From NCBI GenBank assembly GCA_013813435.1, contig JACCRS010000216.1, positions 1-47,203 of the forward strand: DNA of 47,203 bases, written 5' to 3'. This document shows positions 1 through 47,203 of this stretch, in pieces (positions within the stretch are counted from its first letter, which is position 1; every line of letters starts with the position of its first letter). The stretch is from Gemmatimonadales bacterium. Lineage in GTDB: Bacteria > Gemmatimonadota > Gemmatimonadetes > Gemmatimonadales > GWC2-71-9. The notes under the pieces are model-generated. The model was not told the DNA's origin, ran no database searches, and worked only from the letters and a program-made list of their open reading frames with translations. The translations under genes were made by a program, and so were the position numbers.

Positions 1-56
1 TCCTCTCAAATCCTCTGGAAGAATGCTCTCACTATCGATACTGGCCGCATGCACGC

Positions 57-1640
57 TTAGGCCGGTTGATGTTGTCTCCACCAGCGCTGCGCTTCTTCCT
101 GGCTCCAGGGCTCAGTCTGAATTTCCCCCAGCTCCCGGTCCAGCTCCGCCGCGGTCTGAGGCCGGCCCTCCGGGTTCTTCGTCAGGCATGAGAGCACCAG
201 CCGGTCGAGCGCGGGATCGATCTCGAGCTCGGTGCGCTGGGAGGGGGGAACCGGGTCCTCCTGTATGTGCTTTGCGATCACCTGCAGAGACGCACTACCC
301 TCGAAGACCAGTGTGCCGGTGAGCAGGTAGTATGCGACGCACCCCAGGGCGTACAGATCGGCACGCCCATCCACCTCCTGGCCCAGGGCAATCTCCGGTG
401 CCATGTAGGCCGGCGTTCCTGGCGTAAGCCCGGCGGCTGTGGCCATCGAGTCTTCACCGGTCAACCCGCCTACCGACTTGACCAGACCGAAATCGAGTAC
501 TTTGACGAAATCCTGCCGCAGTCCCAGGCGGCCCACGTGGATGTTGGCCGGCTTGATGTCCCGGTGCACCAGGCCGCTGGCATGCGCTTCCTCAAGTGAT
601 TCGCAAACCTGCCGCAGTATATGGATCACTCTCTTGGCCGGCAGCGGGCCCTCCCGCTGGACCAGGGTTTCGAGGTCCATACCCTGAAGCAGCTCCATTA
701 CGAAGTAGAGGACCCCGTCTTCGGTCACTCCGAAGTCGTAGAGCTCGACAGTGTGCGGTGATCTCAGATTAGCGGCGGCTTCCGCCTCCCGCCGGAAGCG
801 GGTTACCGCCAGCCCGGCACTCCCGCCACTGCGCTCGGCCAGCACCTCCGGCCGGATGAGCTTGATGGCGGCGGGGCGCGCGAGCATGCGGTGGGTGGCT
901 CGGTACACTTCACCCATCCCGCCACGTCCCAGCAACTCACCCAGTCGGTAGCTACCCATCTCCCGCTCCTTCGTCACCTGCTGTCCCAGGCGGGTCACGG
1001 CACCCGAGATGACGACGGCAACCCCGAGGAGCAGAAAGCTGGGATAGTGCATCAGAAAGGCGTTGCTGAGGGGGCCGAACTCGTACATGCCTGCGCTGCG
1101 CGCCAGCACCATACCGAGCGGGTCGAAAAGTACAGCGATCAACCCCGCCAGCAGCATCTTCACCGGCGGTGCCGGTACGATCGCGGCGAACATCAGAATC
1201 ACCGGACCCACCCAGCTGATCATAGGGTCCACGTCCACTGACTGGCGGGCGACCGGGCCAATATGATCTATCAGACCTAGGGCGAAGGCTGTGACCACCA
1301 TGTATGCCAGACCCAGGTCCATCACATGGGCTGGATTGCGACCGCTCTTTCGGAGGAAGAAGTACAGGGCCAGGGACACCGCGATGCTGGCTGCGGCTAT
1401 GACATCGGAAGCCTGGAGCTCGGTCCAGCGCGGATCGTCCGGATTCAGGGCATGAAAGGCGAAATGCGCCAGCGCGGGCGCGAGGAACCAGAGTCCTGCG
1501 CCGATCAGCGCTATGATCTGGAGCCGCCGCGAGACTTGGCGCAGCAAGTCGGCAGGGAGGCGTCGCGGCTGCTTCGGCGCGCTCTTGCTGTCCGCCGGGG
1601 TTTCTTTTGGTCGCTGGCAGATCAGCTTGGCTTGAGTCAT
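57..1640 (-). CDS. Ser/Thr protein kinase with N-terminal multi-pass membrane domain
   Basis: About 6 hydrophobic segments, then Hanks kinase motifs GRGGMGEV, AAIK, HRDIKPAN, DFG, GTPAYMAPE. Confidence 0.93.
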   Translation of the reverse strand: MTQAKLICQRPKETPADSKSAPKQPRRLPADLLRQVSRRLQIIALIGAGLWFLAPALAHFAFHALNPDDPRWTELQASDVIAAASIAVSLALYFFLRKSGRNPAHVMDLGLAYMVVTAFALGLIDHIGPVARQSVDVDPMISWVGPVILMFAAIVPAPPVKMLLAGLIAVLFDPLGMVLARSAGMYEFGPLSNAFLMHYPSFLLLGVAVVISGAVTRLGQQVTKEREMGSYRLGELLGRGGMGEVYRATHRMLARPAAIKLIRPEVLAERSGGSAGLAVTRFRREAEAAANLRSPHTVELYDFGVTEDGVLYFVMELLQGMDLETLVQREGPLPAKRVIHILRQVCESLEEAHASGLVHRDIKPANIHVGRLGLRQDFVKVLDFGLVKSVGGLTGEDSMATAAGLTPGTPAYMAPEIALGQEVDGRADLYALGCVAYYLLTGTLVFEGSASLQVIAKHIQEDPVPPSQRTELEIDPALDRLVLSCLTKNPEGRPQTAAELDRELGEIQTEPWSQEEAQRWWRQHQPA

Positions 1641-1748
1641 GAATGCGTCAGGGAAGGCGGGCTCGGGATCTTGGGATACCGAAAGCTATGCGCCGGGCTG
1701 ACTCTTTCAAACCGTGCGTGTCGGGCGAGACTGCTAGATTTGTGCTGA

Positions 1749-4652
1749 ATGAGTGACATCCCCGAGCGCCTCGCGGCCGCCCTCAGCGACCGGTACGTCG
1801 TGGATCGGGAGATCGGCGCCGGCGGCATGGCCACCGTATATCTAGCGCGCGACCTCCGCCACAAGCGGCTGGTGGCGCTGAAGGTCGTGCGCCCCGAGCT
1901 GGGCGGGCGCGAGGGGGTGGAGCGCTTCCTCCGCGAGATCGAGCTCGCCGCCCGTCTGCAGCACCCCCACATTCTTCCGGTCTTTGATTCCGGCGTCGTC
2001 AGTGATGAGGCTGGGGCTCCGACTCCGTATTTCGTCATGCCCTACGTCGAGGGTGAGACGTTGCGACAGCTGCTGCAGCGAGAAGGGCGTCTGCCGGTAG
2101 ACGCCGCCGTTACCATCGCTGGTGAGGTCGCGGATGCCCTGGCCTATGCCCACGGCAAGGGCGTGGTGCATCGCGACATCAAACCCGAGAACATATTGCT
2201 GAGCGGCGGGCACGCGGTCGTGGCCGACTTCGGCGTGGCCAAGGCACTGGAGCAGGGCACTGCGCCCGCGCCGGATGCCGCATCCACCCGCCTTACCCGG
2301 TCCGGGATGGCGATGGGCACGCCGCACTACATGAGCCCCGAACAGGCCACCGGCGACGCTGTGGTGGACGCCCGGTCCGACCAGTACAGCCTGGCCTGCG
2401 TGCTCTACGAGATGCTGGCTGGCGAGCCACCATTTGCCGGGACCACCGCGCAGACGATCATCGCCCGGAGCCTCACCGCGCCTCGCCCCCATGTCGGCCG
2501 CATCAGAGCTGGGGTCACTCCCGAGCTCGATGCCGTTGTGCTGAAAGCGCTGGCCCTGGAGCCGGCCGGCCGTTTTCCCGATATGGGGGCAATGCGGTCG
2601 GCGCTCCGCGGTGCTGGAGCGCCGGCGGTGTCGGGAGTGCGTCCGCGCTACCTGCTGGCCGGCGCATTGGCCGTTCTTGCTGTAGGGGGCGGCCTGTGGT
2701 TTACCACTCGAACCCCGGGGCAGACGGTTGCGGCGGCGGTCGAGATGCTGGCGGTGCTCCCCTTCCACACCTCAGGTCCTGGGGTCGAGTTCCTGGGCGA
2801 AGGAATGGTGGACCTTCTTTCCACCAACCTGCGTGGGGTAGGCGGCATCAACACGGTAGATCCCCGTTCGGTACTCAAGCGCTGGGGCGGCGCGGGGAGG
2901 AGGGGTTCGGATGAGGTCGCGCGGGCAGTAGCCGTGGGGCGCGATCTAGATGCCGGCTCGGTGGTGCTGGGAAGCGTGGTCTCTACCGGTGGGAGGGTGC
3001 GGGTCGCGGCCGACCTCTACAGCATTGCCGGCGAGCGAATCGGCCGAGCGCAGGTGGACGCTGCGGCGGACAGCGTGCTGGGCGCGGTGGACCGGTTGAG
3101 CCTGGCGCTGCTGCGCGACGTCTGGCGATCCAAAGAACCGATCCCGAACATGCGGCTCGCCTCGCTTACCACCGACTCGATCGACGCGCTGCGCTCCTAT
3201 CTCCAGGGCGAACAATATTACCGCCGGACGGAGTGGGATTCAGCGCTGACTGCCTACACCCGGGCGGTGGAGACCGACTCCACCTTTGCCCTGGCCCATC
3301 TCCGGCGGGCCCAGGTCTTCGGGTGGATCGGGGGGTACGGCAACAAGGACGCCCACGACGCCGTTGCCGCCGGGGTTCGCTTTGCCCAGCGCCTGCCTCC
3401 CCGCGACCGGCGGCTTCTGGCAGGGTATCAGCTGTTCGATCGGGGGAAGCCCGCGTCGATCGATTCGCTGCGCGCCTTTGTCGCCGAGTTTCCTGAGGAC
3501 GTCGAGGGCTGGTTCCTGCTGGGCGAGGCGATGTTCCACACCAAGAGCTTCCGGCCCAGCGCGCCGGACTCCATTGCCGCGGTATTTGACAGCGTGCTGC
3601 GGCGGGATTCGACCCTGTTTCCTGCGCTGATCCACCCGCTCGAGCTGGCGCTCATGTACCGGGATACCGCCCAGTTCGCGCGCTACTTCCCGGCGTTCGC
3701 CGGGACGGCGCCGCCTGCCAAGGTGAGCGCGTTACGCACCGCAGCCAACCTGGTCTGGGGGCCGCCACCGACCGACAAGGCCCTGGGCGCCGCATTCGTG
3801 GAGCAGGGGTCGTGGCTGATTCAGTCGACGAGCTCGGCCTATCACTGGGACCAAGCCTCCTCGGACTCCATTGTGCGGCGGTTCGCGATGGTGCAGAGGG
3901 CGGGGCCCCGGTCGACCCAGTTTATGGCGGCGGCGCTGGCGGCGAGGAGCCATATGCTCGCCGGCATGGGGCGGTGGCGGGAGGCGCGGATGCTGCTGGA
4001 TTCTCTCTCGCCGCTCGACCGGGAGGAGGCACTGGGAGTCCAGGCCTGGGCGACGGCGCTGGGGCTCGCGCCCACCTCATCTGCCGGCTTCATGGATTCG
4101 GCGGTAGCGGCGTTGCCCCCCGGTCCGGAGGCCGAGTACGGGAGGGCGATGGTCCAGCTGCTGCGCGGTCAGGTGCCGGAGGGCCGGCGCCGGCTGGCTC
4201 GCGCGCTGGCCGACTCGGCCCGGATGTCGCCGCTTGATCGCGGGCTGATGGTGGCGGCCGACGGCTGGGGTGCCTTGATGCAGGGCGACACGGTCCTAGG
4301 TCTGGCGCGGCTCCGGTCGGGTCTGGACCAGGTGGCGGCGCCGGGAGTGGCGCAGGAGAGTGGGTTTCTCCGGCTTCAACTGGCACTGGCCCTGGCGGCG
4401 CGTACGGATACCCGGGCGGAAGGAATCCGGTACCTGCGCTACGGGTTCGACACCCAGCCGCTCTACCTGCCGCTCACTCAGCTGGCGCTGGGACGCACCT
4501 ACGAGGCGGCGGGGCAGCGCGACTCGGCGGCGGTGGCGTATGGCCGGTTTCTCCGGTTGTGGGATAAGGCCGATCCAGAGTTGCAGGGCAGGGTGAGAGA
4601 GGCAAGCGAGGTGTTGCAGGAGCTGAGCCGTGAGCGGCCGAGGTCACCGTAA
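1749..4652 (+). CDS. Ser/Thr protein kinase with TM segment, TolB-N-like region and TPR-like C-terminus
   Basis: GAGGMATV, VALK, HRDIKPEN, DFG, GTPHYMSPE; TM YLLAGALAVLAVGGGLWF; LAVLPF motif; helical Ala/Leu-rich repeats. Confidence 0.92.
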   Translation: MSDIPERLAAALSDRYVVDREIGAGGMATVYLARDLRHKRLVALKVVRPELGGREGVERFLREIELAARLQHPHILPVFDSGVVSDEAGAPTPYFVMPYVEGETLRQLLQREGRLPVDAAVTIAGEVADALAYAHGKGVVHRDIKPENILLSGGHAVVADFGVAKALEQGTAPAPDAASTRLTRSGMAMGTPHYMSPEQATGDAVVDARSDQYSLACVLYEMLAGEPPFAGTTAQTIIARSLTAPRPHVGRIRAGVTPELDAVVLKALALEPAGRFPDMGAMRSALRGAGAPAVSGVRPRYLLAGALAVLAVGGGLWFTTRTPGQTVAAAVEMLAVLPFHTSGPGVEFLGEGMVDLLSTNLRGVGGINTVDPRSVLKRWGGAGRRGSDEVARAVAVGRDLDAGSVVLGSVVSTGGRVRVAADLYSIAGERIGRAQVDAAADSVLGAVDRLSLALLRDVWRSKEPIPNMRLASLTTDSIDALRSYLQGEQYYRRTEWDSALTAYTRAVETDSTFALAHLRRAQVFGWIGGYGNKDAHDAVAAGVRFAQRLPPRDRRLLAGYQLFDRGKPASIDSLRAFVAEFPEDVEGWFLLGEAMFHTKSFRPSAPDSIAAVFDSVLRRDSTLFPALIHPLELALMYRDTAQFARYFPAFAGTAPPAKVSALRTAANLVWGPPPTDKALGAAFVEQGSWLIQSTSSAYHWDQASSDSIVRRFAMVQRAGPRSTQFMAAALAARSHMLAGMGRWREARMLLDSLSPLDREEALGVQAWATALGLAPTSSAGFMDSAVAALPPGPEAEYGRAMVQLLRGQVPEGRRRLARALADSARMSPLDRGLMVAADGWGALMQGDTVLGLARLRSGLDQVAAPGVAQESGFLRLQLALALAARTDTRAEGIRYLRYGFDTQPLYLPLTQLALGRTYEAAGQRDSAAVAYGRFLRLWDKADPELQGRVREASEVLQELSRERPRSP

Positions 4653-5637
4653 ATTGAGCCCAGCGCCCGCCAAGAATGGCCCCAGCAAGAACGAGGGGAA
4701 GCCACGACGCAAGAAGAAAGCGGAAGCCGAGCCCCGATCCCGCGGCATCGCTCCCGACGCCATCGGCTCTGGTAGCCCGCCCGCGGCCATAACCCGGCTG
4801 GCCGAGGCGATCGAGGCTGACGGCGGGAGCGTTCTCGCCCCATACAGGGATCCACTCGGCGGGAACTGGCAGATCTTCGCCGCACTCCCCATCGATCTGG
4901 TCGAGCCCACCCCTTACCAACGTGATCTCTCCAAACCCCATGTCGAGCGTCTCTCCGTCGCCATGGACAAGCTCGGCCGCTACCTCGACCCCATGATCGT
5001 GGTCCGGTCAGACCAGGGAAATTACTGGACCCCCAACGGCAATCACCGGCTGGCCGCCCTCCGCCAGCTCGGTGTTAAGTCGGTCGTCGCCATCGTGGTG
5101 CCGGACATGGAGGTGGCCCACCGAATCCTGCTGCTCAACACCGAGAAAGCGCACAACCTGCGTGAGCGCTCCCTCGAGGTGATCCGCCTGGCCCAACTGC
5201 TGGCCCAAAGCGAGACCCGACCCGAGAAGGACTACGAGATCGAGTTCGAGGAGCCGGCCCTCCTGACGCTCGGGCTCTGCTACCAGGAGAACGGCCGCTT
5301 TGCCGGTGGTGCGTATCACCCGATCCTGCGCCGAGTCGAGCAGTGGGAGTCATCCGCGCTGCCCAAGGCGCTGGAGACGAGGCGGGAGCGGGCGGCCCGG
5401 GTGCTCGAGGTTGACGCGGCTGTGAGCGAGGCTATGAAGAAGCTGAAGGAGCGTGGGTTCGAGAGCCCCTATCTCCGGCCTTTCGTGGTGGCCCGGATCA
5501 ACCCGATTCGATTCAAGCGCGGCGCAGCGGACGTGGATGAGGTGATCGATACCATGCTGGCCTCGGCCCGGAAGTTCGACGCCGGACGGGTGCGGGCTGA
5601 TCAGGTTGCCAAGGCAGGGGGAGCGCCGGAGGAGTAG
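4630..5637 (+). CDS. ParB/Srx N-terminal domain protein (orphan)
   Basis: PIDLVEPTPYQR...LDPMIVV...TPNGNHRLAAL resembles the ParB/Srx core; start is GTG 4630 or in-frame TTG 4654. Confidence 0.75.
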   Translation: MSGRGHRKLSPAPAKNGPSKNEGKPRRKKKAEAEPRSRGIAPDAIGSGSPPAAITRLAEAIEADGGSVLAPYRDPLGGNWQIFAALPIDLVEPTPYQRDLSKPHVERLSVAMDKLGRYLDPMIVVRSDQGNYWTPNGNHRLAALRQLGVKSVVAIVVPDMEVAHRILLLNTEKAHNLRERSLEVIRLAQLLAQSETRPEKDYEIEFEEPALLTLGLCYQENGRFAGGAYHPILRRVEQWESSALPKALETRRERAARVLEVDAAVSEAMKKLKERGFESPYLRPFVVARINPIRFKRGAADVDEVIDTMLASARKFDAGRVRADQVAKAGGAPEE

Positions 5638-5744
5638 AGAGGTAGGAGGGAAGGCGGGAACTCCAAGGCCTTCCAGGACTCCGTTAACTAGCACCCGCGC
5701 TCCTACTGACCTGCCCGCTTTCCCGCCTACCCGCGTCCCCGCTT
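5638..5744. repeat. Inverted octamer-repeat arms (GGNAGG-rich left arm; right arm (CCTNCCCG)n)
   Basis: ggtaggagggaaggcgggaa ... cctgcccg ctttcccg cctacccg cgtccccg. Confidence 0.7.
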
Positions 5745-5778
5745 ATACTTGCATTTCCTCCGTGTGGAGACACGCCTC

Positions 5779-6732
5779 ATGTTCCGGCACCACCCAATAC
5801 CATTCCTGACTTTGACTGCCGCCTTTGCGGTGGGCTCGGCCGCCTGCAGCCCCCGCGACACCGCCGACCGCAGTGCCAGCGTGGGCGACACCGCCGCCGC
5901 CGGCGACAAGTCCGCGGCCGGCTCTCGCATGGCAACCAAGACCGGCGAAGTCCGCGACCTCCAGGCCCCCGAGGCCGCGCGCTGGGACTTCGACCAGAAC
6001 GTCTGGTTCGTGGCCAACATCAACGGCGATCCCTTCGGCAAGGACAACAACGGCTTCATCGCCCGGCTCACCGCCGACGGCAAGGTGGACTCGCTCAAGT
6101 TCATCGCCGGGGGCAGGAGCGGCGCCACCCTGAACGCACCGAAGGGAATGGCGATAACCGGTGACACTCTCTGGGTGGCCGACATCGATGCCGTTCGCGC
6201 ATTCAACAAGCGCACCGGGGCACCTGCCGGCTCGGTGAGGGTGCCCGGCGCCAAGTTCCTCAATGACATCACCGCAGGGCCGGACGGCACGCTGTACATC
6301 ACCGATTCCGGCCTGGGTCCCAACTTCTCACACCCGGGGCCCGACCGCATCTACCAGATCAAGAGCGGCAAGGCCACGGTGGCCTTCGAGTCGCCCGACC
6401 TCGCAGCGCCCAACGGCATCACGTTCATGGACGACGCACTGCTGGTGGTGCCGTTCATGGGCACCAACCTGGTTGCCTGGAGCCCAGGGGAGAAATCCGT
6501 ACGGACCATCGGCACCGGACCGGGCCAGCAGGATGGAATCGAGATCCTGCCCGACAACCGCTTGCTGGTCACCAGCTGGACCGACTCCAGCCTGTTCCTG
6601 GTGGATGACGGCAAGGCAACCAGGATCGCCCACCCGGTTCCCTCCCCGGCGGACATCGGATTCGACGGCAAGTCACGGGTGGCCGTCCCGCTCCTGATGG
6701 AGAACCGGGTCGAGTTCTGGGAGCTACCATGA
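5779..6732 (+). CDS. SMP-30/gluconolactonase-like beta-propeller lipoprotein
   Basis: Lipobox SAAC; motifs APE, NAPKGM, FLNDI, APNGI, DGI, PADIG; ATG 5779 follows GGAGA. Confidence 0.8.
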   Translation: MFRHHPIPFLTLTAAFAVGSAACSPRDTADRSASVGDTAAAGDKSAAGSRMATKTGEVRDLQAPEAARWDFDQNVWFVANINGDPFGKDNNGFIARLTADGKVDSLKFIAGGRSGATLNAPKGMAITGDTLWVADIDAVRAFNKRTGAPAGSVRVPGAKFLNDITAGPDGTLYITDSGLGPNFSHPGPDRIYQIKSGKATVAFESPDLAAPNGITFMDDALLVVPFMGTNLVAWSPGEKSVRTIGTGPGQQDGIEILPDNRLLVTSWTDSSLFLVDDGKATRIAHPVPSPADIGFDGKSRVAVPLLMENRVEFWELP

Positions 6733-7598
6733 GAACCCTGCGTGCTCGGGCCGGTGCGGCCGCTACCTACGTTCTCATCGGACTGCTGGCGCTTCTGATC
6801 GGCGCGGCGGCGATGTGGACCTACAAAGGTGAAAGGGGCGAATCAGCCCTGAGCACTGCGCGTACCGCACCGGGGCAGTCGATGACTCCGGTGCAGCCGG
6901 ACTCGGTCACCACCCACGGCGAGTGGATCTCGATCAAGCGGGGCCGGGATTCGATTCGAGCCTACGTGGCCTATCCCGAGCGGAAGACCAAGGCGCCGGC
7001 CGTCATCGTGATCCACGAGATCTATGGCCTGACCAAGTGGGAGCCGACCGTGGCCGATCGGTTGGCCAAGGAAGGCTACGTTGCCATCCTGCCCGACCTG
7101 CTGTCCTCAAAGCACGGAATCACTCCCGCCGATCCCGATTCCGCCCGCAAGCTGGTGGGACAGCTGGAGCCCAAACGGGTGACCGCCGACCTCGATGCGG
7201 TCTACGCCTACGTGAACAACTTGCCATCCGTCGACCGGGACCGGGTCGGCACCATCGGATTCTGCTGGGGCGGTGGGGAGAGCTTCCGCTATGCCACTAG
7301 CAACCCAAACCTGCGGGCAGCCGTGGTCGCCTACGGTCCCGCTCCCGACACCGCAGCGATGAAGCGGATTCAGGCGCCAGTGCTCGGCATCTACGGCGAG
7401 AACGATGAACGGATCAACGCCAACCTTCCCGACGTCGTGGCGGTGATGCAGTCCGCGGGCAAGACGTTCACATCCGAGGTGTATCCCGCCACCGGGCACG
7501 GCTTCCTGAAGCCGGGCCGGCAGGGGTACGACACACCGGAGCGGGAGAAGGCGTGGACCCGAATCCTGGAGTTTTATCGGGCCAGGCTGGGGAAATAA
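6729..7598 (+). CDS. Dienelactone hydrolase family protein, membrane-anchored
   Basis: VIHEIYG, nucleophile GFCWGG, YGENDERI, GHGF; ATGA overlap with upstream gene. Confidence 0.9.
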   Translation: MRTLRARAGAAATYVLIGLLALLIGAAAMWTYKGERGESALSTARTAPGQSMTPVQPDSVTTHGEWISIKRGRDSIRAYVAYPERKTKAPAVIVIHEIYGLTKWEPTVADRLAKEGYVAILPDLLSSKHGITPADPDSARKLVGQLEPKRVTADLDAVYAYVNNLPSVDRDRVGTIGFCWGGGESFRYATSNPNLRAAVVAYGPAPDTAAMKRIQAPVLGIYGENDERINANLPDVVAVMQSAGKTFTSEVYPATGHGFLKPGRQGYDTPEREKAWTRILEFYRARLGK

Positions 7599-7722
7599 AA
7601 GCGTAAGCGGGAAGGAACAGCGTGAGAGGTAAGCGGGAACACTATGCAGCCTGGGCAGACATTCTTTAGCAGGGGTGTTTCCCGCTCACGCTTCTGCTTT
7701 CCCCGCTCACCGCTTACGCTTT
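7598..7722. repeat. Long imperfect inverted repeat of GCGTRAGCGG/CCGCTYACGC units
   Basis: aaagcgtaagcgg (7598-7610) is the exact reverse complement of ccgcttacgcttt (7710-7722); inner pair gcgggaacac / gtgtttcccgc. Confidence 0.85.
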
Positions 7723-7726
7723 GCTC

Positions 7727-9286
7727 ATGATCCCCCTCCTCCTGCTGCTGCAAGCGGCGCCGCCGCACGATGCGCTGCACTACGACATCACCCTGATCCC
7801 GAGCGACACCGGCACCCATGTGCTCGGGGAGGTGCAGATCACCTGGCGGCTCGGCTCCACCGCACCGGTCAGAATGCAGCTCGACTCCTCCATGCGGGTC
7901 ATCCGGGTTCTGGTGGACGGCAAGCCCAACACCCGGCTCTCGCGCACGATGTACGCCCGGTCCTCCACCGACATCGACGTCCCCCACCAGAAGCAGCCAG
8001 GAGACTCGATCAGCACCCGGGTACGCTACCGCGGCTTCCCCACTGATGGCCTCATCATCGGCAAGAATGCCTACGGTGAGCGCACCACCTTCGCCGACAA
8101 CTGGCCCAACCGGGCCCACCACTGGTTTCCCACGCCGGATGTCCCGGGAGACAAGGCAGCAGTTTCATTCCACGTCCAGGTGCCGCTCGGTCAACAGGTG
8201 ATCGCCAACGGCGTCCTGGCAAAAATCGATACGCTGCCCTACGGCCATGCGGTGTGGCACTACAACCTGAACACGCCGGTACCGGTTTACACCATGGTGG
8301 TGGGGATAGGACGTCTGGCGCGCACGCCACTCCCCGACGCCGGCTGTGGGGTGAAATGCGTTCCGCTCTCGGTCTGGAGCTACCCCCAAGACTCGGCCTA
8401 CGCCGCCGGCACCGCCTTCGGCCGGGCGGGGCAGATGGTGGATTACTTCAGCAGACTGATCGGCCCGTTTCCCTATCCCGCGCTGGCGCATGTCCAGTCG
8501 ACCACCCGCTACGGCGGGATGGAGAACTCGACCGCGATCTTCTACGATGGGAAGCTCTACCGGGACAAGAAGCTGGGGGAGCCGCTAGTGGCCCACGAAA
8601 CGGCTCACCAATGGTTCGGCGACGCCGTAACCATACGAGAGTGGCCCCACCTGTGGCTCTCCGAGGGGTTTGCCACCTACCTCTCGGCGCTCTGGACTGC
8701 AGATACTCAAGGCGACAGCGCATTTCGAGCGAGGATGAGAAATGCCGCGCTGACCATTTATAAGTCGCCGGACACCGAGCGGGGGGTGGTGGACTCGGCC
8801 ACTTCCGACCTGACGGAGCTGCTCAACAGCAACAGCTACCAGAAAGGAGCCTGGGTCCTGCATCAGCTCCGAGGGATGCTGGGCGACTCCGTCTTCTTCG
8901 GCGGTCTGCGCAGCTATTACGCTGCCTACCGCGACAGTACCGTGGTGTCGTCGGATTTCGCCCGGATAATGTCCGAGGCGGCGGGCCGCGATCTCGACTG
9001 GTATTTCCGGCAGGCACTGACGCAGCCCGGCTATCCGATACTCGACATCCGATGGATGCACAAAGGACAGAAGCTGACGATCCAGGTAGACCAGAGTCAG
9101 AAGACGGGATGGGGAGCTTACCGCATCCCCAACCTGCAGCTGCTGATCGACGGGAAAGTGGTACCCATTGAGGTGCAGGGTCGTACCACGAGAACGGCGA
9201 TCGATGGCGTTACCCGGCCCAAGAGGATCGATGTGGATCCGGACGGATGGTGGCTTCTCAAGAGTACAGTGAGAAGTGAGAAGTAA
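7727..9286 (+). CDS. M1 family metallo-aminopeptidase, secreted
   Basis: GGMEN, HETAHQWFG, WLSEGFA, YQKGAWVLH; short signal peptide. Confidence 0.93.
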   Translation: MIPLLLLLQAAPPHDALHYDITLIPSDTGTHVLGEVQITWRLGSTAPVRMQLDSSMRVIRVLVDGKPNTRLSRTMYARSSTDIDVPHQKQPGDSISTRVRYRGFPTDGLIIGKNAYGERTTFADNWPNRAHHWFPTPDVPGDKAAVSFHVQVPLGQQVIANGVLAKIDTLPYGHAVWHYNLNTPVPVYTMVVGIGRLARTPLPDAGCGVKCVPLSVWSYPQDSAYAAGTAFGRAGQMVDYFSRLIGPFPYPALAHVQSTTRYGGMENSTAIFYDGKLYRDKKLGEPLVAHETAHQWFGDAVTIREWPHLWLSEGFATYLSALWTADTQGDSAFRARMRNAALTIYKSPDTERGVVDSATSDLTELLNSNSYQKGAWVLHQLRGMLGDSVFFGGLRSYYAAYRDSTVVSSDFARIMSEAAGRDLDWYFRQALTQPGYPILDIRWMHKGQKLTIQVDQSQKTGWGAYRIPNLQLLIDGKVVPIEVQGRTTRTAIDGVTRPKRIDVDPDGWWLLKSTVRSEK

Positions 9287-9378
9287 GAAGGGTTGTCACC
9301 TTCGCTACGCCACGGCTCAGGGGGACAAACATTTTTCCCGCTCACCGCTCACGCCTTTGCTCTTCCCGCTCACTCTTC
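9269..9378. repeat. Junction repeat: (GTGAGAA)n left arm, REP-like hairpin, CCGCTCAC right arm
   Basis: gtgagaa gtgagaa gtaagaa; ttgtcaccttcgctacgccacggctcagggggacaa; tttcccgctcaccgctcacgcctttgctcttcccgctcac. Confidence 0.7.
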
Positions 9379-10109
9379 TTCTCATCGCCGCCTGCGATCC
9401 GACGCTGCCGCCTCTGCGCGGCCAGATGGAGATCGGGCAGGACGGTTATGGCGTCTTCGTCGGAGGTCCAGCACTCAACGGCGACCTTTACGCGGTCCGG
9501 CCCGATGGTGGGCCACCGGTTCGAATCACTTTCACCAACGTCGCCGAGCTGTGGCCCGCGCTCTCGCCTGATGGCGGGGGGCTGGCATTTCTTCGAGGCA
9601 CATCGCTGCGTGACTCGACGCCGGCGACGGTCTGGCTGATGAACCTGCTGAGCGGTGCCGAGCGGGAGATGGCGCTTCCCAGGGGTGCCGGGCCGCCGGT
9701 CAGGGTAGGCTGGGAGCCGGGTGGGAGCTCATTGATTGTATCCACCGCGGATGGATTCTACCGGATCAGTACACCCCCGGCGGCGCCCGATGCGCGCCCG
9801 GTCCCGCCCCCGGAACGGGCAGAGGCCGAATCGAGCCTGGCGGTGCTGTTGGGAGATCCGGTATTTGCCGGCGTCGTGCGGTGCGAGAACGCCGCTGATC
9901 TCTGCGTAAGCGGCGACAGTGGCTCCGCGCTACTGGCCCGCGGGGCGCGCGACCCGGTGCGGTGGGGTTCGGACTCGGTCGGGTTCTTCGTTGGCGACAA
10001 TTTCGAGATTCGCCCGTTGCGTGCCGGACGCCCGCGCCGGCTGACGTGGTCCAGGCCGCCGGAGCGGCCGCGGGAGATGACGTTCTTTTCTGGAAAGCGT
10101 GAGCGGTAA
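9276..10109 (+). CDS. Hypothetical lipoprotein with TolB-like (PD40) repeats
   Basis: Lipobox IAAC; DLYAVRPDGG, PALSPDGGGLAF; start codon uncertain. Confidence 0.7.
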   Translation: MRSKKGCHLRYATAQGDKHFSRSPLTPLLFPLTLLLIAACDPTLPPLRGQMEIGQDGYGVFVGGPALNGDLYAVRPDGGPPVRITFTNVAELWPALSPDGGGLAFLRGTSLRDSTPATVWLMNLLSGAEREMALPRGAGPPVRVGWEPGGSSLIVSTADGFYRISTPPAAPDARPVPPPERAEAESSLAVLLGDPVFAGVVRCENAADLCVSGDSGSALLARGARDPVRWGSDSVGFFVGDNFEIRPLRAGRPRRLTWSRPPERPREMTFFSGKRER

Positions 10110-10140
10110 CTGCAAAGAGCGTGAGCGGTAGGCGGGAAAG
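10093..10140. repeat. GCGTGAGCGG repeat arm, inverted partner of 9333-9378
   Basis: gaaagcgtgagcggtaactgcaaagagcgtgagcggtaggcgggaaag. Confidence 0.75.
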
Positions 10141-10224
10141 GTTGTCTCGTGCTCAGGTGACATGGGGGTAGCCCACCGGCTAGTTTCCGGCACTTTTCTC
10201 CTTTCCTCTCTCCCGGATTCGGTG

Positions 10225-11367
10225 ATGAAACTGCTGGTTCTCGGTGCCGGACTTCAGGGCTGCGCCTGCGCCTACGACCTCCTCCAGAATCCTGCCGTCG
10301 GTCAGGTGACCCTGGCCGACGTGAGACCGGTCAAGCTTCCCAAGTTTCTGGCGGGGGATTGGAAGGGGCGCTTGCGTACCATCCAGCTCGACGTCACCGA
10401 TGCCCCCGCCGTACGGGCGGCCTTCGAGGGCCAGGCGGCTGTGATGAGCGCCATCCCCTACTATTACAACGGTCCCATGGCCAAGGCCGCGGTAGAGTGT
10501 GGCTGTCACTTTTCCGATCTGGGTGGCAATACCGATATCGTGCTGGAGCAGAAAAAGTTGCATCAGCAGGCACTGGCCAATGGTGTGTCGGTGATTCCGG
10601 ACTGTGGCCTGGCCCCAGGGATGGTCAACATCCTGGCGGCGGAAGGGATTCGGCGGCTGGACCGTGCCGACAAGGTAAAGATATTCGTCGGCGGTCTGCC
10701 GCAGGCCCCGGAGCCGCCGCTCAACTATCAGATCGTGTACTCGCTCGAGGGGGCCCTCGACTACTACACTACGCCCTCCTGGGTGCTCCGGGGCGGCAAG
10801 CCGGTACAGGTAGATGCCCTGAGTGAGGTTGAGCCGGTTGAGTTCCCCTCGCCGGTGGGCACGCTGGAGGCATTTCATACTGGGGGCGGAATCAGCACAC
10901 TGCCGTTCGCCTACGATGGCAAGATCGACACCATGGAGTACAAGACCCTCCGCTATCCGGGACACGTAGCCATCATGCGGCCCATCCGCGAGCTGGGTCT
11001 CCTGGCCAACGAGCCGATCGAGGTGAAGGGGAATAAGGTAGCGCCCCGTGACCTGTTTATCGCCGCGGTCCATCCCAAACTGCACAAGCCTGAAGGCCGC
11101 GATCTCGTCGCGCTTCAGGTCCAGGTGACCGGGAAAACCGGCGCGAATCCTTCCCGCATCACCTTCCGGCTGATCGATTACTACGACGCGCTACATGGAA
11201 TCAGCGCGATGATGCGTACCACCGGCTACTCGCTGTCCATTACCGGCCAGATGCAGGTAGACGGCCGGGTGAAAGCCAAGGGGGTTCACACGCCGGACGA
11301 GGCCATGCCCTTCGGTGAGTACGTGTCCGAGCTGGCCCGGCGGGGGATCAGGATCGAAGAGTTGTGA
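10225..11367 (+). CDS. Saccharopine dehydrogenase-like oxidoreductase (lysine 6-dehydrogenase family)
   Basis: MKLLVLGAGLQG Rossmann start, DLGG, PDCGLAPG, VGGLPQ, YKTLRYPGH, AMMRTTG. Confidence 0.88.
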   Translation: MKLLVLGAGLQGCACAYDLLQNPAVGQVTLADVRPVKLPKFLAGDWKGRLRTIQLDVTDAPAVRAAFEGQAAVMSAIPYYYNGPMAKAAVECGCHFSDLGGNTDIVLEQKKLHQQALANGVSVIPDCGLAPGMVNILAAEGIRRLDRADKVKIFVGGLPQAPEPPLNYQIVYSLEGALDYYTTPSWVLRGGKPVQVDALSEVEPVEFPSPVGTLEAFHTGGGISTLPFAYDGKIDTMEYKTLRYPGHVAIMRPIRELGLLANEPIEVKGNKVAPRDLFIAAVHPKLHKPEGRDLVALQVQVTGKTGANPSRITFRLIDYYDALHGISAMMRTTGYSLSITGQMQVDGRVKAKGVHTPDEAMPFGEYVSELARRGIRIEEL

Positions 11368-11463
11368 AATTGTTGTCAACGTTCGCTGCGCTCAGTATTA
11401 CACCGATGGGGAACCTCCCCACTCGTGAGGGTGTTGTAGCAGAGTTCGTGTAACGGAGACGGG

Positions 11464-12000
11464 ATGCTGGACTTCAAGGCACTGTGGGACAAATCGCTAA
11501 GTTTCGACTCGTTCGTCGCCTCCTGTAAGGCCGAGCACTGCGGATTATGGCAGGGGATACGGAGGCTGGCGCGGATTCCCGATTGGGCGCTTGCCGCCGT
11601 GCCGGCCAACGCCGGGCGCAAGCTGCTGGTGATTGTCGAGGATTGGTGCGGGGATGCCTCGAACACCGTTCCGATCATCGCGAAGCTGACTGATATGGCA
11701 CCCGGGCTCGAGCTTCGAGTGATCCTGCGAGATGAAAACCCGGAGCTGATGGATCGATATCTGACCAACGGATCGCGCTCGATACCCATCGTGATTGCGC
11801 TGGACCACCAGTTCCAGGAGATCGGCCACTGGGGTCCTCGCCCGACTGAGCTCCAGGCCTGGGTGATGGCAAACCGGGGCACCACGCCCAAGGCCGAGCT
11901 CTATCCTCAAGTTCGAAAATGGTACGCCCGCGATCGGGGGGAGACCACCCTACGGGAGGTGCTGGAGGCCGCTGGGTTGCCGGCTGAGAAGGTGGCGTGA
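11464..12000 (+). CDS. Thioredoxin-family protein (WCGD, Thioredoxin_9 type)
   Basis: EDWCGDA, LRDENPELMD, RSIP cis-Pro loop, WGPRP; SD GGAGA. Confidence 0.88.
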   Translation: MLDFKALWDKSLSFDSFVASCKAEHCGLWQGIRRLARIPDWALAAVPANAGRKLLVIVEDWCGDASNTVPIIAKLTDMAPGLELRVILRDENPELMDRYLTNGSRSIPIVIALDHQFQEIGHWGPRPTELQAWVMANRGTTPKAELYPQVRKWYARDRGETTLREVLEAAGLPAEKVA

Positions 12001-12024
12001 AGGAAAGCCGCTCACGTCTTTATT

Positions 12025-13218
12025 TTAGAACATCCACCCGCTCCCCACCGAGTAGTTGAAACCGTCCGGCCCGCCCGCGAAGTTGAACGTGAAGATCGAC
12101 GAACGCAGGATCCGGAGTGCCACTCCCCCCCCGCCGCCGACTTTCACACCGTCAGTCGTCAGCTTGAACGACTCCCCCTCGAACACCCGCCCCGCGTCGA
12201 CAAACCCGAGCAGCGTTATGGCTCCCAGGTCGCCGAATGGCAGCAGATCGTGACGCACCTCCAGATTGCCTAACATCACGTGCTTGCCGGCAAAGCGTCC
12301 GGTGTCGAAGCTGCGGTGGGAATACTGCCCGCCTAACACCGGTATCTGGTTCTCCCAGGCCGGCAGATAATATCTGGCGTTGAGAGTGGGATCGCCGCCC
12401 ATTCCCGAAGCGGCAAGGCGGGCGGCGACAACTGTTCCCTCCCGAACCGATAGGTATCCCCGCAGCACGCCGTACAGCCGGGTGTACCCATCGTTGCCGC
12501 TTCCGACCTGGGCGCCGGCCTCGAACAGAAGCCCCTGGTGGGTGTTGAACTCGTTATCCCGGGTGTCGTATACCAGAGCAAGTCGAGCGGAGACATCGGT
12601 CTCCCTGAGCTCGGTGCCGAAGTCGCTCCTGAAGAGCGAGGGCTGGGGAAGTGTGGAGAAGCGGGTCCACTCGACATTCGCCAGTAGCGCGGCCTGCCAT
12701 GGCCCGCGCAGTCGGCGAGAGGCCTCCACTTTTCCGCCGTAGCGGACGCGCCGGACCCGATACAGAAATGGCTGCTCCGGGGTCACCGCCTCGTCGTTTT
12801 CTACCGTCTCGTTGCCGAGCCCGAAATATCCGAAGCGTGCTTCCCTCACTGCTGCACCGAGTGCGTTGAACCGCCAGTTATCCCAGAGCTGTGGAGCGCG
12901 GAATCTCACGGCGACGTGTCGGCTGCCCCGGTGGGTGATGCCGGCATCGGCTGTCAGGGCGGCATTGGTGGTAACCCGATCATCGTACTCGGCCGGTTGG
13001 AAGTGATGTACCCGGAATGCCACCACCGGCCCGTCATTGGTGCCACCCGTCAGATAGGGGAAGTAGCTGGTTCGCCAGGGAGAGTATGGGACCGGTTCCT
13101 CCGTTGTTTCCGAGGTGTCGAGCGTGACCGGCTCGGGAGTGTCCGTAGCTGAGGGGACCTGGGCGCTTAGCCGGACCGCGAGGACCAGTGCCGGCAGAAG
13201 CAGAGCAGTCAGCCGCAT
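12025..13218 (-). CDS. BamA/TamA (Omp85) family outer-membrane beta-barrel without evident POTRA domains
   Basis: Signal peptide, YDTRDN, FVDAGRV, GGGVALR, C-terminal WMF. Confidence 0.8.
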   Translation of the reverse strand: MRLTALLLPALVLAVRLSAQVPSATDTPEPVTLDTSETTEEPVPYSPWRTSYFPYLTGGTNDGPVVAFRVHHFQPAEYDDRVTTNAALTADAGITHRGSRHVAVRFRAPQLWDNWRFNALGAAVREARFGYFGLGNETVENDEAVTPEQPFLYRVRRVRYGGKVEASRRLRGPWQAALLANVEWTRFSTLPQPSLFRSDFGTELRETDVSARLALVYDTRDNEFNTHQGLLFEAGAQVGSGNDGYTRLYGVLRGYLSVREGTVVAARLAASGMGGDPTLNARYYLPAWENQIPVLGGQYSHRSFDTGRFAGKHVMLGNLEVRHDLLPFGDLGAITLLGFVDAGRVFEGESFKLTTDGVKVGGGGGVALRILRSSIFTFNFAGGPDGFNYSVGSGWMF

Positions 13219-14243
13219 CAGGCGCGCCTCGGGTAGAGATAGGCGGTGTCTCGCAGAGCGCCAACCCGGCCATCATGCGCCGCGAAGGTCGCGGGATAGA
13301 TCGAGGCTGAGCCGAGGTCGCCCCTCTTGTTTACGGCGTAGAAAGAGATATTGAACGATGGACGGCCGTTTTGGAGGAGCCGGGGCGGGGTGAGCTGAAC
13401 TACCCGCTTCAGCGTTTCCAGGCACGCATCGGTCGGCTTGAGTCCCCGGCGCATACCCTCCACGGTGAGAAACCCGCCGCACGCCGTGATGTTCGCCTCG
13501 CCTCGTCCAGTCGACCCGGCGGCTCCCACGTCGTTGTCCGTGTATTGGCCGGCACCGATTATGGGCGAATCGCCGGCCCGGCCCGGAATTTTCCAGGCCA
13601 GCCCGCTGGTGGTGGTAACCGAAGAGATTTCGCCCTTCGGGTTTACCACGTTGAGATTGATCGTACCGGTCGGTCTTGTTGGGAGCGGCTCGTTCTCCGG
13701 AACGTTGAGCCAGTCATCGTCGGCGCCTCGGTTGGCGCGCCATCTGATCCAGAGTTGGCGTGACTCGGGTGTCAGCAGGTCTTCCTCCTTGAAACCATAC
13801 GAGAGCGCGAACCGCTTTGCCCCTTCTCCGACCAGCATGACGTGGTCGGTGTACTTGAGCACCAGCCGAGCCACCTCGCTCGGGGTCTTGATCCCTTCGA
13901 GCGCCGCGACCGCGCCGGCTCGCCGGGTGGGCCCGTGCATGCAGGACGCGTCCAACTGCACCACGCCGTCCTCGTTGGGAAGACCGCCGTAGCCCACTGA
14001 GTTGTCGCTGGGGTCGAGCTCCTGAATCTTCACGCCTTCTATGGCGGCGTCGAGGGTGTCGGTTCCCTCCAGCACCAGCTCCATGGCTCGAAGCACCGCC
14101 GGCAGTCCGTTGCTGGAGCTCACCGCTGCCGGTCGGATTGCGCCGCGAAGGATTATGGCCGGAGAAATGGACGGTAACACCACGGTAGCCGCCGCAACGC
14201 CGCTCGCGCCGATGAAGGTGCGGCGAGAAACCGGCAGTGACAT
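13218..14243 (-). CDS. Ntn-hydrolase asparaginase-2 family (glycosylasparaginase/isoaspartyl peptidase), Tat-exported
   Basis: SRRTFIG Tat motif; SVGYGGLP, QLDASCM, GTI nucleophile, TTTSG, GRAGDSPIIGAG, STGRGE. Confidence 0.9.
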   Translation of the reverse strand: MSLPVSRRTFIGASGVAAATVVLPSISPAIILRGAIRPAAVSSSNGLPAVLRAMELVLEGTDTLDAAIEGVKIQELDPSDNSVGYGGLPNEDGVVQLDASCMHGPTRRAGAVAALEGIKTPSEVARLVLKYTDHVMLVGEGAKRFALSYGFKEEDLLTPESRQLWIRWRANRGADDDWLNVPENEPLPTRPTGTINLNVVNPKGEISSVTTTSGLAWKIPGRAGDSPIIGAGQYTDNDVGAAGSTGRGEANITACGGFLTVEGMRRGLKPTDACLETLKRVVQLTPPRLLQNGRPSFNISFYAVNKRGDLGSASIYPATFAAHDGRVGALRDTAYLYPRRA

Positions 14244-14745
14244 GAGGAAAAGCCTCCACTGGCTGTTTAGGCGCCAGGCGGCGCCACGGGGATTTAGAAC
14301 CGCCGTGAAGCTAAAGTCAACCGAGGGGGCGCGCAGTCAGAAAGAAATGGTGATCCAACGCACAGCACCTTGATCCCGGCTTTCTATACTTGGCCACAGT
14401 GGAAGTGCGGATGGACGGCGACCTGCGAGACGTCCGAAACAGCCCTGAGTCCCCTGCTCTGCGGCCGGATGAGCTGTCTAACCCAAGTTTCCGCTGCTTC
14501 TCCCATCACTACCCCCTTCTCTATATATCTCGCCGGGAACGGGCCTAATCGCCCGTTCCACCCGCCTTCTTTTGAGAGCTCTTGGCTGCTGAACTCGCTC
14601 CCAGTCGTGTGACCCAACCCACAGCAGCGAGTACTCACCAATCTATACTTGCGACGTCTGTGCATTTCAGGCTACCGGCCGCTTCGATTTCTACCGGCCA
14701 TCCTCGAGATCGGCATCCGACTCAACCACACGGGAGATCACGACC

Positions 14746-15225
14746 ATGCCACGAGGCGACAAGTCGTCCTACACCAGCAAGCAGAAGCGGCAAGCCGAGC
14801 ACATCGAAGAAGGCTATGAGAAGCGGGGTAGTTCACGTCGCCAAGCAGAGCGGCGCGCCTGGGCAACCGTGAACAAGGAAGACGGTGGCGGCAAGAAGAG
14901 CGGCTCTGGAAGGGGAAAGAAGAGCACCAAGAGCTCTTCCCGTAAAGGAGGCAAGAAGGGTGGGGCTGCCTCGGGATCGAGGTCCAAGGCCTCGGGCTCG
15001 AGGTCCAAGGCCTCGCGCTCCGCTGCCGCACGCAAGGGCGCCGCGACACGGCGCAGGAAAGCGGCAAGCAGTGGACGCAAGAGCAGCGGAGCCGGCCGTA
15101 AGAAGAGCACCGGAGGATCTCGCAGCAGGTCCACAGCGAGCTCTCGCAGCCGATCGACCTCGGGCCGGAAGAGCAGTGGCAGCAGCCGCAGCAGAAAAAG
15201 CAGCAAGAAGAGCTCGCGCCGCTGA
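14746..15225 (+). CDS. Small highly basic protein: conserved MPRGDKS...AWATVNK domain plus K/R/S-rich tail (family often labelled 'plasmid stabilization protein')
   Basis: SD GGGAGA; recognisable N-terminal motif; low-complexity basic tail. Confidence 0.8.
   Translation: MPRGDKSSYTSKQKRQAEHIEEGYEKRGSSRRQAERRAWATVNKEDGGGKKSGSGRGKKSTKSSSRKGGKKGGAASGSRSKASGSRSKASRSAAARKGAATRRRKAASSGRKSSGAGRKKSTGGSRSRSTASSRSRSTSGRKSSGSSRSRKSSKKSSRR
14968..15015 (+). repeat. 21-bp coding tandem duplication (ASGSRSK x2)
   Basis: gcctcgggatcgaggtccaag gcctcgggctcgaggtccaag gcctcg. Confidence 0.85.
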
Positions 15226-15259
15226 TACGGTAGTTCGGTCAGCGGTAACCGGCGAAAAC

Positions 15260-15299
15260 AGCAAAGGGCAGCTTCCAAGTAGAAGCTGCCCTTTGCTTT
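15260..15299. terminator. Probable intrinsic terminator between convergent genes, possibly bidirectional
   Basis: 16-bp perfect stem agcaaagggcagcttc / gaagctgccctttgct with a 6-nt loop; short T-rich and A-rich flanks. Confidence 0.8.
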
Positions 15300-15314
15300 G
15301 ATGAATAGCTGCGC

Positions 15315-15959
15315 TCACTCCCCCATCTGGCCCAAACCCAGGAGGGGAATGCCGATGCCGAGAGAGAGGTGGATGTCATTCTGGGTCTTTTTCTCATCCG
15401 CCGGCCCGAAGCCCGGGATCTCTGCCTTCGGCTTGTAGATATAGTCCTCGGCACTGAGCTGGAGCCGGAGCAGGTTTCCCAGGCGAAACCTCGCCGACGC
15501 GCCGAACGTGCCGCCTACGTCCGTCTTTTCCTCCACGTTTTCGTAGAAGTCACCACTGCGGTTGATGACGCCCACCCCTCCAGTGATTACGAACGCAACC
15601 GGGCTGGTGTAAGGCACCAGCTGGAAGCTGACCCGGCCGCTTCCAGTAAACACATTCGCGTCCAGACTCTGATCGCCGAGTCCTGATGCAGTGAGCTTGA
15701 GGTCGCTGGGTGCATAGGCACCGGTGAACTCGAGCCCCAGCCGCCGGCTGAGAGCCACTCCCACACGTCCCCCGAGCGTGATGCTCACTTCCTGCTTGAA
15801 TTCCTCACCGCCGGCAGCCCTGACCAGCTCGGTCGTCGGGATGTAAACACCGATGTTGGGAGCGAAGCTTATCCCCTGAGCCGTCAGCCGATCCGCCTGA
15901 GCTACGAGCAATATGCCACCCACCAAAACGGCACGACCCAACCACGCGCTGCCACGCAT
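15315..15959 (-). CDS. Outer-membrane beta-barrel protein (8-stranded type)
   Basis: Signal peptide and alternating amphipathic strands; SD GGAGG. Confidence 0.7.
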   Translation of the reverse strand: MRGSAWLGRAVLVGGILLVAQADRLTAQGISFAPNIGVYIPTTELVRAAGGEEFKQEVSITLGGRVGVALSRRLGLEFTGAYAPSDLKLTASGLGDQSLDANVFTGSGRVSFQLVPYTSPVAFVITGGVGVINRSGDFYENVEEKTDVGGTFGASARFRLGNLLRLQLSAEDYIYKPKAEIPGFGPADEKKTQNDIHLSLGIGIPLLGLGQMGE

Positions 15960-15997
15960 TGTGCCTCCACTTGGGAATGAAGGAAATAGGGCGGCTC

Positions 15998-16357
15998 CTA
16001 CAGCTTAAGCTTGATATCGATATTAACCAGAACTGATGGCTCTGCTTCTTCGAAGAACACCCGGTCGCGCACCGTCCGGATCACCATTCTTTGAAGCGGA
16101 CCCTTACCCTTGCCCCGGCCGTTGTTGCCCCGCCGGAAGTAAATCACCTGTGTGGCTCCTACGCGCTCCACGCGCACTACATAATATCCTTGCTCGATCA
16201 GCACGGCACGGCTCACTCGAACAGCCTTGTCGCTCGACACTGCATAGTGCTTGTCTTTTCCCTTGGCCTTGCCCTGGGCATGTGCCGGTGCGGCAGTGAA
16301 GCCGAACAGGACGAGAACCACGAGACCCATCCAGAGCGTGTGGCGAGCAGCGAACAT
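15998..16357 (-). CDS. Secreted hypothetical basic protein
   Basis: SD AGGAGGT before ATG 16357; signal peptide ending AHA. Confidence 0.7.
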   Translation of the reverse strand: MFAARHTLWMGLVVLVLFGFTAAPAHAQGKAKGKDKHYAVSSDKAVRVSRAVLIEQGYYVVRVERVGATQVIYFRRGNNGRGKGKGPLQRMVIRTVRDRVFFEEAEPSVLVNIDIKLKL

Positions 16358-16554
16358 GGGACCTCCTCTTGGCGCATGGGTGGGGGGACAGCCTCGGAGG
16401 TCCCAAAGCAAGAACCATGCAGAGGCTATTCCGCGCCGCGCGTTCGAAGGTTGAGCTTGTAAGTCACTGCTATATAGGGGTAACCAACGGATGTTACAGG
16501 CGAGGATTCAGAGCTCTGATGGGAAAATGAGTGGAGACGGGTGGTCTGCGGTCC

Positions 16555-17571
16555 TCAGCTTTCTCGACGCACGTCTCGGGCTGGCTTGTCGTCTCGCAGG
16601 CCGAGGAAACGAGGGTGGCGCAGCAGTCCGGCGGATGTCCACTCGGAGAACCCGATCTCGGCTACCAGCTCGGGGCTGACCCACTGAATTTCGCCGGCCG
16701 GCTTGGGTCCCTCCAGGAAAGGCGAGGTGGTGCGGTGAAGCGGAGCCAGCAGGGTGTGCAGAAGCTCGAGGGTCCTGCGATCATATCCGGTGCCCACCTT
16801 ACCCGCGTAGCGCAAAGCCTGCCCTGAGCCCTGCCAAGGGGCGTAGTGACCCACCAGCAGCGCACCGAGTCGCTCGCGCGATCCCTGTGGCGCAGTGTAG
16901 CCGCCGATGACCAGCTCCTGGCGGCGCAGGCACTTGATCTTGAGCCAGTCAGCCGAGCGCGCGCTCACGTAACGCGAATCCGCTCGCTTGGCCATGATTC
17001 CCTCCTCCTCCCGAGCGCACGCCTTTCGAAGCATGGCCGCGGCTCCGGTGGTCTTGTAGCGGCTAAGCCGCAGGACATCATCAAAGGTGACGACGTCCTG
17101 CAGGACGGCTTTCCGCTCGAGCAGCGGCAGACCGGTAAGATCGAGGCCGTCGAAGTACATGCAGTCGAACAGGTAGAGGTACACCGCAACCTGGCTGCGC
17201 CGGGCGCGGACGGGGTCTCGCAACTGCATGCGCTGCTGCAGCCGGGCGAAGCTGGTAATGCCGCGTTTCTCGTCAAAGGCTATGATCTCGCCATCGAGCA
17301 CCGCCTCGCCGTTTACCGACCCGCTCAAGGCTTCCACCAGCTCGGGATAGGCATCGTTTAGCGGCTTCCGATTACGAGAATAGATTCGTACGGAACCGGG
17401 GCTGACATAGATCAACGCCCGCACTCCGTCCAGCTTCGGCTCGTATACCCACTTTCCCGAAATGGGCAATTCCTCGGAGAGCGTCGCCAGCATGGGCGGA
17501 AGCCAGGCGGGAATGGCACGGCGGCGGAGACCTGCTGCTGCAGCTGGGGCAGTGGTCGAGGGGCGAATCAT
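16555..17571 (-). CDS. ligD: NHEJ ATP-dependent DNA ligase (LigD ligase + OB domains, stand-alone)
   Basis: Motif I YEPKLDG, LDGEI, FD, EGIMAK, WLKIK, GKVGTG, LRHPRFLGLRDDK; ATG 17571 overlaps the upstream stop (ATGA). Confidence 0.93.
   Translation of the reverse strand: MIRPSTTAPAAAAGLRRRAIPAWLPPMLATLSEELPISGKWVYEPKLDGVRALIYVSPGSVRIYSRNRKPLNDAYPELVEALSGSVNGEAVLDGEIIAFDEKRGITSFARLQQRMQLRDPVRARRSQVAVYLYLFDCMYFDGLDLTGLPLLERKAVLQDVVTFDDVLRLSRYKTTGAAAMLRKACAREEEGIMAKRADSRYVSARSADWLKIKCLRRQELVIGGYTAPQGSRERLGALLVGHYAPWQGSGQALRYAGKVGTGYDRRTLELLHTLLAPLHRTTSPFLEGPKPAGEIQWVSPELVAEIGFSEWTSAGLLRHPRFLGLRDDKPARDVRRES
16817..16841 (-). repeat. REP-like element inserted in frame in the ligase gene (PWQGSGQA)
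   Basis: Minus strand reads ccccttggcagggctcagggcaggc; a related intergenic copy lies at 40962-40987. Confidence 0.55.
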
Positions 17572-18632
17572 GCAGTCCTCTCTTCCAACAGCTGGGCGAG
17601 GTCCTGCTTGGCTGAAAGAATCTCCGCCCACGGGTCGCCCCGCTCCTCCAGAAGATCCGGCGCCGTACGTAGGGTAAAGTCCGTGGGATAGATCTCCTCC
17701 AATTGCTCCCAGGCCACCGGCATCGAAACGGTCCCGAGCGCGTTCCGGCGGGGCGAAAAGATGGCTGCCAGAGATTTGCCGCGGCTGTTCTGGTTGTAAT
17801 CGAAAAAGATCTTCCCGGTTCGGCGCTCGACCGACCACTCGAGCGTTACCTCCCCAGGCCACTGCTGAAGGGCGTACCGCCCGATGGTCTCGGCGATGCC
17901 GCGAGCAGCATCGTAGTCGAACTTGCGGAGGATCGGCAGATACAGATGCAGCCCGGTCCGACCCGATGTCTTGACGAACGTCTGAAGGCCCAGACCGGTA
18001 AGGAGCTCGCGCAGACGGAGCGCCAGGTCTCGCGTGCGATTGAATGCTCTGCGATGCAGCTCCGGCTCCTCGCCCTTACCCTCGCGCCCGGAATATTCAT
18101 ACGGGTCCAGATCAACCACTACGAAGTCAGGGAAATTGAGCACTGACTTATCCAGGGTGGCTTCAGAGCCCGAGAACTTGCGGCCTTTCCCCTTTGCGTC
18201 TGGTTGAGGATCTATGCGGGAAAACCACGGGTGCAGCTCCAACCCCGCCATCTGCGACAGCCAGAGCAGCGTCGCGAGATTCCCACAGATCAGGTAATCG
18301 CCGTCGCCCTCCTTGTGACTGGAGTAGATCGAGATATTGCGGGCAAAGTCAGGTGGCTCATCCCAATGCTTCTGATAGAAGCTCTTGCCGTTGATTCCAT
18401 CGGGATAGCGGGTGACAAACAGGGGGCGTCCGGCAAGATGGGGCAGCAGCCAGGGAGAGACCCGAGTCATGTATCGCAGCAAATCCCGTTTGGTCAGCGG
18501 ACTGCTGCCCTCAGCGGCAGGCCACAAGACTTTATCGAGATTGGTAACAGGTAGAGCGTGTCCCTCCACATTGAGTACCAAGCGTGGCTTGCGCTCGTCG
18601 AGCTGAGCCAGCACATCGCCAACCTCACTCAT
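17568..18632 (-). CDS. ligD: LigD polymerase (archaeo-eukaryotic primase-polymerase) domain, stand-alone
   Basis: TNLDKVLWP, TKRDLLRY, RYPDG, FYQK, DLDP, KTSGRTGLH, IFFDYNQN, VSMPVAW. Confidence 0.92.
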   Translation of the reverse strand: MSEVGDVLAQLDERKPRLVLNVEGHALPVTNLDKVLWPAAEGSSPLTKRDLLRYMTRVSPWLLPHLAGRPLFVTRYPDGINGKSFYQKHWDEPPDFARNISIYSSHKEGDGDYLICGNLATLLWLSQMAGLELHPWFSRIDPQPDAKGKGRKFSGSEATLDKSVLNFPDFVVVDLDPYEYSGREGKGEEPELHRRAFNRTRDLALRLRELLTGLGLQTFVKTSGRTGLHLYLPILRKFDYDAARGIAETIGRYALQQWPGEVTLEWSVERRTGKIFFDYNQNSRGKSLAAIFSPRRNALGTVSMPVAWEQLEEIYPTDFTLRTAPDLLEERGDPWAEILSAKQDLAQLLEERTA

Positions 18633-19465
18633 CCCACCTTCCGCGTCCGGCGGCGCGCGGGACGGGTCCCAGCGCGGGCCGGCGGTTTGGGCTTGCTGCC
18701 CTTCTTCGCCGCTTCGACGCTTCGCTTCAGCGCTTCGGCCAGATCGATCACCCCGGTGTCTCGGGCGGCTGGTGCACTCACGACCTGCTTGCCTTCGAGC
18801 TTGGCCTCGATGAGCTGCGCTAGCGCCTCTCGATAGGTGTCGCGGTATTCAGAAGGATCGAAGGGCTTCTTCAACAGCTCGATCAGAGTAAAAGCCATGC
18901 CGAGCTCCTTCTCCGACACCTTCACCCGGTCCAGATCGCTGCTCCGTTCCTGCCTGATCTCGTCGGGGTAATACAGTGTCTCCAGCATTATGGTGCCCTT
19001 ATGCGGCCGCAGCACGCAGAGCTGCTCTTTTTTTCTGATGGTAATGCTGGCCGTAGCGCTCAGCTTCTTTTCCTCCAGAGCCTTCAACAGCAGCGCGTAA
19101 GGTTTTTCTGCCCGCTCAGCCGGCTCGAGATAGTAGCTCTTCTCGTAGAAGACCGGATCGATCTCCTGCTCTTCCACAAAGGCGCTCAGCTCGATGGTGT
19201 GCTTGCTCGGAAGCGGCAGCTGCTCGAAGTCCTCTTCAGTCAGCACCACGTACTGACCTTTGGCGAACTCGTATCCCCGTGAAGTCTCGTTCCAGGGCAC
19301 TTCTACCTCATCGGTGGGGCACCAGCGCTTCTGCTGCAGCTTGGACCCGCAGGTTGCGTGAATCAAATTGAACCTGATGTCACGGCTCTCCGTTGCCCCG
19401 AAGAGTTTGACGGGTATGGTCACCATCCCGAAGCTGATCGAACCACTCCAGATTGCCCTCGGCAT
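18629..19465 (-). CDS. ku: Ku protein (NHEJ)
   Basis: MPRAIWSGSISFGMVTIPVKL, RGYE, YYLEP, YPDEIR, VIDLAEALKRS, basic tail; SD GGAGGT before ATG 19465. Confidence 0.96.
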   Translation of the reverse strand: MPRAIWSGSISFGMVTIPVKLFGATESRDIRFNLIHATCGSKLQQKRWCPTDEVEVPWNETSRGYEFAKGQYVVLTEEDFEQLPLPSKHTIELSAFVEEQEIDPVFYEKSYYLEPAERAEKPYALLLKALEEKKLSATASITIRKKEQLCVLRPHKGTIMLETLYYPDEIRQERSSDLDRVKVSEKELGMAFTLIELLKKPFDPSEYRDTYREALAQLIEAKLEGKQVVSAPAARDTGVIDLAEALKRSVEAAKKGSKPKPPARAGTRPARRRTRKVG

Positions 19466-19511
19466 GTGCAGCACCTCCGAATAGGCCCGGAGCCGAACTA
19501 TCCCCCGAGAC

Positions 19512-19613
19512 TTTTCCACAACGGATCGCGTATTGTCCACAGAGTTGTCAACACAACCTGTTGACAAATAATAGCTTACGAAGTTTGATAATCAGGCTGA
19601 TACCAACGGGTTG
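19512..19613. promoter_or_regulatory. Cluster of four DnaA-box-like 9-mers plus two IHF-like sites in an AT-rich patch
   Basis: ttttccaca 19512-20, ttgtccaca 19533-41, ttgtcaaca 19545-53, tgttgacaa 19559-67; IHF-like aaataatagctta 19566-78 and taccaacgggttg 19601-13. Confidence 0.65.
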
Positions 19614-19636
19614 CTGTGGGGCAAGTCACAGGGGTC

Positions 19637-20650
19637 CTACTGTTTCGATGATTTGGCCTCGGAAACAGGTGAGCCACCGATGGTGCGGAGAATTCGCTTC
19701 ATGGCCTGTTTGCCGCTGGAGTCTACCGCCGGGAGTATCAGCTGTTCGTTCTCGAGGGGAACGCCAGGCGTGATAGAGCCGGCGTCGGGGGCAGCCTCGA
19801 TTTCAGATGTTGAGCCGCTCACCGGTGTAAAGTCGAGGGCAGCAGCAACAGGTACGTTTGGTTCAGGCGGGGACACTATCCTGGAGCTCACTGGAACTAC
19901 AATCTTCGCGACCGATGCCGTGCCGCCCGGCGAACGGAGGCCGGGAATCGGAATGGACTGAAGCATTGGCATTACCGCGGCCACCGTGCGAGGAGTGACG
20001 TCTTTCAGTGCCTCGGTTGGCGCCGTGATCAGTTGCCGCGGCGTGCGGGGACGCGCGGATACGTCCGATGCCGACGTCGATGTGCCCGACACCACCAGCT
20101 GCGCACAGGCCACCATCACCGCGCCGCCCAGCGCGACCCGAAGGTAGTGCTGGGGCTTACTGCGGCGGCGCGAGCCTCTGGCCTGCACCGGCCCCGCCAC
20201 TTTTGCCGGCTCCACCATGCGGGGAGCTGCTGCCACCGGTACTGGCGTGGCCATTCGCTTCGGGTTCCTGCGAGCCGGCTCCGTCGGAGGCTCCGCTGCC
20301 CGCGGTGAGCTCGGCTTGGGTTCAGGCCATGCGGTGAGCGCCGCCTGTGTAGCAGCCTGCCGGGTTGAGGGTGCCGGGGTCACAGCTGGAGCGGACTGCG
20401 GCTGACCCTCACCCAGCTTCAACGCCGAGAGTGGGGCTACCGGCGGGCCAGCGACAAGATCCGCCTGGGTCAGCGGCATCGAGAGCGCGATCTTGTAGTG
20501 CGGATGGAACTGGATGGGCAGCCACTTGCTCGTAGCGTTGTGATAGATGCGTGCGCGGGAAGTCACGACCTTCCGTCGGATCGCGACAGCCAGCTCTTCT
20601 ATCGACCGAAACGCGGTCTCTTCGCCGGGCGAAAGCTCGATGCGATACAT
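19637..20650 (-). CDS. Hypothetical single-pass membrane protein with small N-terminal globular (GYF_2-like) domain and Pro/Ala-rich linkers
   Basis: SD GAGGT before ATG 20650; ordered N-terminal ~55 aa; TM VALGGAVMVACAQLVV. Confidence 0.7.
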   Translation of the reverse strand: MYRIELSPGEETAFRSIEELAVAIRRKVVTSRARIYHNATSKWLPIQFHPHYKIALSMPLTQADLVAGPPVAPLSALKLGEGQPQSAPAVTPAPSTRQAATQAALTAWPEPKPSSPRAAEPPTEPARRNPKRMATPVPVAAAPRMVEPAKVAGPVQARGSRRRSKPQHYLRVALGGAVMVACAQLVVSGTSTSASDVSARPRTPRQLITAPTEALKDVTPRTVAAVMPMLQSIPIPGLRSPGGTASVAKIVVPVSSRIVSPPEPNVPVAAALDFTPVSGSTSEIEAAPDAGSITPGVPLENEQLILPAVDSSGKQAMKRILRTIGGSPVSEAKSSKQ

Positions 20651-20947
20651 ACACACCTCAACGGGCGGGGAAGTGTGCGAGGGGTGCTGAGGTAGTTCAT
20701 CGCATGCGATTTTCGTGCGCGGCGTCTATGCATTTTCGTTCATGACGGCCTGACAAGCGGTGGGGGGATGCAAAGAGTGTGACCTGATAAGACTGGCGTG
20801 GTGGCGCTATAGGAAATCCCGCTGCGATCAAATGGTTGCGAGCCTTCCCACAACCCGAAGAGCAGGTGCTCTTTTCTGCAGCTTGCCGGGACGGCAGAGC
20901 GGCTGAATTTTGGGAGGGGGGGCGAAGGTTTTGCGAACTCTGGTGGA

Positions 20948-21739
20948 TTGCGAGGAAAGCTGCCCGGAACAAGACAGGATACGGATCTGGAAGAGCGTGA
21001 CTCGGCGGCAGCCGCGCTATGGGCAGAGCACGTCTCCAAGCGCTATGGTCCTGTCCTGGCACTGGACACGGTCTCGATCGGCGTGTGGCCGGCAGAGTGC
21101 GTGGCGCTGATAGGGGAAAGCGGTTCGGGAAAGACCACGCTGCTCCGTTGTTTCAACCGGCTGATCGTTCCCGATGCCGGGCGGGTTCGGGTGGACGGAA
21201 CCGACGCAGCGGAGCTGGATGCCATAGCCTTGCGCCGGCGCATGGGATACGTCCCCCAGGATGGCGGGTTGCTTCCTCATTGGACCGTGCAACGCAACGT
21301 GGAATTGGTACCGTGGCTCCTCCGAATGACCAACGCTTCCGAGCTGGCCGAGCGCGCATTGACGTTGGTAGGGCTGGAGCCGGCCCGGTTCCGTGGGCGG
21401 GCACCGGGAGAGTTGTCGGGGGGAGAGCGCCAGCGGGTGGCCGTAGCGCGCGCGCTTGCCGCACAGCCGCAGGTCATTCTCCTGGATGAGCCTTTCGGGG
21501 CGCTTGACGCGATCACCCGTGCGGATCTTCAGATCGCATTTGCAGCGATTCGGCGGGAGTTGAGAATCACGGCATTGTTAGTGACGCACGATCTCAACGA
21601 GGCGTTTCTTCTGGCCGACCGAATCGTGGTGATGCGGCAGGGCAGGGTAGAGCAGGACGCGAGTCCGGGACAGCTTCGCGACGCTCCTGCCACCGACTAC
21701 GTGCGCCGGCTTTTGTCCCGTGCGCCGGTCGTGCCGTGA
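20948..21739 (+). CDS. ABC transporter ATP-binding subunit, osmoprotectant (OpuA/ProV-like) family
   Basis: GESGSGKT, LSGGERQR, LLDEPFGALD, VTHD; start uncertain. Confidence 0.93.
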   Translation: MRGKLPGTRQDTDLEERDSAAAALWAEHVSKRYGPVLALDTVSIGVWPAECVALIGESGSGKTTLLRCFNRLIVPDAGRVRVDGTDAAELDAIALRRRMGYVPQDGGLLPHWTVQRNVELVPWLLRMTNASELAERALTLVGLEPARFRGRAPGELSGGERQRVAVARALAAQPQVILLDEPFGALDAITRADLQIAFAAIRRELRITALLVTHDLNEAFLLADRIVVMRQGRVEQDASPGQLRDAPATDYVRRLLSRAPVVP

Positions 21740-23298
21740 GTACTCCGATACGGGTGTCCATACTAATGGTCATCCTGACGTTCCTCTCGCCGATCGTTCC
21801 GGCTGAGGGCCAGAAGGTGCGCCCAATCATCGTGGCCTCGAAGCCGTTTGGCGAGTCGTTCCTCCTGGCTGAGATGTTTGCGCAGCTGCTGGAAGCTCGC
21901 GGCTTCGAGGTGGATCGCCGCCTCGGCCTCGGAGCCACCGAGATTGCATTCAATGCCCTGCGGACCAATGCCATCGATGTTTACCCGGAATACACCGGTA
22001 CCGGCCTGCTTGCCATACTCGGCCAGCAACCCAGCGCGGATCCCCGAGAGGTCTACCGCGAGGTCTCACGAGAGTTCGGTCGCCGCTATGGTGCCCGCTG
22101 GCTACCGCCGCTCGGCTTTCAGAACACCTACGCCATCGCGGTTCGGCGGACCACAGCACGGGACCTGAGGCTGGTGACCCTCAGCGATCTTGCGCGCAAC
22201 AGCCGGACCCTGAGGGCCGGGCTGACTCCCGACTTCATCGGACGGGCCGACGGCCTTCCGGGGCTGCAAAAAGCCTATGGCCTCCGCTTCCAGTCAACTC
22301 GCGCCCTTTTGCCGGCGGTCAAGTACCACGCGCTCGCTGCCGGCGAGGTGGATGTGATCGATGGCTACTCCACCGATGGATTCATTGCGCGCTATGATCT
22401 GGTGATCCTGGAGGACGACCGGGCGTTTTTTCCGCCCTACGAGGCTGCAGCACTGGTCAGCCCGGGCCTGCAGCGGGAGGTGCCTGCCGCCACCGCCACC
22501 CTGACGGAGTTGAGCGGCCTGTTGAGCGAGAGTGCCATGAGGAGACTCAACCGGCGGATCGAGGTTGATGGCGTCCCGGTAGCCCGCGTTGCCGCCGGTC
22601 AGCTACTGGCTCTGGGCCTCACCAGCCGCGCCACTGCCGAATCCCGCATGTCCGCAACCGATGCATCCGACCGTGGGGTTCTGTCGTACCTCTGGGGACA
22701 ACGGGTGACCATCTTCGGCCTCGCGCTTCGGCACCTGCTTCTCGTGAGTGTCTCCCTGATAGCGGCCATTGCAGTAGCCTTACCGCTGGGCCTGGCTCTG
22801 GAGCGGGGCCGGGGTGCGGCGGAGTCCGTCATCCGGGGAGTGGGAGTACTGCAAACCCTCCCCAGCATAGCTCTGCTGGCCTTCATGATCCCGTTGCTGG
22901 GTATCGGGGTGATACCCGCAGTCGTGGCGCTGTTTCTCTATTCGCTCTATCCGATCTTGCGCAACACTTACACCGGAGTAAGGGACGCGGCTCCCGCGGC
23001 CGTCAATGCTGCCTGGGCTCTGGGGATGACTCCGCGGCAGGTACTACGTTACGTTCGACTGCCGCTGGCGGCGCCGGTGATCATGGCGGGCATCCGCACC
23101 GCCGCTGTACTCAATGTCGGTACAGCCACCTTGGCGGCATTCATCGGCGCGGGTGGACTCGGAGACCCCATCGCTGCGGGGCTTGCCTTGTCGGACACCC
23201 GGATGATTCTCTCCGGCGCGTTGCCGGCTGCACTCCTGGCCCTGCTGGTAGACGGCGTACTCGGCGTATGCGAGCGTGCGGCTACCCCGCGCCGTTAG
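21736..23298 (+). CDS. Fused glycine-betaine/choline-type substrate-binding protein and ABC permease
   Basis: SKPFGE, YPEYTGT, FQNTYAIAV, YSTDG, FFPPY; then QTLPSIAL, EAA-like loop AAWALGMT, IGAGGLG. Confidence 0.92.
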   Translation: MSTPIRVSILMVILTFLSPIVPAEGQKVRPIIVASKPFGESFLLAEMFAQLLEARGFEVDRRLGLGATEIAFNALRTNAIDVYPEYTGTGLLAILGQQPSADPREVYREVSREFGRRYGARWLPPLGFQNTYAIAVRRTTARDLRLVTLSDLARNSRTLRAGLTPDFIGRADGLPGLQKAYGLRFQSTRALLPAVKYHALAAGEVDVIDGYSTDGFIARYDLVILEDDRAFFPPYEAAALVSPGLQREVPAATATLTELSGLLSESAMRRLNRRIEVDGVPVARVAAGQLLALGLTSRATAESRMSATDASDRGVLSYLWGQRVTIFGLALRHLLLVSVSLIAAIAVALPLGLALERGRGAAESVIRGVGVLQTLPSIALLAFMIPLLGIGVIPAVVALFLYSLYPILRNTYTGVRDAAPAAVNAAWALGMTPRQVLRYVRLPLAAPVIMAGIRTAAVLNVGTATLAAFIGAGGLGDPIAAGLALSDTRMILSGALPAALLALLVDGVLGVCERAATPRR

Positions 23299-23329
23299 TC
23301 TCTCTTCATATACCAGGCTGAATAGTCAG

Positions 23330-24553
23330 GTGCGACTCCACCCTTTCGACGCGCTTCGCCCCCGCCCAGAGCTGGCGCCTCAGGTGGCTGCCGTCCCCTA
23401 CGATGTTGTGAGCCGGCAGGAGGCCGCCCAGCTGGCGCAGGGGAATCCCCACAGCTTCCTTCACGTCGGACGCTCGGACATAGACCTCCCTGAGGATGTC
23501 GATGCCCATGATTCGCGGATTTACCGCCAGGCTCGCGAAGCATTGGATTCGTTTGTCGCTGGCTCTATTCTGGTTCGGGAGGGCGCGCCGGCGCTTTATC
23601 TCTATCGCCAGATCATGAATGGCCGGGCCCAGACCGGGCTGGTCGGGTGCGTCCACATCGACGATTATGAGCACAACGTCATTCGCAAGCACGAGAAGAC
23701 TCGCCAGGACAAGGAGGACGACCGCACCAGGCATGTGCTGACGTTGGGGGCACACGCCGAGCCCGTGTTCCTGACCTACGCCAGGCGTCCTGAGGTGGAG
23801 GTGCTTTACCAGCCGGTGCTCCTGACGGATCCCCTCTATGACTTCTCGGCTCCCGACGGGGTTCGGCACACAGTCTGGCGGATCTCCGATCCCGGGACCT
23901 GGATCGATGCGTTCCGCTCGGTGCCGCACGCCTACGTGGCCGATGGCCACCATCGCTCAGCCAGCGCATGGCGCGCCGGCCGGGAGCGCCGCAACTCCAA
24001 TCCGACCCACCGGGGCGACGAGGAGTACAACTGGTTTCTAGCGGTACTTTTTCCGCACGATCAGCTCCGAATTCTGCCCTACAACCGGGCGGTACGAGAT
24101 CTGGGAGGAAAGTCGCCCGCCGCCGTGCTCCAGGCCTTGAGACAGTTGGGTGAGATGTCGCAGACCGATGATCCGCGTCCGTCACAGCCCGGGACATTTT
24201 GCGTCTATCTCGCGAAGACCTGGTACCGGGTCGAGCTCGACGAAACCAGCATTCAGCGCCACGATCCGATCGGGTCGCTCGACGTGTCGTTGCTGCAGGA
24301 CCGGGTTCTGGGGCCCATTCTGGGAATCGGCGATCCCCGGACGGACGCACGGCTCGACTTTGTGGGTGGCATCCGGGGTACGGCCGAGCTCGAGCGGCGG
24401 GTGGACGCGGGCGAGATGGCAATCGCGTTTTCGTTGTATCCAACCACGCTGGATCAGCTGATGGCGGTCTCCGACGCCGGCGCTATAATGCCGCCCAAGA
24501 GCACCTGGTTCGAGCCCAAGCTGCGGAGTGGGTTGTTTGTGCATACGTTTTAG
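23330..24553 (+). CDS. DUF1015 family protein
   Basis: PYDVV, IRKHEKTR, YVADGHHR, ILPYNR, IMPPKSTWFEPKLRSGLF; GTG 23330. Confidence 0.92.
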   Translation: MRLHPFDALRPRPELAPQVAAVPYDVVSRQEAAQLAQGNPHSFLHVGRSDIDLPEDVDAHDSRIYRQAREALDSFVAGSILVREGAPALYLYRQIMNGRAQTGLVGCVHIDDYEHNVIRKHEKTRQDKEDDRTRHVLTLGAHAEPVFLTYARRPEVEVLYQPVLLTDPLYDFSAPDGVRHTVWRISDPGTWIDAFRSVPHAYVADGHHRSASAWRAGRERRNSNPTHRGDEEYNWFLAVLFPHDQLRILPYNRAVRDLGGKSPAAVLQALRQLGEMSQTDDPRPSQPGTFCVYLAKTWYRVELDETSIQRHDPIGSLDVSLLQDRVLGPILGIGDPRTDARLDFVGGIRGTAELERRVDAGEMAIAFSLYPTTLDQLMAVSDAGAIMPPKSTWFEPKLRSGLFVHTF

Positions 24554-24555
24554 AA

Positions 24556-24672
24556 GCGTCTAGGGTCTAGGGTCAAGAGTCTACGCTTCGACCGTCAACT
24601 CGGGTCGGTCGACTCAGGCTTAGACCCTTGACCCTGGACTCTAGACCCTAGACCCTAGACTCTGGACCCTAG
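24556..24672. repeat. Inverted heptamer arrays (GGGTCTA)x4 ... (TAGACCC)x7 with an internal hairpin
   Basis: gcgtcta gggtcta gggtcaa gagtcta; tcgaccg...cggtcga; tagaccc ttgaccc tggactc tagaccc tagaccc tagactc tggaccc. Confidence 0.9.
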
Positions 24673-24699
24673 GCTCGTGGTTCATCTCTCGGAGCATCG

Positions 24700-25917
24700 A
24701 TGAAGGTTCTTGTAGCAGACAAATTCGAGAAGGTTGGTATTGACGGTCTCAAGGACCTCGGCTGCACCGTTGTGTCCGAGCCTGAGGTGAAGTCGGATGC
24801 GCTTCCCGAGCTGATTGGGCGGATCGATCCCCACATTCTGATCGTCCGGAGCAAGAAGGTAAATGCCGACGCTTTGCGGGCCGGCACGGCGCTTACGCTC
24901 GTGATTCGAGCTGGCGCCGGCATCGACACGATCGACGTCGCGTCGGCATCCGCTCTTGGCGTGTTCGTCTCCAACTGCCCCGCTAAGAACTCGATCGCCG
25001 TGGCGGAGCTGGTGCTGGGATTGCTGCTCGCCTGCGACCGGCGCATTCCGGACCAGGTGGTGGAGTTGCGGGAAGGCAAATGGAACAAGGCCTCATACTC
25101 CAAGGCGCGTGGACTCTACGGCCGAACCCTTGGGATCGTGGGTCTTGGGCAAATCGGCCGGGAGGTGGCCCTACGAGCCCGCGCGTTTGGCATGCGGGTG
25201 ATGGCCTGGTCCAGGAGTCTCACACACGAAGAGGCTGAACGACTAGGGATAACCTACGCTCAGACACCGCTGGAGGTGGCTCGCGACGCCGATGCCGTCA
25301 CTATTAACGTCGCCGCCAATACCGACACCAGGAACCTGGTCGATGCGGAGTTTTTGGCGGCCATGAAGCCGGGGGCGTATCTCATCAACACCGCACGGGG
25401 ATCGGTAATCGATGAAGCGGCTTTGGCGCAGGCCGTACGCGACAAGGGGATCCGGGCTGGCCTCGACGTCTTCCAGAATGAGCCCACCGGAGGGAAGGGC
25501 GAGTTCTCCAATGCGTTGGTTCAGATTCCGGGGGTGTATGGGACTCATCATGTGGGCGCGTCCACCGATCAGGCGCAGGTGGCCATCGCGCACGAAGTGA
25601 TCCGGATCGTTCAGTCGTTTCAGACAACCGGCGAGGTTCCCAACGCGGTCAACCGTCTGGCGCGGAGCTCGGCGACTCACGTGCTCACCATCCGGCACCG
25701 AAACCGCCCGGGTGTGCTGGCCCACGTCTTTGGCGTGCTCGCCGGCGCCTCGATCAATGTCGAAGAGGTCGAGAATATCATATATCACGGGGCGCAGGCC
25801 ACCCTGGCCCGTATCCACCTCGACGGGTGCCCCGAGGGGACCACGCTAACACAGATCCGGGAGGGGAACCCGGATATCATCAGTGCGGACCTGAGCGAGC
25901 TGAATGGCCGGAAGTGA
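24700..25917 (+). CDS. serA: D-3-phosphoglycerate dehydrogenase with C-terminal ACT domain
   Basis: RAGAG, NSIAVAE, GLGQIG, INTARG, LDVF..EP, HVGAST, HRNRPGVL; adjacent to serC. Confidence 0.88.
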   Translation: MKVLVADKFEKVGIDGLKDLGCTVVSEPEVKSDALPELIGRIDPHILIVRSKKVNADALRAGTALTLVIRAGAGIDTIDVASASALGVFVSNCPAKNSIAVAELVLGLLLACDRRIPDQVVELREGKWNKASYSKARGLYGRTLGIVGLGQIGREVALRARAFGMRVMAWSRSLTHEEAERLGITYAQTPLEVARDADAVTINVAANTDTRNLVDAEFLAAMKPGAYLINTARGSVIDEAALAQAVRDKGIRAGLDVFQNEPTGGKGEFSNALVQIPGVYGTHHVGASTDQAQVAIAHEVIRIVQSFQTTGEVPNAVNRLARSSATHVLTIRHRNRPGVLAHVFGVLAGASINVEEVENIIYHGAQATLARIHLDGCPEGTTLTQIREGNPDIISADLSELNGRK

Positions 25918-26076
25918 GTCGGGATTCAGGAGTCTGGAGTCTCGACAATCCCACCACCTCCCCCGATCTTCTGGTGAAGCCGCTTTGCGCCTTGGGAGTT
26001 TCAGCTACTCCCCAACTCCCGACTCCCGACTCCCGACTCCCGACTCCTGACTCCTGACTCCCGACTCCCGACTCCT
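25915..26076. repeat. Inverted heptamer arrays (GGAGTCN)x4 ... (GACTCCY)x9
   Basis: Left arm 25915-25942; right arm 26014-26076 ends at the base before the serC ATG. Confidence 0.92.
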
Positions 26077-27183
26077 ATGACTGACCGCATCCACAACTTC
26101 AGCGCAGGTCCCGCGGTGTTGCCCGAACCCGTGCTCCGTAAGGCCCAGGACGCCATCTGGAATGCGGAGGGCAGCGGCATCGGAATCATGGAGCACAGTC
26201 ACCGGGGAAAGGTGTTCGACCGTATAATCAACGACGCCGAGCAGGCCTGCCGTGAGCTGGGCGGAATACCCGACGGTTATCGGGTGTTGTTCCTCCAGGG
26301 GGGTGCTTCGCTCCAGTTTTCGATGGTGCCGATGAATCTGCTTCCGGCCGACCGCACTGCCGACTACCTGCTCACCGGCGTGTGGTCCCAGAAGGCGATT
26401 AAGGAGGCCCAGCAAACTGGCAAGGTCCACGTGGCGGCAACCAGCGAAGCCACCAACTTCGACCGGATCCCCAGGCAGGACGAGATCCGTTATTCCCCGG
26501 CTGCCGCATATGTGCACCTCACCACGAACAACACTATCTATGGTACTCAGTGGCAGATGGAGCCCCAGGTTCCGGCCGGTACTCCCTTGGTCGCGGACAC
26601 TTCGAGCGACATGTATAGCCGCCCCATAGACGTTCGGAAGTACGGATTGATCTACGCTGGAGCCCAGAAAAACCTGGGACCGTCGGGAGTCGTACTGGTA
26701 ATCATACGGGACGATCTTGTAGAACGGGGGCCCAAGACCCTGCCGACCATGCTGCAGTACCGCACCCATGCAGCGGAAAAGTCGCTCTACAACACCGCCC
26801 CAACCTTCGCGATTTACGTTATGGGAGAGGTGTTCAAGTGGATCCAGGCTCAGGGCGGGCTCTCAGCCATGGCTGAGAGCAACGAGGCCAAGGCTGGCAC
26901 TCTGTATGATTACCTCGATGGCAGTGACTTCTTTCGCGGCACCGCGCAGCCGGACAGCCGGTCCCGCATGAACGTCTGCTTCCGGGCCCCGACCGAGGAG
27001 CTGGAAGAAAAGTTCGTCAAGGAAGCCGCCAAGCGGGGGTTCGATGGTCTGAAAGGCCACCGTCTGGTGGGTGGTATGCGGGCCAGCATTTACAACGCAT
27101 GTCCGACCGCTGCAGTGGAAGCACTGGTCTCGTTCATGAAAGAATTCGAGCGCGCGAACCGCGTAGCCGCAACCCGGAGCTGA
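26077..27183 (+). CDS. serC: Phosphoserine aminotransferase
   Basis: [35 protein letters not shown] (PLP Lys), [17 protein letters not shown]. Confidence 0.97.
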
Positions 27184-27186
27184 GCG

Positions 27187-28548
27187 GTGCTGATAGTAAA
27201 CATGGTTGTTCCCGCGTTGCTTCTGACGGCTCCAGCCCCGAGGCCACCGGATTCGGTAGTCGCATTCGTGGACGTGACCGTGATCCCCATGGATCGTGAC
27301 CGAATGCTTCCGGCGCAGACCGTGGTGGTGCAGGGCGACCGCATCTCGGCTATCGGGCCGCGAGGCCAGGTCAAGCTGCCGCGTGGTAGCCGGAAGGTGG
27401 ACGGGCGTGGCAAGTTCCTGATCCCCGGCCTGGCGGAGATGCATGCGCACATACCTGGCGGCGAGGTTGCGGACAGCTTGGTGGAGCGCACCCTCTTCAT
27501 GTATGTCGCACGGGGAATAACCACGATTCGGGGGATGCTTGGCCATCCGAAGCACCTCGACCTTCGCGCTCGCGTAGGCCGGGGCGAGCTGCTCAGCCCG
27601 ACAATCTACACCTCAGGACCTTCTCTCAATGGCAACAGCGTTCCCACTCCAGGCGCCGCCGCCCGGGCAGTCACCGAGCAGAAGGCTGCTGGATACGACT
27701 TCCTCAAAATTCATCCGGGCATCGACGGTGAGGTGTTCGATACTCTGGCTGTAACGGCTCAGCGTTTAGGAATCCGATTCGCCGGTCACGTACCGCTTGC
27801 GGTGGGCCTGGAGCGGGCATTGGAAACCGGGTACACCACGATCGATCACCTCGACGGTTATATCGAAGCAATGGTGCGTCAGGGCGCCTCGTCTGCCAGT
27901 CAGTCGGAATTCTTCGGGCTGAACCTCGGGCCGCATCTGGACCCGTCAAGGCTGCCCGCACTGGTGCAGGCCACCAAGGAAGCTCGGGTCTGGAACGTTC
28001 CCACCCAGGTGCTTATGGAGAATCTGGTGCCGGAGACGAGCGTAGAAGCCCTCGAACAGCGGCCCGAGATGCGCTACGTCTCACGGGAAACGAAGTCCGA
28101 GTGGGCCAAGACCAAGAGCTCGATGCTGGCTGAAACCGGCTCGACGCCGGAGTCGGCTCGCCGGGTGATGGATGTGCGCCGGAAACTTATTAAGGCGTTG
28201 AACGCCGCAGGTGCCGGCCTGTTGCTTGGATCAGACGCCCCACAGATCTACAACGTGCCGGGTTTCTCGACTCACCGGGAGCTGGAATCGCTGGTGGCTG
28301 CCGGCCTGACCCCATACCAGGCCTTGGAGACCGGAACCCGCAACATTGCCGTCTTTTTCAGGACGCAGCAGAGGACCGGTACCATCGAGGTCGGCAAGCG
28401 GGCAGACCTGGTCCTCCTCGATGCGAATCCTCTTGCCGCTGTGAAAAACACGGCCAGTCAATCCGGCGTCATGCTGCGGGGCAGGTGGCTACCCAAGTCG
28501 GAGATCGATACACGACTGGCGGCGATAGCGAAGTCAGTAGGGAACTGA
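27187..28548 (+). CDS. Metal-dependent amidohydrolase, secreted
   Basis: PGLAEMHAH, FLKIH, GHVP, DHLD, GSDAP, GKRADLVLL. Confidence 0.9.
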   Translation: MLIVNMVVPALLLTAPAPRPPDSVVAFVDVTVIPMDRDRMLPAQTVVVQGDRISAIGPRGQVKLPRGSRKVDGRGKFLIPGLAEMHAHIPGGEVADSLVERTLFMYVARGITTIRGMLGHPKHLDLRARVGRGELLSPTIYTSGPSLNGNSVPTPGAAARAVTEQKAAGYDFLKIHPGIDGEVFDTLAVTAQRLGIRFAGHVPLAVGLERALETGYTTIDHLDGYIEAMVRQGASSASQSEFFGLNLGPHLDPSRLPALVQATKEARVWNVPTQVLMENLVPETSVEALEQRPEMRYVSRETKSEWAKTKSSMLAETGSTPESARRVMDVRRKLIKALNAAGAGLLLGSDAPQIYNVPGFSTHRELESLVAAGLTPYQALETGTRNIAVFFRTQQRTGTIEVGKRADLVLLDANPLAAVKNTASQSGVMLRGRWLPKSEIDTRLAAIAKSVGN

Positions 28549-28574
28549 GGGGAGGAAGTCTAGGGTCTCGACCT

Positions 28575-29699
28575 CTATCGCGCCGCGTTGATCGTCCGGA
28601 TCAGCTCATCGTTGGTAGGCTGTCTCTTGAGGTCGGTTAGCAGATCGTTCATGGCGTTGATCGGGGTCATACCGGCAATCCTCTGTCTGAGGACATGAGA
28701 TGCCGCCAGTGCCTCCTCTGACAGCAGCAGCTCCTCACGACGGGTAGCGCTGGCTAACAGATCGATGGCCGGAAAGATCCGCCGCTCGGCCAGCTCCCGG
28801 CTCAGCACCAGCTCGCTGTTTCCGGTCCCCTTGAACTCCTCGAAGATCACCTGATCCATCTTGCTGCCGGTGTCCACCAGAGCGGTGGCAATGATGGTGA
28901 GGGACCCGCCGCTCTGGGATGGGTCTATCCTCCGGGCACTGCCCAGAAAGCGCTTGGGTTTCTCCAGCGACTGCGCATCCAGCCCACCCGACAGTGTACG
29001 GCCGGTACCCTTCTCGACGGTGTTATAGGCCCGGGCCAGCCGGGTTAGGGAATCGACGATCAGCACCACGTCATCTCCCATTTCGACCCGGCGGCGGGCG
29101 CGTTCCAGCGTCAACTCGGCCAGGGCGACGTGTTGTTGCGCCGGGTTGTCGAAGCTGGAGGCAATGACTTCTCCAACTCCCGCGGCCTCCATCTCGAAAA
29201 CCTCTTCGGGACGCTCATCCACCAGCAGGATGAACAAATCGGCGCCCGGATAGTTGGCGCTCACACCCTGGGCGATGGACTGCAATACCATGGTCTTACC
29301 CGCTTTGGCCGGGGCGACGATGAGCGCCCGCTGGCCCTTGCCCATGGGGCAAAGCAGGTCGATGACGCGGTTGGTATGGTCCGATTGCCCGGCTGGCCTG
29401 CCGGTGGCCTCGAGCCGCAGCTGCTCGTTTGGATGTACCGCGCCCAGCCGGCTGAATTCGGGCCGCTGACGCAGGACTTCGGGTGATTTCCCCAGGACGG
29501 TTGTAATCGTCTCCAGCGAGGCGCTCTTACCTCTGCCCCCCTGCCGAATCGAACCGGCAATCTCATCGCCGGTCCGGAGGCCGAACTGCCGGATGAGCCT
29601 CTCCCCTACATGGACATCGCCGTGTGAGGGCAGGTAGCTCGCGTCCCGCCGGCGGAGAAAACCACTTCCCCGGCCCGCGACTTCGAGAACGCCGAGCAT
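28575..29699 (-). CDS. rho: Transcription termination factor Rho homolog, N-terminally shortened
   Basis: GFLR OB-fold, GKGQR, APAKAGKT, DERPEEV, DSLTRLARAYN, LSGG, FEEFKGTGNSE, TRREELL; ATG 29699 overlaps the sufE stop (TGATG). Confidence 0.92.
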   Translation of the reverse strand: MLGVLEVAGRGSGFLRRRDASYLPSHGDVHVGERLIRQFGLRTGDEIAGSIRQGGRGKSASLETITTVLGKSPEVLRQRPEFSRLGAVHPNEQLRLEATGRPAGQSDHTNRVIDLLCPMGKGQRALIVAPAKAGKTMVLQSIAQGVSANYPGADLFILLVDERPEEVFEMEAAGVGEVIASSFDNPAQQHVALAELTLERARRRVEMGDDVVLIVDSLTRLARAYNTVEKGTGRTLSGGLDAQSLEKPKRFLGSARRIDPSQSGGSLTIIATALVDTGSKMDQVIFEEFKGTGNSELVLSRELAERRIFPAIDLLASATRREELLLSEEALAASHVLRQRIAGMTPINAMNDLLTDLKRQPTNDELIRTINAAR

Positions 29700-30118
29700 C
29701 AATTGGCCGCCGTTGCCACAGAGCGTTTTATGCGTTGCAGAATGGCCGTGAGCCCCTGGGTTCGAGTCATCCCGAGCGTTTCACTGAGACCGAGCTGGTC
29801 CAGCAGGTCGTTTGGAATACGAGCCACGGCGGCGGGCGTTTCACCTTCCAGGCTCCGGGCGAGTAGTGATATGAATCCTCGAACTGTGGGCGACTCCCTC
29901 GGTACATCAGCGTGAATGTGGACCTGGCCATCGTCTACCTCGACCCAGAGAAAAACCGGAGTCTGGCACTCGTGGACCCGACTATGTCCTAACTGCTTCT
30001 CAGCTTCGTAGCGCTCAGGCAGCGGTGGGAGCTTCTTGGAATAGTCCAGGAGTGTCTCGAGCCGGGTGGTGCGGTCGGCCGCCTTAAATCGGGGGATCAA
30101 TGCTTCCAGTGATGGCAT
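29699..30118 (-). CDS. sufE: SufE-family sulfur acceptor protein
   Basis: LLDYSKKLPPLP, VHECQTPVFL (persulfide Cys), SPTVRGF, LGL..TLGMTR..G. Confidence 0.9.
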   Translation of the reverse strand: MPSLEALIPRFKAADRTTRLETLLDYSKKLPPLPERYEAEKQLGHSRVHECQTPVFLWVEVDDGQVHIHADVPRESPTVRGFISLLARSLEGETPAAVARIPNDLLDQLGLSETLGMTRTQGLTAILQRIKRSVATAAN

Positions 30119-30237
30119 GGCTCGACCCCCAAGCCCACGGGCCTGGAACGAAGGTGGCTCAGAAGGAGTCCGAAGGCCCTGCCTCCCCAGTACTCCTGCC
30201 CCTGGGGGGTTATAAATCTGGGAATCCCGAGTGTGAT

Positions 30238-30263
30238 GGAACTTACGTCACTCGGCGGGCGTT
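30238..30263 (+). promoter_or_regulatory. Putative ECF sigma promoter GGAAC-N17-CGTT upstream of egtB
   Basis: ggaac ttacgtcactcggcggg cgtt, ending 28 nt before ATG 30292; SD AGGGAG. Confidence 0.5.
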
Positions 30264-30291
30264 TTACCCATTGTATACGCAGGGAGATTCC

Positions 30292-31623
30292 ATGACAACT
30301 ATCGCTGCCACCCGCCGGGTCGACCCCGAAGTCATAGCCGAGCATCTCGCCGAGGCGCGGGCTCGCACTCTCCTCCTAATTGCGCCTCTTACGGACCAGG
30401 AGCTCCGTGCCCAGCACGATCCCTTGATGAGCCCTATCCTATGGGATCTGGGTCACATCGCCCACTTTGAGGAGCTTTGGCTCACTCAAAATCTCGAGGG
30501 CCCGGTCGAGTTCGTGGAGATGCCGGGTCTCTACAATCCCTTCGAGCACCCTCGAAATGAACGGGGGGCACTCCGGCTGCCCAATATAGCCGAGTGCCGG
30601 GAGATCATGGATCAGATCCGGGACAAGGTGCTGGCGCGGCTGGCTGACAATGACTGGGATGCCTCTAATGCCCTTTTGCGGGAGGGTTACGTATATCGCA
30701 TGGTGCTCCAGCACGAATACCAGCACAATGAGACCATGCTGCAAACCCTTCAACTGAAACAGGGTCGGCCATACTCGCCTGCGGCACGGTTCGACTTCCT
30801 CGATGGGCGGTTGGGGGCGGGCAGCTCTGTACCCAAGCACGACATGGTGCGGTTTCCCGGTGGGCCCGTGGATATAGGGACGGATGATCGTTCGGAGGCC
30901 TATGACAATGAACGGAGCCGTCACACACTCGTGCTGCCACCTTTCTGGATCGACCGTAATCCGGTAACGAACGGCGATTTCGCGGGCTTCGTGGCGGCCC
31001 TGGGCTATTCTACCCGGGAATTTTGGTCGGATGCGGGATGGGAATGGGTTACCAGGGCCGGTGCGCGGGCGCCGCTTTACTGGAGTTGGGAAGACGGTGG
31101 CTGGCAAACCCGCTCGATGGACCAGGCCGGTCCGCTCCAGCCCTCCAACCCGGTATGTCACGTCTCCTACTATGAGGCGGAAGCGTTCGCGCGCTTTGCC
31201 GGTAAACGCCTCCCTACCGAGTTCGAGTGGGAAGCTGCCGCTTCGTGGGACGTGTCGTCGCGCACAAAGCTCCGCTATCCGTGGGGTGAGCAGACACCAT
31301 CGAAGGATCTGGCGAATGTAGATCAACTGTCGTTTGGAACCAGGCCGGTGGGAAGTTACCCGCTAAATGTCTCTCCCCTCGGGTGCTACGGCATGATCGG
31401 CGATGTGTGGGAGTGGACGTCCAGTGATTTCCGGCCTTACCCCAACTTTCAAAGCTTTCCCTACGCGGAATACTCTGAGGCCTTCTTCGGAACGGAGTAC
31501 AAGGTGCTCCGGGGCGGGTCTTGGGCCACCCGGCCAGGGGCCATCCGCAACACTTTCCGCAACTGGGACTACCCTATCCGCCGCCAGATCTTCAGCGGCT
31601 TCCGGTGTGCCCGAGATGAGTGA
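30292..31623 (+). CDS. egtB: Ergothioneine sulfoxide synthase EgtB (DinB + FGE-like; gamma-glutamylcysteine-using type)
   Basis: MSPILWDLGHIAHFEELW, HPRNER, QHEYQHNETML (Fe ligands), RLPTEFEWE, PYAEYSEAFF, RNWDYPIRRQIFSGFR. Confidence 0.92.
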   Translation: MTTIAATRRVDPEVIAEHLAEARARTLLLIAPLTDQELRAQHDPLMSPILWDLGHIAHFEELWLTQNLEGPVEFVEMPGLYNPFEHPRNERGALRLPNIAECREIMDQIRDKVLARLADNDWDASNALLREGYVYRMVLQHEYQHNETMLQTLQLKQGRPYSPAARFDFLDGRLGAGSSVPKHDMVRFPGGPVDIGTDDRSEAYDNERSRHTLVLPPFWIDRNPVTNGDFAGFVAALGYSTREFWSDAGWEWVTRAGARAPLYWSWEDGGWQTRSMDQAGPLQPSNPVCHVSYYEAEAFARFAGKRLPTEFEWEAAASWDVSSRTKLRYPWGEQTPSKDLANVDQLSFGTRPVGSYPLNVSPLGCYGMIGDVWEWTSSDFRPYPNFQSFPYAEYSEAFFGTEYKVLRGGSWATRPGAIRNTFRNWDYPIRRQIFSGFRCARDE

Positions 31624-32626
31624 GTCTTCCATTAACCGGTGGTCCCGGGCAGGAAGCCCCGACCGGAATGAGGTGGCGTCGCGGGCCTACAAGCACCCCA
31701 ATCCGCGCATGCTCTTTGAGGTGGCCGCCGGGTTGTCTGCGCCGCGCAAGGAGCTGCCGCCGAAATACTTTTACGATCATCGCGGCTCCGAGCTTTTCGA
31801 GGAGATCACCCGGCTGCCGGAGTACTATCAGACCCGGACCGAACGGGCGATCCTCGAAGCCTGGATGCCGGAGCTCATTCCTGAGCTGGGGACCCGGGCT
31901 CTTGTCGAGCTCGGCGCCGGGAGCGCCGAGAAGAGCCGGATCATCATTACTGCCATGCGCGCTGCGGGAACGGCCGATCTCTACGTTCCCATCGATGTCA
32001 GCGCCAGCTTCCTCGACCAGACTGCGGCTCAGTTACGGCGGGATTATCCCGGGCTGACCATCGAGCCGGCCGTAGCTGACATAGCCGAGGGATTCGAGCG
32101 GCCCCGGGGACTCCCCCACCCGGCCATGTACGCGTTCCTCGGTGGGACCATCGGCAACTTCTACCCCCCGGCGGCGATCCGGCTCCTGAGCCGCGTGCGG
32201 GCCGCCATGACTTCGGAAGACCGGCTCCTCCTGGGCGTGGATCTTAGAAAAGATGCCGGCCGGATCGAACGGGCCTACAACGATTCTCAGGGAGTGACCG
32301 CGGCGTTCAACCGAAACATGCTTCTGGTAGTGAACCACGAACTGGGGGCGAACTTCGATGCGGCCGCCTTCGAGCATCGGGCCTTCTATGAGCCGATCAA
32401 CCATAGAATCGAAATGCATCTCGTATCCACCTTCGAGCATGAGGTCAGAATTCCCGGGATCGGCCTGGTCCCCTTTGCCGCGGGAGAATCGATACTGACC
32501 GAGATCAGTTGTAAGCATGACCGTGACAGTGTCGCCGAGCTGTTCGAGTCGGCCGGGCTCCATATCCAGATCTGGAGACCCGATCCGCAGGGGCTATTCG
32601 CCCTGGTTGTGGGGGCGGTCGCGTGA
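31616..32626 (+). CDS. egtD: L-histidine N-alpha-methyltransferase EgtD
   Basis: KELPPKYFYD..GSELFEEIT.LPEYY.TRTE, ELGAGSAEK, FLGGTIGN, AYND.QGVTAAFN, RIEMHL, TEISCK. Confidence 0.95.
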   Translation: MSESSINRWSRAGSPDRNEVASRAYKHPNPRMLFEVAAGLSAPRKELPPKYFYDHRGSELFEEITRLPEYYQTRTERAILEAWMPELIPELGTRALVELGAGSAEKSRIIITAMRAAGTADLYVPIDVSASFLDQTAAQLRRDYPGLTIEPAVADIAEGFERPRGLPHPAMYAFLGGTIGNFYPPAAIRLLSRVRAAMTSEDRLLLGVDLRKDAGRIERAYNDSQGVTAAFNRNMLLVVNHELGANFDAAAFEHRAFYEPINHRIEMHLVSTFEHEVRIPGIGLVPFAAGESILTEISCKHDRDSVAELFESAGLHIQIWRPDPQGLFALVVGAVA

Positions 32627-33879
32627 CCACTCTGACGCCGGCAGTGCTGGAAACCGATCTGGCTGCGCGGGTTTTTGCCGGACCGATCTCCGGGTCACTG
32701 ACTCCTCGCCGCCTGGGCGCGGAGGTCGAGTTCATTCCGGTGGAATCACTCACCGGCCGGAGGTGCGGCATCGAGTCGGAGGGAGTTCCCGGCATCCTGC
32801 CGTTTCTCCGGCGCTATGGTGGCATGCAGGGCTGGGGAGAGAGCCGTACCTCCAAAGGAACTCCCTGCTTTACCCTCCCCGCCGGCGGTACGGTGACGTT
32901 CGAGCCAGGCGGCCAGGTTGAGTACAGCTCGCCGCCTTGTCGCTCGGCCAGTGCGCTCCTGCGGCTCTTGCGATCGGTGGTTTTCCCCCTGCGCGCCGCT
33001 GCCTCCGGAGAAGGCATCGACCTCTTGGCAGTAGGAATAGACCCCTTCAACTCGGCGGAAGCGGCACCGCTGCTGATTCACGCGAAGCGTTATCAGCGAA
33101 TGGCGGAGTACCTTTCGCGCTTGGGGCCTGCGGGAGCCCAAATGATGCGGCAGACCGCGGCGTTTCAGGTGAGCGTCGACTTCGATGATGAGCCATGGCT
33201 CCGCTGGCGGGTGCTCAATGCGGCCGCTCCTTTCGTGGTGGCGATCTTCGCAAACTCTCCGATCTATGCCGGCGAGCGAACCGGACATCAGAGCGCCAGG
33301 GCCGATGTCTGGCGCAAGCTCGATCCGCTGCGCACCGGTATCCCCTACGAGGAGCGGGCGCCGATTCAGGCGTATCTCCAGTTTGCCTTGGGAGCGCCGG
33401 CCATTCTGTTTCCCACCCTCGATGGTGAGCACCGGCCGTTTGGCGAGTGGTTGACGCGCGCCAATCCGAGCGCGGAGGAATGGCAGGACCATCTCAGCAC
33501 ACTCTTCCCTGAAGTGCGCCCCCGCGGGCACCTCGAGCTCAGATCGGCCGATGCCGTGGCCCCCGAGTGGTATGCCGCGCCGCTGGCCCTGGCCGCGGGG
33601 ATCTTGTACGACTCGAGGGCTCTTCGTGCCGCGGCCGACTTGCTGCCGCTGCCCGATCGGGGACTTCTCGAGCGCGCCGGACGGCTGGGACTTCACGATC
33701 CCGCCATCGCACGAACGGCCGCTGATCTCTTTGAGCTCGCGCTTTCCGGATGCGCCGGGCTCGGTCCCCGCTATTTCCACCCATCCGACCTGGAACAGGC
33801 CCGGGCCTATTTCGATCATTACACCAGGCGTTCGCGCGCTCCCGCCGACGATATACTGCAGGACGCCCTTGCAGCATAG
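32623..33879 (+). CDS. egtA: Glutamate-cysteine ligase EgtA (GCS2 family)
   Basis: [55 protein letters not shown]; coupled to egtD. Confidence 0.9.
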
Positions 33880-33887
33880 GTAGCCTC

Positions 33888-34856
33888 GTGCAAGCCATCC
33901 GAGTTCACCAGACCGGAGGTCCCGAGGTTCTGCGTTACGAAAAGGTCGAGCAACCGGTACCCGGGCCGGGCGACGCTTTGGTTCAGGTTCAAGCCGCCGG
34001 CCTCAACTTTATCGAGGTTTACCAGCGAACCGGCCTCTACAAGGTTGCACTCCCGTTTACGCCGGGGTCTGAGGCGGCGGGAACGGTCGTCCAAATCGGC
34101 TCGGCCGTCTCCGAGGTGAAGGTGGGCGATCGAGTTACCTCACCGAGCTTCACCGGCTCCTACGCGGAGTTCTCCCTCGCCCCGGCAGAGAGGCTCCTGG
34201 TGCTGCCGGCTGGAGTGGCCACTCGGCTGGCCGCTGCGGCGCTGCTCCAGGGCTTGACCGCCCACTACCTGGCGTGTTCGACCTTCCCGCTCGACTCCAC
34301 ACACACCTGTCTGGTGCATGCCGCGGCCGGGGGAGTGGGTCTGTTGCTGTGCCAGATTGCGCATCTGCGGGGAGCTCGGGTCATTGGGACGGTATCTACC
34401 GAAGAGAAAGCTGCTCTGGCGCGCCAGGCCGGGGCTGACGAGGTCATTCTCTATACCCGGCAGGATTTCGCGGCCGAGACGAGACGCTTGACTGGGAATG
34501 CCGGCGTGCATGTGGTGTACGACTCGGTGGGCCGGACCACATTTGCCAAGAGCATCGACTGCCTCGCTCCCCGGGGCATGCTGGTGCTGTACGGCCAGTC
34601 CAGCGGGCCGGTGGGGCCGGTTGATCCCCAGATCCTCAGCGCGAAAGGGTCCCTGTTTCTCACCCGCCCTGCGCTGGGCCACTATGTGGCCAGCCGGGCC
34701 GACCTCCTGGCGCGGGCGTCCGCCGTGCTCGGATGGATGTCGGATGGGTCACTAAAGGTGCGCGTGGCGCGCGAGTTTCATCTATCCGCCGCCGCAGACG
34801 CACACACCGAGCTCGAAGCGCGCCGCACGGCGGGTAAGGTGCTGCTCATCCCTTGA
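33888..34856 (+). CDS. qor: NADPH:quinone oxidoreductase (zeta-crystallin-like MDR)
   Basis: [61 protein letters not shown]. Confidence 0.92.
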
Positions 34857-35719
34857 CCAGGCCGCTCCCACCGGTGGTCTCCACTGCATGGCTGGCCGCA
34901 AAGCTGGGCCATCCAGGACTGCGCGTGATCGACGCATCCTGGTACCTGCCCGGCAGCGGACGTGATCCGGCCGCCGAATATGCCGCAGGTCACATTCCGG
35001 GCGCAGTCTTTTTCGATGTAGACGCCAGCAGCGATGCCAGATCACCACTGCCGCACATGCTCCCGGCAGCAGCCGAGTTCGCGGATCGAATGGCCGCTCT
35101 CGGGCTCAACGACACGGATCAGTTGGTGGTGTATGATGGGTCGGGCGTGAACCTCAGTGCGCCCAGGGTATGGTGGACAATGCGCACGTTCGGACACGAC
35201 CAGGTTGCGGTGCTGGACGGCGGAATGGGCATGTGGCGCCGCGAGCGCCGTTCGCTGGAGGAGGGGGGTATCACACTCCCGGCAGGCCACTTCACCGCAC
35301 GCCTGGACAGCTCCGCTGTCCGGGATCTCGCCGCGGTACGCGCAAACATTCGGACCCAGGCGGAGCAGCTGGTCGATGTGCGATCCCGCCAGCGATTCGC
35401 CGGAATAGAACCGGAGCCCCGCCCCGGCCTCAGAAGCGGTCACGTTCCGGGCAGTATCAATCTGCCGTTCACTGAGCTGGTGCATCCGGATGGCTCGATG
35501 CTGCCACTGGGTGAGCTGCGACAACGCCTGGCAGGTTCAGGGATCGACTTCGCACGACCGGTGATCGCGACGTGTGGCTCGGGCACCAGTGCCTGCGCCT
35601 TGACTCTCGGTCTGCACCGGCTGGGGCACACCCAAACTGCCGTGTACGATGGCGCCTGGGCGGAATGGGGTGGACGCGCGGACACGCCAGTCGATTCCCA
35701 ACCAATTTCCCAGCGCTGA
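34853..35719 (+). CDS. sseA: 3-mercaptopyruvate sulfurtransferase (tandem rhodanese)
   Basis: [34 protein letters not shown], active loop [16 protein letters not shown]. Confidence 0.93.
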
Positions 35720-35727
35720 ACCTTCTC

Positions 35728-37185
35728 GTGGCATCCGGCCGAGCTTCACGCAAGAACGTCGATCTGGGTGTTGGCTGCGTCGTCCTTTTCCTGATTCCCT
35801 TTGCGGCCATCGGGGCGTTCATGGCCGTGATAGCCGTCCAGCGGGCTGCCGCCAGGAACTGGTCCGACGCGCTCTTCCTCGCTCTCGTCGCGATCACGTT
35901 CGGTGGCGTAGGACTTGGCGGGATAGCCGCCGTTCTCGCAGGCCGGCGCAGGCTGAAGGAACAGGCGGCGCTCGAAGCCAGCCAACCGGATTCACCCTGG
36001 CTGTGGCGGCCCGACTGGGCCTCAGGACGGATCCTCGATGCCAGCCGGGTAACCATGTTCGCGGCTTGGATTTTCGCTGCGCTGTGGAATCTGATCAGCT
36101 TTCCGGCCGGCTTTCTTGGAGTGCGTGCGGCGATTGAGGAAAACAAGCCCGCCGCTCTTCTCGCCCTGCTCTTCCCCCTGGTGGGCCTGGGATTGCTGGT
36201 CTGGGCCGTGCGCTCGACCTTGCGATACCGCAGGTACGGCGCGTCACGGCTCGAGCTTTCCAGCGTTCCCTGCGTCATTGGCCGCACCATGGTTGGGATG
36301 GTGCGCGCCCCCGCCCGCATGCAGCCCGACGATGGATTTCAAGTCACGCTCAGCTGTGTACGGCTGGTGACGACGGGAGGGGGAGAGGACCGGCCGACCT
36401 CGGAGCGCATCCTATGGCAGGAGGAGCAGCGGGTCGTGGGGGAGCCGAGCCGCACCGCCACGGCAATGGAAACACACATCTCCGTGGCCTTTCGGCTCCC
36501 GGCTGATGCTGAACCGTGCGACGATAGCGATCCGGACAGCCGGGTTGTCTGGCGGCTTCACCTCACGGGAAGTATGCCCGGTGTCGACTACCAGTCGCAT
36601 TTCGAGGTCCCGGTGTTCCGGACCCCGGCAAGCGATCAGCCGCTGTCAGCGGACGAGAAGAGGATCACTCAGGCAGCACACACTGACGCAGACTATCAGC
36701 AGCCGCTCGACTCGCGCATCGTGGTCACTTCAAACACCCGCGGCACGGAGATCCTGTTTCCCGCTGCCCGGAATCCGGGTGCCGCAACCAGCCTGACACT
36801 ATTCCTTCTCTTGTGGCTCGGGTGCATCGCGCTCCAGATGTATTTCCATGCACCTCTCCTGTTTCCAATCGTCACCGGGCTCTTTGGTGTGCTGATTCTG
36901 ACTGGAGTGCTCGACTTGTGGCTTGAAGTATCGCGGGTGAGCGTGGACGCGGGGACTCTCACGTGGGCGATGGGATTGATCTTTCCGGCGGGTGAGCACA
37001 CGGTCGGCGCCTCCGAGATTGCGGGCGTCACCGCTTCGATCGGCATGCAGGCGGGAACTACACCGTACTACGATGTTGAAATCGTTCGGCAGAACGGCAA
37101 GAAGATCAAGGTGGGTCGCTCGGTGCGAAACAAGCAGGAGGCCGAGTGGCTGGCGAGGAAGATCAGGGAAGCTATCAGCGCTTAG
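35728..37185 (+). CDS. Hypothetical multi-pass membrane protein
   Basis: Three pairs of TM segments around a soluble beta-rich domain; start (GTG 35728) uncertain. Confidence 0.75.
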   Translation: MASGRASRKNVDLGVGCVVLFLIPFAAIGAFMAVIAVQRAAARNWSDALFLALVAITFGGVGLGGIAAVLAGRRRLKEQAALEASQPDSPWLWRPDWASGRILDASRVTMFAAWIFAALWNLISFPAGFLGVRAAIEENKPAALLALLFPLVGLGLLVWAVRSTLRYRRYGASRLELSSVPCVIGRTMVGMVRAPARMQPDDGFQVTLSCVRLVTTGGGEDRPTSERILWQEEQRVVGEPSRTATAMETHISVAFRLPADAEPCDDSDPDSRVVWRLHLTGSMPGVDYQSHFEVPVFRTPASDQPLSADEKRITQAAHTDADYQQPLDSRIVVTSNTRGTEILFPAARNPGAATSLTLFLLLWLGCIALQMYFHAPLLFPIVTGLFGVLILTGVLDLWLEVSRVSVDAGTLTWAMGLIFPAGEHTVGASEIAGVTASIGMQAGTTPYYDVEIVRQNGKKIKVGRSVRNKQEAEWLARKIREAISA

Positions 37186-37248
37186 CTATCAGCTATTGTC
37201 ATTGGAGCAGGTTCGCCCGCCCATGACTATAGCCGATAGCTAATGACT
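37170..37248. repeat. Inverted heptamer arrays (AGCTATC)n ... (GATAGCT)n between convergent genes
   Basis: agctatc agcgctt agctatc agctatt ... tatagcc gatagct aatgact. Confidence 0.7.
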
Positions 37249-37263
37249 TAACAGTGCCAGCGC

Positions 37264-37743
37264 TTACCTTGCCGGCGGCGCCAGGTTTCCGCAAGCAACG
37301 ATCGTCCCCATGTTGGCGGTCGATGCGTGCACGTTGACGAAGAAGGTTCCCGTCCTCGGCAGCGGAATCGGCAAGGTGGCAGTGCTTGTGGCCCGCCCGT
37401 TGCCTTCCACCTTGAGCGGCTTGTAGGAGTCAGTGGGACCGACGATGCCCTGATCCGAGCCGCACTGCCCCCGATGGATGTGCCAGGGATGCGCTCCGCC
37501 GGGTGCGGCGTTGGCTATCTCGGCCTGAACCCGGGTTTCACCTGAATTCTTCTCATCCGCAGCCATCCAGCCTTGCCCCCCGATCTGAAGGGCGCCGGAA
37601 AGGCTAGCAGGGGTGGACAGTGTGGCGTTCCAGCGGGGGCCGAGCGGCTGATTTTTGGGGTTGATCTCAACCGGCTGCCGCCCACCGCAGGAAGTCCCGG
37701 CGAGCGCAAAGAGAATCAGAGTGGCAGGGGTGTAGGCCTTCAT
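37264..37743 (-). CDS. Lipoprotein with CHRD / Cu,Zn-SOD-like His motifs
   Basis: Lipobox GTSC; HPWHIHRGQCG, VNVH, VACGNL; SD GGAGA before ATG 37743. Confidence 0.7.
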   Translation of the reverse strand: MKAYTPATLILFALAGTSCGGRQPVEINPKNQPLGPRWNATLSTPASLSGALQIGGQGWMAADEKNSGETRVQAEIANAAPGGAHPWHIHRGQCGSDQGIVGPTDSYKPLKVEGNGRATSTATLPIPLPRTGTFFVNVHASTANMGTIVACGNLAPPAR

Positions 37744-37855
37744 GTGGTTCTCCGAACGCGGGGGTGTCAGACAAGGGGGTGCGAGGTCACCTCGCGCCTT
37801 CGCCGGGCTATATGGGTCCACCGACGCGGTTTCGCCGTGACGAGCGACACAGGCG

Positions 37856-39097
37856 CTACTTGAAAAGGTGCTGGTATCTCAGCTTATCGCCTGACCCCCA
37901 GGGACGGTAGCGGTTCGCGAAATCGATCCGATCCCCCAAGGCCGGGTGACTTCCCCGCCAGAGCATATAAAGCGACCCCGGTCGGGGCACCGCGAGATTC
38001 TCCTCCTGAAGCCGCACGAATGTAGCCGCAGCTGCACGATTGTTACGGGTAATTTCGAGAGCGAATCTGTCGGCCTCGCGCTCCTGGTAGCGGCTGAAAG
38101 CCATCACACCGGGGGCCAAGATCAGTGACACCACGCCACCCAGCAGCAAGAGTAGCGGAAAGGATGCGACGTCCGAAAGTCGCTGAAAGCCAAAGCGGGA
38201 TGAAAATCGCCCGATCAGCCCACCAGCCAGCCGGTGCACGACGTAGAGCGACGTAGTGGTGAGAATCGTCGCCCCAAGAATCACCGCAAGCGTGTGCCGC
38301 AGGACAAAGTGACCCATCTCGTGCGCGGTAACAAATACGATCTGGTCGCCAGTCAGCTTTCCCACGCTTGTGTCCCACAGCACGATACGTTTGGAACCGC
38401 CGAAACCGGTCACATAGGCGTTTACCGCCCGGGTATCGATGCTCTTGTTCACCTGATACACCCGGCTCTTTCCGATACCCGCCCTCCGGGCTAGCGCCAC
38501 TATCCTGGCCTCCAGCGCCTTGTCTTTCATCGGGCCGTAGTCGTTGAAGATCGGGTCCACCCAAATCGGGCTGATAACCAGCAGCACGGTGGTGAGGGGG
38601 ACGGTGGCAACACCGGCATAGAGCCACCATCGCGCTGCACTGAGCCGGAGCAGAAAGTAGGGAATCCACAGGACCAGAGAAAGTCCGATCGCGCTCACCC
38701 CCGACCCCTTGAGCCACTCCCCCATCCATCTGCCGAAGGTCTGATTGGACAGACCATACTCATGCTGGCGCAGAAATCCCGCGTAGTAGGCCACCGGAAG
38801 GGTGAGCAATGCGGTGAGCAGCGTGAAAAGCAGAGCGTAAAGCGCGACAGTCGCCAGCCATCTACGTCCGACCCGTTCTGCCAGCGTTCGAAGCCGGGCC
38901 GACATTCCGCTGAAGAGCAATAGCGCGGGAATCAGGAGACCGAGACCGGTTTCGGCTGCCCAGAGCACGTTGCCACTCCTGTGGTAGCGAATGGCCAGCT
39001 CGCTTGGCTCCGGCACGGCCACGGCCTCCCCTTGCGTCGCCGGTGCGCTCGCCTCCGATTGGCCGCTCGATTTGATGTAGTGGATCGTCAGCTGCAT
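37856..39097 (-). CDS. M48 family (Ste24-like) membrane metalloprotease
   Basis: YGLSNQT, NAYVTG.G.SKRIVLWDT, HEMGH, EREADRFA, SHP. Confidence 0.93.
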   Translation of the reverse strand: MQLTIHYIKSSGQSEASAPATQGEAVAVPEPSELAIRYHRSGNVLWAAETGLGLLIPALLLFSGMSARLRTLAERVGRRWLATVALYALLFTLLTALLTLPVAYYAGFLRQHEYGLSNQTFGRWMGEWLKGSGVSAIGLSLVLWIPYFLLRLSAARWWLYAGVATVPLTTVLLVISPIWVDPIFNDYGPMKDKALEARIVALARRAGIGKSRVYQVNKSIDTRAVNAYVTGFGGSKRIVLWDTSVGKLTGDQIVFVTAHEMGHFVLRHTLAVILGATILTTTSLYVVHRLAGGLIGRFSSRFGFQRLSDVASFPLLLLLGGVVSLILAPGVMAFSRYQEREADRFALEITRNNRAAAATFVRLQEENLAVPRPGSLYMLWRGSHPALGDRIDFANRYRPWGSGDKLRYQHLFK

Positions 39098-39244
39098 GGA
39101 ACTATCGCCAGAGAGCGGTCGAGAACCTCTGCGGCACGAGGAGGTGGGGTCTCCCCATAGCGCCCGATGTCTGCTACACTAACCACGCAGAAGTAAATCA
39201 ATGGTTTCCAGCCCGGATGCAGCCTGTCACCTCATGAGGCCATC

Positions 39245-39466
39245 ATGCGTGCACTGTTTGCCCTACTCGCCGTTTTGGGCCTGGCCGGTATCGTTTTTGG
39301 CGTAATAACAATTATCCAGGGTGCACAGCGGGAGCCGTTCAGCTATGAAAACTACGGTGGGCCGGGCGCGATCATCGGCGGTTTGATGTTGATCGCCCTT
39401 GGTCTCTATCTGCTGTCTGTCTGGCCCAGAATAGAGCCCCGTTCCCGAGGAGTGAATCACCACTAA
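39245..39466 (+). CDS. Small two-TM membrane protein
   Basis: SD GAGG; two hydrophobic helices. Confidence 0.65.
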   Translation: MRALFALLAVLGLAGIVFGVITIIQGAQREPFSYENYGGPGAIIGGLMLIALGLYLLSVWPRIEPRSRGVNHH

Positions 39467-39501
39467 CCCACCCCAGTGCACTTTAAAGATTGGAGCCGAT
39501 C

Positions 39502-39717
39502 ATGCGACCGCAAGCCCTGATTGGGATCGTCCTCGTAGTTCTCGGTGCCTTCATAGTTTTCCGGGGCATGAGCTACTCTTCGCGCGACGAGGTGCTGAAG
39601 GTGGGCGATGTAAAGGCGTCGGTGGAATCCAAGAAGGCTATCCCGACCTGGGCCGGGGGCGCGGCCATCGTTGCCGGCATCGTTCTCCTGGCCGCAGGGA
39701 TGAAGCGGCGGGCTTGA
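39502..39717 (+). CDS. Small membrane protein (DUF3185-like)
   Basis: IGIVLVVLG ... VLKVGD ... IPTWAGGAAIVAGIVLL; SD GGAG. Confidence 0.75.
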   Translation: MRPQALIGIVLVVLGAFIVFRGMSYSSRDEVLKVGDVKASVESKKAIPTWAGGAAIVAGIVLLAAGMKRRA

Positions 39718-39730
39718 TCTCCCGAATTTC

Positions 39731-40051
39731 GTGAGCTACCAGCAGATCTATCATGTGGTTCGTCGGATCCCCAGGGGACGCGTGGCCACCTACGGTCAGG
39801 TCGCCATCCTTGCGGGTCTTGGGGGACACGCCCGCCAGGTAGGGTATGCACTCCATGCGCTCGATGACGGGAGCGCAGTCCCTTGGCACCGGGTGGTAAA
39901 TGCGGCCGGCCGGATCAGCGCACGCGCTTCTCCCGGTGGAGAGCTGGTCCAGCAGCTGTTGCTGGAAAGAGAGGGGGTACATCTGGATTCGCGCGGGCGC
40001 GTCTCGCTTGATCAGGTACGCTGGCAGCCGCGGTTCCGGTCCCTCGAATGA
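39731..40051 (+). CDS. atl: Alkyltransferase-like protein (MGMT family, Trp replacing the catalytic Cys)
   Basis: IPRGRVATYGQVA, ARQVG.AL, PWHRVVN, Q..LLE.EG. Confidence 0.88.
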   Translation: MSYQQIYHVVRRIPRGRVATYGQVAILAGLGGHARQVGYALHALDDGSAVPWHRVVNAAGRISARASPGGELVQQLLLEREGVHLDSRGRVSLDQVRWQPRFRSLE

Positions 40052-40953
40052 TCGTCCAGGTTCTGGGCGTGCCGATGGATCTTGGCTCGGGACGGCGAGG
40101 GGTCGATATGGGTCCCTCAGCGATCCGGATCGCGGGTCTGGCTGATCGCCTGAAAGAGCTGGGGCACAAGGTTGTGGACGGCGGCGATCTCGTCATCAAG
40201 AACATGGAGGAGCTGAAGGTTGGGAATGAGCGGGCCCGATACCTGGGAGAAATCGCGCGGGTCTCCGCAGTCCTGGCTCGGAAGGTCGAAAACATCATGG
40301 AGCGGGGCCAGTTTCCCCTCGTGCTTGGCGGAGACCATTCGATCGCGGTTGGCAGCGTCTCGGGCATCGCTGCCCTGTGTCAGCGCCAGGGTAAGAAGCT
40401 CGGCCTCCTGTGGATCGATGCCCACGGCGACATCAACACGCCGGAGACCTCACCTTCCGGAAACATCCACGGAATGCCTCTGGCTACCCTGCTTGGCTTC
40501 GGTGTCAAAGAGCTGACGGAGGTCGGCGGTGTGTTTCCCAAGGTCGAAGCGGAGAATATCGCCCTGGTTGGCATCCGAAGCCTGGACTCGGGTGAGAAGA
40601 GCCGCCTGAAGGAGCAGGGGGTACAGGTTCACACCATGGCCGACATCGACCGCCACGGCGTGCACCGTATAATGAAGAAGGCGCTGGCCCGGGTTACCGA
40701 CGGCACTGACTATGTGCACGTGAGCTTCGACCTGGACGCGGTAGATCCCACTGTGGCGCCCGGGGTGGGCACTCCCGTAAAAGGGGGACTCGATTACCGG
40801 GAGGCACATCTGATCATGGAAGTGATCGCTGACGCATCGGTGATGACTTCATTGGAGATGGTCGAGGTGAATCCGATACTCGACCAGGGAAATGCCTCAG
40901 CTACATTCGCCGTCGAACTGGTTCAGTCTGCATTCGGCAAAAAGATCCTGTAG
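40048..40953 (+). CDS. rocF: Arginase
   Basis: RRGVDMGPSAIR, GGDHS, DAHGDINT, SGNIHGMP, SFDLDAVDP..APGVGT, VEVNP. Confidence 0.96.
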   Translation: MIVQVLGVPMDLGSGRRGVDMGPSAIRIAGLADRLKELGHKVVDGGDLVIKNMEELKVGNERARYLGEIARVSAVLARKVENIMERGQFPLVLGGDHSIAVGSVSGIAALCQRQGKKLGLLWIDAHGDINTPETSPSGNIHGMPLATLLGFGVKELTEVGGVFPKVEAENIALVGIRSLDSGEKSRLKEQGVQVHTMADIDRHGVHRIMKKALARVTDGTDYVHVSFDLDAVDPTVAPGVGTPVKGGLDYREAHLIMEVIADASVMTSLEMVEVNPILDQGNASATFAVELVQSAFGKKIL

Positions 40954-40987
40954 GCCCGCCCGCCCTTCGAAAGGGCCCTGGGCAGGC
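40954..40987 (+). repeat. REP-like hairpin after the arginase stop codon
   Basis: gcccgccc gcccttcgaaagggc cct gggcaggc. Confidence 0.55.
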
Positions 40988-41106
40988 TCTCTCTCGGGCG
41001 CGCACCAATTGCCAACGCCGCGGGAGGGTAGGTAGAATAGGTCCCATCAGTACCGGCTGGATCCGGGCTTCGGCCGGACAGCGGATCCCACTCAGGATGT
41101 CGGGGG

Positions 41107-41394
41107 ATGAAGATGTTCGACTTCGATCATAGTCCCCAGCGTTTCCAATCAGCGCAGCTTCGGGGCCGTCGGTCGACGGCGGCCGCAAACAGCGGCAGTC
41201 ATCCCCTTGAGGCCAGAGTCAAACCCGAGTGGGTACACCTGTATCCCGGAGTCGATCCGAAGCTTTGGTATCTAGTGGTGCAGGAAGGCGAGTATAAGGA
41301 CGATATGGAGGGACTTTGGATCCAGGTCACCGATTGGGTTACTTATGTACTGGCCAAGCATTTCGATCTACAGGCCAGCCCGGAAGTGCACTGA
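41107..41394 (+). CDS. Hypothetical protein
   Basis: GGGGG SD-like run; aromatic-rich globular C-terminal half. Confidence 0.55.
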   Translation: MKMFDFDHSPQRFQSAQLRGRRSTAAANSGSHPLEARVKPEWVHLYPGVDPKLWYLVVQEGEYKDDMEGLWIQVTDWVTYVLAKHFDLQASPEVH

Positions 41395-41399
41395 CCCGG

Positions 41400-41792
41400 T
41401 CACTGTTCGATCGGTTCTGCCAATAACTGGCGGACCTTTCTGGTCAGCTGTTCCGATGTGAATGGCTTCTGGATGAACGGTGCGGTCGGATCCAGCTCTC
41501 CTTCATCCACGATGCGCCTTGCCGGAAATCCCGACATAAAAAGCACCCGGACTCTGGGCCAACAGCGTGAGATCGTTTCTCCCAGCTGCCGCCCTCCCAG
41601 CCCCGGCATCGCCACGTCGGTGAGCACGCCGTCGATACGGCTGGAAGAGCGCTGCAGAACCCGTACAGCCTCCTCACCCCCGCTGGCTTCCAGCACTCGG
41701 TATCCCTCTCCCGCAAGTATCCGCGCAGCGAGCCGCCTTACCATCTCCTCGTCGTCCACGACAAGTACGGTCTCGCGGCCCGGTGGCGTCAC
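41400..41792 (-). CDS. Stand-alone response regulator receiver (CheY-like)
   Basis: VLVVDDE, LTDVAMPG (phospho-Asp), FMSG, IQKPF. Confidence 0.9.
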   Translation of the reverse strand: MTPPGRETVLVVDDEEMVRRLAARILAGEGYRVLEASGGEEAVRVLQRSSSRIDGVLTDVAMPGLGGRQLGETISRCWPRVRVLFMSGFPARRIVDEGELDPTAPFIQKPFTSEQLTRKVRQLLAEPIEQ

Positions 41793-42043
41793 TCAGAACG
41801 TCTCCGTCGTAGCAAGAAATGAGTCGAAGCTCGACTGCAACCGGCACGGGTGACGGCTGCCAGGGTGGAGAAGAGCCTCGGGGCTTGTGCGTGAGCATCA
41901 TACAAGGGTTGCACGATGTTCCTTGAGAGAGGAAACAGCCCAAAGGCGATCAACGATGGGCCGCCCAAACGGGGACAAGTATTAGACGGTAGCGGCCATG
42001 AGGCCGTGCCGAGTGTCACAGGAAAGAGTGCTATACGGCTCAC

Positions 42044-42310
42044 CTATCTGGTGCGACCCCGCGCTTGGTCGCCGAGGAACCGCAGCATCTCCGCCGTCCG
42101 TTCGAAAACCCGCACGTCGGGTGAGGCAAGCGCCCGATCCCGGGGGAGCAACTTCAAGTCGAGGTGCGGCCAATGGCTCCCGAGATGCAGGGCTGAGATG
42201 GGAGCCCCCACTCGCGCACAGAACGCCTGCAGCTCGTTTATGTCGTTCGTGGTGGAAAGTACGTGCGACCAGCCGCGTGCGTAGATGTTCTCCCGGTCCA
42301 TTACGATCAC
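42044..42310 (-). CDS. DUF4031-like small protein
   Basis: WSHVLS..DINELQAFCARVG...HLDL...RDRAL pattern; GTG 42310 overlaps the upstream stop (GTGA). Confidence 0.6.
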   Translation of the reverse strand: MIVMDRENIYARGWSHVLSTTNDINELQAFCARVGAPISALHLGSHWPHLDLKLLPRDRALASPDVRVFERTAEMLRFLGDQARGRTR

Positions 42311-42570
42311 CGGCAGAGGCCCTCTTGCAGGAAGGCAACAGCTCGCCGGATAACGTTGGGGTCCCGCACCAACATTCGATGGCCCAGTCCAGCTGTGGTC
42401 ATCAGCTCGGCCCTTGGCCACGCGCTGGCGATCTGTTCGCCGTGAGCGTATGGCACGTCCGGATCGTCGCGGTCGTGACGATCAGAACTGGAGCAACCAT
42501 CCCACGGGCCAGAGTCGGAATGTGCAACTTTTCCACCGGATCTGAAAACGGTTTTCCAGGTTTCGAAATC
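42307..42570 (-). pseudogene. Alpha/beta-hydrolase C-terminal remnant with two frameshifts
   Basis: Joined frames read RNLENRFQIRW / KLHIPTLARGMVAPVLIV / HDRDDPDVPYAHGEQIASAWPRAELMTTAGLGHRMLVRDPNVIRRAVAFLQEGLCR*. Confidence 0.75.
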
Positions 42571-42830
42571 GCTTCGGCCCAGCGCGCAGCAATGCCCGGG
42601 GCAACCGTGACCATAGTGCGAACGCGATGCGGAGCACCAAAAGGGGATAGCGCCTTTCGATCAGTAGACTCCCTCAGCATTGCTTCCTGGATAGATCCAG
42701 GCCCTTCCCCAGAGTATGTCGGCAGAGGGACCGGTGCCAAGGGCTGGTGACGAACATCACCCGGCGCGGCAACCTGAGCCCTTACAATGAACCTAGTTCT
42801 CTCGCGATAATTTCGACAAAGGAGGTCTTG

Positions 42831-43199
42831 ATGTCAGATCCGAACGCCTTCGACCGCGTCTCACCCGCGGAAGAGCCTGCCTGGCAGGCTGCGTGGGAAA
42901 CCGAGGACAACTACTGGGCCGAGAACTTCTCCAGCCGGCCTTACGCGCTGGGCCCGGACTTTTATGACAGATTCCGCCCGGCCTATCGCTACGGTTTCGA
43001 GTCGGCTCAGCACCACGTGGGCCGGCCGTGGGAAGACGCGGAGCCGGACCTCGAGAAAGGCTGGGAGCGTTACGAGCAGCGCAGCGAGACCTCTTCCACC
43101 TGGGATGAGATCAAGGAAGCTGTGCGGGACGCCTGGGATCGGGTGACTGGCGGCACGACGGCCAAAGCAGAGGAGCGAAACCCACAGGTACGCGAATAG
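42831..43199 (+). CDS. Hypothetical acidic/aromatic small protein
   Basis: Strong SD AAGGAGGT; EDNYW..FSSRPY, YRYG, WEDAEPDL..GW, WDEIKEAVRDAWDRV. Confidence 0.8.
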   Translation: MSDPNAFDRVSPAEEPAWQAAWETEDNYWAENFSSRPYALGPDFYDRFRPAYRYGFESAQHHVGRPWEDAEPDLEKGWERYEQRSETSSTWDEIKEAVRDAWDRVTGGTTAKAEERNPQVRE

Positions 43200-43236
43200 G
43201 CCAGGAAACCGAAGGGCGGACGGGCGGGGGGTTTCC

Positions 43237-44091
43237 ATGCCACGGAAGCCGACTTCTCCAGAGTTCAGCGAGGCCCGAACCACCGGGGAATCGATCCGTG
43301 AGTACGGCCGGGGGGTCGCTGGAGGGCTCATCTTCAGCCTCCCCCTGCTTTACACCGCCGAGGTTTGGTGGGCAGGATATACCATGGAAGCCCCCCGCCA
43401 GCTCAGCTATGTTGTCATCACTTTCCTACTGCTGCTCGGCTATAACCGCTATGTCGGGCTGCATCCGGACACGAGCTGGGCCGAGGTGGGAATCGATTCC
43501 GTCGAGGAGCTGGGGCTCGGCCTGCTGCTCTCGGCAATGATCCTCTATACCTTGGGCCGCATCGGTCCGGAACAGCAGGTCGACGAAATCGTCGGGCTCA
43601 TCGTGGTAGAAGCGATGACGATTGCGATCGGCGTCTCAGTCGGCACAGCTCAGCTCGGCGGAGAGCCAGGTCCCGGGAAGAGCGGCGGTGACAAAGCCAC
43701 CTTCGGCGGGCAGCTCGTGCTTGGTTGCTGCGGCGCGGTGCTTTTCGCGGCCAACATCGCGCCCACGGAGGAGGTGGTTGTGCTTGGCTCCGAGCTCTCA
43801 CCGTACCGCCTGATAGCGCTCATTCTGATATCCATGTCCCTTGGCGCCCTCATTCTCCACTACAGCGACTTCCGGGGTGCCGACCGCCTGGTCGGCGACG
43901 GCACGGTGGGCGCCGTGCTGCACGGAACGGTTGTGACCTATGCCGTCGCAGTTGCCGTGTCTGCGACGATCCTCTGGGTGTTCGGGCGGTTTGAGGGCGT
44001 TGGACTCACCCCGGTCGTCGGGCAAACCATAGTGCTCGGTCTGCCCGCGACCCTGGGCGCTTCTGCCGGGAGACTACTGCTCAATGAATAG
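43237..44091 (+). CDS. TIGR02587 (DUF2391) family membrane protein
   Basis: RGVAGGLIFSLPLLYT.EVWW, FAANIAPTEEV, LGLPATLGASAGRLL. Confidence 0.85.
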   Translation: MPRKPTSPEFSEARTTGESIREYGRGVAGGLIFSLPLLYTAEVWWAGYTMEAPRQLSYVVITFLLLLGYNRYVGLHPDTSWAEVGIDSVEELGLGLLLSAMILYTLGRIGPEQQVDEIVGLIVVEAMTIAIGVSVGTAQLGGEPGPGKSGGDKATFGGQLVLGCCGAVLFAANIAPTEEVVVLGSELSPYRLIALILISMSLGALILHYSDFRGADRLVGDGTVGAVLHGTVVTYAVAVAVSATILWVFGRFEGVGLTPVVGQTIVLGLPATLGASAGRLLLNE

Positions 44092-44467
44092 GTCTCTCGA
44101 CAAGAACGCGCTCGAATGGACGGTGTTCGGCATAGGGCTGGCTCTGGTTCTCGGAACGCTGGGATATCTCGTACGCGAAGCCGCCACGACCGGCTCCAAG
44201 CCGCCCGATCTCGTGGTTCAGCTGGGGTCTCCCCAACGGATGACGCAGGGTTTCCAGGTCCCGGTGACGGTGTACAACCGGGGGGATGACGTCGCGGAAG
44301 ATGCGAGCGTAACGATCACTGTGGTCTCCAGGGCACAGCGGGAAGAGGCGATTCTCAACATCGCCTTCCTGCCGAATCAGGCCCGGCACCAGGGGTGGGT
44401 GATGTTCCGGAGTAACCCGAGGGACGGGAAGCTTCAGGTGGGACCCGTGGTGTACGCATCGCCTTGA
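44084..44467 (+). CDS. TIGR02588 family protein
   Basis: KNALEWTVFGIGLALV, PPDL.V, V.VYNRG, FLP, DP-like NPRDG; overlaps the TIGR02587 gene. Confidence 0.8.
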   Translation: MNRSLDKNALEWTVFGIGLALVLGTLGYLVREAATTGSKPPDLVVQLGSPQRMTQGFQVPVTVYNRGDDVAEDASVTITVVSRAQREEAILNIAFLPNQARHQGWVMFRSNPRDGKLQVGPVVYASP

Positions 44468-44488
44468 GCCCCAGGGCATATTAAGTCC

Positions 44489-45646
44489 ATGGCTGATTCA
44501 ATCCGCGATCTTCTCTTCGGTGGTGCATCGAGTGGCCGTGATCTGGTCGACGCCGTAGAGCCGCGCCGCTCATTCGATGATGTGGTTCTTCCCGCCACCA
44601 CTCTGAGGGCCCTCAACAACGCCCTCGCCCTGGTGCGCAAGCACGACCTCATCTTTCAGCAGTGGGGCCTGGCGGAACGGCATTCGAGCGGTCTGGGGCT
44701 CGCCTTTCATTTCGCCGGACCTCCGGGCACCGGGAAGACGATATGCGCGGAGGCCCTGGCGTACGCACTGGACAAGAAGCTGCTCGTGGTTCGCTACGCC
44801 GAGTTGGAGTCTCGATGGGTAGGGCAAACCTCCAAGCACGTTGCCGCCGTATTTCGGGCGGCCGCGCGCCAGGATGCGGTTCTCTTCTTCGACGAAGCCG
44901 ATGCCATCGCAGGCCGGCGCTTTGCCTCCATCAGCGTAGCGTACGAGCGGGAGGCAAATGCCATCGTCAACGTGCTGCTCCACGAGCTCGAGAGCTTTCC
45001 TGGCGTGGTCATCTTTGCCACCAACCTGGCAGCCAACATCGACCCCGCCTTTGAGCGCCGGATCCGCACTCACATTCTCTTCGAGATGCCCGACATCGAA
45101 GAGCGGGAACGCATCTGGGGGGTGCAGCTCCACGCCCGCAAGACCCCACTGGCCGATGATGTAGACTTCCGCGCGCTGGCCGAGGCATATCCCCGAAGCG
45201 GCGGTGACATCAAGAACGCGGTACTCAAGGCGGCTCAGGTCGCTACGGTAGAGCCCGGCCCTGACTCGGAGAAGCAGATCCATCAGCGGCACTTTATCCA
45301 GGGCATGACGGAGGTCATGGCTGCTGAAAACGTTATGTCGCAGTCGCTGTTCGATGACCCGGCTGCTGGAGGTTCGCTCGGTGGGGTTATGGATCGGTTG
45401 GCGGAAGGGCAGGAAGAGCTACGAGGAGAGCTTGGGGTTCTGGCGGAGCGGGTCGATGCCCTGGACCACAAGGTGCGAGGATTCTCAGACCACCACTCCG
45501 CGGCCAGGGCTGAGCTGGAGCGCAGTCAGAGTCATCTGTTGGAGTCCTTCGCTTCCGGCCGGCGCGGAGAAGAACGGGTGCTGAGATATTCGGTCGCTGC
45601 GGCGGTGCTGCTTGCGGCCGCGGCTTTGGCGGTAGCGCTACTATAA
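44489..45646 (+). CDS. AAA+ ATPase with C-terminal coiled coil and TM anchor
   Basis: GPPGTGKT, SRWVGQT, FFDEAD, TNL...DPAFERR, SGGDIKN; C-terminal YSVAAAVLLAAAALAVALL. Confidence 0.9.
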   Translation: MADSIRDLLFGGASSGRDLVDAVEPRRSFDDVVLPATTLRALNNALALVRKHDLIFQQWGLAERHSSGLGLAFHFAGPPGTGKTICAEALAYALDKKLLVVRYAELESRWVGQTSKHVAAVFRAAARQDAVLFFDEADAIAGRRFASISVAYEREANAIVNVLLHELESFPGVVIFATNLAANIDPAFERRIRTHILFEMPDIEERERIWGVQLHARKTPLADDVDFRALAEAYPRSGGDIKNAVLKAAQVATVEPGPDSEKQIHQRHFIQGMTEVMAAENVMSQSLFDDPAAGGSLGGVMDRLAEGQEELRGELGVLAERVDALDHKVRGFSDHHSAARAELERSQSHLLESFASGRRGEERVLRYSVAAAVLLAAAALAVALL

Positions 45647-45665
45647 TGGATCTCGAGCTGCCGGC

Positions 45666-46478
45666 TCACCGTCTCCGAAGACGAACATCCTCGCTGCGGC
45701 TAGGTCCTACCACCACCACCAGCAGGCGGGATTCATACCCCGCAGCCGTAACTCTGACATACTGTGTTCGGCAGTTATCCACCAGCGTCAGGTCGAATCG
45801 GAACCGATACTCACCGGTCCCATCGGTGAACGCCACGTACGGGGTGCCAATCATCTGAAGATGCGCCCCGGCCAGCGGCCGCCCGTTATCCTGCCTGTAG
45901 ATTCGGCCTACGACCGTTCCGTGTTGCGTCGAATCGGCAGAACTAACCGGCGCCAGCTCGCGTGGAGTGCACCGCTCCGAGTTATCCGGTAACCAGGCCT
46001 GCATCGGCCGGGTTGCCTGTGGTCCGGCGCCAGCTCTGGTGGCCAGCCGGGGCCGTCCGAAAATACGGCGGGCTTCGGATTCCATGGTAACCGGGATAGT
46101 CGCCTCTTCCATCGGGGCAGCTTTAACCGCGGATGGAGGATTCGATGGAAGAGCGTCGGCGTCGGCTCCTCTCGACGGGGTCGCCTCCGGAGGAGCATTG
46201 GGCTCGGGTTCCGGTAAGGTCTGACTCACGATCGGTGGCGCTAGCGGCCTGGGACGGAGATCCTGCGGTGGAGACGGCTCTGGCTCCGGTGGCGGCAGGT
46301 AAATCATTTCAGCCCGGCGCGCGTCCTCCACCGGGCCGTCCCGGCGTTCAGCGGGTTCAGTCTCGGTCGTTTGCCGGGACAGTACCGCTCCTCCCAGCAG
46401 CACCAGGAGATGTACTGCTGCACTGACGGCGAGCGGACTCCAGGCGCGCTTGGGGGAGGGTGAGGCGGGTGGCTTCAA
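45666..46478 (-). CDS. TonB-like anchor, Pro-rich linker and carboxypeptidase-regulatory-like domain
   Basis: SAAVH (SxxxH) TM, PPPEPEP, GRPLAGA, TDGTGEYRF, AAGY; start uncertain. Confidence 0.7.
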   Translation of the reverse strand: MKPPASPSPKRAWSPLAVSAAVHLLVLLGGAVLSRQTTETEPAERRDGPVEDARRAEMIYLPPPEPEPSPPQDLRPRPLAPPIVSQTLPEPEPNAPPEATPSRGADADALPSNPPSAVKAAPMEEATIPVTMESEARRIFGRPRLATRAGAGPQATRPMQAWLPDNSERCTPRELAPVSSADSTQHGTVVGRIYRQDNGRPLAGAHLQMIGTPYVAFTDGTGEYRFRFDLTLVDNCRTQYVRVTAAGYESRLLVVVVGPSRSEDVRLRRR

Positions 46479-46556
46479 TCGAGCATGCTTCCTTGGAAGA
46501 TGAACAGGACTGATTCAAGATAACCGGAGAATCCACCCCCTCGACCTCGAGTCACC

Positions 46557-47203
46557 ATGGACCTGAACACCTGGAAGCCCCATGCTGCGGCGATGGAGGA
46601 TTACCACCGCGGAAAGCACGATGCGACACTCGTGGTCTACGACGACTTCGAGCGGGACGAGGTTCCGGTCTCCTACTTCTTCCGGGGGCCCGAAGAGTTT
46701 CCCCCGCTCGAGCAGCTCGCTCTGGAGCTCTGCCGCGGCAGCGTGCTCGACGTGGGCGCCGGCTCCGGCTGCCACTCCCTGGCACTTCAGGAACGCGGAC
46801 TCGAGGTCACCGCTATCGAGATCCTTCCATCACTGGTTCGCATTCTCCAGGAGCGCGGGGTTCTTGATGCCCGGCTGGCCACCTGGATGGACCTCCAGTC
46901 GGAGCCTTTCGACACTGTCTTCATGATGATGAATGGCCTGGGCCTCACCGAGACGCTGGCCGGGCTGCGCCAGTTCTTCTCAGGAGCTCGGCGGCTGGTG
47001 GGTCGTGGTGGGCAGGTACTGGCTGACTCGACCGACGTGCGAACCCGCCTGGACGCCGAGGCTGGCCGGACTGGAACGCTCGAGCGCGCCGATGGACGCT
47101 ATGTAGGTGAGTTGCATTTCCAGATCGAGTACGAGGGCCGGAAAGGCGAGCCCTTTCCTCAGCTGTACGTGGATGCCAACACCCTCATTCGCTATGCGCG
47201 TGA
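46557..47203 (+). CDS. Class I SAM-dependent methyltransferase (runs off the window end; absent from the ORF track)
   Basis: ATG 46557 reads MDLNTWKPHAAAMEDY...VLDVGAGSGCHSLALQERG.EVTAIE...FDTVFMMMNGLG; open to the window end. Confidence 0.88.
   Translation, partial: MDLNTWKPHAAAMEDYHRGKHDATLVVYDDFERDEVPVSYFFRGPEEFPPLEQLALELCRGSVLDVGAGSGCHSLALQERGLEVTAIEILPSLVRILQERGVLDARLATWMDLQSEPFDTVFMMMNGLGLTETLAGLRQFFSGARRLVGRGGQVLADSTDVRTRLDAEAGRTGTLERADGRYVGELHFQIEYEGRKGEPFPQLYVDANTLIRYAR

What the first reader, a model, noticed from the sequence alone, without database searches (positions are those of the whole stretch)
19499..19630. DnaA-box and IHF-like site cluster directly upstream of Ku
Seen: four 9-mers related to TTATCCACA within 56 bp: TTTTCCACA and TTGTCCACA (1 mismatch each), and TTGTCAACA with its perfect inverted copy 5 bp away (2 mismatches). 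An AT-rich patch follows with two WATCAAN4TTR-like sites (2 and 1 mismatches). The cluster starts 47 bp from the Ku ATG, and no dnaA, dnaN or gidA is in the window. Established: DnaA boxes plus IHF sites characterise E. coli oriC, datA and DARS2, and DnaA is also a transcription regulator. Inference: either DnaA ties NHEJ expression to replication state, which would be a new regulatory link, or this is a dnaA-unlinked origin or datA/DARS-like locus. Gene orientation also flips from mostly minus to mostly plus about 1.2 kb away.
Basis: partly seen in the sequence, partly recalled or inferred. Interest (0 to 1): 0.72.

Follow-up and report, generated by a model that had tools for sequence, protein, structure and literature searches.

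The report
DnaA switch on bacterial end-joining genes
A conserved cluster of predicted binding sites for the replication-starting protein DnaA sits just in front of the Ku DNA end-joining genes of a group of Gemmatimonadales bacteria and likely holds this error-prone repair route down while cells are copying their DNA, a link between repair choice and replication state that has not been tested.

Summary
The four DnaA-like boxes are real, the best cluster in this genome (0 of 57 simulated genomes match it) and conserved in 71 of 80 genomes of the genus. It is not an origin: a DnaA-trio origin sits between dnaA and dnaN, 130-385 kb away in 8 genomes. The boxes lie between a predicted CRP-family promoter and the ku start codon. 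Boxes I-III have exactly the E. coli DARS geometry (inverted pair 5 bp apart, tandem box 3 bp on). But in four other genera the ku operon keeps only tandem boxes, and the cluster erodes when ku is lost (6 of 8 sister comparisons, 2 ties) while the promoter site stays. Best reading (0.6): a DnaA/IHF operator that likely represses or blocks ku-ligD transcription in growing cells. An added DARS role is possible (0.15). A co-varying hairpin around box IV is unexplained. No binding or expression data. The scan noted DnaA boxes beside ku-ligD once before, in another genome.

The parts
19637..20656 (-). Upstream neighbour 'gene X' (339 aa, no Pfam or NCBIfam family); not part of the element's function
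   Evidence: its orthologues without a ligase operon downstream have no boxes
19615..19630 (-). CRP/FNR-family-like site TGTGA-N6-CCACA, predicted class II activator site centred about 41.5 bp before the predicted start
   Evidence: GTGA invariant and CAC invariant in 66 of 66 homologues, 46-49 bp from box I (47 in 55); palindromic CGTGA-N6-TCACC variants; a CRP-family gene with SRETVSR helix in the genome
19588..19593 (-). Predicted -10 hexamer (GATTAT; genus pattern nAWWAT), 21 bp after the CRP-like site; predicted start near 19581
   Evidence: A at position 2 in 52 of 55 and T at position 6 in 51 of 55 equally spaced homologues; inferred, no RNA data
19554..19578 (-). IHF-like region TAAG-N17-TTR; 13-mer core 19554-19566 overlaps box I
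   Evidence: 1 mismatch here. TTR lay in unconstrained positions of the search pattern yet is present in 66 of 66 loci of this type versus 1 of 29 unrelated matches. IHF-beta-like gene below curated cut-off
19559..19567 (-). DnaA-like box I (TTGTCAACA on the ku strand), head-to-head with box II at 5 bp; seen intact only in this genus
   Evidence: eroded or absent in other genera
19545..19553 (+). DnaA-like box II (TTGTCAACA)
   Evidence: canonical TGTGGACAA at this position in L367 and G255
19533..19541 (+). DnaA-like box III (TTGTCCACA), 3 bp from box II: a double DnaA box
   Evidence: double-box rule from PMC11317965
19512..19520 (+). DnaA box IV (TTTTCCACA), two helical turns from box III; lies in the loop of a predicted GC-rich hairpin on the ku strand
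   Evidence: spacer mostly 11-12 bp; flank complementarity above permutation
19474..19478 (-). Shine-Dalgarno-like GGAGG
   Evidence: sequence
18629..19465 (-). ku, bacterial NHEJ Ku (278 aa)
   Evidence: TIGR02772 297 bits, over cut-off
17568..18632 (-). LigD primase-polymerase domain gene
   Evidence: PF21686; TIGR02778 213 bits, just under cut-off
16555..17571 (-). LigD ligase domain gene with intact EPKLDG motif
   Evidence: TIGR02779 278 bits
14608..14649 (+). Second copy of the CRP-like site plus TATACT, before a 159-aa basic protein of no family; a third copy at 14349-14390
   Evidence: best matrix hit in the genome; same pair in several relatives

Best explanation
The cluster is likely a DnaA operator, with an IHF-like site, in the predicted 5' leader of the ku-polymerase-ligase operon, and it would damp non-homologous end joining while DnaA is abundant in growing cells. 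Shown by sequence comparison: the layout (CRP-like site, -10-like hexamer, IHF-like site, boxes I-IV, Shine-Dalgarno, ku), its fixed spacings, its movement with the operon, and its erosion after ku loss. Inferred: a CRP-family activator at about -41.5 starts transcription near 19581 under starvation or stress. DnaA binds the double box II/III cooperatively and box IV two turns further on, at about +15 to +70, where it would hinder promoter escape or block elongation. IHF binding over the start region and box I would tune or compete with this. When replication stops and DnaA falls or is displaced, Ku and LigD would be made. The logic: Ku is useful when no sister chromosome exists and harmful at broken forks. 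The sign (repression rather than activation) is inferred from position only, at about 70%.
For: Conserved in 71 of 80 genus genomes, reversed-pattern control 0 of 80. Distance to the CRP-like site is nearly fixed, while distance to the ATG varies from 15 to 94 bp. In four other genera the same operon, in other neighbourhoods, carries tandem TGTGGAnAA boxes, mostly 2-3 bp apart, before ku: 5 of 6 assessable orthologues. Distant ku paralogues: 0 of 3. Metagenome ku relatives: 28 of 29 at >=67% identity versus 2 of 40 below that. Boxes I-III are perfect in 54 of 60 ku-intact genomes versus 2 of 15 ku-lost ones. Across independent losses on a tree the cluster is worse in 6 of 8 sister comparisons, tied in 2, better in none, while the CRP-like site is kept in 11 of 13 ku-lost loci. 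Box spectrum TT[A/G/T]TC[C/A]ACA matches boxes just downstream of dnaA in two other Gemmatimonadota families and beside dnaA, dnaN and a plasmid repA elsewhere. The genome's DnaA keeps R399, D433, H434, H439, K443 (residue roles recalled). DnaA prefers double boxes 2-3 bp apart and regulates repair genes (PMC11317965); it represses uvrB, recN and dinJ (PMC6015884).
Against: No binding, start-site or expression data. Boxes II-V are kept before a ligase-like gene lacking the catalytic lysine in two other genera, with no ku in that unit (G255, G308, G456, G467, G474, G151), so the link is not strictly to ku. Two of eight ku losses show no erosion. Box IV sits in a hairpin whose flanks co-vary, which a plain DNA operator does not explain. 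Boxes I and II carry A at the normally invariant position 6, and DnaA has P423V and T435S. This genome's origin boxes are far more degenerate than these, so a titration role is also plausible. Kin are not independent; Fisher p = 2e-8 overstates, and the sign test on 6 of 6 untied pairs gives only about 0.03.
Confidence: 0.6

Rival explanations
1. DARS-type locus: ADP-DnaA forms a head-to-head dimer on boxes I/II, helped by box III, releases ADP and is recharged with ATP. IHF would switch it by occluding box I. It may act in addition to the operator role, as DARS1 does at uvrB.
For: Identical geometry to E. coli DARS1 (TTATCCACT-5-TGTGGATAA-3-TGTGTATTA) and DARS2 (TTATTCACC-5-TGTGGATAG-3-TGTGAAGAA), read from NC_000913.3. 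The 5-bp spacing is functionally important (PMC6868365). Away from oriC, and upstream of a repair gene like DARS1 (uvrB) and DARS2 (mutH). Spacers intact in 60 of 60 ku-intact genomes.
Against: Box I is missing in the other genera that keep II-V. Its sequence is largely forced by the overlapping IHF consensus. The core is deleted or broken in near-complete genomes G004, G242, G024, G064. The same geometry occurs at origins and a plasmid repA. DnaA has N at Gln208 and M at Leu290. No Hda over cut-off. The IHF site overlaps the core rather than lying apart from it as in DARS2 (PMC4245941).
Confidence: 0.15
2. Origin-proximal DnaA titration or inactivation site (datA-like, or like the Bacillus/Streptomyces box clusters) that happens to sit in the ku leader.
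For: Strongest DnaA site in the assembly. Lies 130-385 kb (about 4-8% of the genome) from dnaA, always on the same side, in 8 genomes. IHF-like site present. Boxes kept before a dead ligase gene without ku.
Against: The IHF-like site is not flanked by co-oriented boxes as in datA. The strict pattern was found in 0 of 95 genomes of the sister family. It moves with the operon and decays with ku.
Confidence: 0.1
3. RNA-level leader element: UGUGGA(A/U/C)AA repeats, one shown in a hairpin loop, bound by an RNA-binding regulator (CsrA-like, or Ku/LigD itself as feedback).
For: The repeats read TGTGGA on the mRNA strand in every case. Flanks of box IV pair better within a genome than between genomes (-12.6 versus -11.0 +/- 0.3 kcal/mol, 300 permutations). 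Two genomes of another genus have 12-bp stems that differ by compensatory changes. GGA is unpaired in 42 of 67 folds. Feedback by Ku would also explain decay after ku loss.
Against: CsrA found in 1 of 5 genomes and not in this one. The repeats lack the A of the ANGGA CsrA motif (recalled). RNAalifold found no consensus pairs in 58 sequences. Arrays of four boxes 2-3 bp apart (G539, G255) and the fixed 20-21 bp period fit DNA phasing. No Rfam family.
Confidence: 0.08
4. Operator of an unrelated dimeric factor recognising TTRTCAACA-N5-TGTTGAYAA.
For: Both halves carry A6; the palindrome is near-invariant in the genus.
Against: Single copy in the genome, so no regulon. The left half is lost in four genera while tandem boxes stay. 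The right half reverts to a canonical box in L367 and G255. The halves do not change in step.
Confidence: 0.05
5. A dnaA-unlinked replication origin.
For: Best box cluster in the assembly, IHF-like site, modest AT-rich patch.
Against: A conserved CTACTAC(N)NCTACTA trio run plus AT-rich stretch lies between dnaA and dnaN in G000 and 8 of 9 relatives displayed; none at the element. Cumulative skew minimum at 1.46-1.47 Mb in G158, next to dnaA at 1.45 Mb, not at the element at 1.59 Mb. Deleted in G004 and G538.
Confidence: 0.02

Closest known systems
E. coli uvrB promoter region with DARS1 (PMC6015884; PMC6868365)
   Same: Three-box core with the same orientations and 5/3-bp spacers, upstream of a DNA-repair gene, overlapping a promoter region that DnaA represses.
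   Different: Here the target is NHEJ, the co-regulator site is CRP-like rather than LexA, an IHF-like site overlaps box I, a fourth box follows, and the phylum is Gemmatimonadota. The inverted box is not kept across the family.
E. coli DARS2 upstream of mutH (PMC4245941)
   Same: Same core geometry; IHF site involved; upstream of a repair gene.
   Different: DARS2's IHF and Fis sites lie apart from the core. Here the IHF-like site overlaps box I, Fis was not tested, and the locus is dispensable in ku-less relatives.
E. coli DnaA regulon double boxes (polA, purH, nrdA, nrdD, rpoH; PMC11317965)
   Same: Pair of co-oriented boxes 3 bp apart upstream of a DNA-metabolism gene.
   Different: No NHEJ gene in that regulon (E. 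coli lacks ku; recalled). Here it is the only strong double box in the genome.
Stress-induced NHEJ promoters: RpoE2/EcfG in Sinorhizobium, SigG in Bacillus (PMC6379672)
   Same: ku transcription tied to a stress or starvation regulator; the CRP-like site is shared with a nearby small basic-protein gene.
   Different: Those cases describe activation by sigma factors only; no replication-initiator input is described in the passages read.
Extra-origin DnaA-box clusters of B. subtilis and S. coelicolor, and datA (PMC5742627)
   Same: Strong box cluster within a few per cent of the chromosome from oriC.
   Different: This one is patchy in the phylum, moves with one operon and decays with ku.

Membership tests
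DARS (DnaA-reactivating sequence) | Boxes I and II inverted, 5 bp apart; box III co-oriented with II, 3 bp on | tested here: met
   against E. coli DARS1 and DARS2; 71 of 80 genus genomes
DARS (DnaA-reactivating sequence) | Located away from oriC | tested here: met
   130-385 kb from dnaA in 8 genomes
DARS (DnaA-reactivating sequence) | Core kept independently of neighbouring genes | tested here: not met
   erodes or is deleted with ku loss; box I absent in other genera
DARS (DnaA-reactivating sequence) | DnaA Gln208 and Leu290 for ADP release | tested here: not met
   N190 and M273 at those positions; effect of the substitutions unknown
DARS (DnaA-reactivating sequence) | Promotes ADP dissociation from DnaA | not testable with these tools
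   needs an in vitro assay
DARS2 subtype | Separate IHF and Fis sites at set distances from the core | tested here: not met
   IHF-like site overlaps box I; Fis not searched
datA | IHF site between co-oriented DnaA boxes | tested here: not met
   no box beyond the IHF-like site in the alignment
oriC | DnaA-trios next to a box pair, then AT-rich DNA (PMC8287927) | tested here: not met
   trio run at dnaA-dnaN, none at the element
oriC | GC-skew minimum at the site | tested here: not met
   minimum near dnaA in a 306-kb stretch of G158; skew is weak
DnaA-regulated promoter | Double DnaA box spaced 2-3 bp upstream of the gene | tested here: met
DnaA-regulated promoter | Cognate DnaA with a standard box-reading domain IV | tested here: met
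   (R399, D433, H434, H439, K443 kept; P423V, T435S)
DnaA-regulated promoter | DnaA binding and DnaA-dependent change in transcription | not testable with these tools
   no ChIP, footprint or RNA data available
Class II CRP-family promoter | TGTGA-N6-TCACA-like site 21 bp before a -10 hexamer, plus a cognate factor | tested here: inconclusive
   spacing and factor present; start site unmapped; -41.5 rule recalled
CsrA/RsmA target leader | CsrA gene present and ANGGA loops | tested here: not met
   CsrA in 1 of 5 genomes, not this one; loops read GUGGA

The most novel reading that the evidence does not exclude
The leader is a two-way coupling device. DnaA occupancy gates Ku/LigD production, giving a bacterial version of cell-cycle-dependent choice between end joining and recombination. 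The same boxes I-III also act as the first DARS outside Proteobacteria, with IHF toggling box I and ku transcription running through it.
Probability: 0.15. Interest if true: 0.85.

Novelty: new variant of a known kind. Interest (0 to 1): 0.6.

Why it matters
Bacterial NHEJ is known to rise in stationary phase and stress, and the regulators named in the passages I read are stress sigma factors (PMC6379672). How cells keep Ku away from breaks during replication is described there as debated. A DnaA operator on ku-ligD would be a direct replication-state input into repair pathway choice. It can be tested at once although the genus is known here only from metagenome assemblies: E. coli has DnaA, IHF and CRP, so a 170-bp reporter fusion and standard footprint and ADP-release assays answer both the operator and the DARS question. 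My searches found no paper on it, but the library lacks most subscription journals.

Tried and rejected
Origin: rejected (trios and skew minimum at dnaA-dnaN). Link to gene X: rejected; its orthologues without a ligase operon have no boxes, and in G255 another gene lies between gene X and the boxes. Sigma-70 consensus scan gave one site on the opposite strand, with 0.4 expected by chance. Rfam: no match over threshold in 14-21 kb. RNAalifold on box IV flanks: no consensus pairs, probably because the register shifts. CsrA: not found in this genome. Hda: none over cut-off. XerC/D dif reading of the palindrome: rejected by eye, and the genome's one dif-like site is elsewhere. A wider DnaA regulon in this genome: not found, 3 double-box candidates only. 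Weak model hits in the sister family are other box clusters (after parB; before an ATP-grasp-like gene), not this layout. DARS paper searches with four terms gave 0 hits. Fujimitsu 2009, with its list of DARS candidates in other species, is not held, so I cannot say whether it lists non-proteobacterial cases. The 1989 paper on orientation-dependent DnaA roadblock was not retrieved and is not used as evidence. ku promoters of other phyla were not surveyed beyond the 40 metagenome outgroup loci. No structure or complex prediction was needed.

Full report
Observation. The four 9-mers are at 19512, 19533, 19545 and 19559 as stated. They form the top TTATCCACA cluster of the 2.86-Mb, 255-contig assembly, which has no perfect box at all. 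A cluster of four boxes within 60 bp, two of them with at most one mismatch, occurs once in the genome and in 0 of 57 simulated genomes. Downstream on the minus strand lie ku (TIGR02772 over cut-off), a LigD polymerase gene and a LigD ligase gene. Upstream lies a gene of no family. Record titles of matching loci place the genus in Gemmatimonadales.

Conservation and anatomy. All 27 same-genus loci first aligned (25 with the ku orthologue, 2 with a ku remnant) carry the element. In the whole genus sample the I-II-III pattern with up to 3 mismatches is in 71 of 80 genomes and the reversed control in 0 of 80 (one of the 71, G508, is unpublished and is used in no other count). On the ku strand the order is: TGTGA-N6-CCACA; 21 bp; nAWWAT; about 10 bp; TAAG; box I; 5 bp; box II; 3 bp; box III; 11-12 bp; box IV; 15-94 bp; ATG. 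The first site is 46-49 bp from box I in all 66 GTDB homologues, 47 bp in 55. That spacing fits a class II CRP-family promoter with the site at -41.5 (rule recalled), which puts the start near 19581 and all boxes in the leader. The genome has one CRP-family gene over cut-off, with SRETVSR against E. coli's SRETVGR. The same site, followed by TATACT, occurs twice before a small basic-protein gene at 14746, so it is a separate module. The IHF consensus (recalled) is met over box I. Its TTR part was unconstrained in my pattern yet is present in 66 of 66 such loci and 1 of 29 unrelated matches. The IHF-beta-like gene scores below the curated cut-off.

Not the origin. Between dnaA and dnaN, G000 and 8 of 9 relatives displayed carry degenerate boxes, a CTA-repeat trio run and an AT-rich stretch (for the ninth my anchor matched inside dnaA). 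This is the basal unwinding layout of PMC8287927 (passages). No trio run is at the element. In 8 of 14 genomes checked, dnaA and the locus share a contig. They are 130-385 kb apart and the operon always points towards dnaA. In 306 kb of G158 the weak cumulative skew is lowest at 1.46-1.47 Mb, beside dnaA, not at the element.

DARS geometry. E. coli DARS1 and DARS2, read from NC_000913.3, have box I forward, 5 bp, box II reverse, 3 bp, box III reverse, upstream of uvrB and mutH. The window has the same geometry. The 5-bp head-to-head pair is what releases ADP, and Gln208 is needed (PMC6868365, passages). DARS-like cores are described for proteobacteria (PMC10380432, PMC4245941, PMC5742627; passages). 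But geometry alone is not diagnostic. An exact scan of GTDB gave 95 loci: 66 are this ku locus and 29 are others, among them sites beside dnaA, between dnaA and dnaN, between a recF-family gene and gyrB, and beside a plasmid repA. That supports DnaA as the ligand and weakens DARS as the function. The genome's DnaA has Asn and Met at Gln208 and Leu290, and no Hda passes cut-off.

The boxes follow the operon. In 401 genomes across the phylum the strict pattern hit 24: 19 of this genus, 1 of a sister genus and 4 others, two of them just downstream of dnaA. The ku orthologue is similarly restricted. Where it occurs in four other genera, in other neighbourhoods, 5 of 6 assessable copies have tandem TGTGGAnAA boxes before ku. 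Four of the five also keep the CRP-like site and the TAAG-TTR frame, but none has the inverted box I; two have arrays of four boxes 2-3 bp apart. The sixth lies inside another operon, and a seventh is at a contig edge. Three distant ku paralogues have no double box. Of 80 metagenome loci, 69 were tallied (6 dropped for short upstream DNA, 5 for partial matches). Double boxes occur in 28 of 29 at >=67% identity, the miss having almost no upstream DNA, and in 2 of 40 below that, both reversed and about 250 bp away. DnaA prefers such pairs in vivo (PMC11317965, parts 1-2 of 4 read).

Erosion after ku loss. Of the 80 genus genomes, 60 have ku, 15 have lost it with the locus assembled, and 5 could not be scored (4 missing or at contig ends, 1 unpublished). 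Boxes I-III are perfect in 54 of 60 versus 2 of 15, and both of those two have box IV mutated (Fisher 2e-8, inflated by kinship). A tree of 49 rows on 323 columns from the start of gene X (short, partly unresolved) scatters the losses over about nine places. In eight informative sister comparisons the cluster is worse in six and tied in two. The CRP-like site survives in 11 of 13 ku-lost loci scored, including G004, where the boxes are deleted outright. Against a strict tie to ku: six genomes of two other genera keep boxes II-V before a ligase-like gene that lacks the catalytic lysine.

An unexplained layer. The variable flanks of box IV pair better within a genome than across genomes (-12.6 versus -11.0 +/- 0.3 kcal/mol). 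A simpler pair count gave 4.69 against 4.40, with a permutation maximum of 4.73. Two genomes of another genus have 12-bp stems differing by compensatory changes. An alignment fold found no common pairs. CsrA is missing from 4 of 5 genomes tested. The hairpin may help pause or stabilise the transcript; an RNA-binding regulator is kept as a minor rival.

Mechanism. Most likely a CRP-family factor activates the operon under starvation or stress, and DnaA on boxes II-IV, with IHF over the start region, restrains it in growing cells (0.6). The layout, co-movement and erosion are shown; binding, start site and sign are inferred. The nearest precedent is uvrB, where DARS1 overlaps a DnaA-repressed promoter (PMC6015884, passages). 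Known NHEJ regulators in the passages read are RpoE2 and SigG (PMC6379672; PMC12448304 passages add nothing on DnaA and ku; PMC12371093 passages concern titration). Searches found no report of DnaA control of ku or of this locus; Fujimitsu 2009 and its supplement were not available. An earlier scan note reports a conserved DnaA-box region beside ku-ligD in another genome; I could not check it.

Verdict. A real, conserved regulatory element. It works like a DnaA-regulated repair promoter and resembles a DARS core, but should not be filed as a DARS, datA or oriC. New variant of a known kind; interest 0.6.

Noticed in passing
window 14349-14390 and 14608-14649 (+), gene 14746-15225: Two tandem CRP-like sites each followed 20 bp later by CTATACT, before a 159-aa basic protein of no family. 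The stretch between the two sites is strongly conserved in relatives and could be a small RNA or leader; no Rfam match.
   Followed up: partly
L248, L288, L256, L257, L299, L077 (G255, G308, G456, G467, G474, G151): LigD-ligase-like genes lacking the catalytic lysine (EPRLEG, EPLLRG, EPRLAG and similar instead of EPKLDG) that keep the DnaA-box leader; G255 also has a normal ku operon with its own box array.
   Followed up: partly
G000:C97:23558-23650: The genome's only dif-like site lies directly beside three TGTGG-type repeats of 10-bp period and an IHF-like 13-mer, between converging genes.
   Followed up: no
G000:C118:102-2087: A 662-aa protein with two DnaA-type ATPase domains and no match noted for a DNA-binding domain, at the head of a chemotaxis-like gene cluster.
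   Followed up: no
L150, L161, L173, L186, L192, L194, L202, L214, L217 (Advenella and relatives); L179, L180, L216; L212: The same inverted-pair-plus-tandem box core occurs between typA and ppk2 in Advenella, and upstream of a phosphate-binding-protein gene in other betaproteobacteria: candidate DARS-like loci.
   Followed up: no
L078, L079, L082 (G124, G088, G072); L081, L083 (G161, G154): In the sister family, strong DnaA-box clusters with IHF-like sites lie just after parB, or between an ATP-grasp-like gene and a small gene: candidate origin parts or titration sites.
   Followed up: no
L156: A record titled Acidobacteriota carries the whole Gemmatimonadales locus (gene X, element, ku at 77%): misbinning, mislabel or transfer.
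   Followed up: no
G030:C55 and G030:C400: Two copies of the element plus ku in one assembly (contamination 4%).
   Followed up: no
G000:C21:11972, C37:8573, C236:19370, C254:2906: TTGTGAA-N4-TTCACA palindromes, one upstream of a gene that looks like the Rex repressor (name recalled): likely a Rex regulon.
   Followed up: no

What the first reader, a model, noticed from the sequence alone, without database searches (positions are those of the whole stretch)
30292..37185. Ergothioneine operon lacking EgtC and EgtE but continued by Qor, a sulfurtransferase and a membrane protein
Seen: egtB, egtD and egtA overlap; qor starts 8 bp later, overlaps sseA (TTGA), and a membrane protein follows about 8 bp on. 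EgtB has mycobacterial type I hallmarks (HPRxxR, YxxYSxxFF, RNWDxPxRRQIF), consistent with gamma-glutamylcysteine supplied by EgtA. Established: that route needs EgtC (removes Glu), EgtE (PLP C-S lyase) and a reductant. Inference: either those genes are elsewhere, or Qor and SseA (with SufE) provide an undescribed finishing or recycling route, or the product is a different thiohistidine derivative. This is the best candidate for a new pathway in the window.
Basis: partly seen in the sequence, partly recalled or inferred. Interest (0 to 1): 0.72.

Follow-up and report, generated by a model that had tools for sequence, protein, structure and literature searches.

The report
Ergothioneine pathway that lost EgtC
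A three-gene cassette shared by many Gemmatimonadota bacteria likely makes the antioxidant ergothioneine without the usual glutamate-trimming enzyme EgtC, likely borrowing unlinked enzymes for the last two steps, while the reductase and sulfurtransferase genes behind it here sit there in this genus only and are likely bystanders.

Summary
The gene layout is as described. EgtB keeps the type I residues that bind gamma-glutamylcysteine, almost without variation in 56 sequences. EgtC was not found in this genome (93.75% complete), nor in 45 of 50 cassette-bearing genomes of the phylum sample. The proposed Qor/SseA finishing route fails: qor follows egtA in 21 of 23 same-genus loci but in 0 of 33 loci from 19 other genera, and sseA in 0 of 30 outside two sister genera. 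An EgtE-like lyase that keeps 7 of 7 tested catalytic residues lies on another contig. The best candidate to replace EgtC is an unlinked PuuD-like peptidase C26. It is present in 45 of 45 EgtC-less cassette genomes and absent from the 4 with egtC beside egtA, but its background frequency is high (116 of 156). Verdict: a new variant of the known mycobacterial-type route; no enzyme activity was tested. No earlier scan report of it was found.

The parts
30292..31623 (+). egtB, type I non-heme iron sulfoxide synthase (core of the cassette)
   Evidence: TIGR03440 above cut-off; best PDB match 4x8b, E 1.2e-100; H55/H141/H145, D52, R88, R91, Y391, N424, D426, R430 each invariant in 56 of 56 sequences, S47 in 55 of 56
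31616..32626 (+). egtD, histidine N-alpha-methyltransferase (core)
   Evidence: TIGR03438 337 bits vs cut-off 291; 8-bp overlap with egtB
32623..33879 (+). egtA-like glutamate-cysteine ligase, GCS2 family (core)
   Evidence: Pfam GCS2; best NCBIfam family EgtA but below cut-off; PDB matches are plant glutamate-cysteine ligases, E about 1e-30; follows egtB-egtD in 56 of 60 fetched loci
33888..34856 (+). qor, NADPH:quinone reductase-like; genus-level neighbour, likely not part of the pathway
   Evidence: NF008024 298 vs 348; downstream of egtA in 21 of 23 same-genus loci, within 150 bp in 5, and in 0 of 33 loci of other genera
34853..35719 (+). sseA, ordinary two-domain 3-mercaptopyruvate sulfurtransferase; neighbour in this genus and its sister genus
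   Evidence: NF008557 above cut-off; E. coli SseA 1urh E 1.5e-74; active-site loop CGSGTSA at residue 241; downstream of egtA in 23 of 23 same-genus, 3 of 3 sister-genus (4-6 kb away, behind opposite-strand genes) and 0 of 30 other loci
35728..37185 (+). membrane protein of unknown function; neighbour only
   Evidence: no Pfam or NCBIfam family; five hydrophobic segments; ESM Atlas clusters 'hypothetical', DUF3592 on 14% of members of the first; downstream of egtA in 15 of 23 same-genus loci and 0 of 30 outside the two sister genera
29699..30118 (-). sufE-like sulfur acceptor, divergent and followed by a short Rho paralog; neighbour only
   Evidence: Pfam SufE; in none of the 33 egtBDA loci outside the genus
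20948..21739 (+). ABC ATPase of a betaine-type transporter, about 8.5 kb upstream; more widely linked to the cassette than qor/sseA
   Evidence: 66% identical to the ATPase that lies within 2 kb of egtBDA in 13 of 30 loci from 8 other genera; best family proV; start codon uncertain
21736..23298 (+). fused substrate-binding protein and permease of the same transporter; ProX-like, not EgtU-like at the one key position checked
   Evidence: 70% identical to the cassette-linked protein of other genera; PDB matches include EgtUC (E 2e-50) and AfProX; shares the SKPF motif with AfProX, so Phe where EgtU has the invariant Gly244 (bioRxiv 10.1101/2022.05.02.490363, passages)

Best explanation
egtB-egtD-egtA is a three-gene cassette conserved across Gemmatimonadota that likely makes ergothioneine by the mycobacterial-type route, with its last two steps likely done by unlinked enzymes, while qor, sseA and the membrane gene follow it only in this genus and its sister genus and are likely bystanders. 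Steps: (1) EgtD trimethylates histidine to hercynine (family membership shown, activity inferred). (2) EgtA makes gamma-glutamylcysteine (family shown, activity inferred). (3) EgtB joins the two into the gamma-glutamyl sulfoxide (binding residues shown, activity inferred). (4) The glutamate is removed by a non-EgtC hydrolase. My first candidate is the PuuD-like peptidase C26 at G000:C140:35896-36681 (inferred from distribution only; about 0.35-0.4 for this particular enzyme); the two gamma-glutamyltransferases are second choices. (5) A PLP lyase cuts the C-S bond; here likely the EgtE-like protein at G000:C129:7039-8262 (residues shown, activity inferred). (6) A small thiol, plausibly gamma-glutamylcysteine itself since no glutathione synthetase was found, reduces the sulfenic acid (chemistry from the literature, inferred here).
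For: Core: egtB-egtD-egtA in this order in 56 of 60 fetched loci from 20 genera; the glutamyl-binding Asp416/Arg420 equivalents are invariant in 56 of 56. EgtC gap: no match in G000, in 0 of 18 same-genus genomes, and in 45 of 50 cassette genomes. The same search scores four actinobacterial egtABCD controls above cut-off, so it works. Bystanders; the co-occurrence table of PMC13674229 lists no Qor, rhodanese or SufE family but does list the ABC transporter and PRK06370 seen here. EgtE stand-in: best NCBIfam family is EgtE; it keeps Tyr48, Tyr106, Asp180, Gln183, Arg202, Lys203 and Arg348 of M. smegmatis EgtE and lacks the desulfurase cysteine. Borrowed C-S lyases are documented (PMC13674229; PMC5790434). 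EgtC stand-in: C26 hydrolase in 45 of 45 EgtC-less cassette genomes and in 0 of 4 with egtC next to egtA; 11 of 12 in a second set; its Cys and His motifs are intact. Precedent: plant GGP1 cleaves a glutathione conjugate upstream of a C-S lyase (PMC3042935, passages; that GGP1 is a class I amidotransferase is recalled).
Against: No activity or metabolite was measured. The C26 hydrolase is common without the cassette (116 of 156 in the two main families; 124 of 251 overall). It is not linked to egt genes, its closest solved relatives are PuuD-type proteins, and 3 of the 4 EgtC-adjacent genomes belong to one genus of a family where it is absent anyway (0 of 49). In the second set 3 of 5 EgtC-bearing genomes also have it, and one EgtC-less genome lacks it. 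The EgtE-like protein scores 173 bits vs cut-off 400, matches cysteine desulfurases in PDB about as well as EgtE, lacks an aligned Arg337, and occurs in only 21 of 50 egtA-bearing vs 7 of 30 egtA-negative genomes, so other lyases must serve in most relatives. EgtA is below the EgtA cut-off. sseA stays downstream in 23 of 23 same-genus loci, and the tight spacing here fits one transcript.
Confidence: 0.62

Rival explanations
1. No enzyme removes the glutamate. The cassette's product is the gamma-glutamyl sulfoxide itself, or a thiohistidine released from it by another chemistry such as elimination of the sulfoxide or processing by an exported gamma-glutamyltransferase.
For: EgtC is missing in 45 of 50 cassette genomes. 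No gene other than a transporter and a disulfide reductase recurs beside the cassette across genera. The EgtE-like lyase is missing in 29 of 50 egtA-bearing genomes. Both gamma-glutamyltransferases of G000 start with signal-like hydrophobic stretches (read by eye). No ChaC or GGACT cyclotransferase was found in G000.
Against: EgtC-bearing and EgtC-less cassettes have the same EgtB active site and fall in one clade, which points to one product. A C26 hydrolase is present wherever EgtC is missing in the main set.
Confidence: 0.14
2. EgtB uses free cysteine well enough, so EgtC is unnecessary. EgtA mainly supplies gamma-glutamylcysteine as the cell's redox thiol and as the reductant of the last step.
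For: No glutathione synthetase above cut-off in G000. A PRK06370 disulfide reductase abuts egtB in 15 of 56 loci; a MerA-annotated enzyme reduces gamma-glutamylcystine in haloarchaea (PMC7278568, passages). Cysteine-using EgtBs work without EgtC (PMC11993508, passages).
Against: Those cysteine-using EgtBs are type II. Here the glutamyl-binding Asp426 and Arg430 are invariant in 56 of 56, and the closest structure is type I (E 1e-100 vs 6e-53 for the Chloracidobacterium enzyme). Seven related cassettes do keep egtC beside egtA.
Confidence: 0.11
3. One reading: in this genus Qor and SseA (with SufE) finish or recycle the product, for example by reducing the sulfoxide or sulfenic acid and moving the sulfur.
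For: Tight same-strand spacing here; sseA downstream in 23 of 23 and qor in 21 of 23 same-genus loci; where qor is missing, sseA follows egtA at 27-45 bp.
Against: 0 of 30 loci outside the two sister genera. A close sseA orthologue is found in only 4 of 31 egtA-bearing genomes outside them vs 8 of 30 egtA-negative genomes (E<=1e-50). Unrelated neighbours (serC, short Rho, M48 peptidase, arginase) are conserved in the genus too. Opposite-strand genes interrupt egtA-qor in some relatives. Neither family hydrolyses gamma-glutamyl amides (established knowledge). SseA is an ordinary 3-MST.
Confidence: 0.07
4. A canonical egtC exists in this organism but is missing from the assembly.
For: The genome is 93.75% complete, in 255 contigs.
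Against: 0 of 18 further same-genus genomes (92-99% complete, some in 3-10 contigs) have a match; 5 of 201 in the order sample.
Confidence: 0.03

Closest known systems
Mycobacterial/actinobacterial egtABCDE ergothioneine pathway (type I EgtB, PDB 4x8b)
   Same: Type I EgtB with all checked substrate and iron residues, EgtD, and a GCS2 ligase in one cluster.
   Different: Gene order is B-D-A, not A-B-C-D; no egtC in the genome; the EgtE-like lyase is unlinked and below the family cut-off; phylum Gemmatimonadota.
Streptomyces coelicolor egtABCD with an unlinked egtE, and thiohistidine clusters that borrow a C-S lyase (PMC5790434, PMC13674229)
   Same: The C-S lyase is not in the cluster.
   Different: Those keep EgtC or use cysteine; here a gamma-glutamylcysteine-type enzyme lacks EgtC.
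Type II EgtB pathways (Chloracidobacterium, Methylobacterium egtBD)
   Same: Ergothioneine made without EgtC.
   Different: They use cysteine and need no EgtA; this EgtB is type I and sits with a ligase.
Selenoneine synthase SenA
   Same: Same fold family; NF041186 scores 366 bits.
   Different: Below the cut-off of 420; has Asp426, Ser47, Asp52 where SenA has Phe397, Asn63, Glu68.
EanB anaerobic ergothioneine synthase (rhodanese type)
   Same: A rhodanese-family gene lies near a histidine methyltransferase.
   Different: SseA has 288 aa and matches 3-MST at E 1e-74, against 1e-7 to 1e-8 for the 441-460 aa sulfurtransferases 6h98/6ktv (that these entries are EanB is recalled).
Plant gamma-glutamyl peptidase GGP1 and bacterial PuuD/SpuA hydrolases
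   Same: Removal of a gamma-glutamyl group ahead of a C-S lyase (GGP1); the candidate is a peptidase C26 related to PuuD.
   Different: I found no paper linking this family to ergothioneine (0 papers); the candidate's substrate is untested.

Membership tests
Type I EgtB | Three-His iron triad and catalytic Tyr377 | tested here: met
   H55, H141, H145, Y391 align to 4x8b and are invariant in 56 of 56
Type I EgtB | Gamma-glutamylcysteine-binding residues Ser43, Asp48, Arg90, Asp416, Arg420 | tested here: met
   S47 (55 of 56); D52, R91, D426, R430 (56 of 56); residues from PMC11237966 section 3.5
Type I EgtB | Measured preference for gamma-glutamylcysteine | not testable with these tools
   needs enzyme assay
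Canonical egtABCDE pathway | EgtD methyltransferase | tested here: met
   TIGR03438 above cut-off
Canonical egtABCDE pathway | EgtA ligase | tested here: inconclusive
   GCS2 family met, best family EgtA, but 208.5 vs 370.8 bits
Canonical egtABCDE pathway | EgtC amidohydrolase | tested here: not met
   not found in G000; controls detected
Canonical egtABCDE pathway | EgtE C-S lyase | tested here: inconclusive
   unlinked protein, 173 vs 400 bits, 7 of 7 mutationally tested residues kept, Arg337 not aligned
Canonical egtABCDE pathway | Ergothioneine produced | not testable with these tools
   needs LC-MS
SenA selenoneine synthase | Phe397, Asn63, Glu68 in the substrate pocket; NF041186 cut-off | tested here: not met
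   Asp426, Ser47, Asp52; 366 vs 420 bits
SenA selenoneine synthase | senB and senC in the genome | not tested
   none among the 13 neighbouring proteins scanned; no genome-wide search
EanB sulfurtransferase | Long (about 450 aa) multi-rhodanese ergothioneine synthase | tested here: not met
   288 aa, passes the 3-MST equivalog NF008557
EgtUV ergothioneine importer | Invariant Gly244 in the binding domain | tested here: not met
   Phe, as in AfProX; read via the AfProX alignment, not a direct EgtU alignment
   0 of 30 loci from 18 genera; qor within 150 bp in 5 of 23 same-genus loci

The most novel reading that the evidence does not exclude
Across Gemmatimonadota the gamma-glutamylcysteine route to ergothioneine runs without EgtC because an unrelated class I hydrolase (PuuD-like peptidase C26) has replaced it. 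That would be a non-orthologous swap that gives this family a new substrate and parallels the plant GGP1/C-S lyase logic.
Probability: 0.35. Interest if true: 0.58.

Novelty: new variant of a known kind. Interest (0 to 1): 0.4.

Why it matters
Reviews I read place the five-gene gamma-glutamylcysteine route in Actinobacteria and note that unknown enzymes must fill missing steps elsewhere (PMC5790434, passages). This cassette extends the type I route to Gemmatimonadota (egtA match in 54 of 301 sampled genomes) and defines one clean pathway hole, glutamate removal without EgtC, with a named candidate that one assay can test. If confirmed, genome screens that require egtC miss producers, and engineers gain an alternative enzyme. 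It does not point to new sulfur chemistry by Qor or SseA.

Tried and rejected
Qor/SseA/SufE as finishing enzymes: rejected on linkage and distribution. SseA as EanB: rejected. EgtB as SenA: rejected. The second EgtB-like gene on C219 as a partner: it lacks two of the three iron histidines and the catalytic tyrosine and was not found in 5 of 5 relatives. ChaC and GGACT cyclotransferases as EgtC substitutes: not found in G000. Glutathione as EgtB substrate (cyanobacterial case): no GshB above cut-off. The EgtE-like protein as a dedicated partner across the phylum: not co-distributed. All-against-all clustering of flanking ORFs found no recurring hydrolase beside EgtC-less cassettes (ORFs of 80 aa or more, only the top 45 clusters printed). 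The promoter/terminator scan was at chance level and uninformative. RNA evidence: no RNA holder listed; no reads were laid. The EgtA tree did not finish, and the EgtB tree is the quick version without root or clade test, so loss versus gain of egtC is open. The distribution of gamma-glutamyltransferases in relatives was not tested. No structure or complex prediction was run, as neither would settle substrate choice. The EgtB structure paper PMC7133768 was not held; the type classification paper (Stampfli 2019) was seen only through reviews. No supplements were read; those of PMC13674229 may list such clusters. Literature searches for this arrangement listed no paper describing it, but most subscription journals are outside the library.
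Full report
Observation. EgtB, EgtD and SseA pass their curated NCBIfam cut-offs. The EgtA-like protein (208.5 vs 370.8) and Qor (298 vs 348) have the named family as best match but fall below it. The ligase passes Pfam GCS2 and matches plant glutamate-cysteine ligases in PDB. The last ORF has no family and five hydrophobic segments. Close relatives of the ligase come from records titled Gemmatimonadales or Gemmatimonadota, which places the window.

EgtB type. The best solved relative is M. thermoresistibile EgtB (4x8b, E 1.2e-100), ahead of the Chloracidobacterium enzyme (6e-53) and SenA (3e-41). PMC11237966 (section 3.5 read) names Ser43, Asp48, Arg90, Asp416 and Arg420 as gamma-glutamylcysteine contacts, with Phe397 replacing Asp416 in SenA. 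By my count along the alignment these are S47, D52, R91, D426 and R430 here. All but S47 (55 of 56), plus the iron histidines and Y391, are invariant in 56 sequences: the window plus 55 loci; five loci without a single clean egtB hit were left out. The enzyme is therefore predicted to yield a gamma-glutamyl sulfoxide, which needs its glutamate removed before a PLP lyase can act (established pathway; PMC5790434, passages).

EgtC is missing. In G000 (93.75% complete) TIGR03442 finds only a weak stretch in a GlmS-like frame and PF13230 nothing. The search detects four actinobacterial egtABCD controls above cut-off. In a sample of 301 phylum genomes the ligase matched 54. Four of these lack egtB-egtD beside it, leaving 50 including G000; 46 were checked on wide loci and four same-genus genomes were assumed. 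Five of the 50 have an EgtC-like match, all below cut-off. In four of them it sits tail-to-tail with egtA, as it does in 3 further loci. So 45 of 50 cassette genomes lack it. These genomes are kin and mostly draft assemblies.

Qor, SseA, SufE and the membrane gene. I fetched 12-18 kb around the ligase from 60 genomes; 56 hold egtB-egtD-egtA. In the window's genus (23 loci) sseA follows in 23, qor in 21 and the membrane gene in 15. Qor is within 150 bp of egtA in only 5 and more than 600 bp away in 15. Inserts include YflT-domain genes and, on the opposite strand, a glyoxalase-family gene or an unassigned ORF. In the sister genus (3 loci) qor lies upstream and sseA 4-6 kb downstream behind opposite-strand genes. 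In 30 loci from 18 other genera none of the three follows egtA, and sufE is in none of the 33 loci outside the genus. serC, a short Rho, an M48 peptidase and arginase are also conserved around the cassette in the genus, so this is ordinary local synteny. Genome-wide, a close sseA orthologue (E<=1e-50) is in 23 of 50 egtA-bearing and 8 of 30 egtA-negative genomes, and in 4 of 31 egtA-bearing genomes outside the two genera; more distant sulfurtransferases were not counted. SseA is an ordinary 3-MST. The co-occurrence table for these synthases in PMC13674229 (parts 1-2 of 5 read) has no Qor, rhodanese or SufE row. Co-transcription here is plausible and untested.

What does travel with the cassette. 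A betaine-type ABC transporter lies within 2 kb in 13 of 30 loci from 8 other genera; its orthologue is in this window at 20948-23298. Its binding domain is related to EgtUC and ProX but has the ProX-type Phe at the EgtU Gly244 position, so hercynine or a betaine is as likely a cargo as ergothioneine (inference). A PRK06370 disulfide reductase abuts egtB in 11 of 23 same-genus and 4 of 30 other loci, but has no close match in G000. Both partners appear in the PMC13674229 table (13.6% and 5.4% for the ABC parts, 4.0% for Lpd/PRK06370), as do EgtC at 15.2%, EgtA at 12.1% and EgtE at 6.2%.

The lyase step. G000:C129 encodes a 407-aa PLP protein whose best NCBIfam family is EgtE (173 vs 400 bits). 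Aligned to M. smegmatis EgtE it keeps all seven residues tested by mutation in PMC10805701 (passages) and lacks the desulfurase cysteine; Arg337 is not aligned. In PDB it scores about equally with cysteine desulfurases. It is in 21 of 50 egtA-bearing and 7 of 30 egtA-negative genomes, so it is a plausible lyase here and not a fixed partner. Borrowed lyases are documented. The sulfenic acid product is reduced by DTT in vitro, and natural thiols are proposed in vivo (PMC4493562, passages). With no GshB above cut-off, gamma-glutamylcysteine is the obvious thiol (inference).

The glutamate-removing step. G000 has two gamma-glutamyltransferases with signal-like N-termini, no ChaC or GGACT, and one PuuD-like peptidase C26 with intact Cys and His motifs. 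The C26 protein has a relative (E<=1e-20) in 45 of 45 EgtC-less cassette genomes, in none of the 4 with egtC beside egtA, and in the one with a distant EgtC-like gene. Against this, it is also in 116 of 156 cassette-less genomes of the two main families, and absent from all 49 of the family holding three of the four EgtC-adjacent genomes. By genus, 14 of 14 cassette genera against roughly 38 of 57 others gives p about 0.007. The genus totals are my estimate from the tool's numbering, kin are not independent, and this was one of three candidate proteins profiled, so the figure overstates. In a second set of 17 loci of this type, 11 of 12 EgtC-less genomes have it (one duplicates a genome of the first set; completeness unknown), and so do 3 of 5 EgtC-bearing ones. 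This makes it a lead, not a result. Plant GGP1 is a precedent for such trimming before a C-S lyase (PMC3042935, passages). The phylum background tallies include G125, which is flagged unpublished; it carries one count in the C26 background and no other claim rests on it.

History. A quick, midpoint-drawn EgtB tree of 45 rows puts 37 cassette EgtBs, with and without egtC, in one clade (SH-aLRT 96), apart from three actinobacterial ones. It cannot tell loss from gain of egtC.

Literature. Searches listed no paper on an EgtC-less type I cassette, on ergothioneine genes in Gemmatimonadota, or on peptidase C26 in this pathway. Most subscription journals are not held and no supplements were read. 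PMC6154287 (passages) names only EgtB and EgtD as essential in M. tuberculosis, which hints that EgtC can be bypassed. PMC10903977, PMC10295655, PMC13547098, PMC11993508, PMC7278568 and PMC4621440 were read as passages only. The scan's own notes held nothing on this cassette.

Verdict. A real, widespread, EgtC-less variant of the known route (confidence 0.62 that it makes ergothioneine with borrowed enzymes), with one testable hole. Interest 0.4.

Noticed in passing
G000:C219:4296-5540 (L115): A degenerate EgtB paralog (44% identical to the window's EgtB) that lacks two of three iron histidines, the RxxR loop and the catalytic tyrosine. It lies back-to-back with beta-aspartyl peptidase, cyanophycinase-like and cyanophycin synthetase-like genes. 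Not found in 5 of 5 relatives tested.
   Followed up: partly
L041, L042, L043, L044, L045, L048, L049, L050, L053, L108, L112 (upstream of egtB); L082, L083, L089, L096 (divergent): A PRK06370 flavoprotein disulfide reductase abuts egtB in 15 of 56 loci. It could reduce oxidised gamma-glutamylcysteine or ergothioneine; a MerA-annotated enzyme does the former in haloarchaea. No close match in G000.
   Followed up: partly
window 20948-23298 (+): The betaine-type ABC transporter that flanks egtBDA in other genera is here separated from it by a serA/serC-like block; its binding domain has the ProX-type Phe at the EgtU Gly244 position.
   Followed up: partly
L174:5824-11854 and L175: In two records titled Bacteroidota, the same ligase family is followed by glutathione synthetase (seen in L174) and faces an EgtB that lacks the Asp416 equivalent, with egtD and the ABC transporter beyond. 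No EgtC in either genome. Possibly a glutathione-using route.
   Followed up: partly
window 28575-30118 (-): sufE overlaps a short-form Rho paralog (NF041509 best among short forms, below cut-off); the pair is conserved in the genus.
   Followed up: no
family f7 of the phylum sample (e.g. G249, G253, G266): 19 of 49 genomes carry an EgtC-like gene but only 3 of 49 match this ligase, and none has the C26 hydrolase; what these EgtC-like genes serve was not examined.
   Followed up: no
window 16555-19567 (-): Ku, a primase-polymerase-like gene and an ATP-dependent ligase-like gene in a row, read by eye as a non-homologous end-joining set.
   Followed up: no
L164: A record titled Acidimicrobiia carries egtB-egtD-egtA whose EgtB nests among Gemmatimonadales sequences: a binning error or a transfer.
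   Followed up: no
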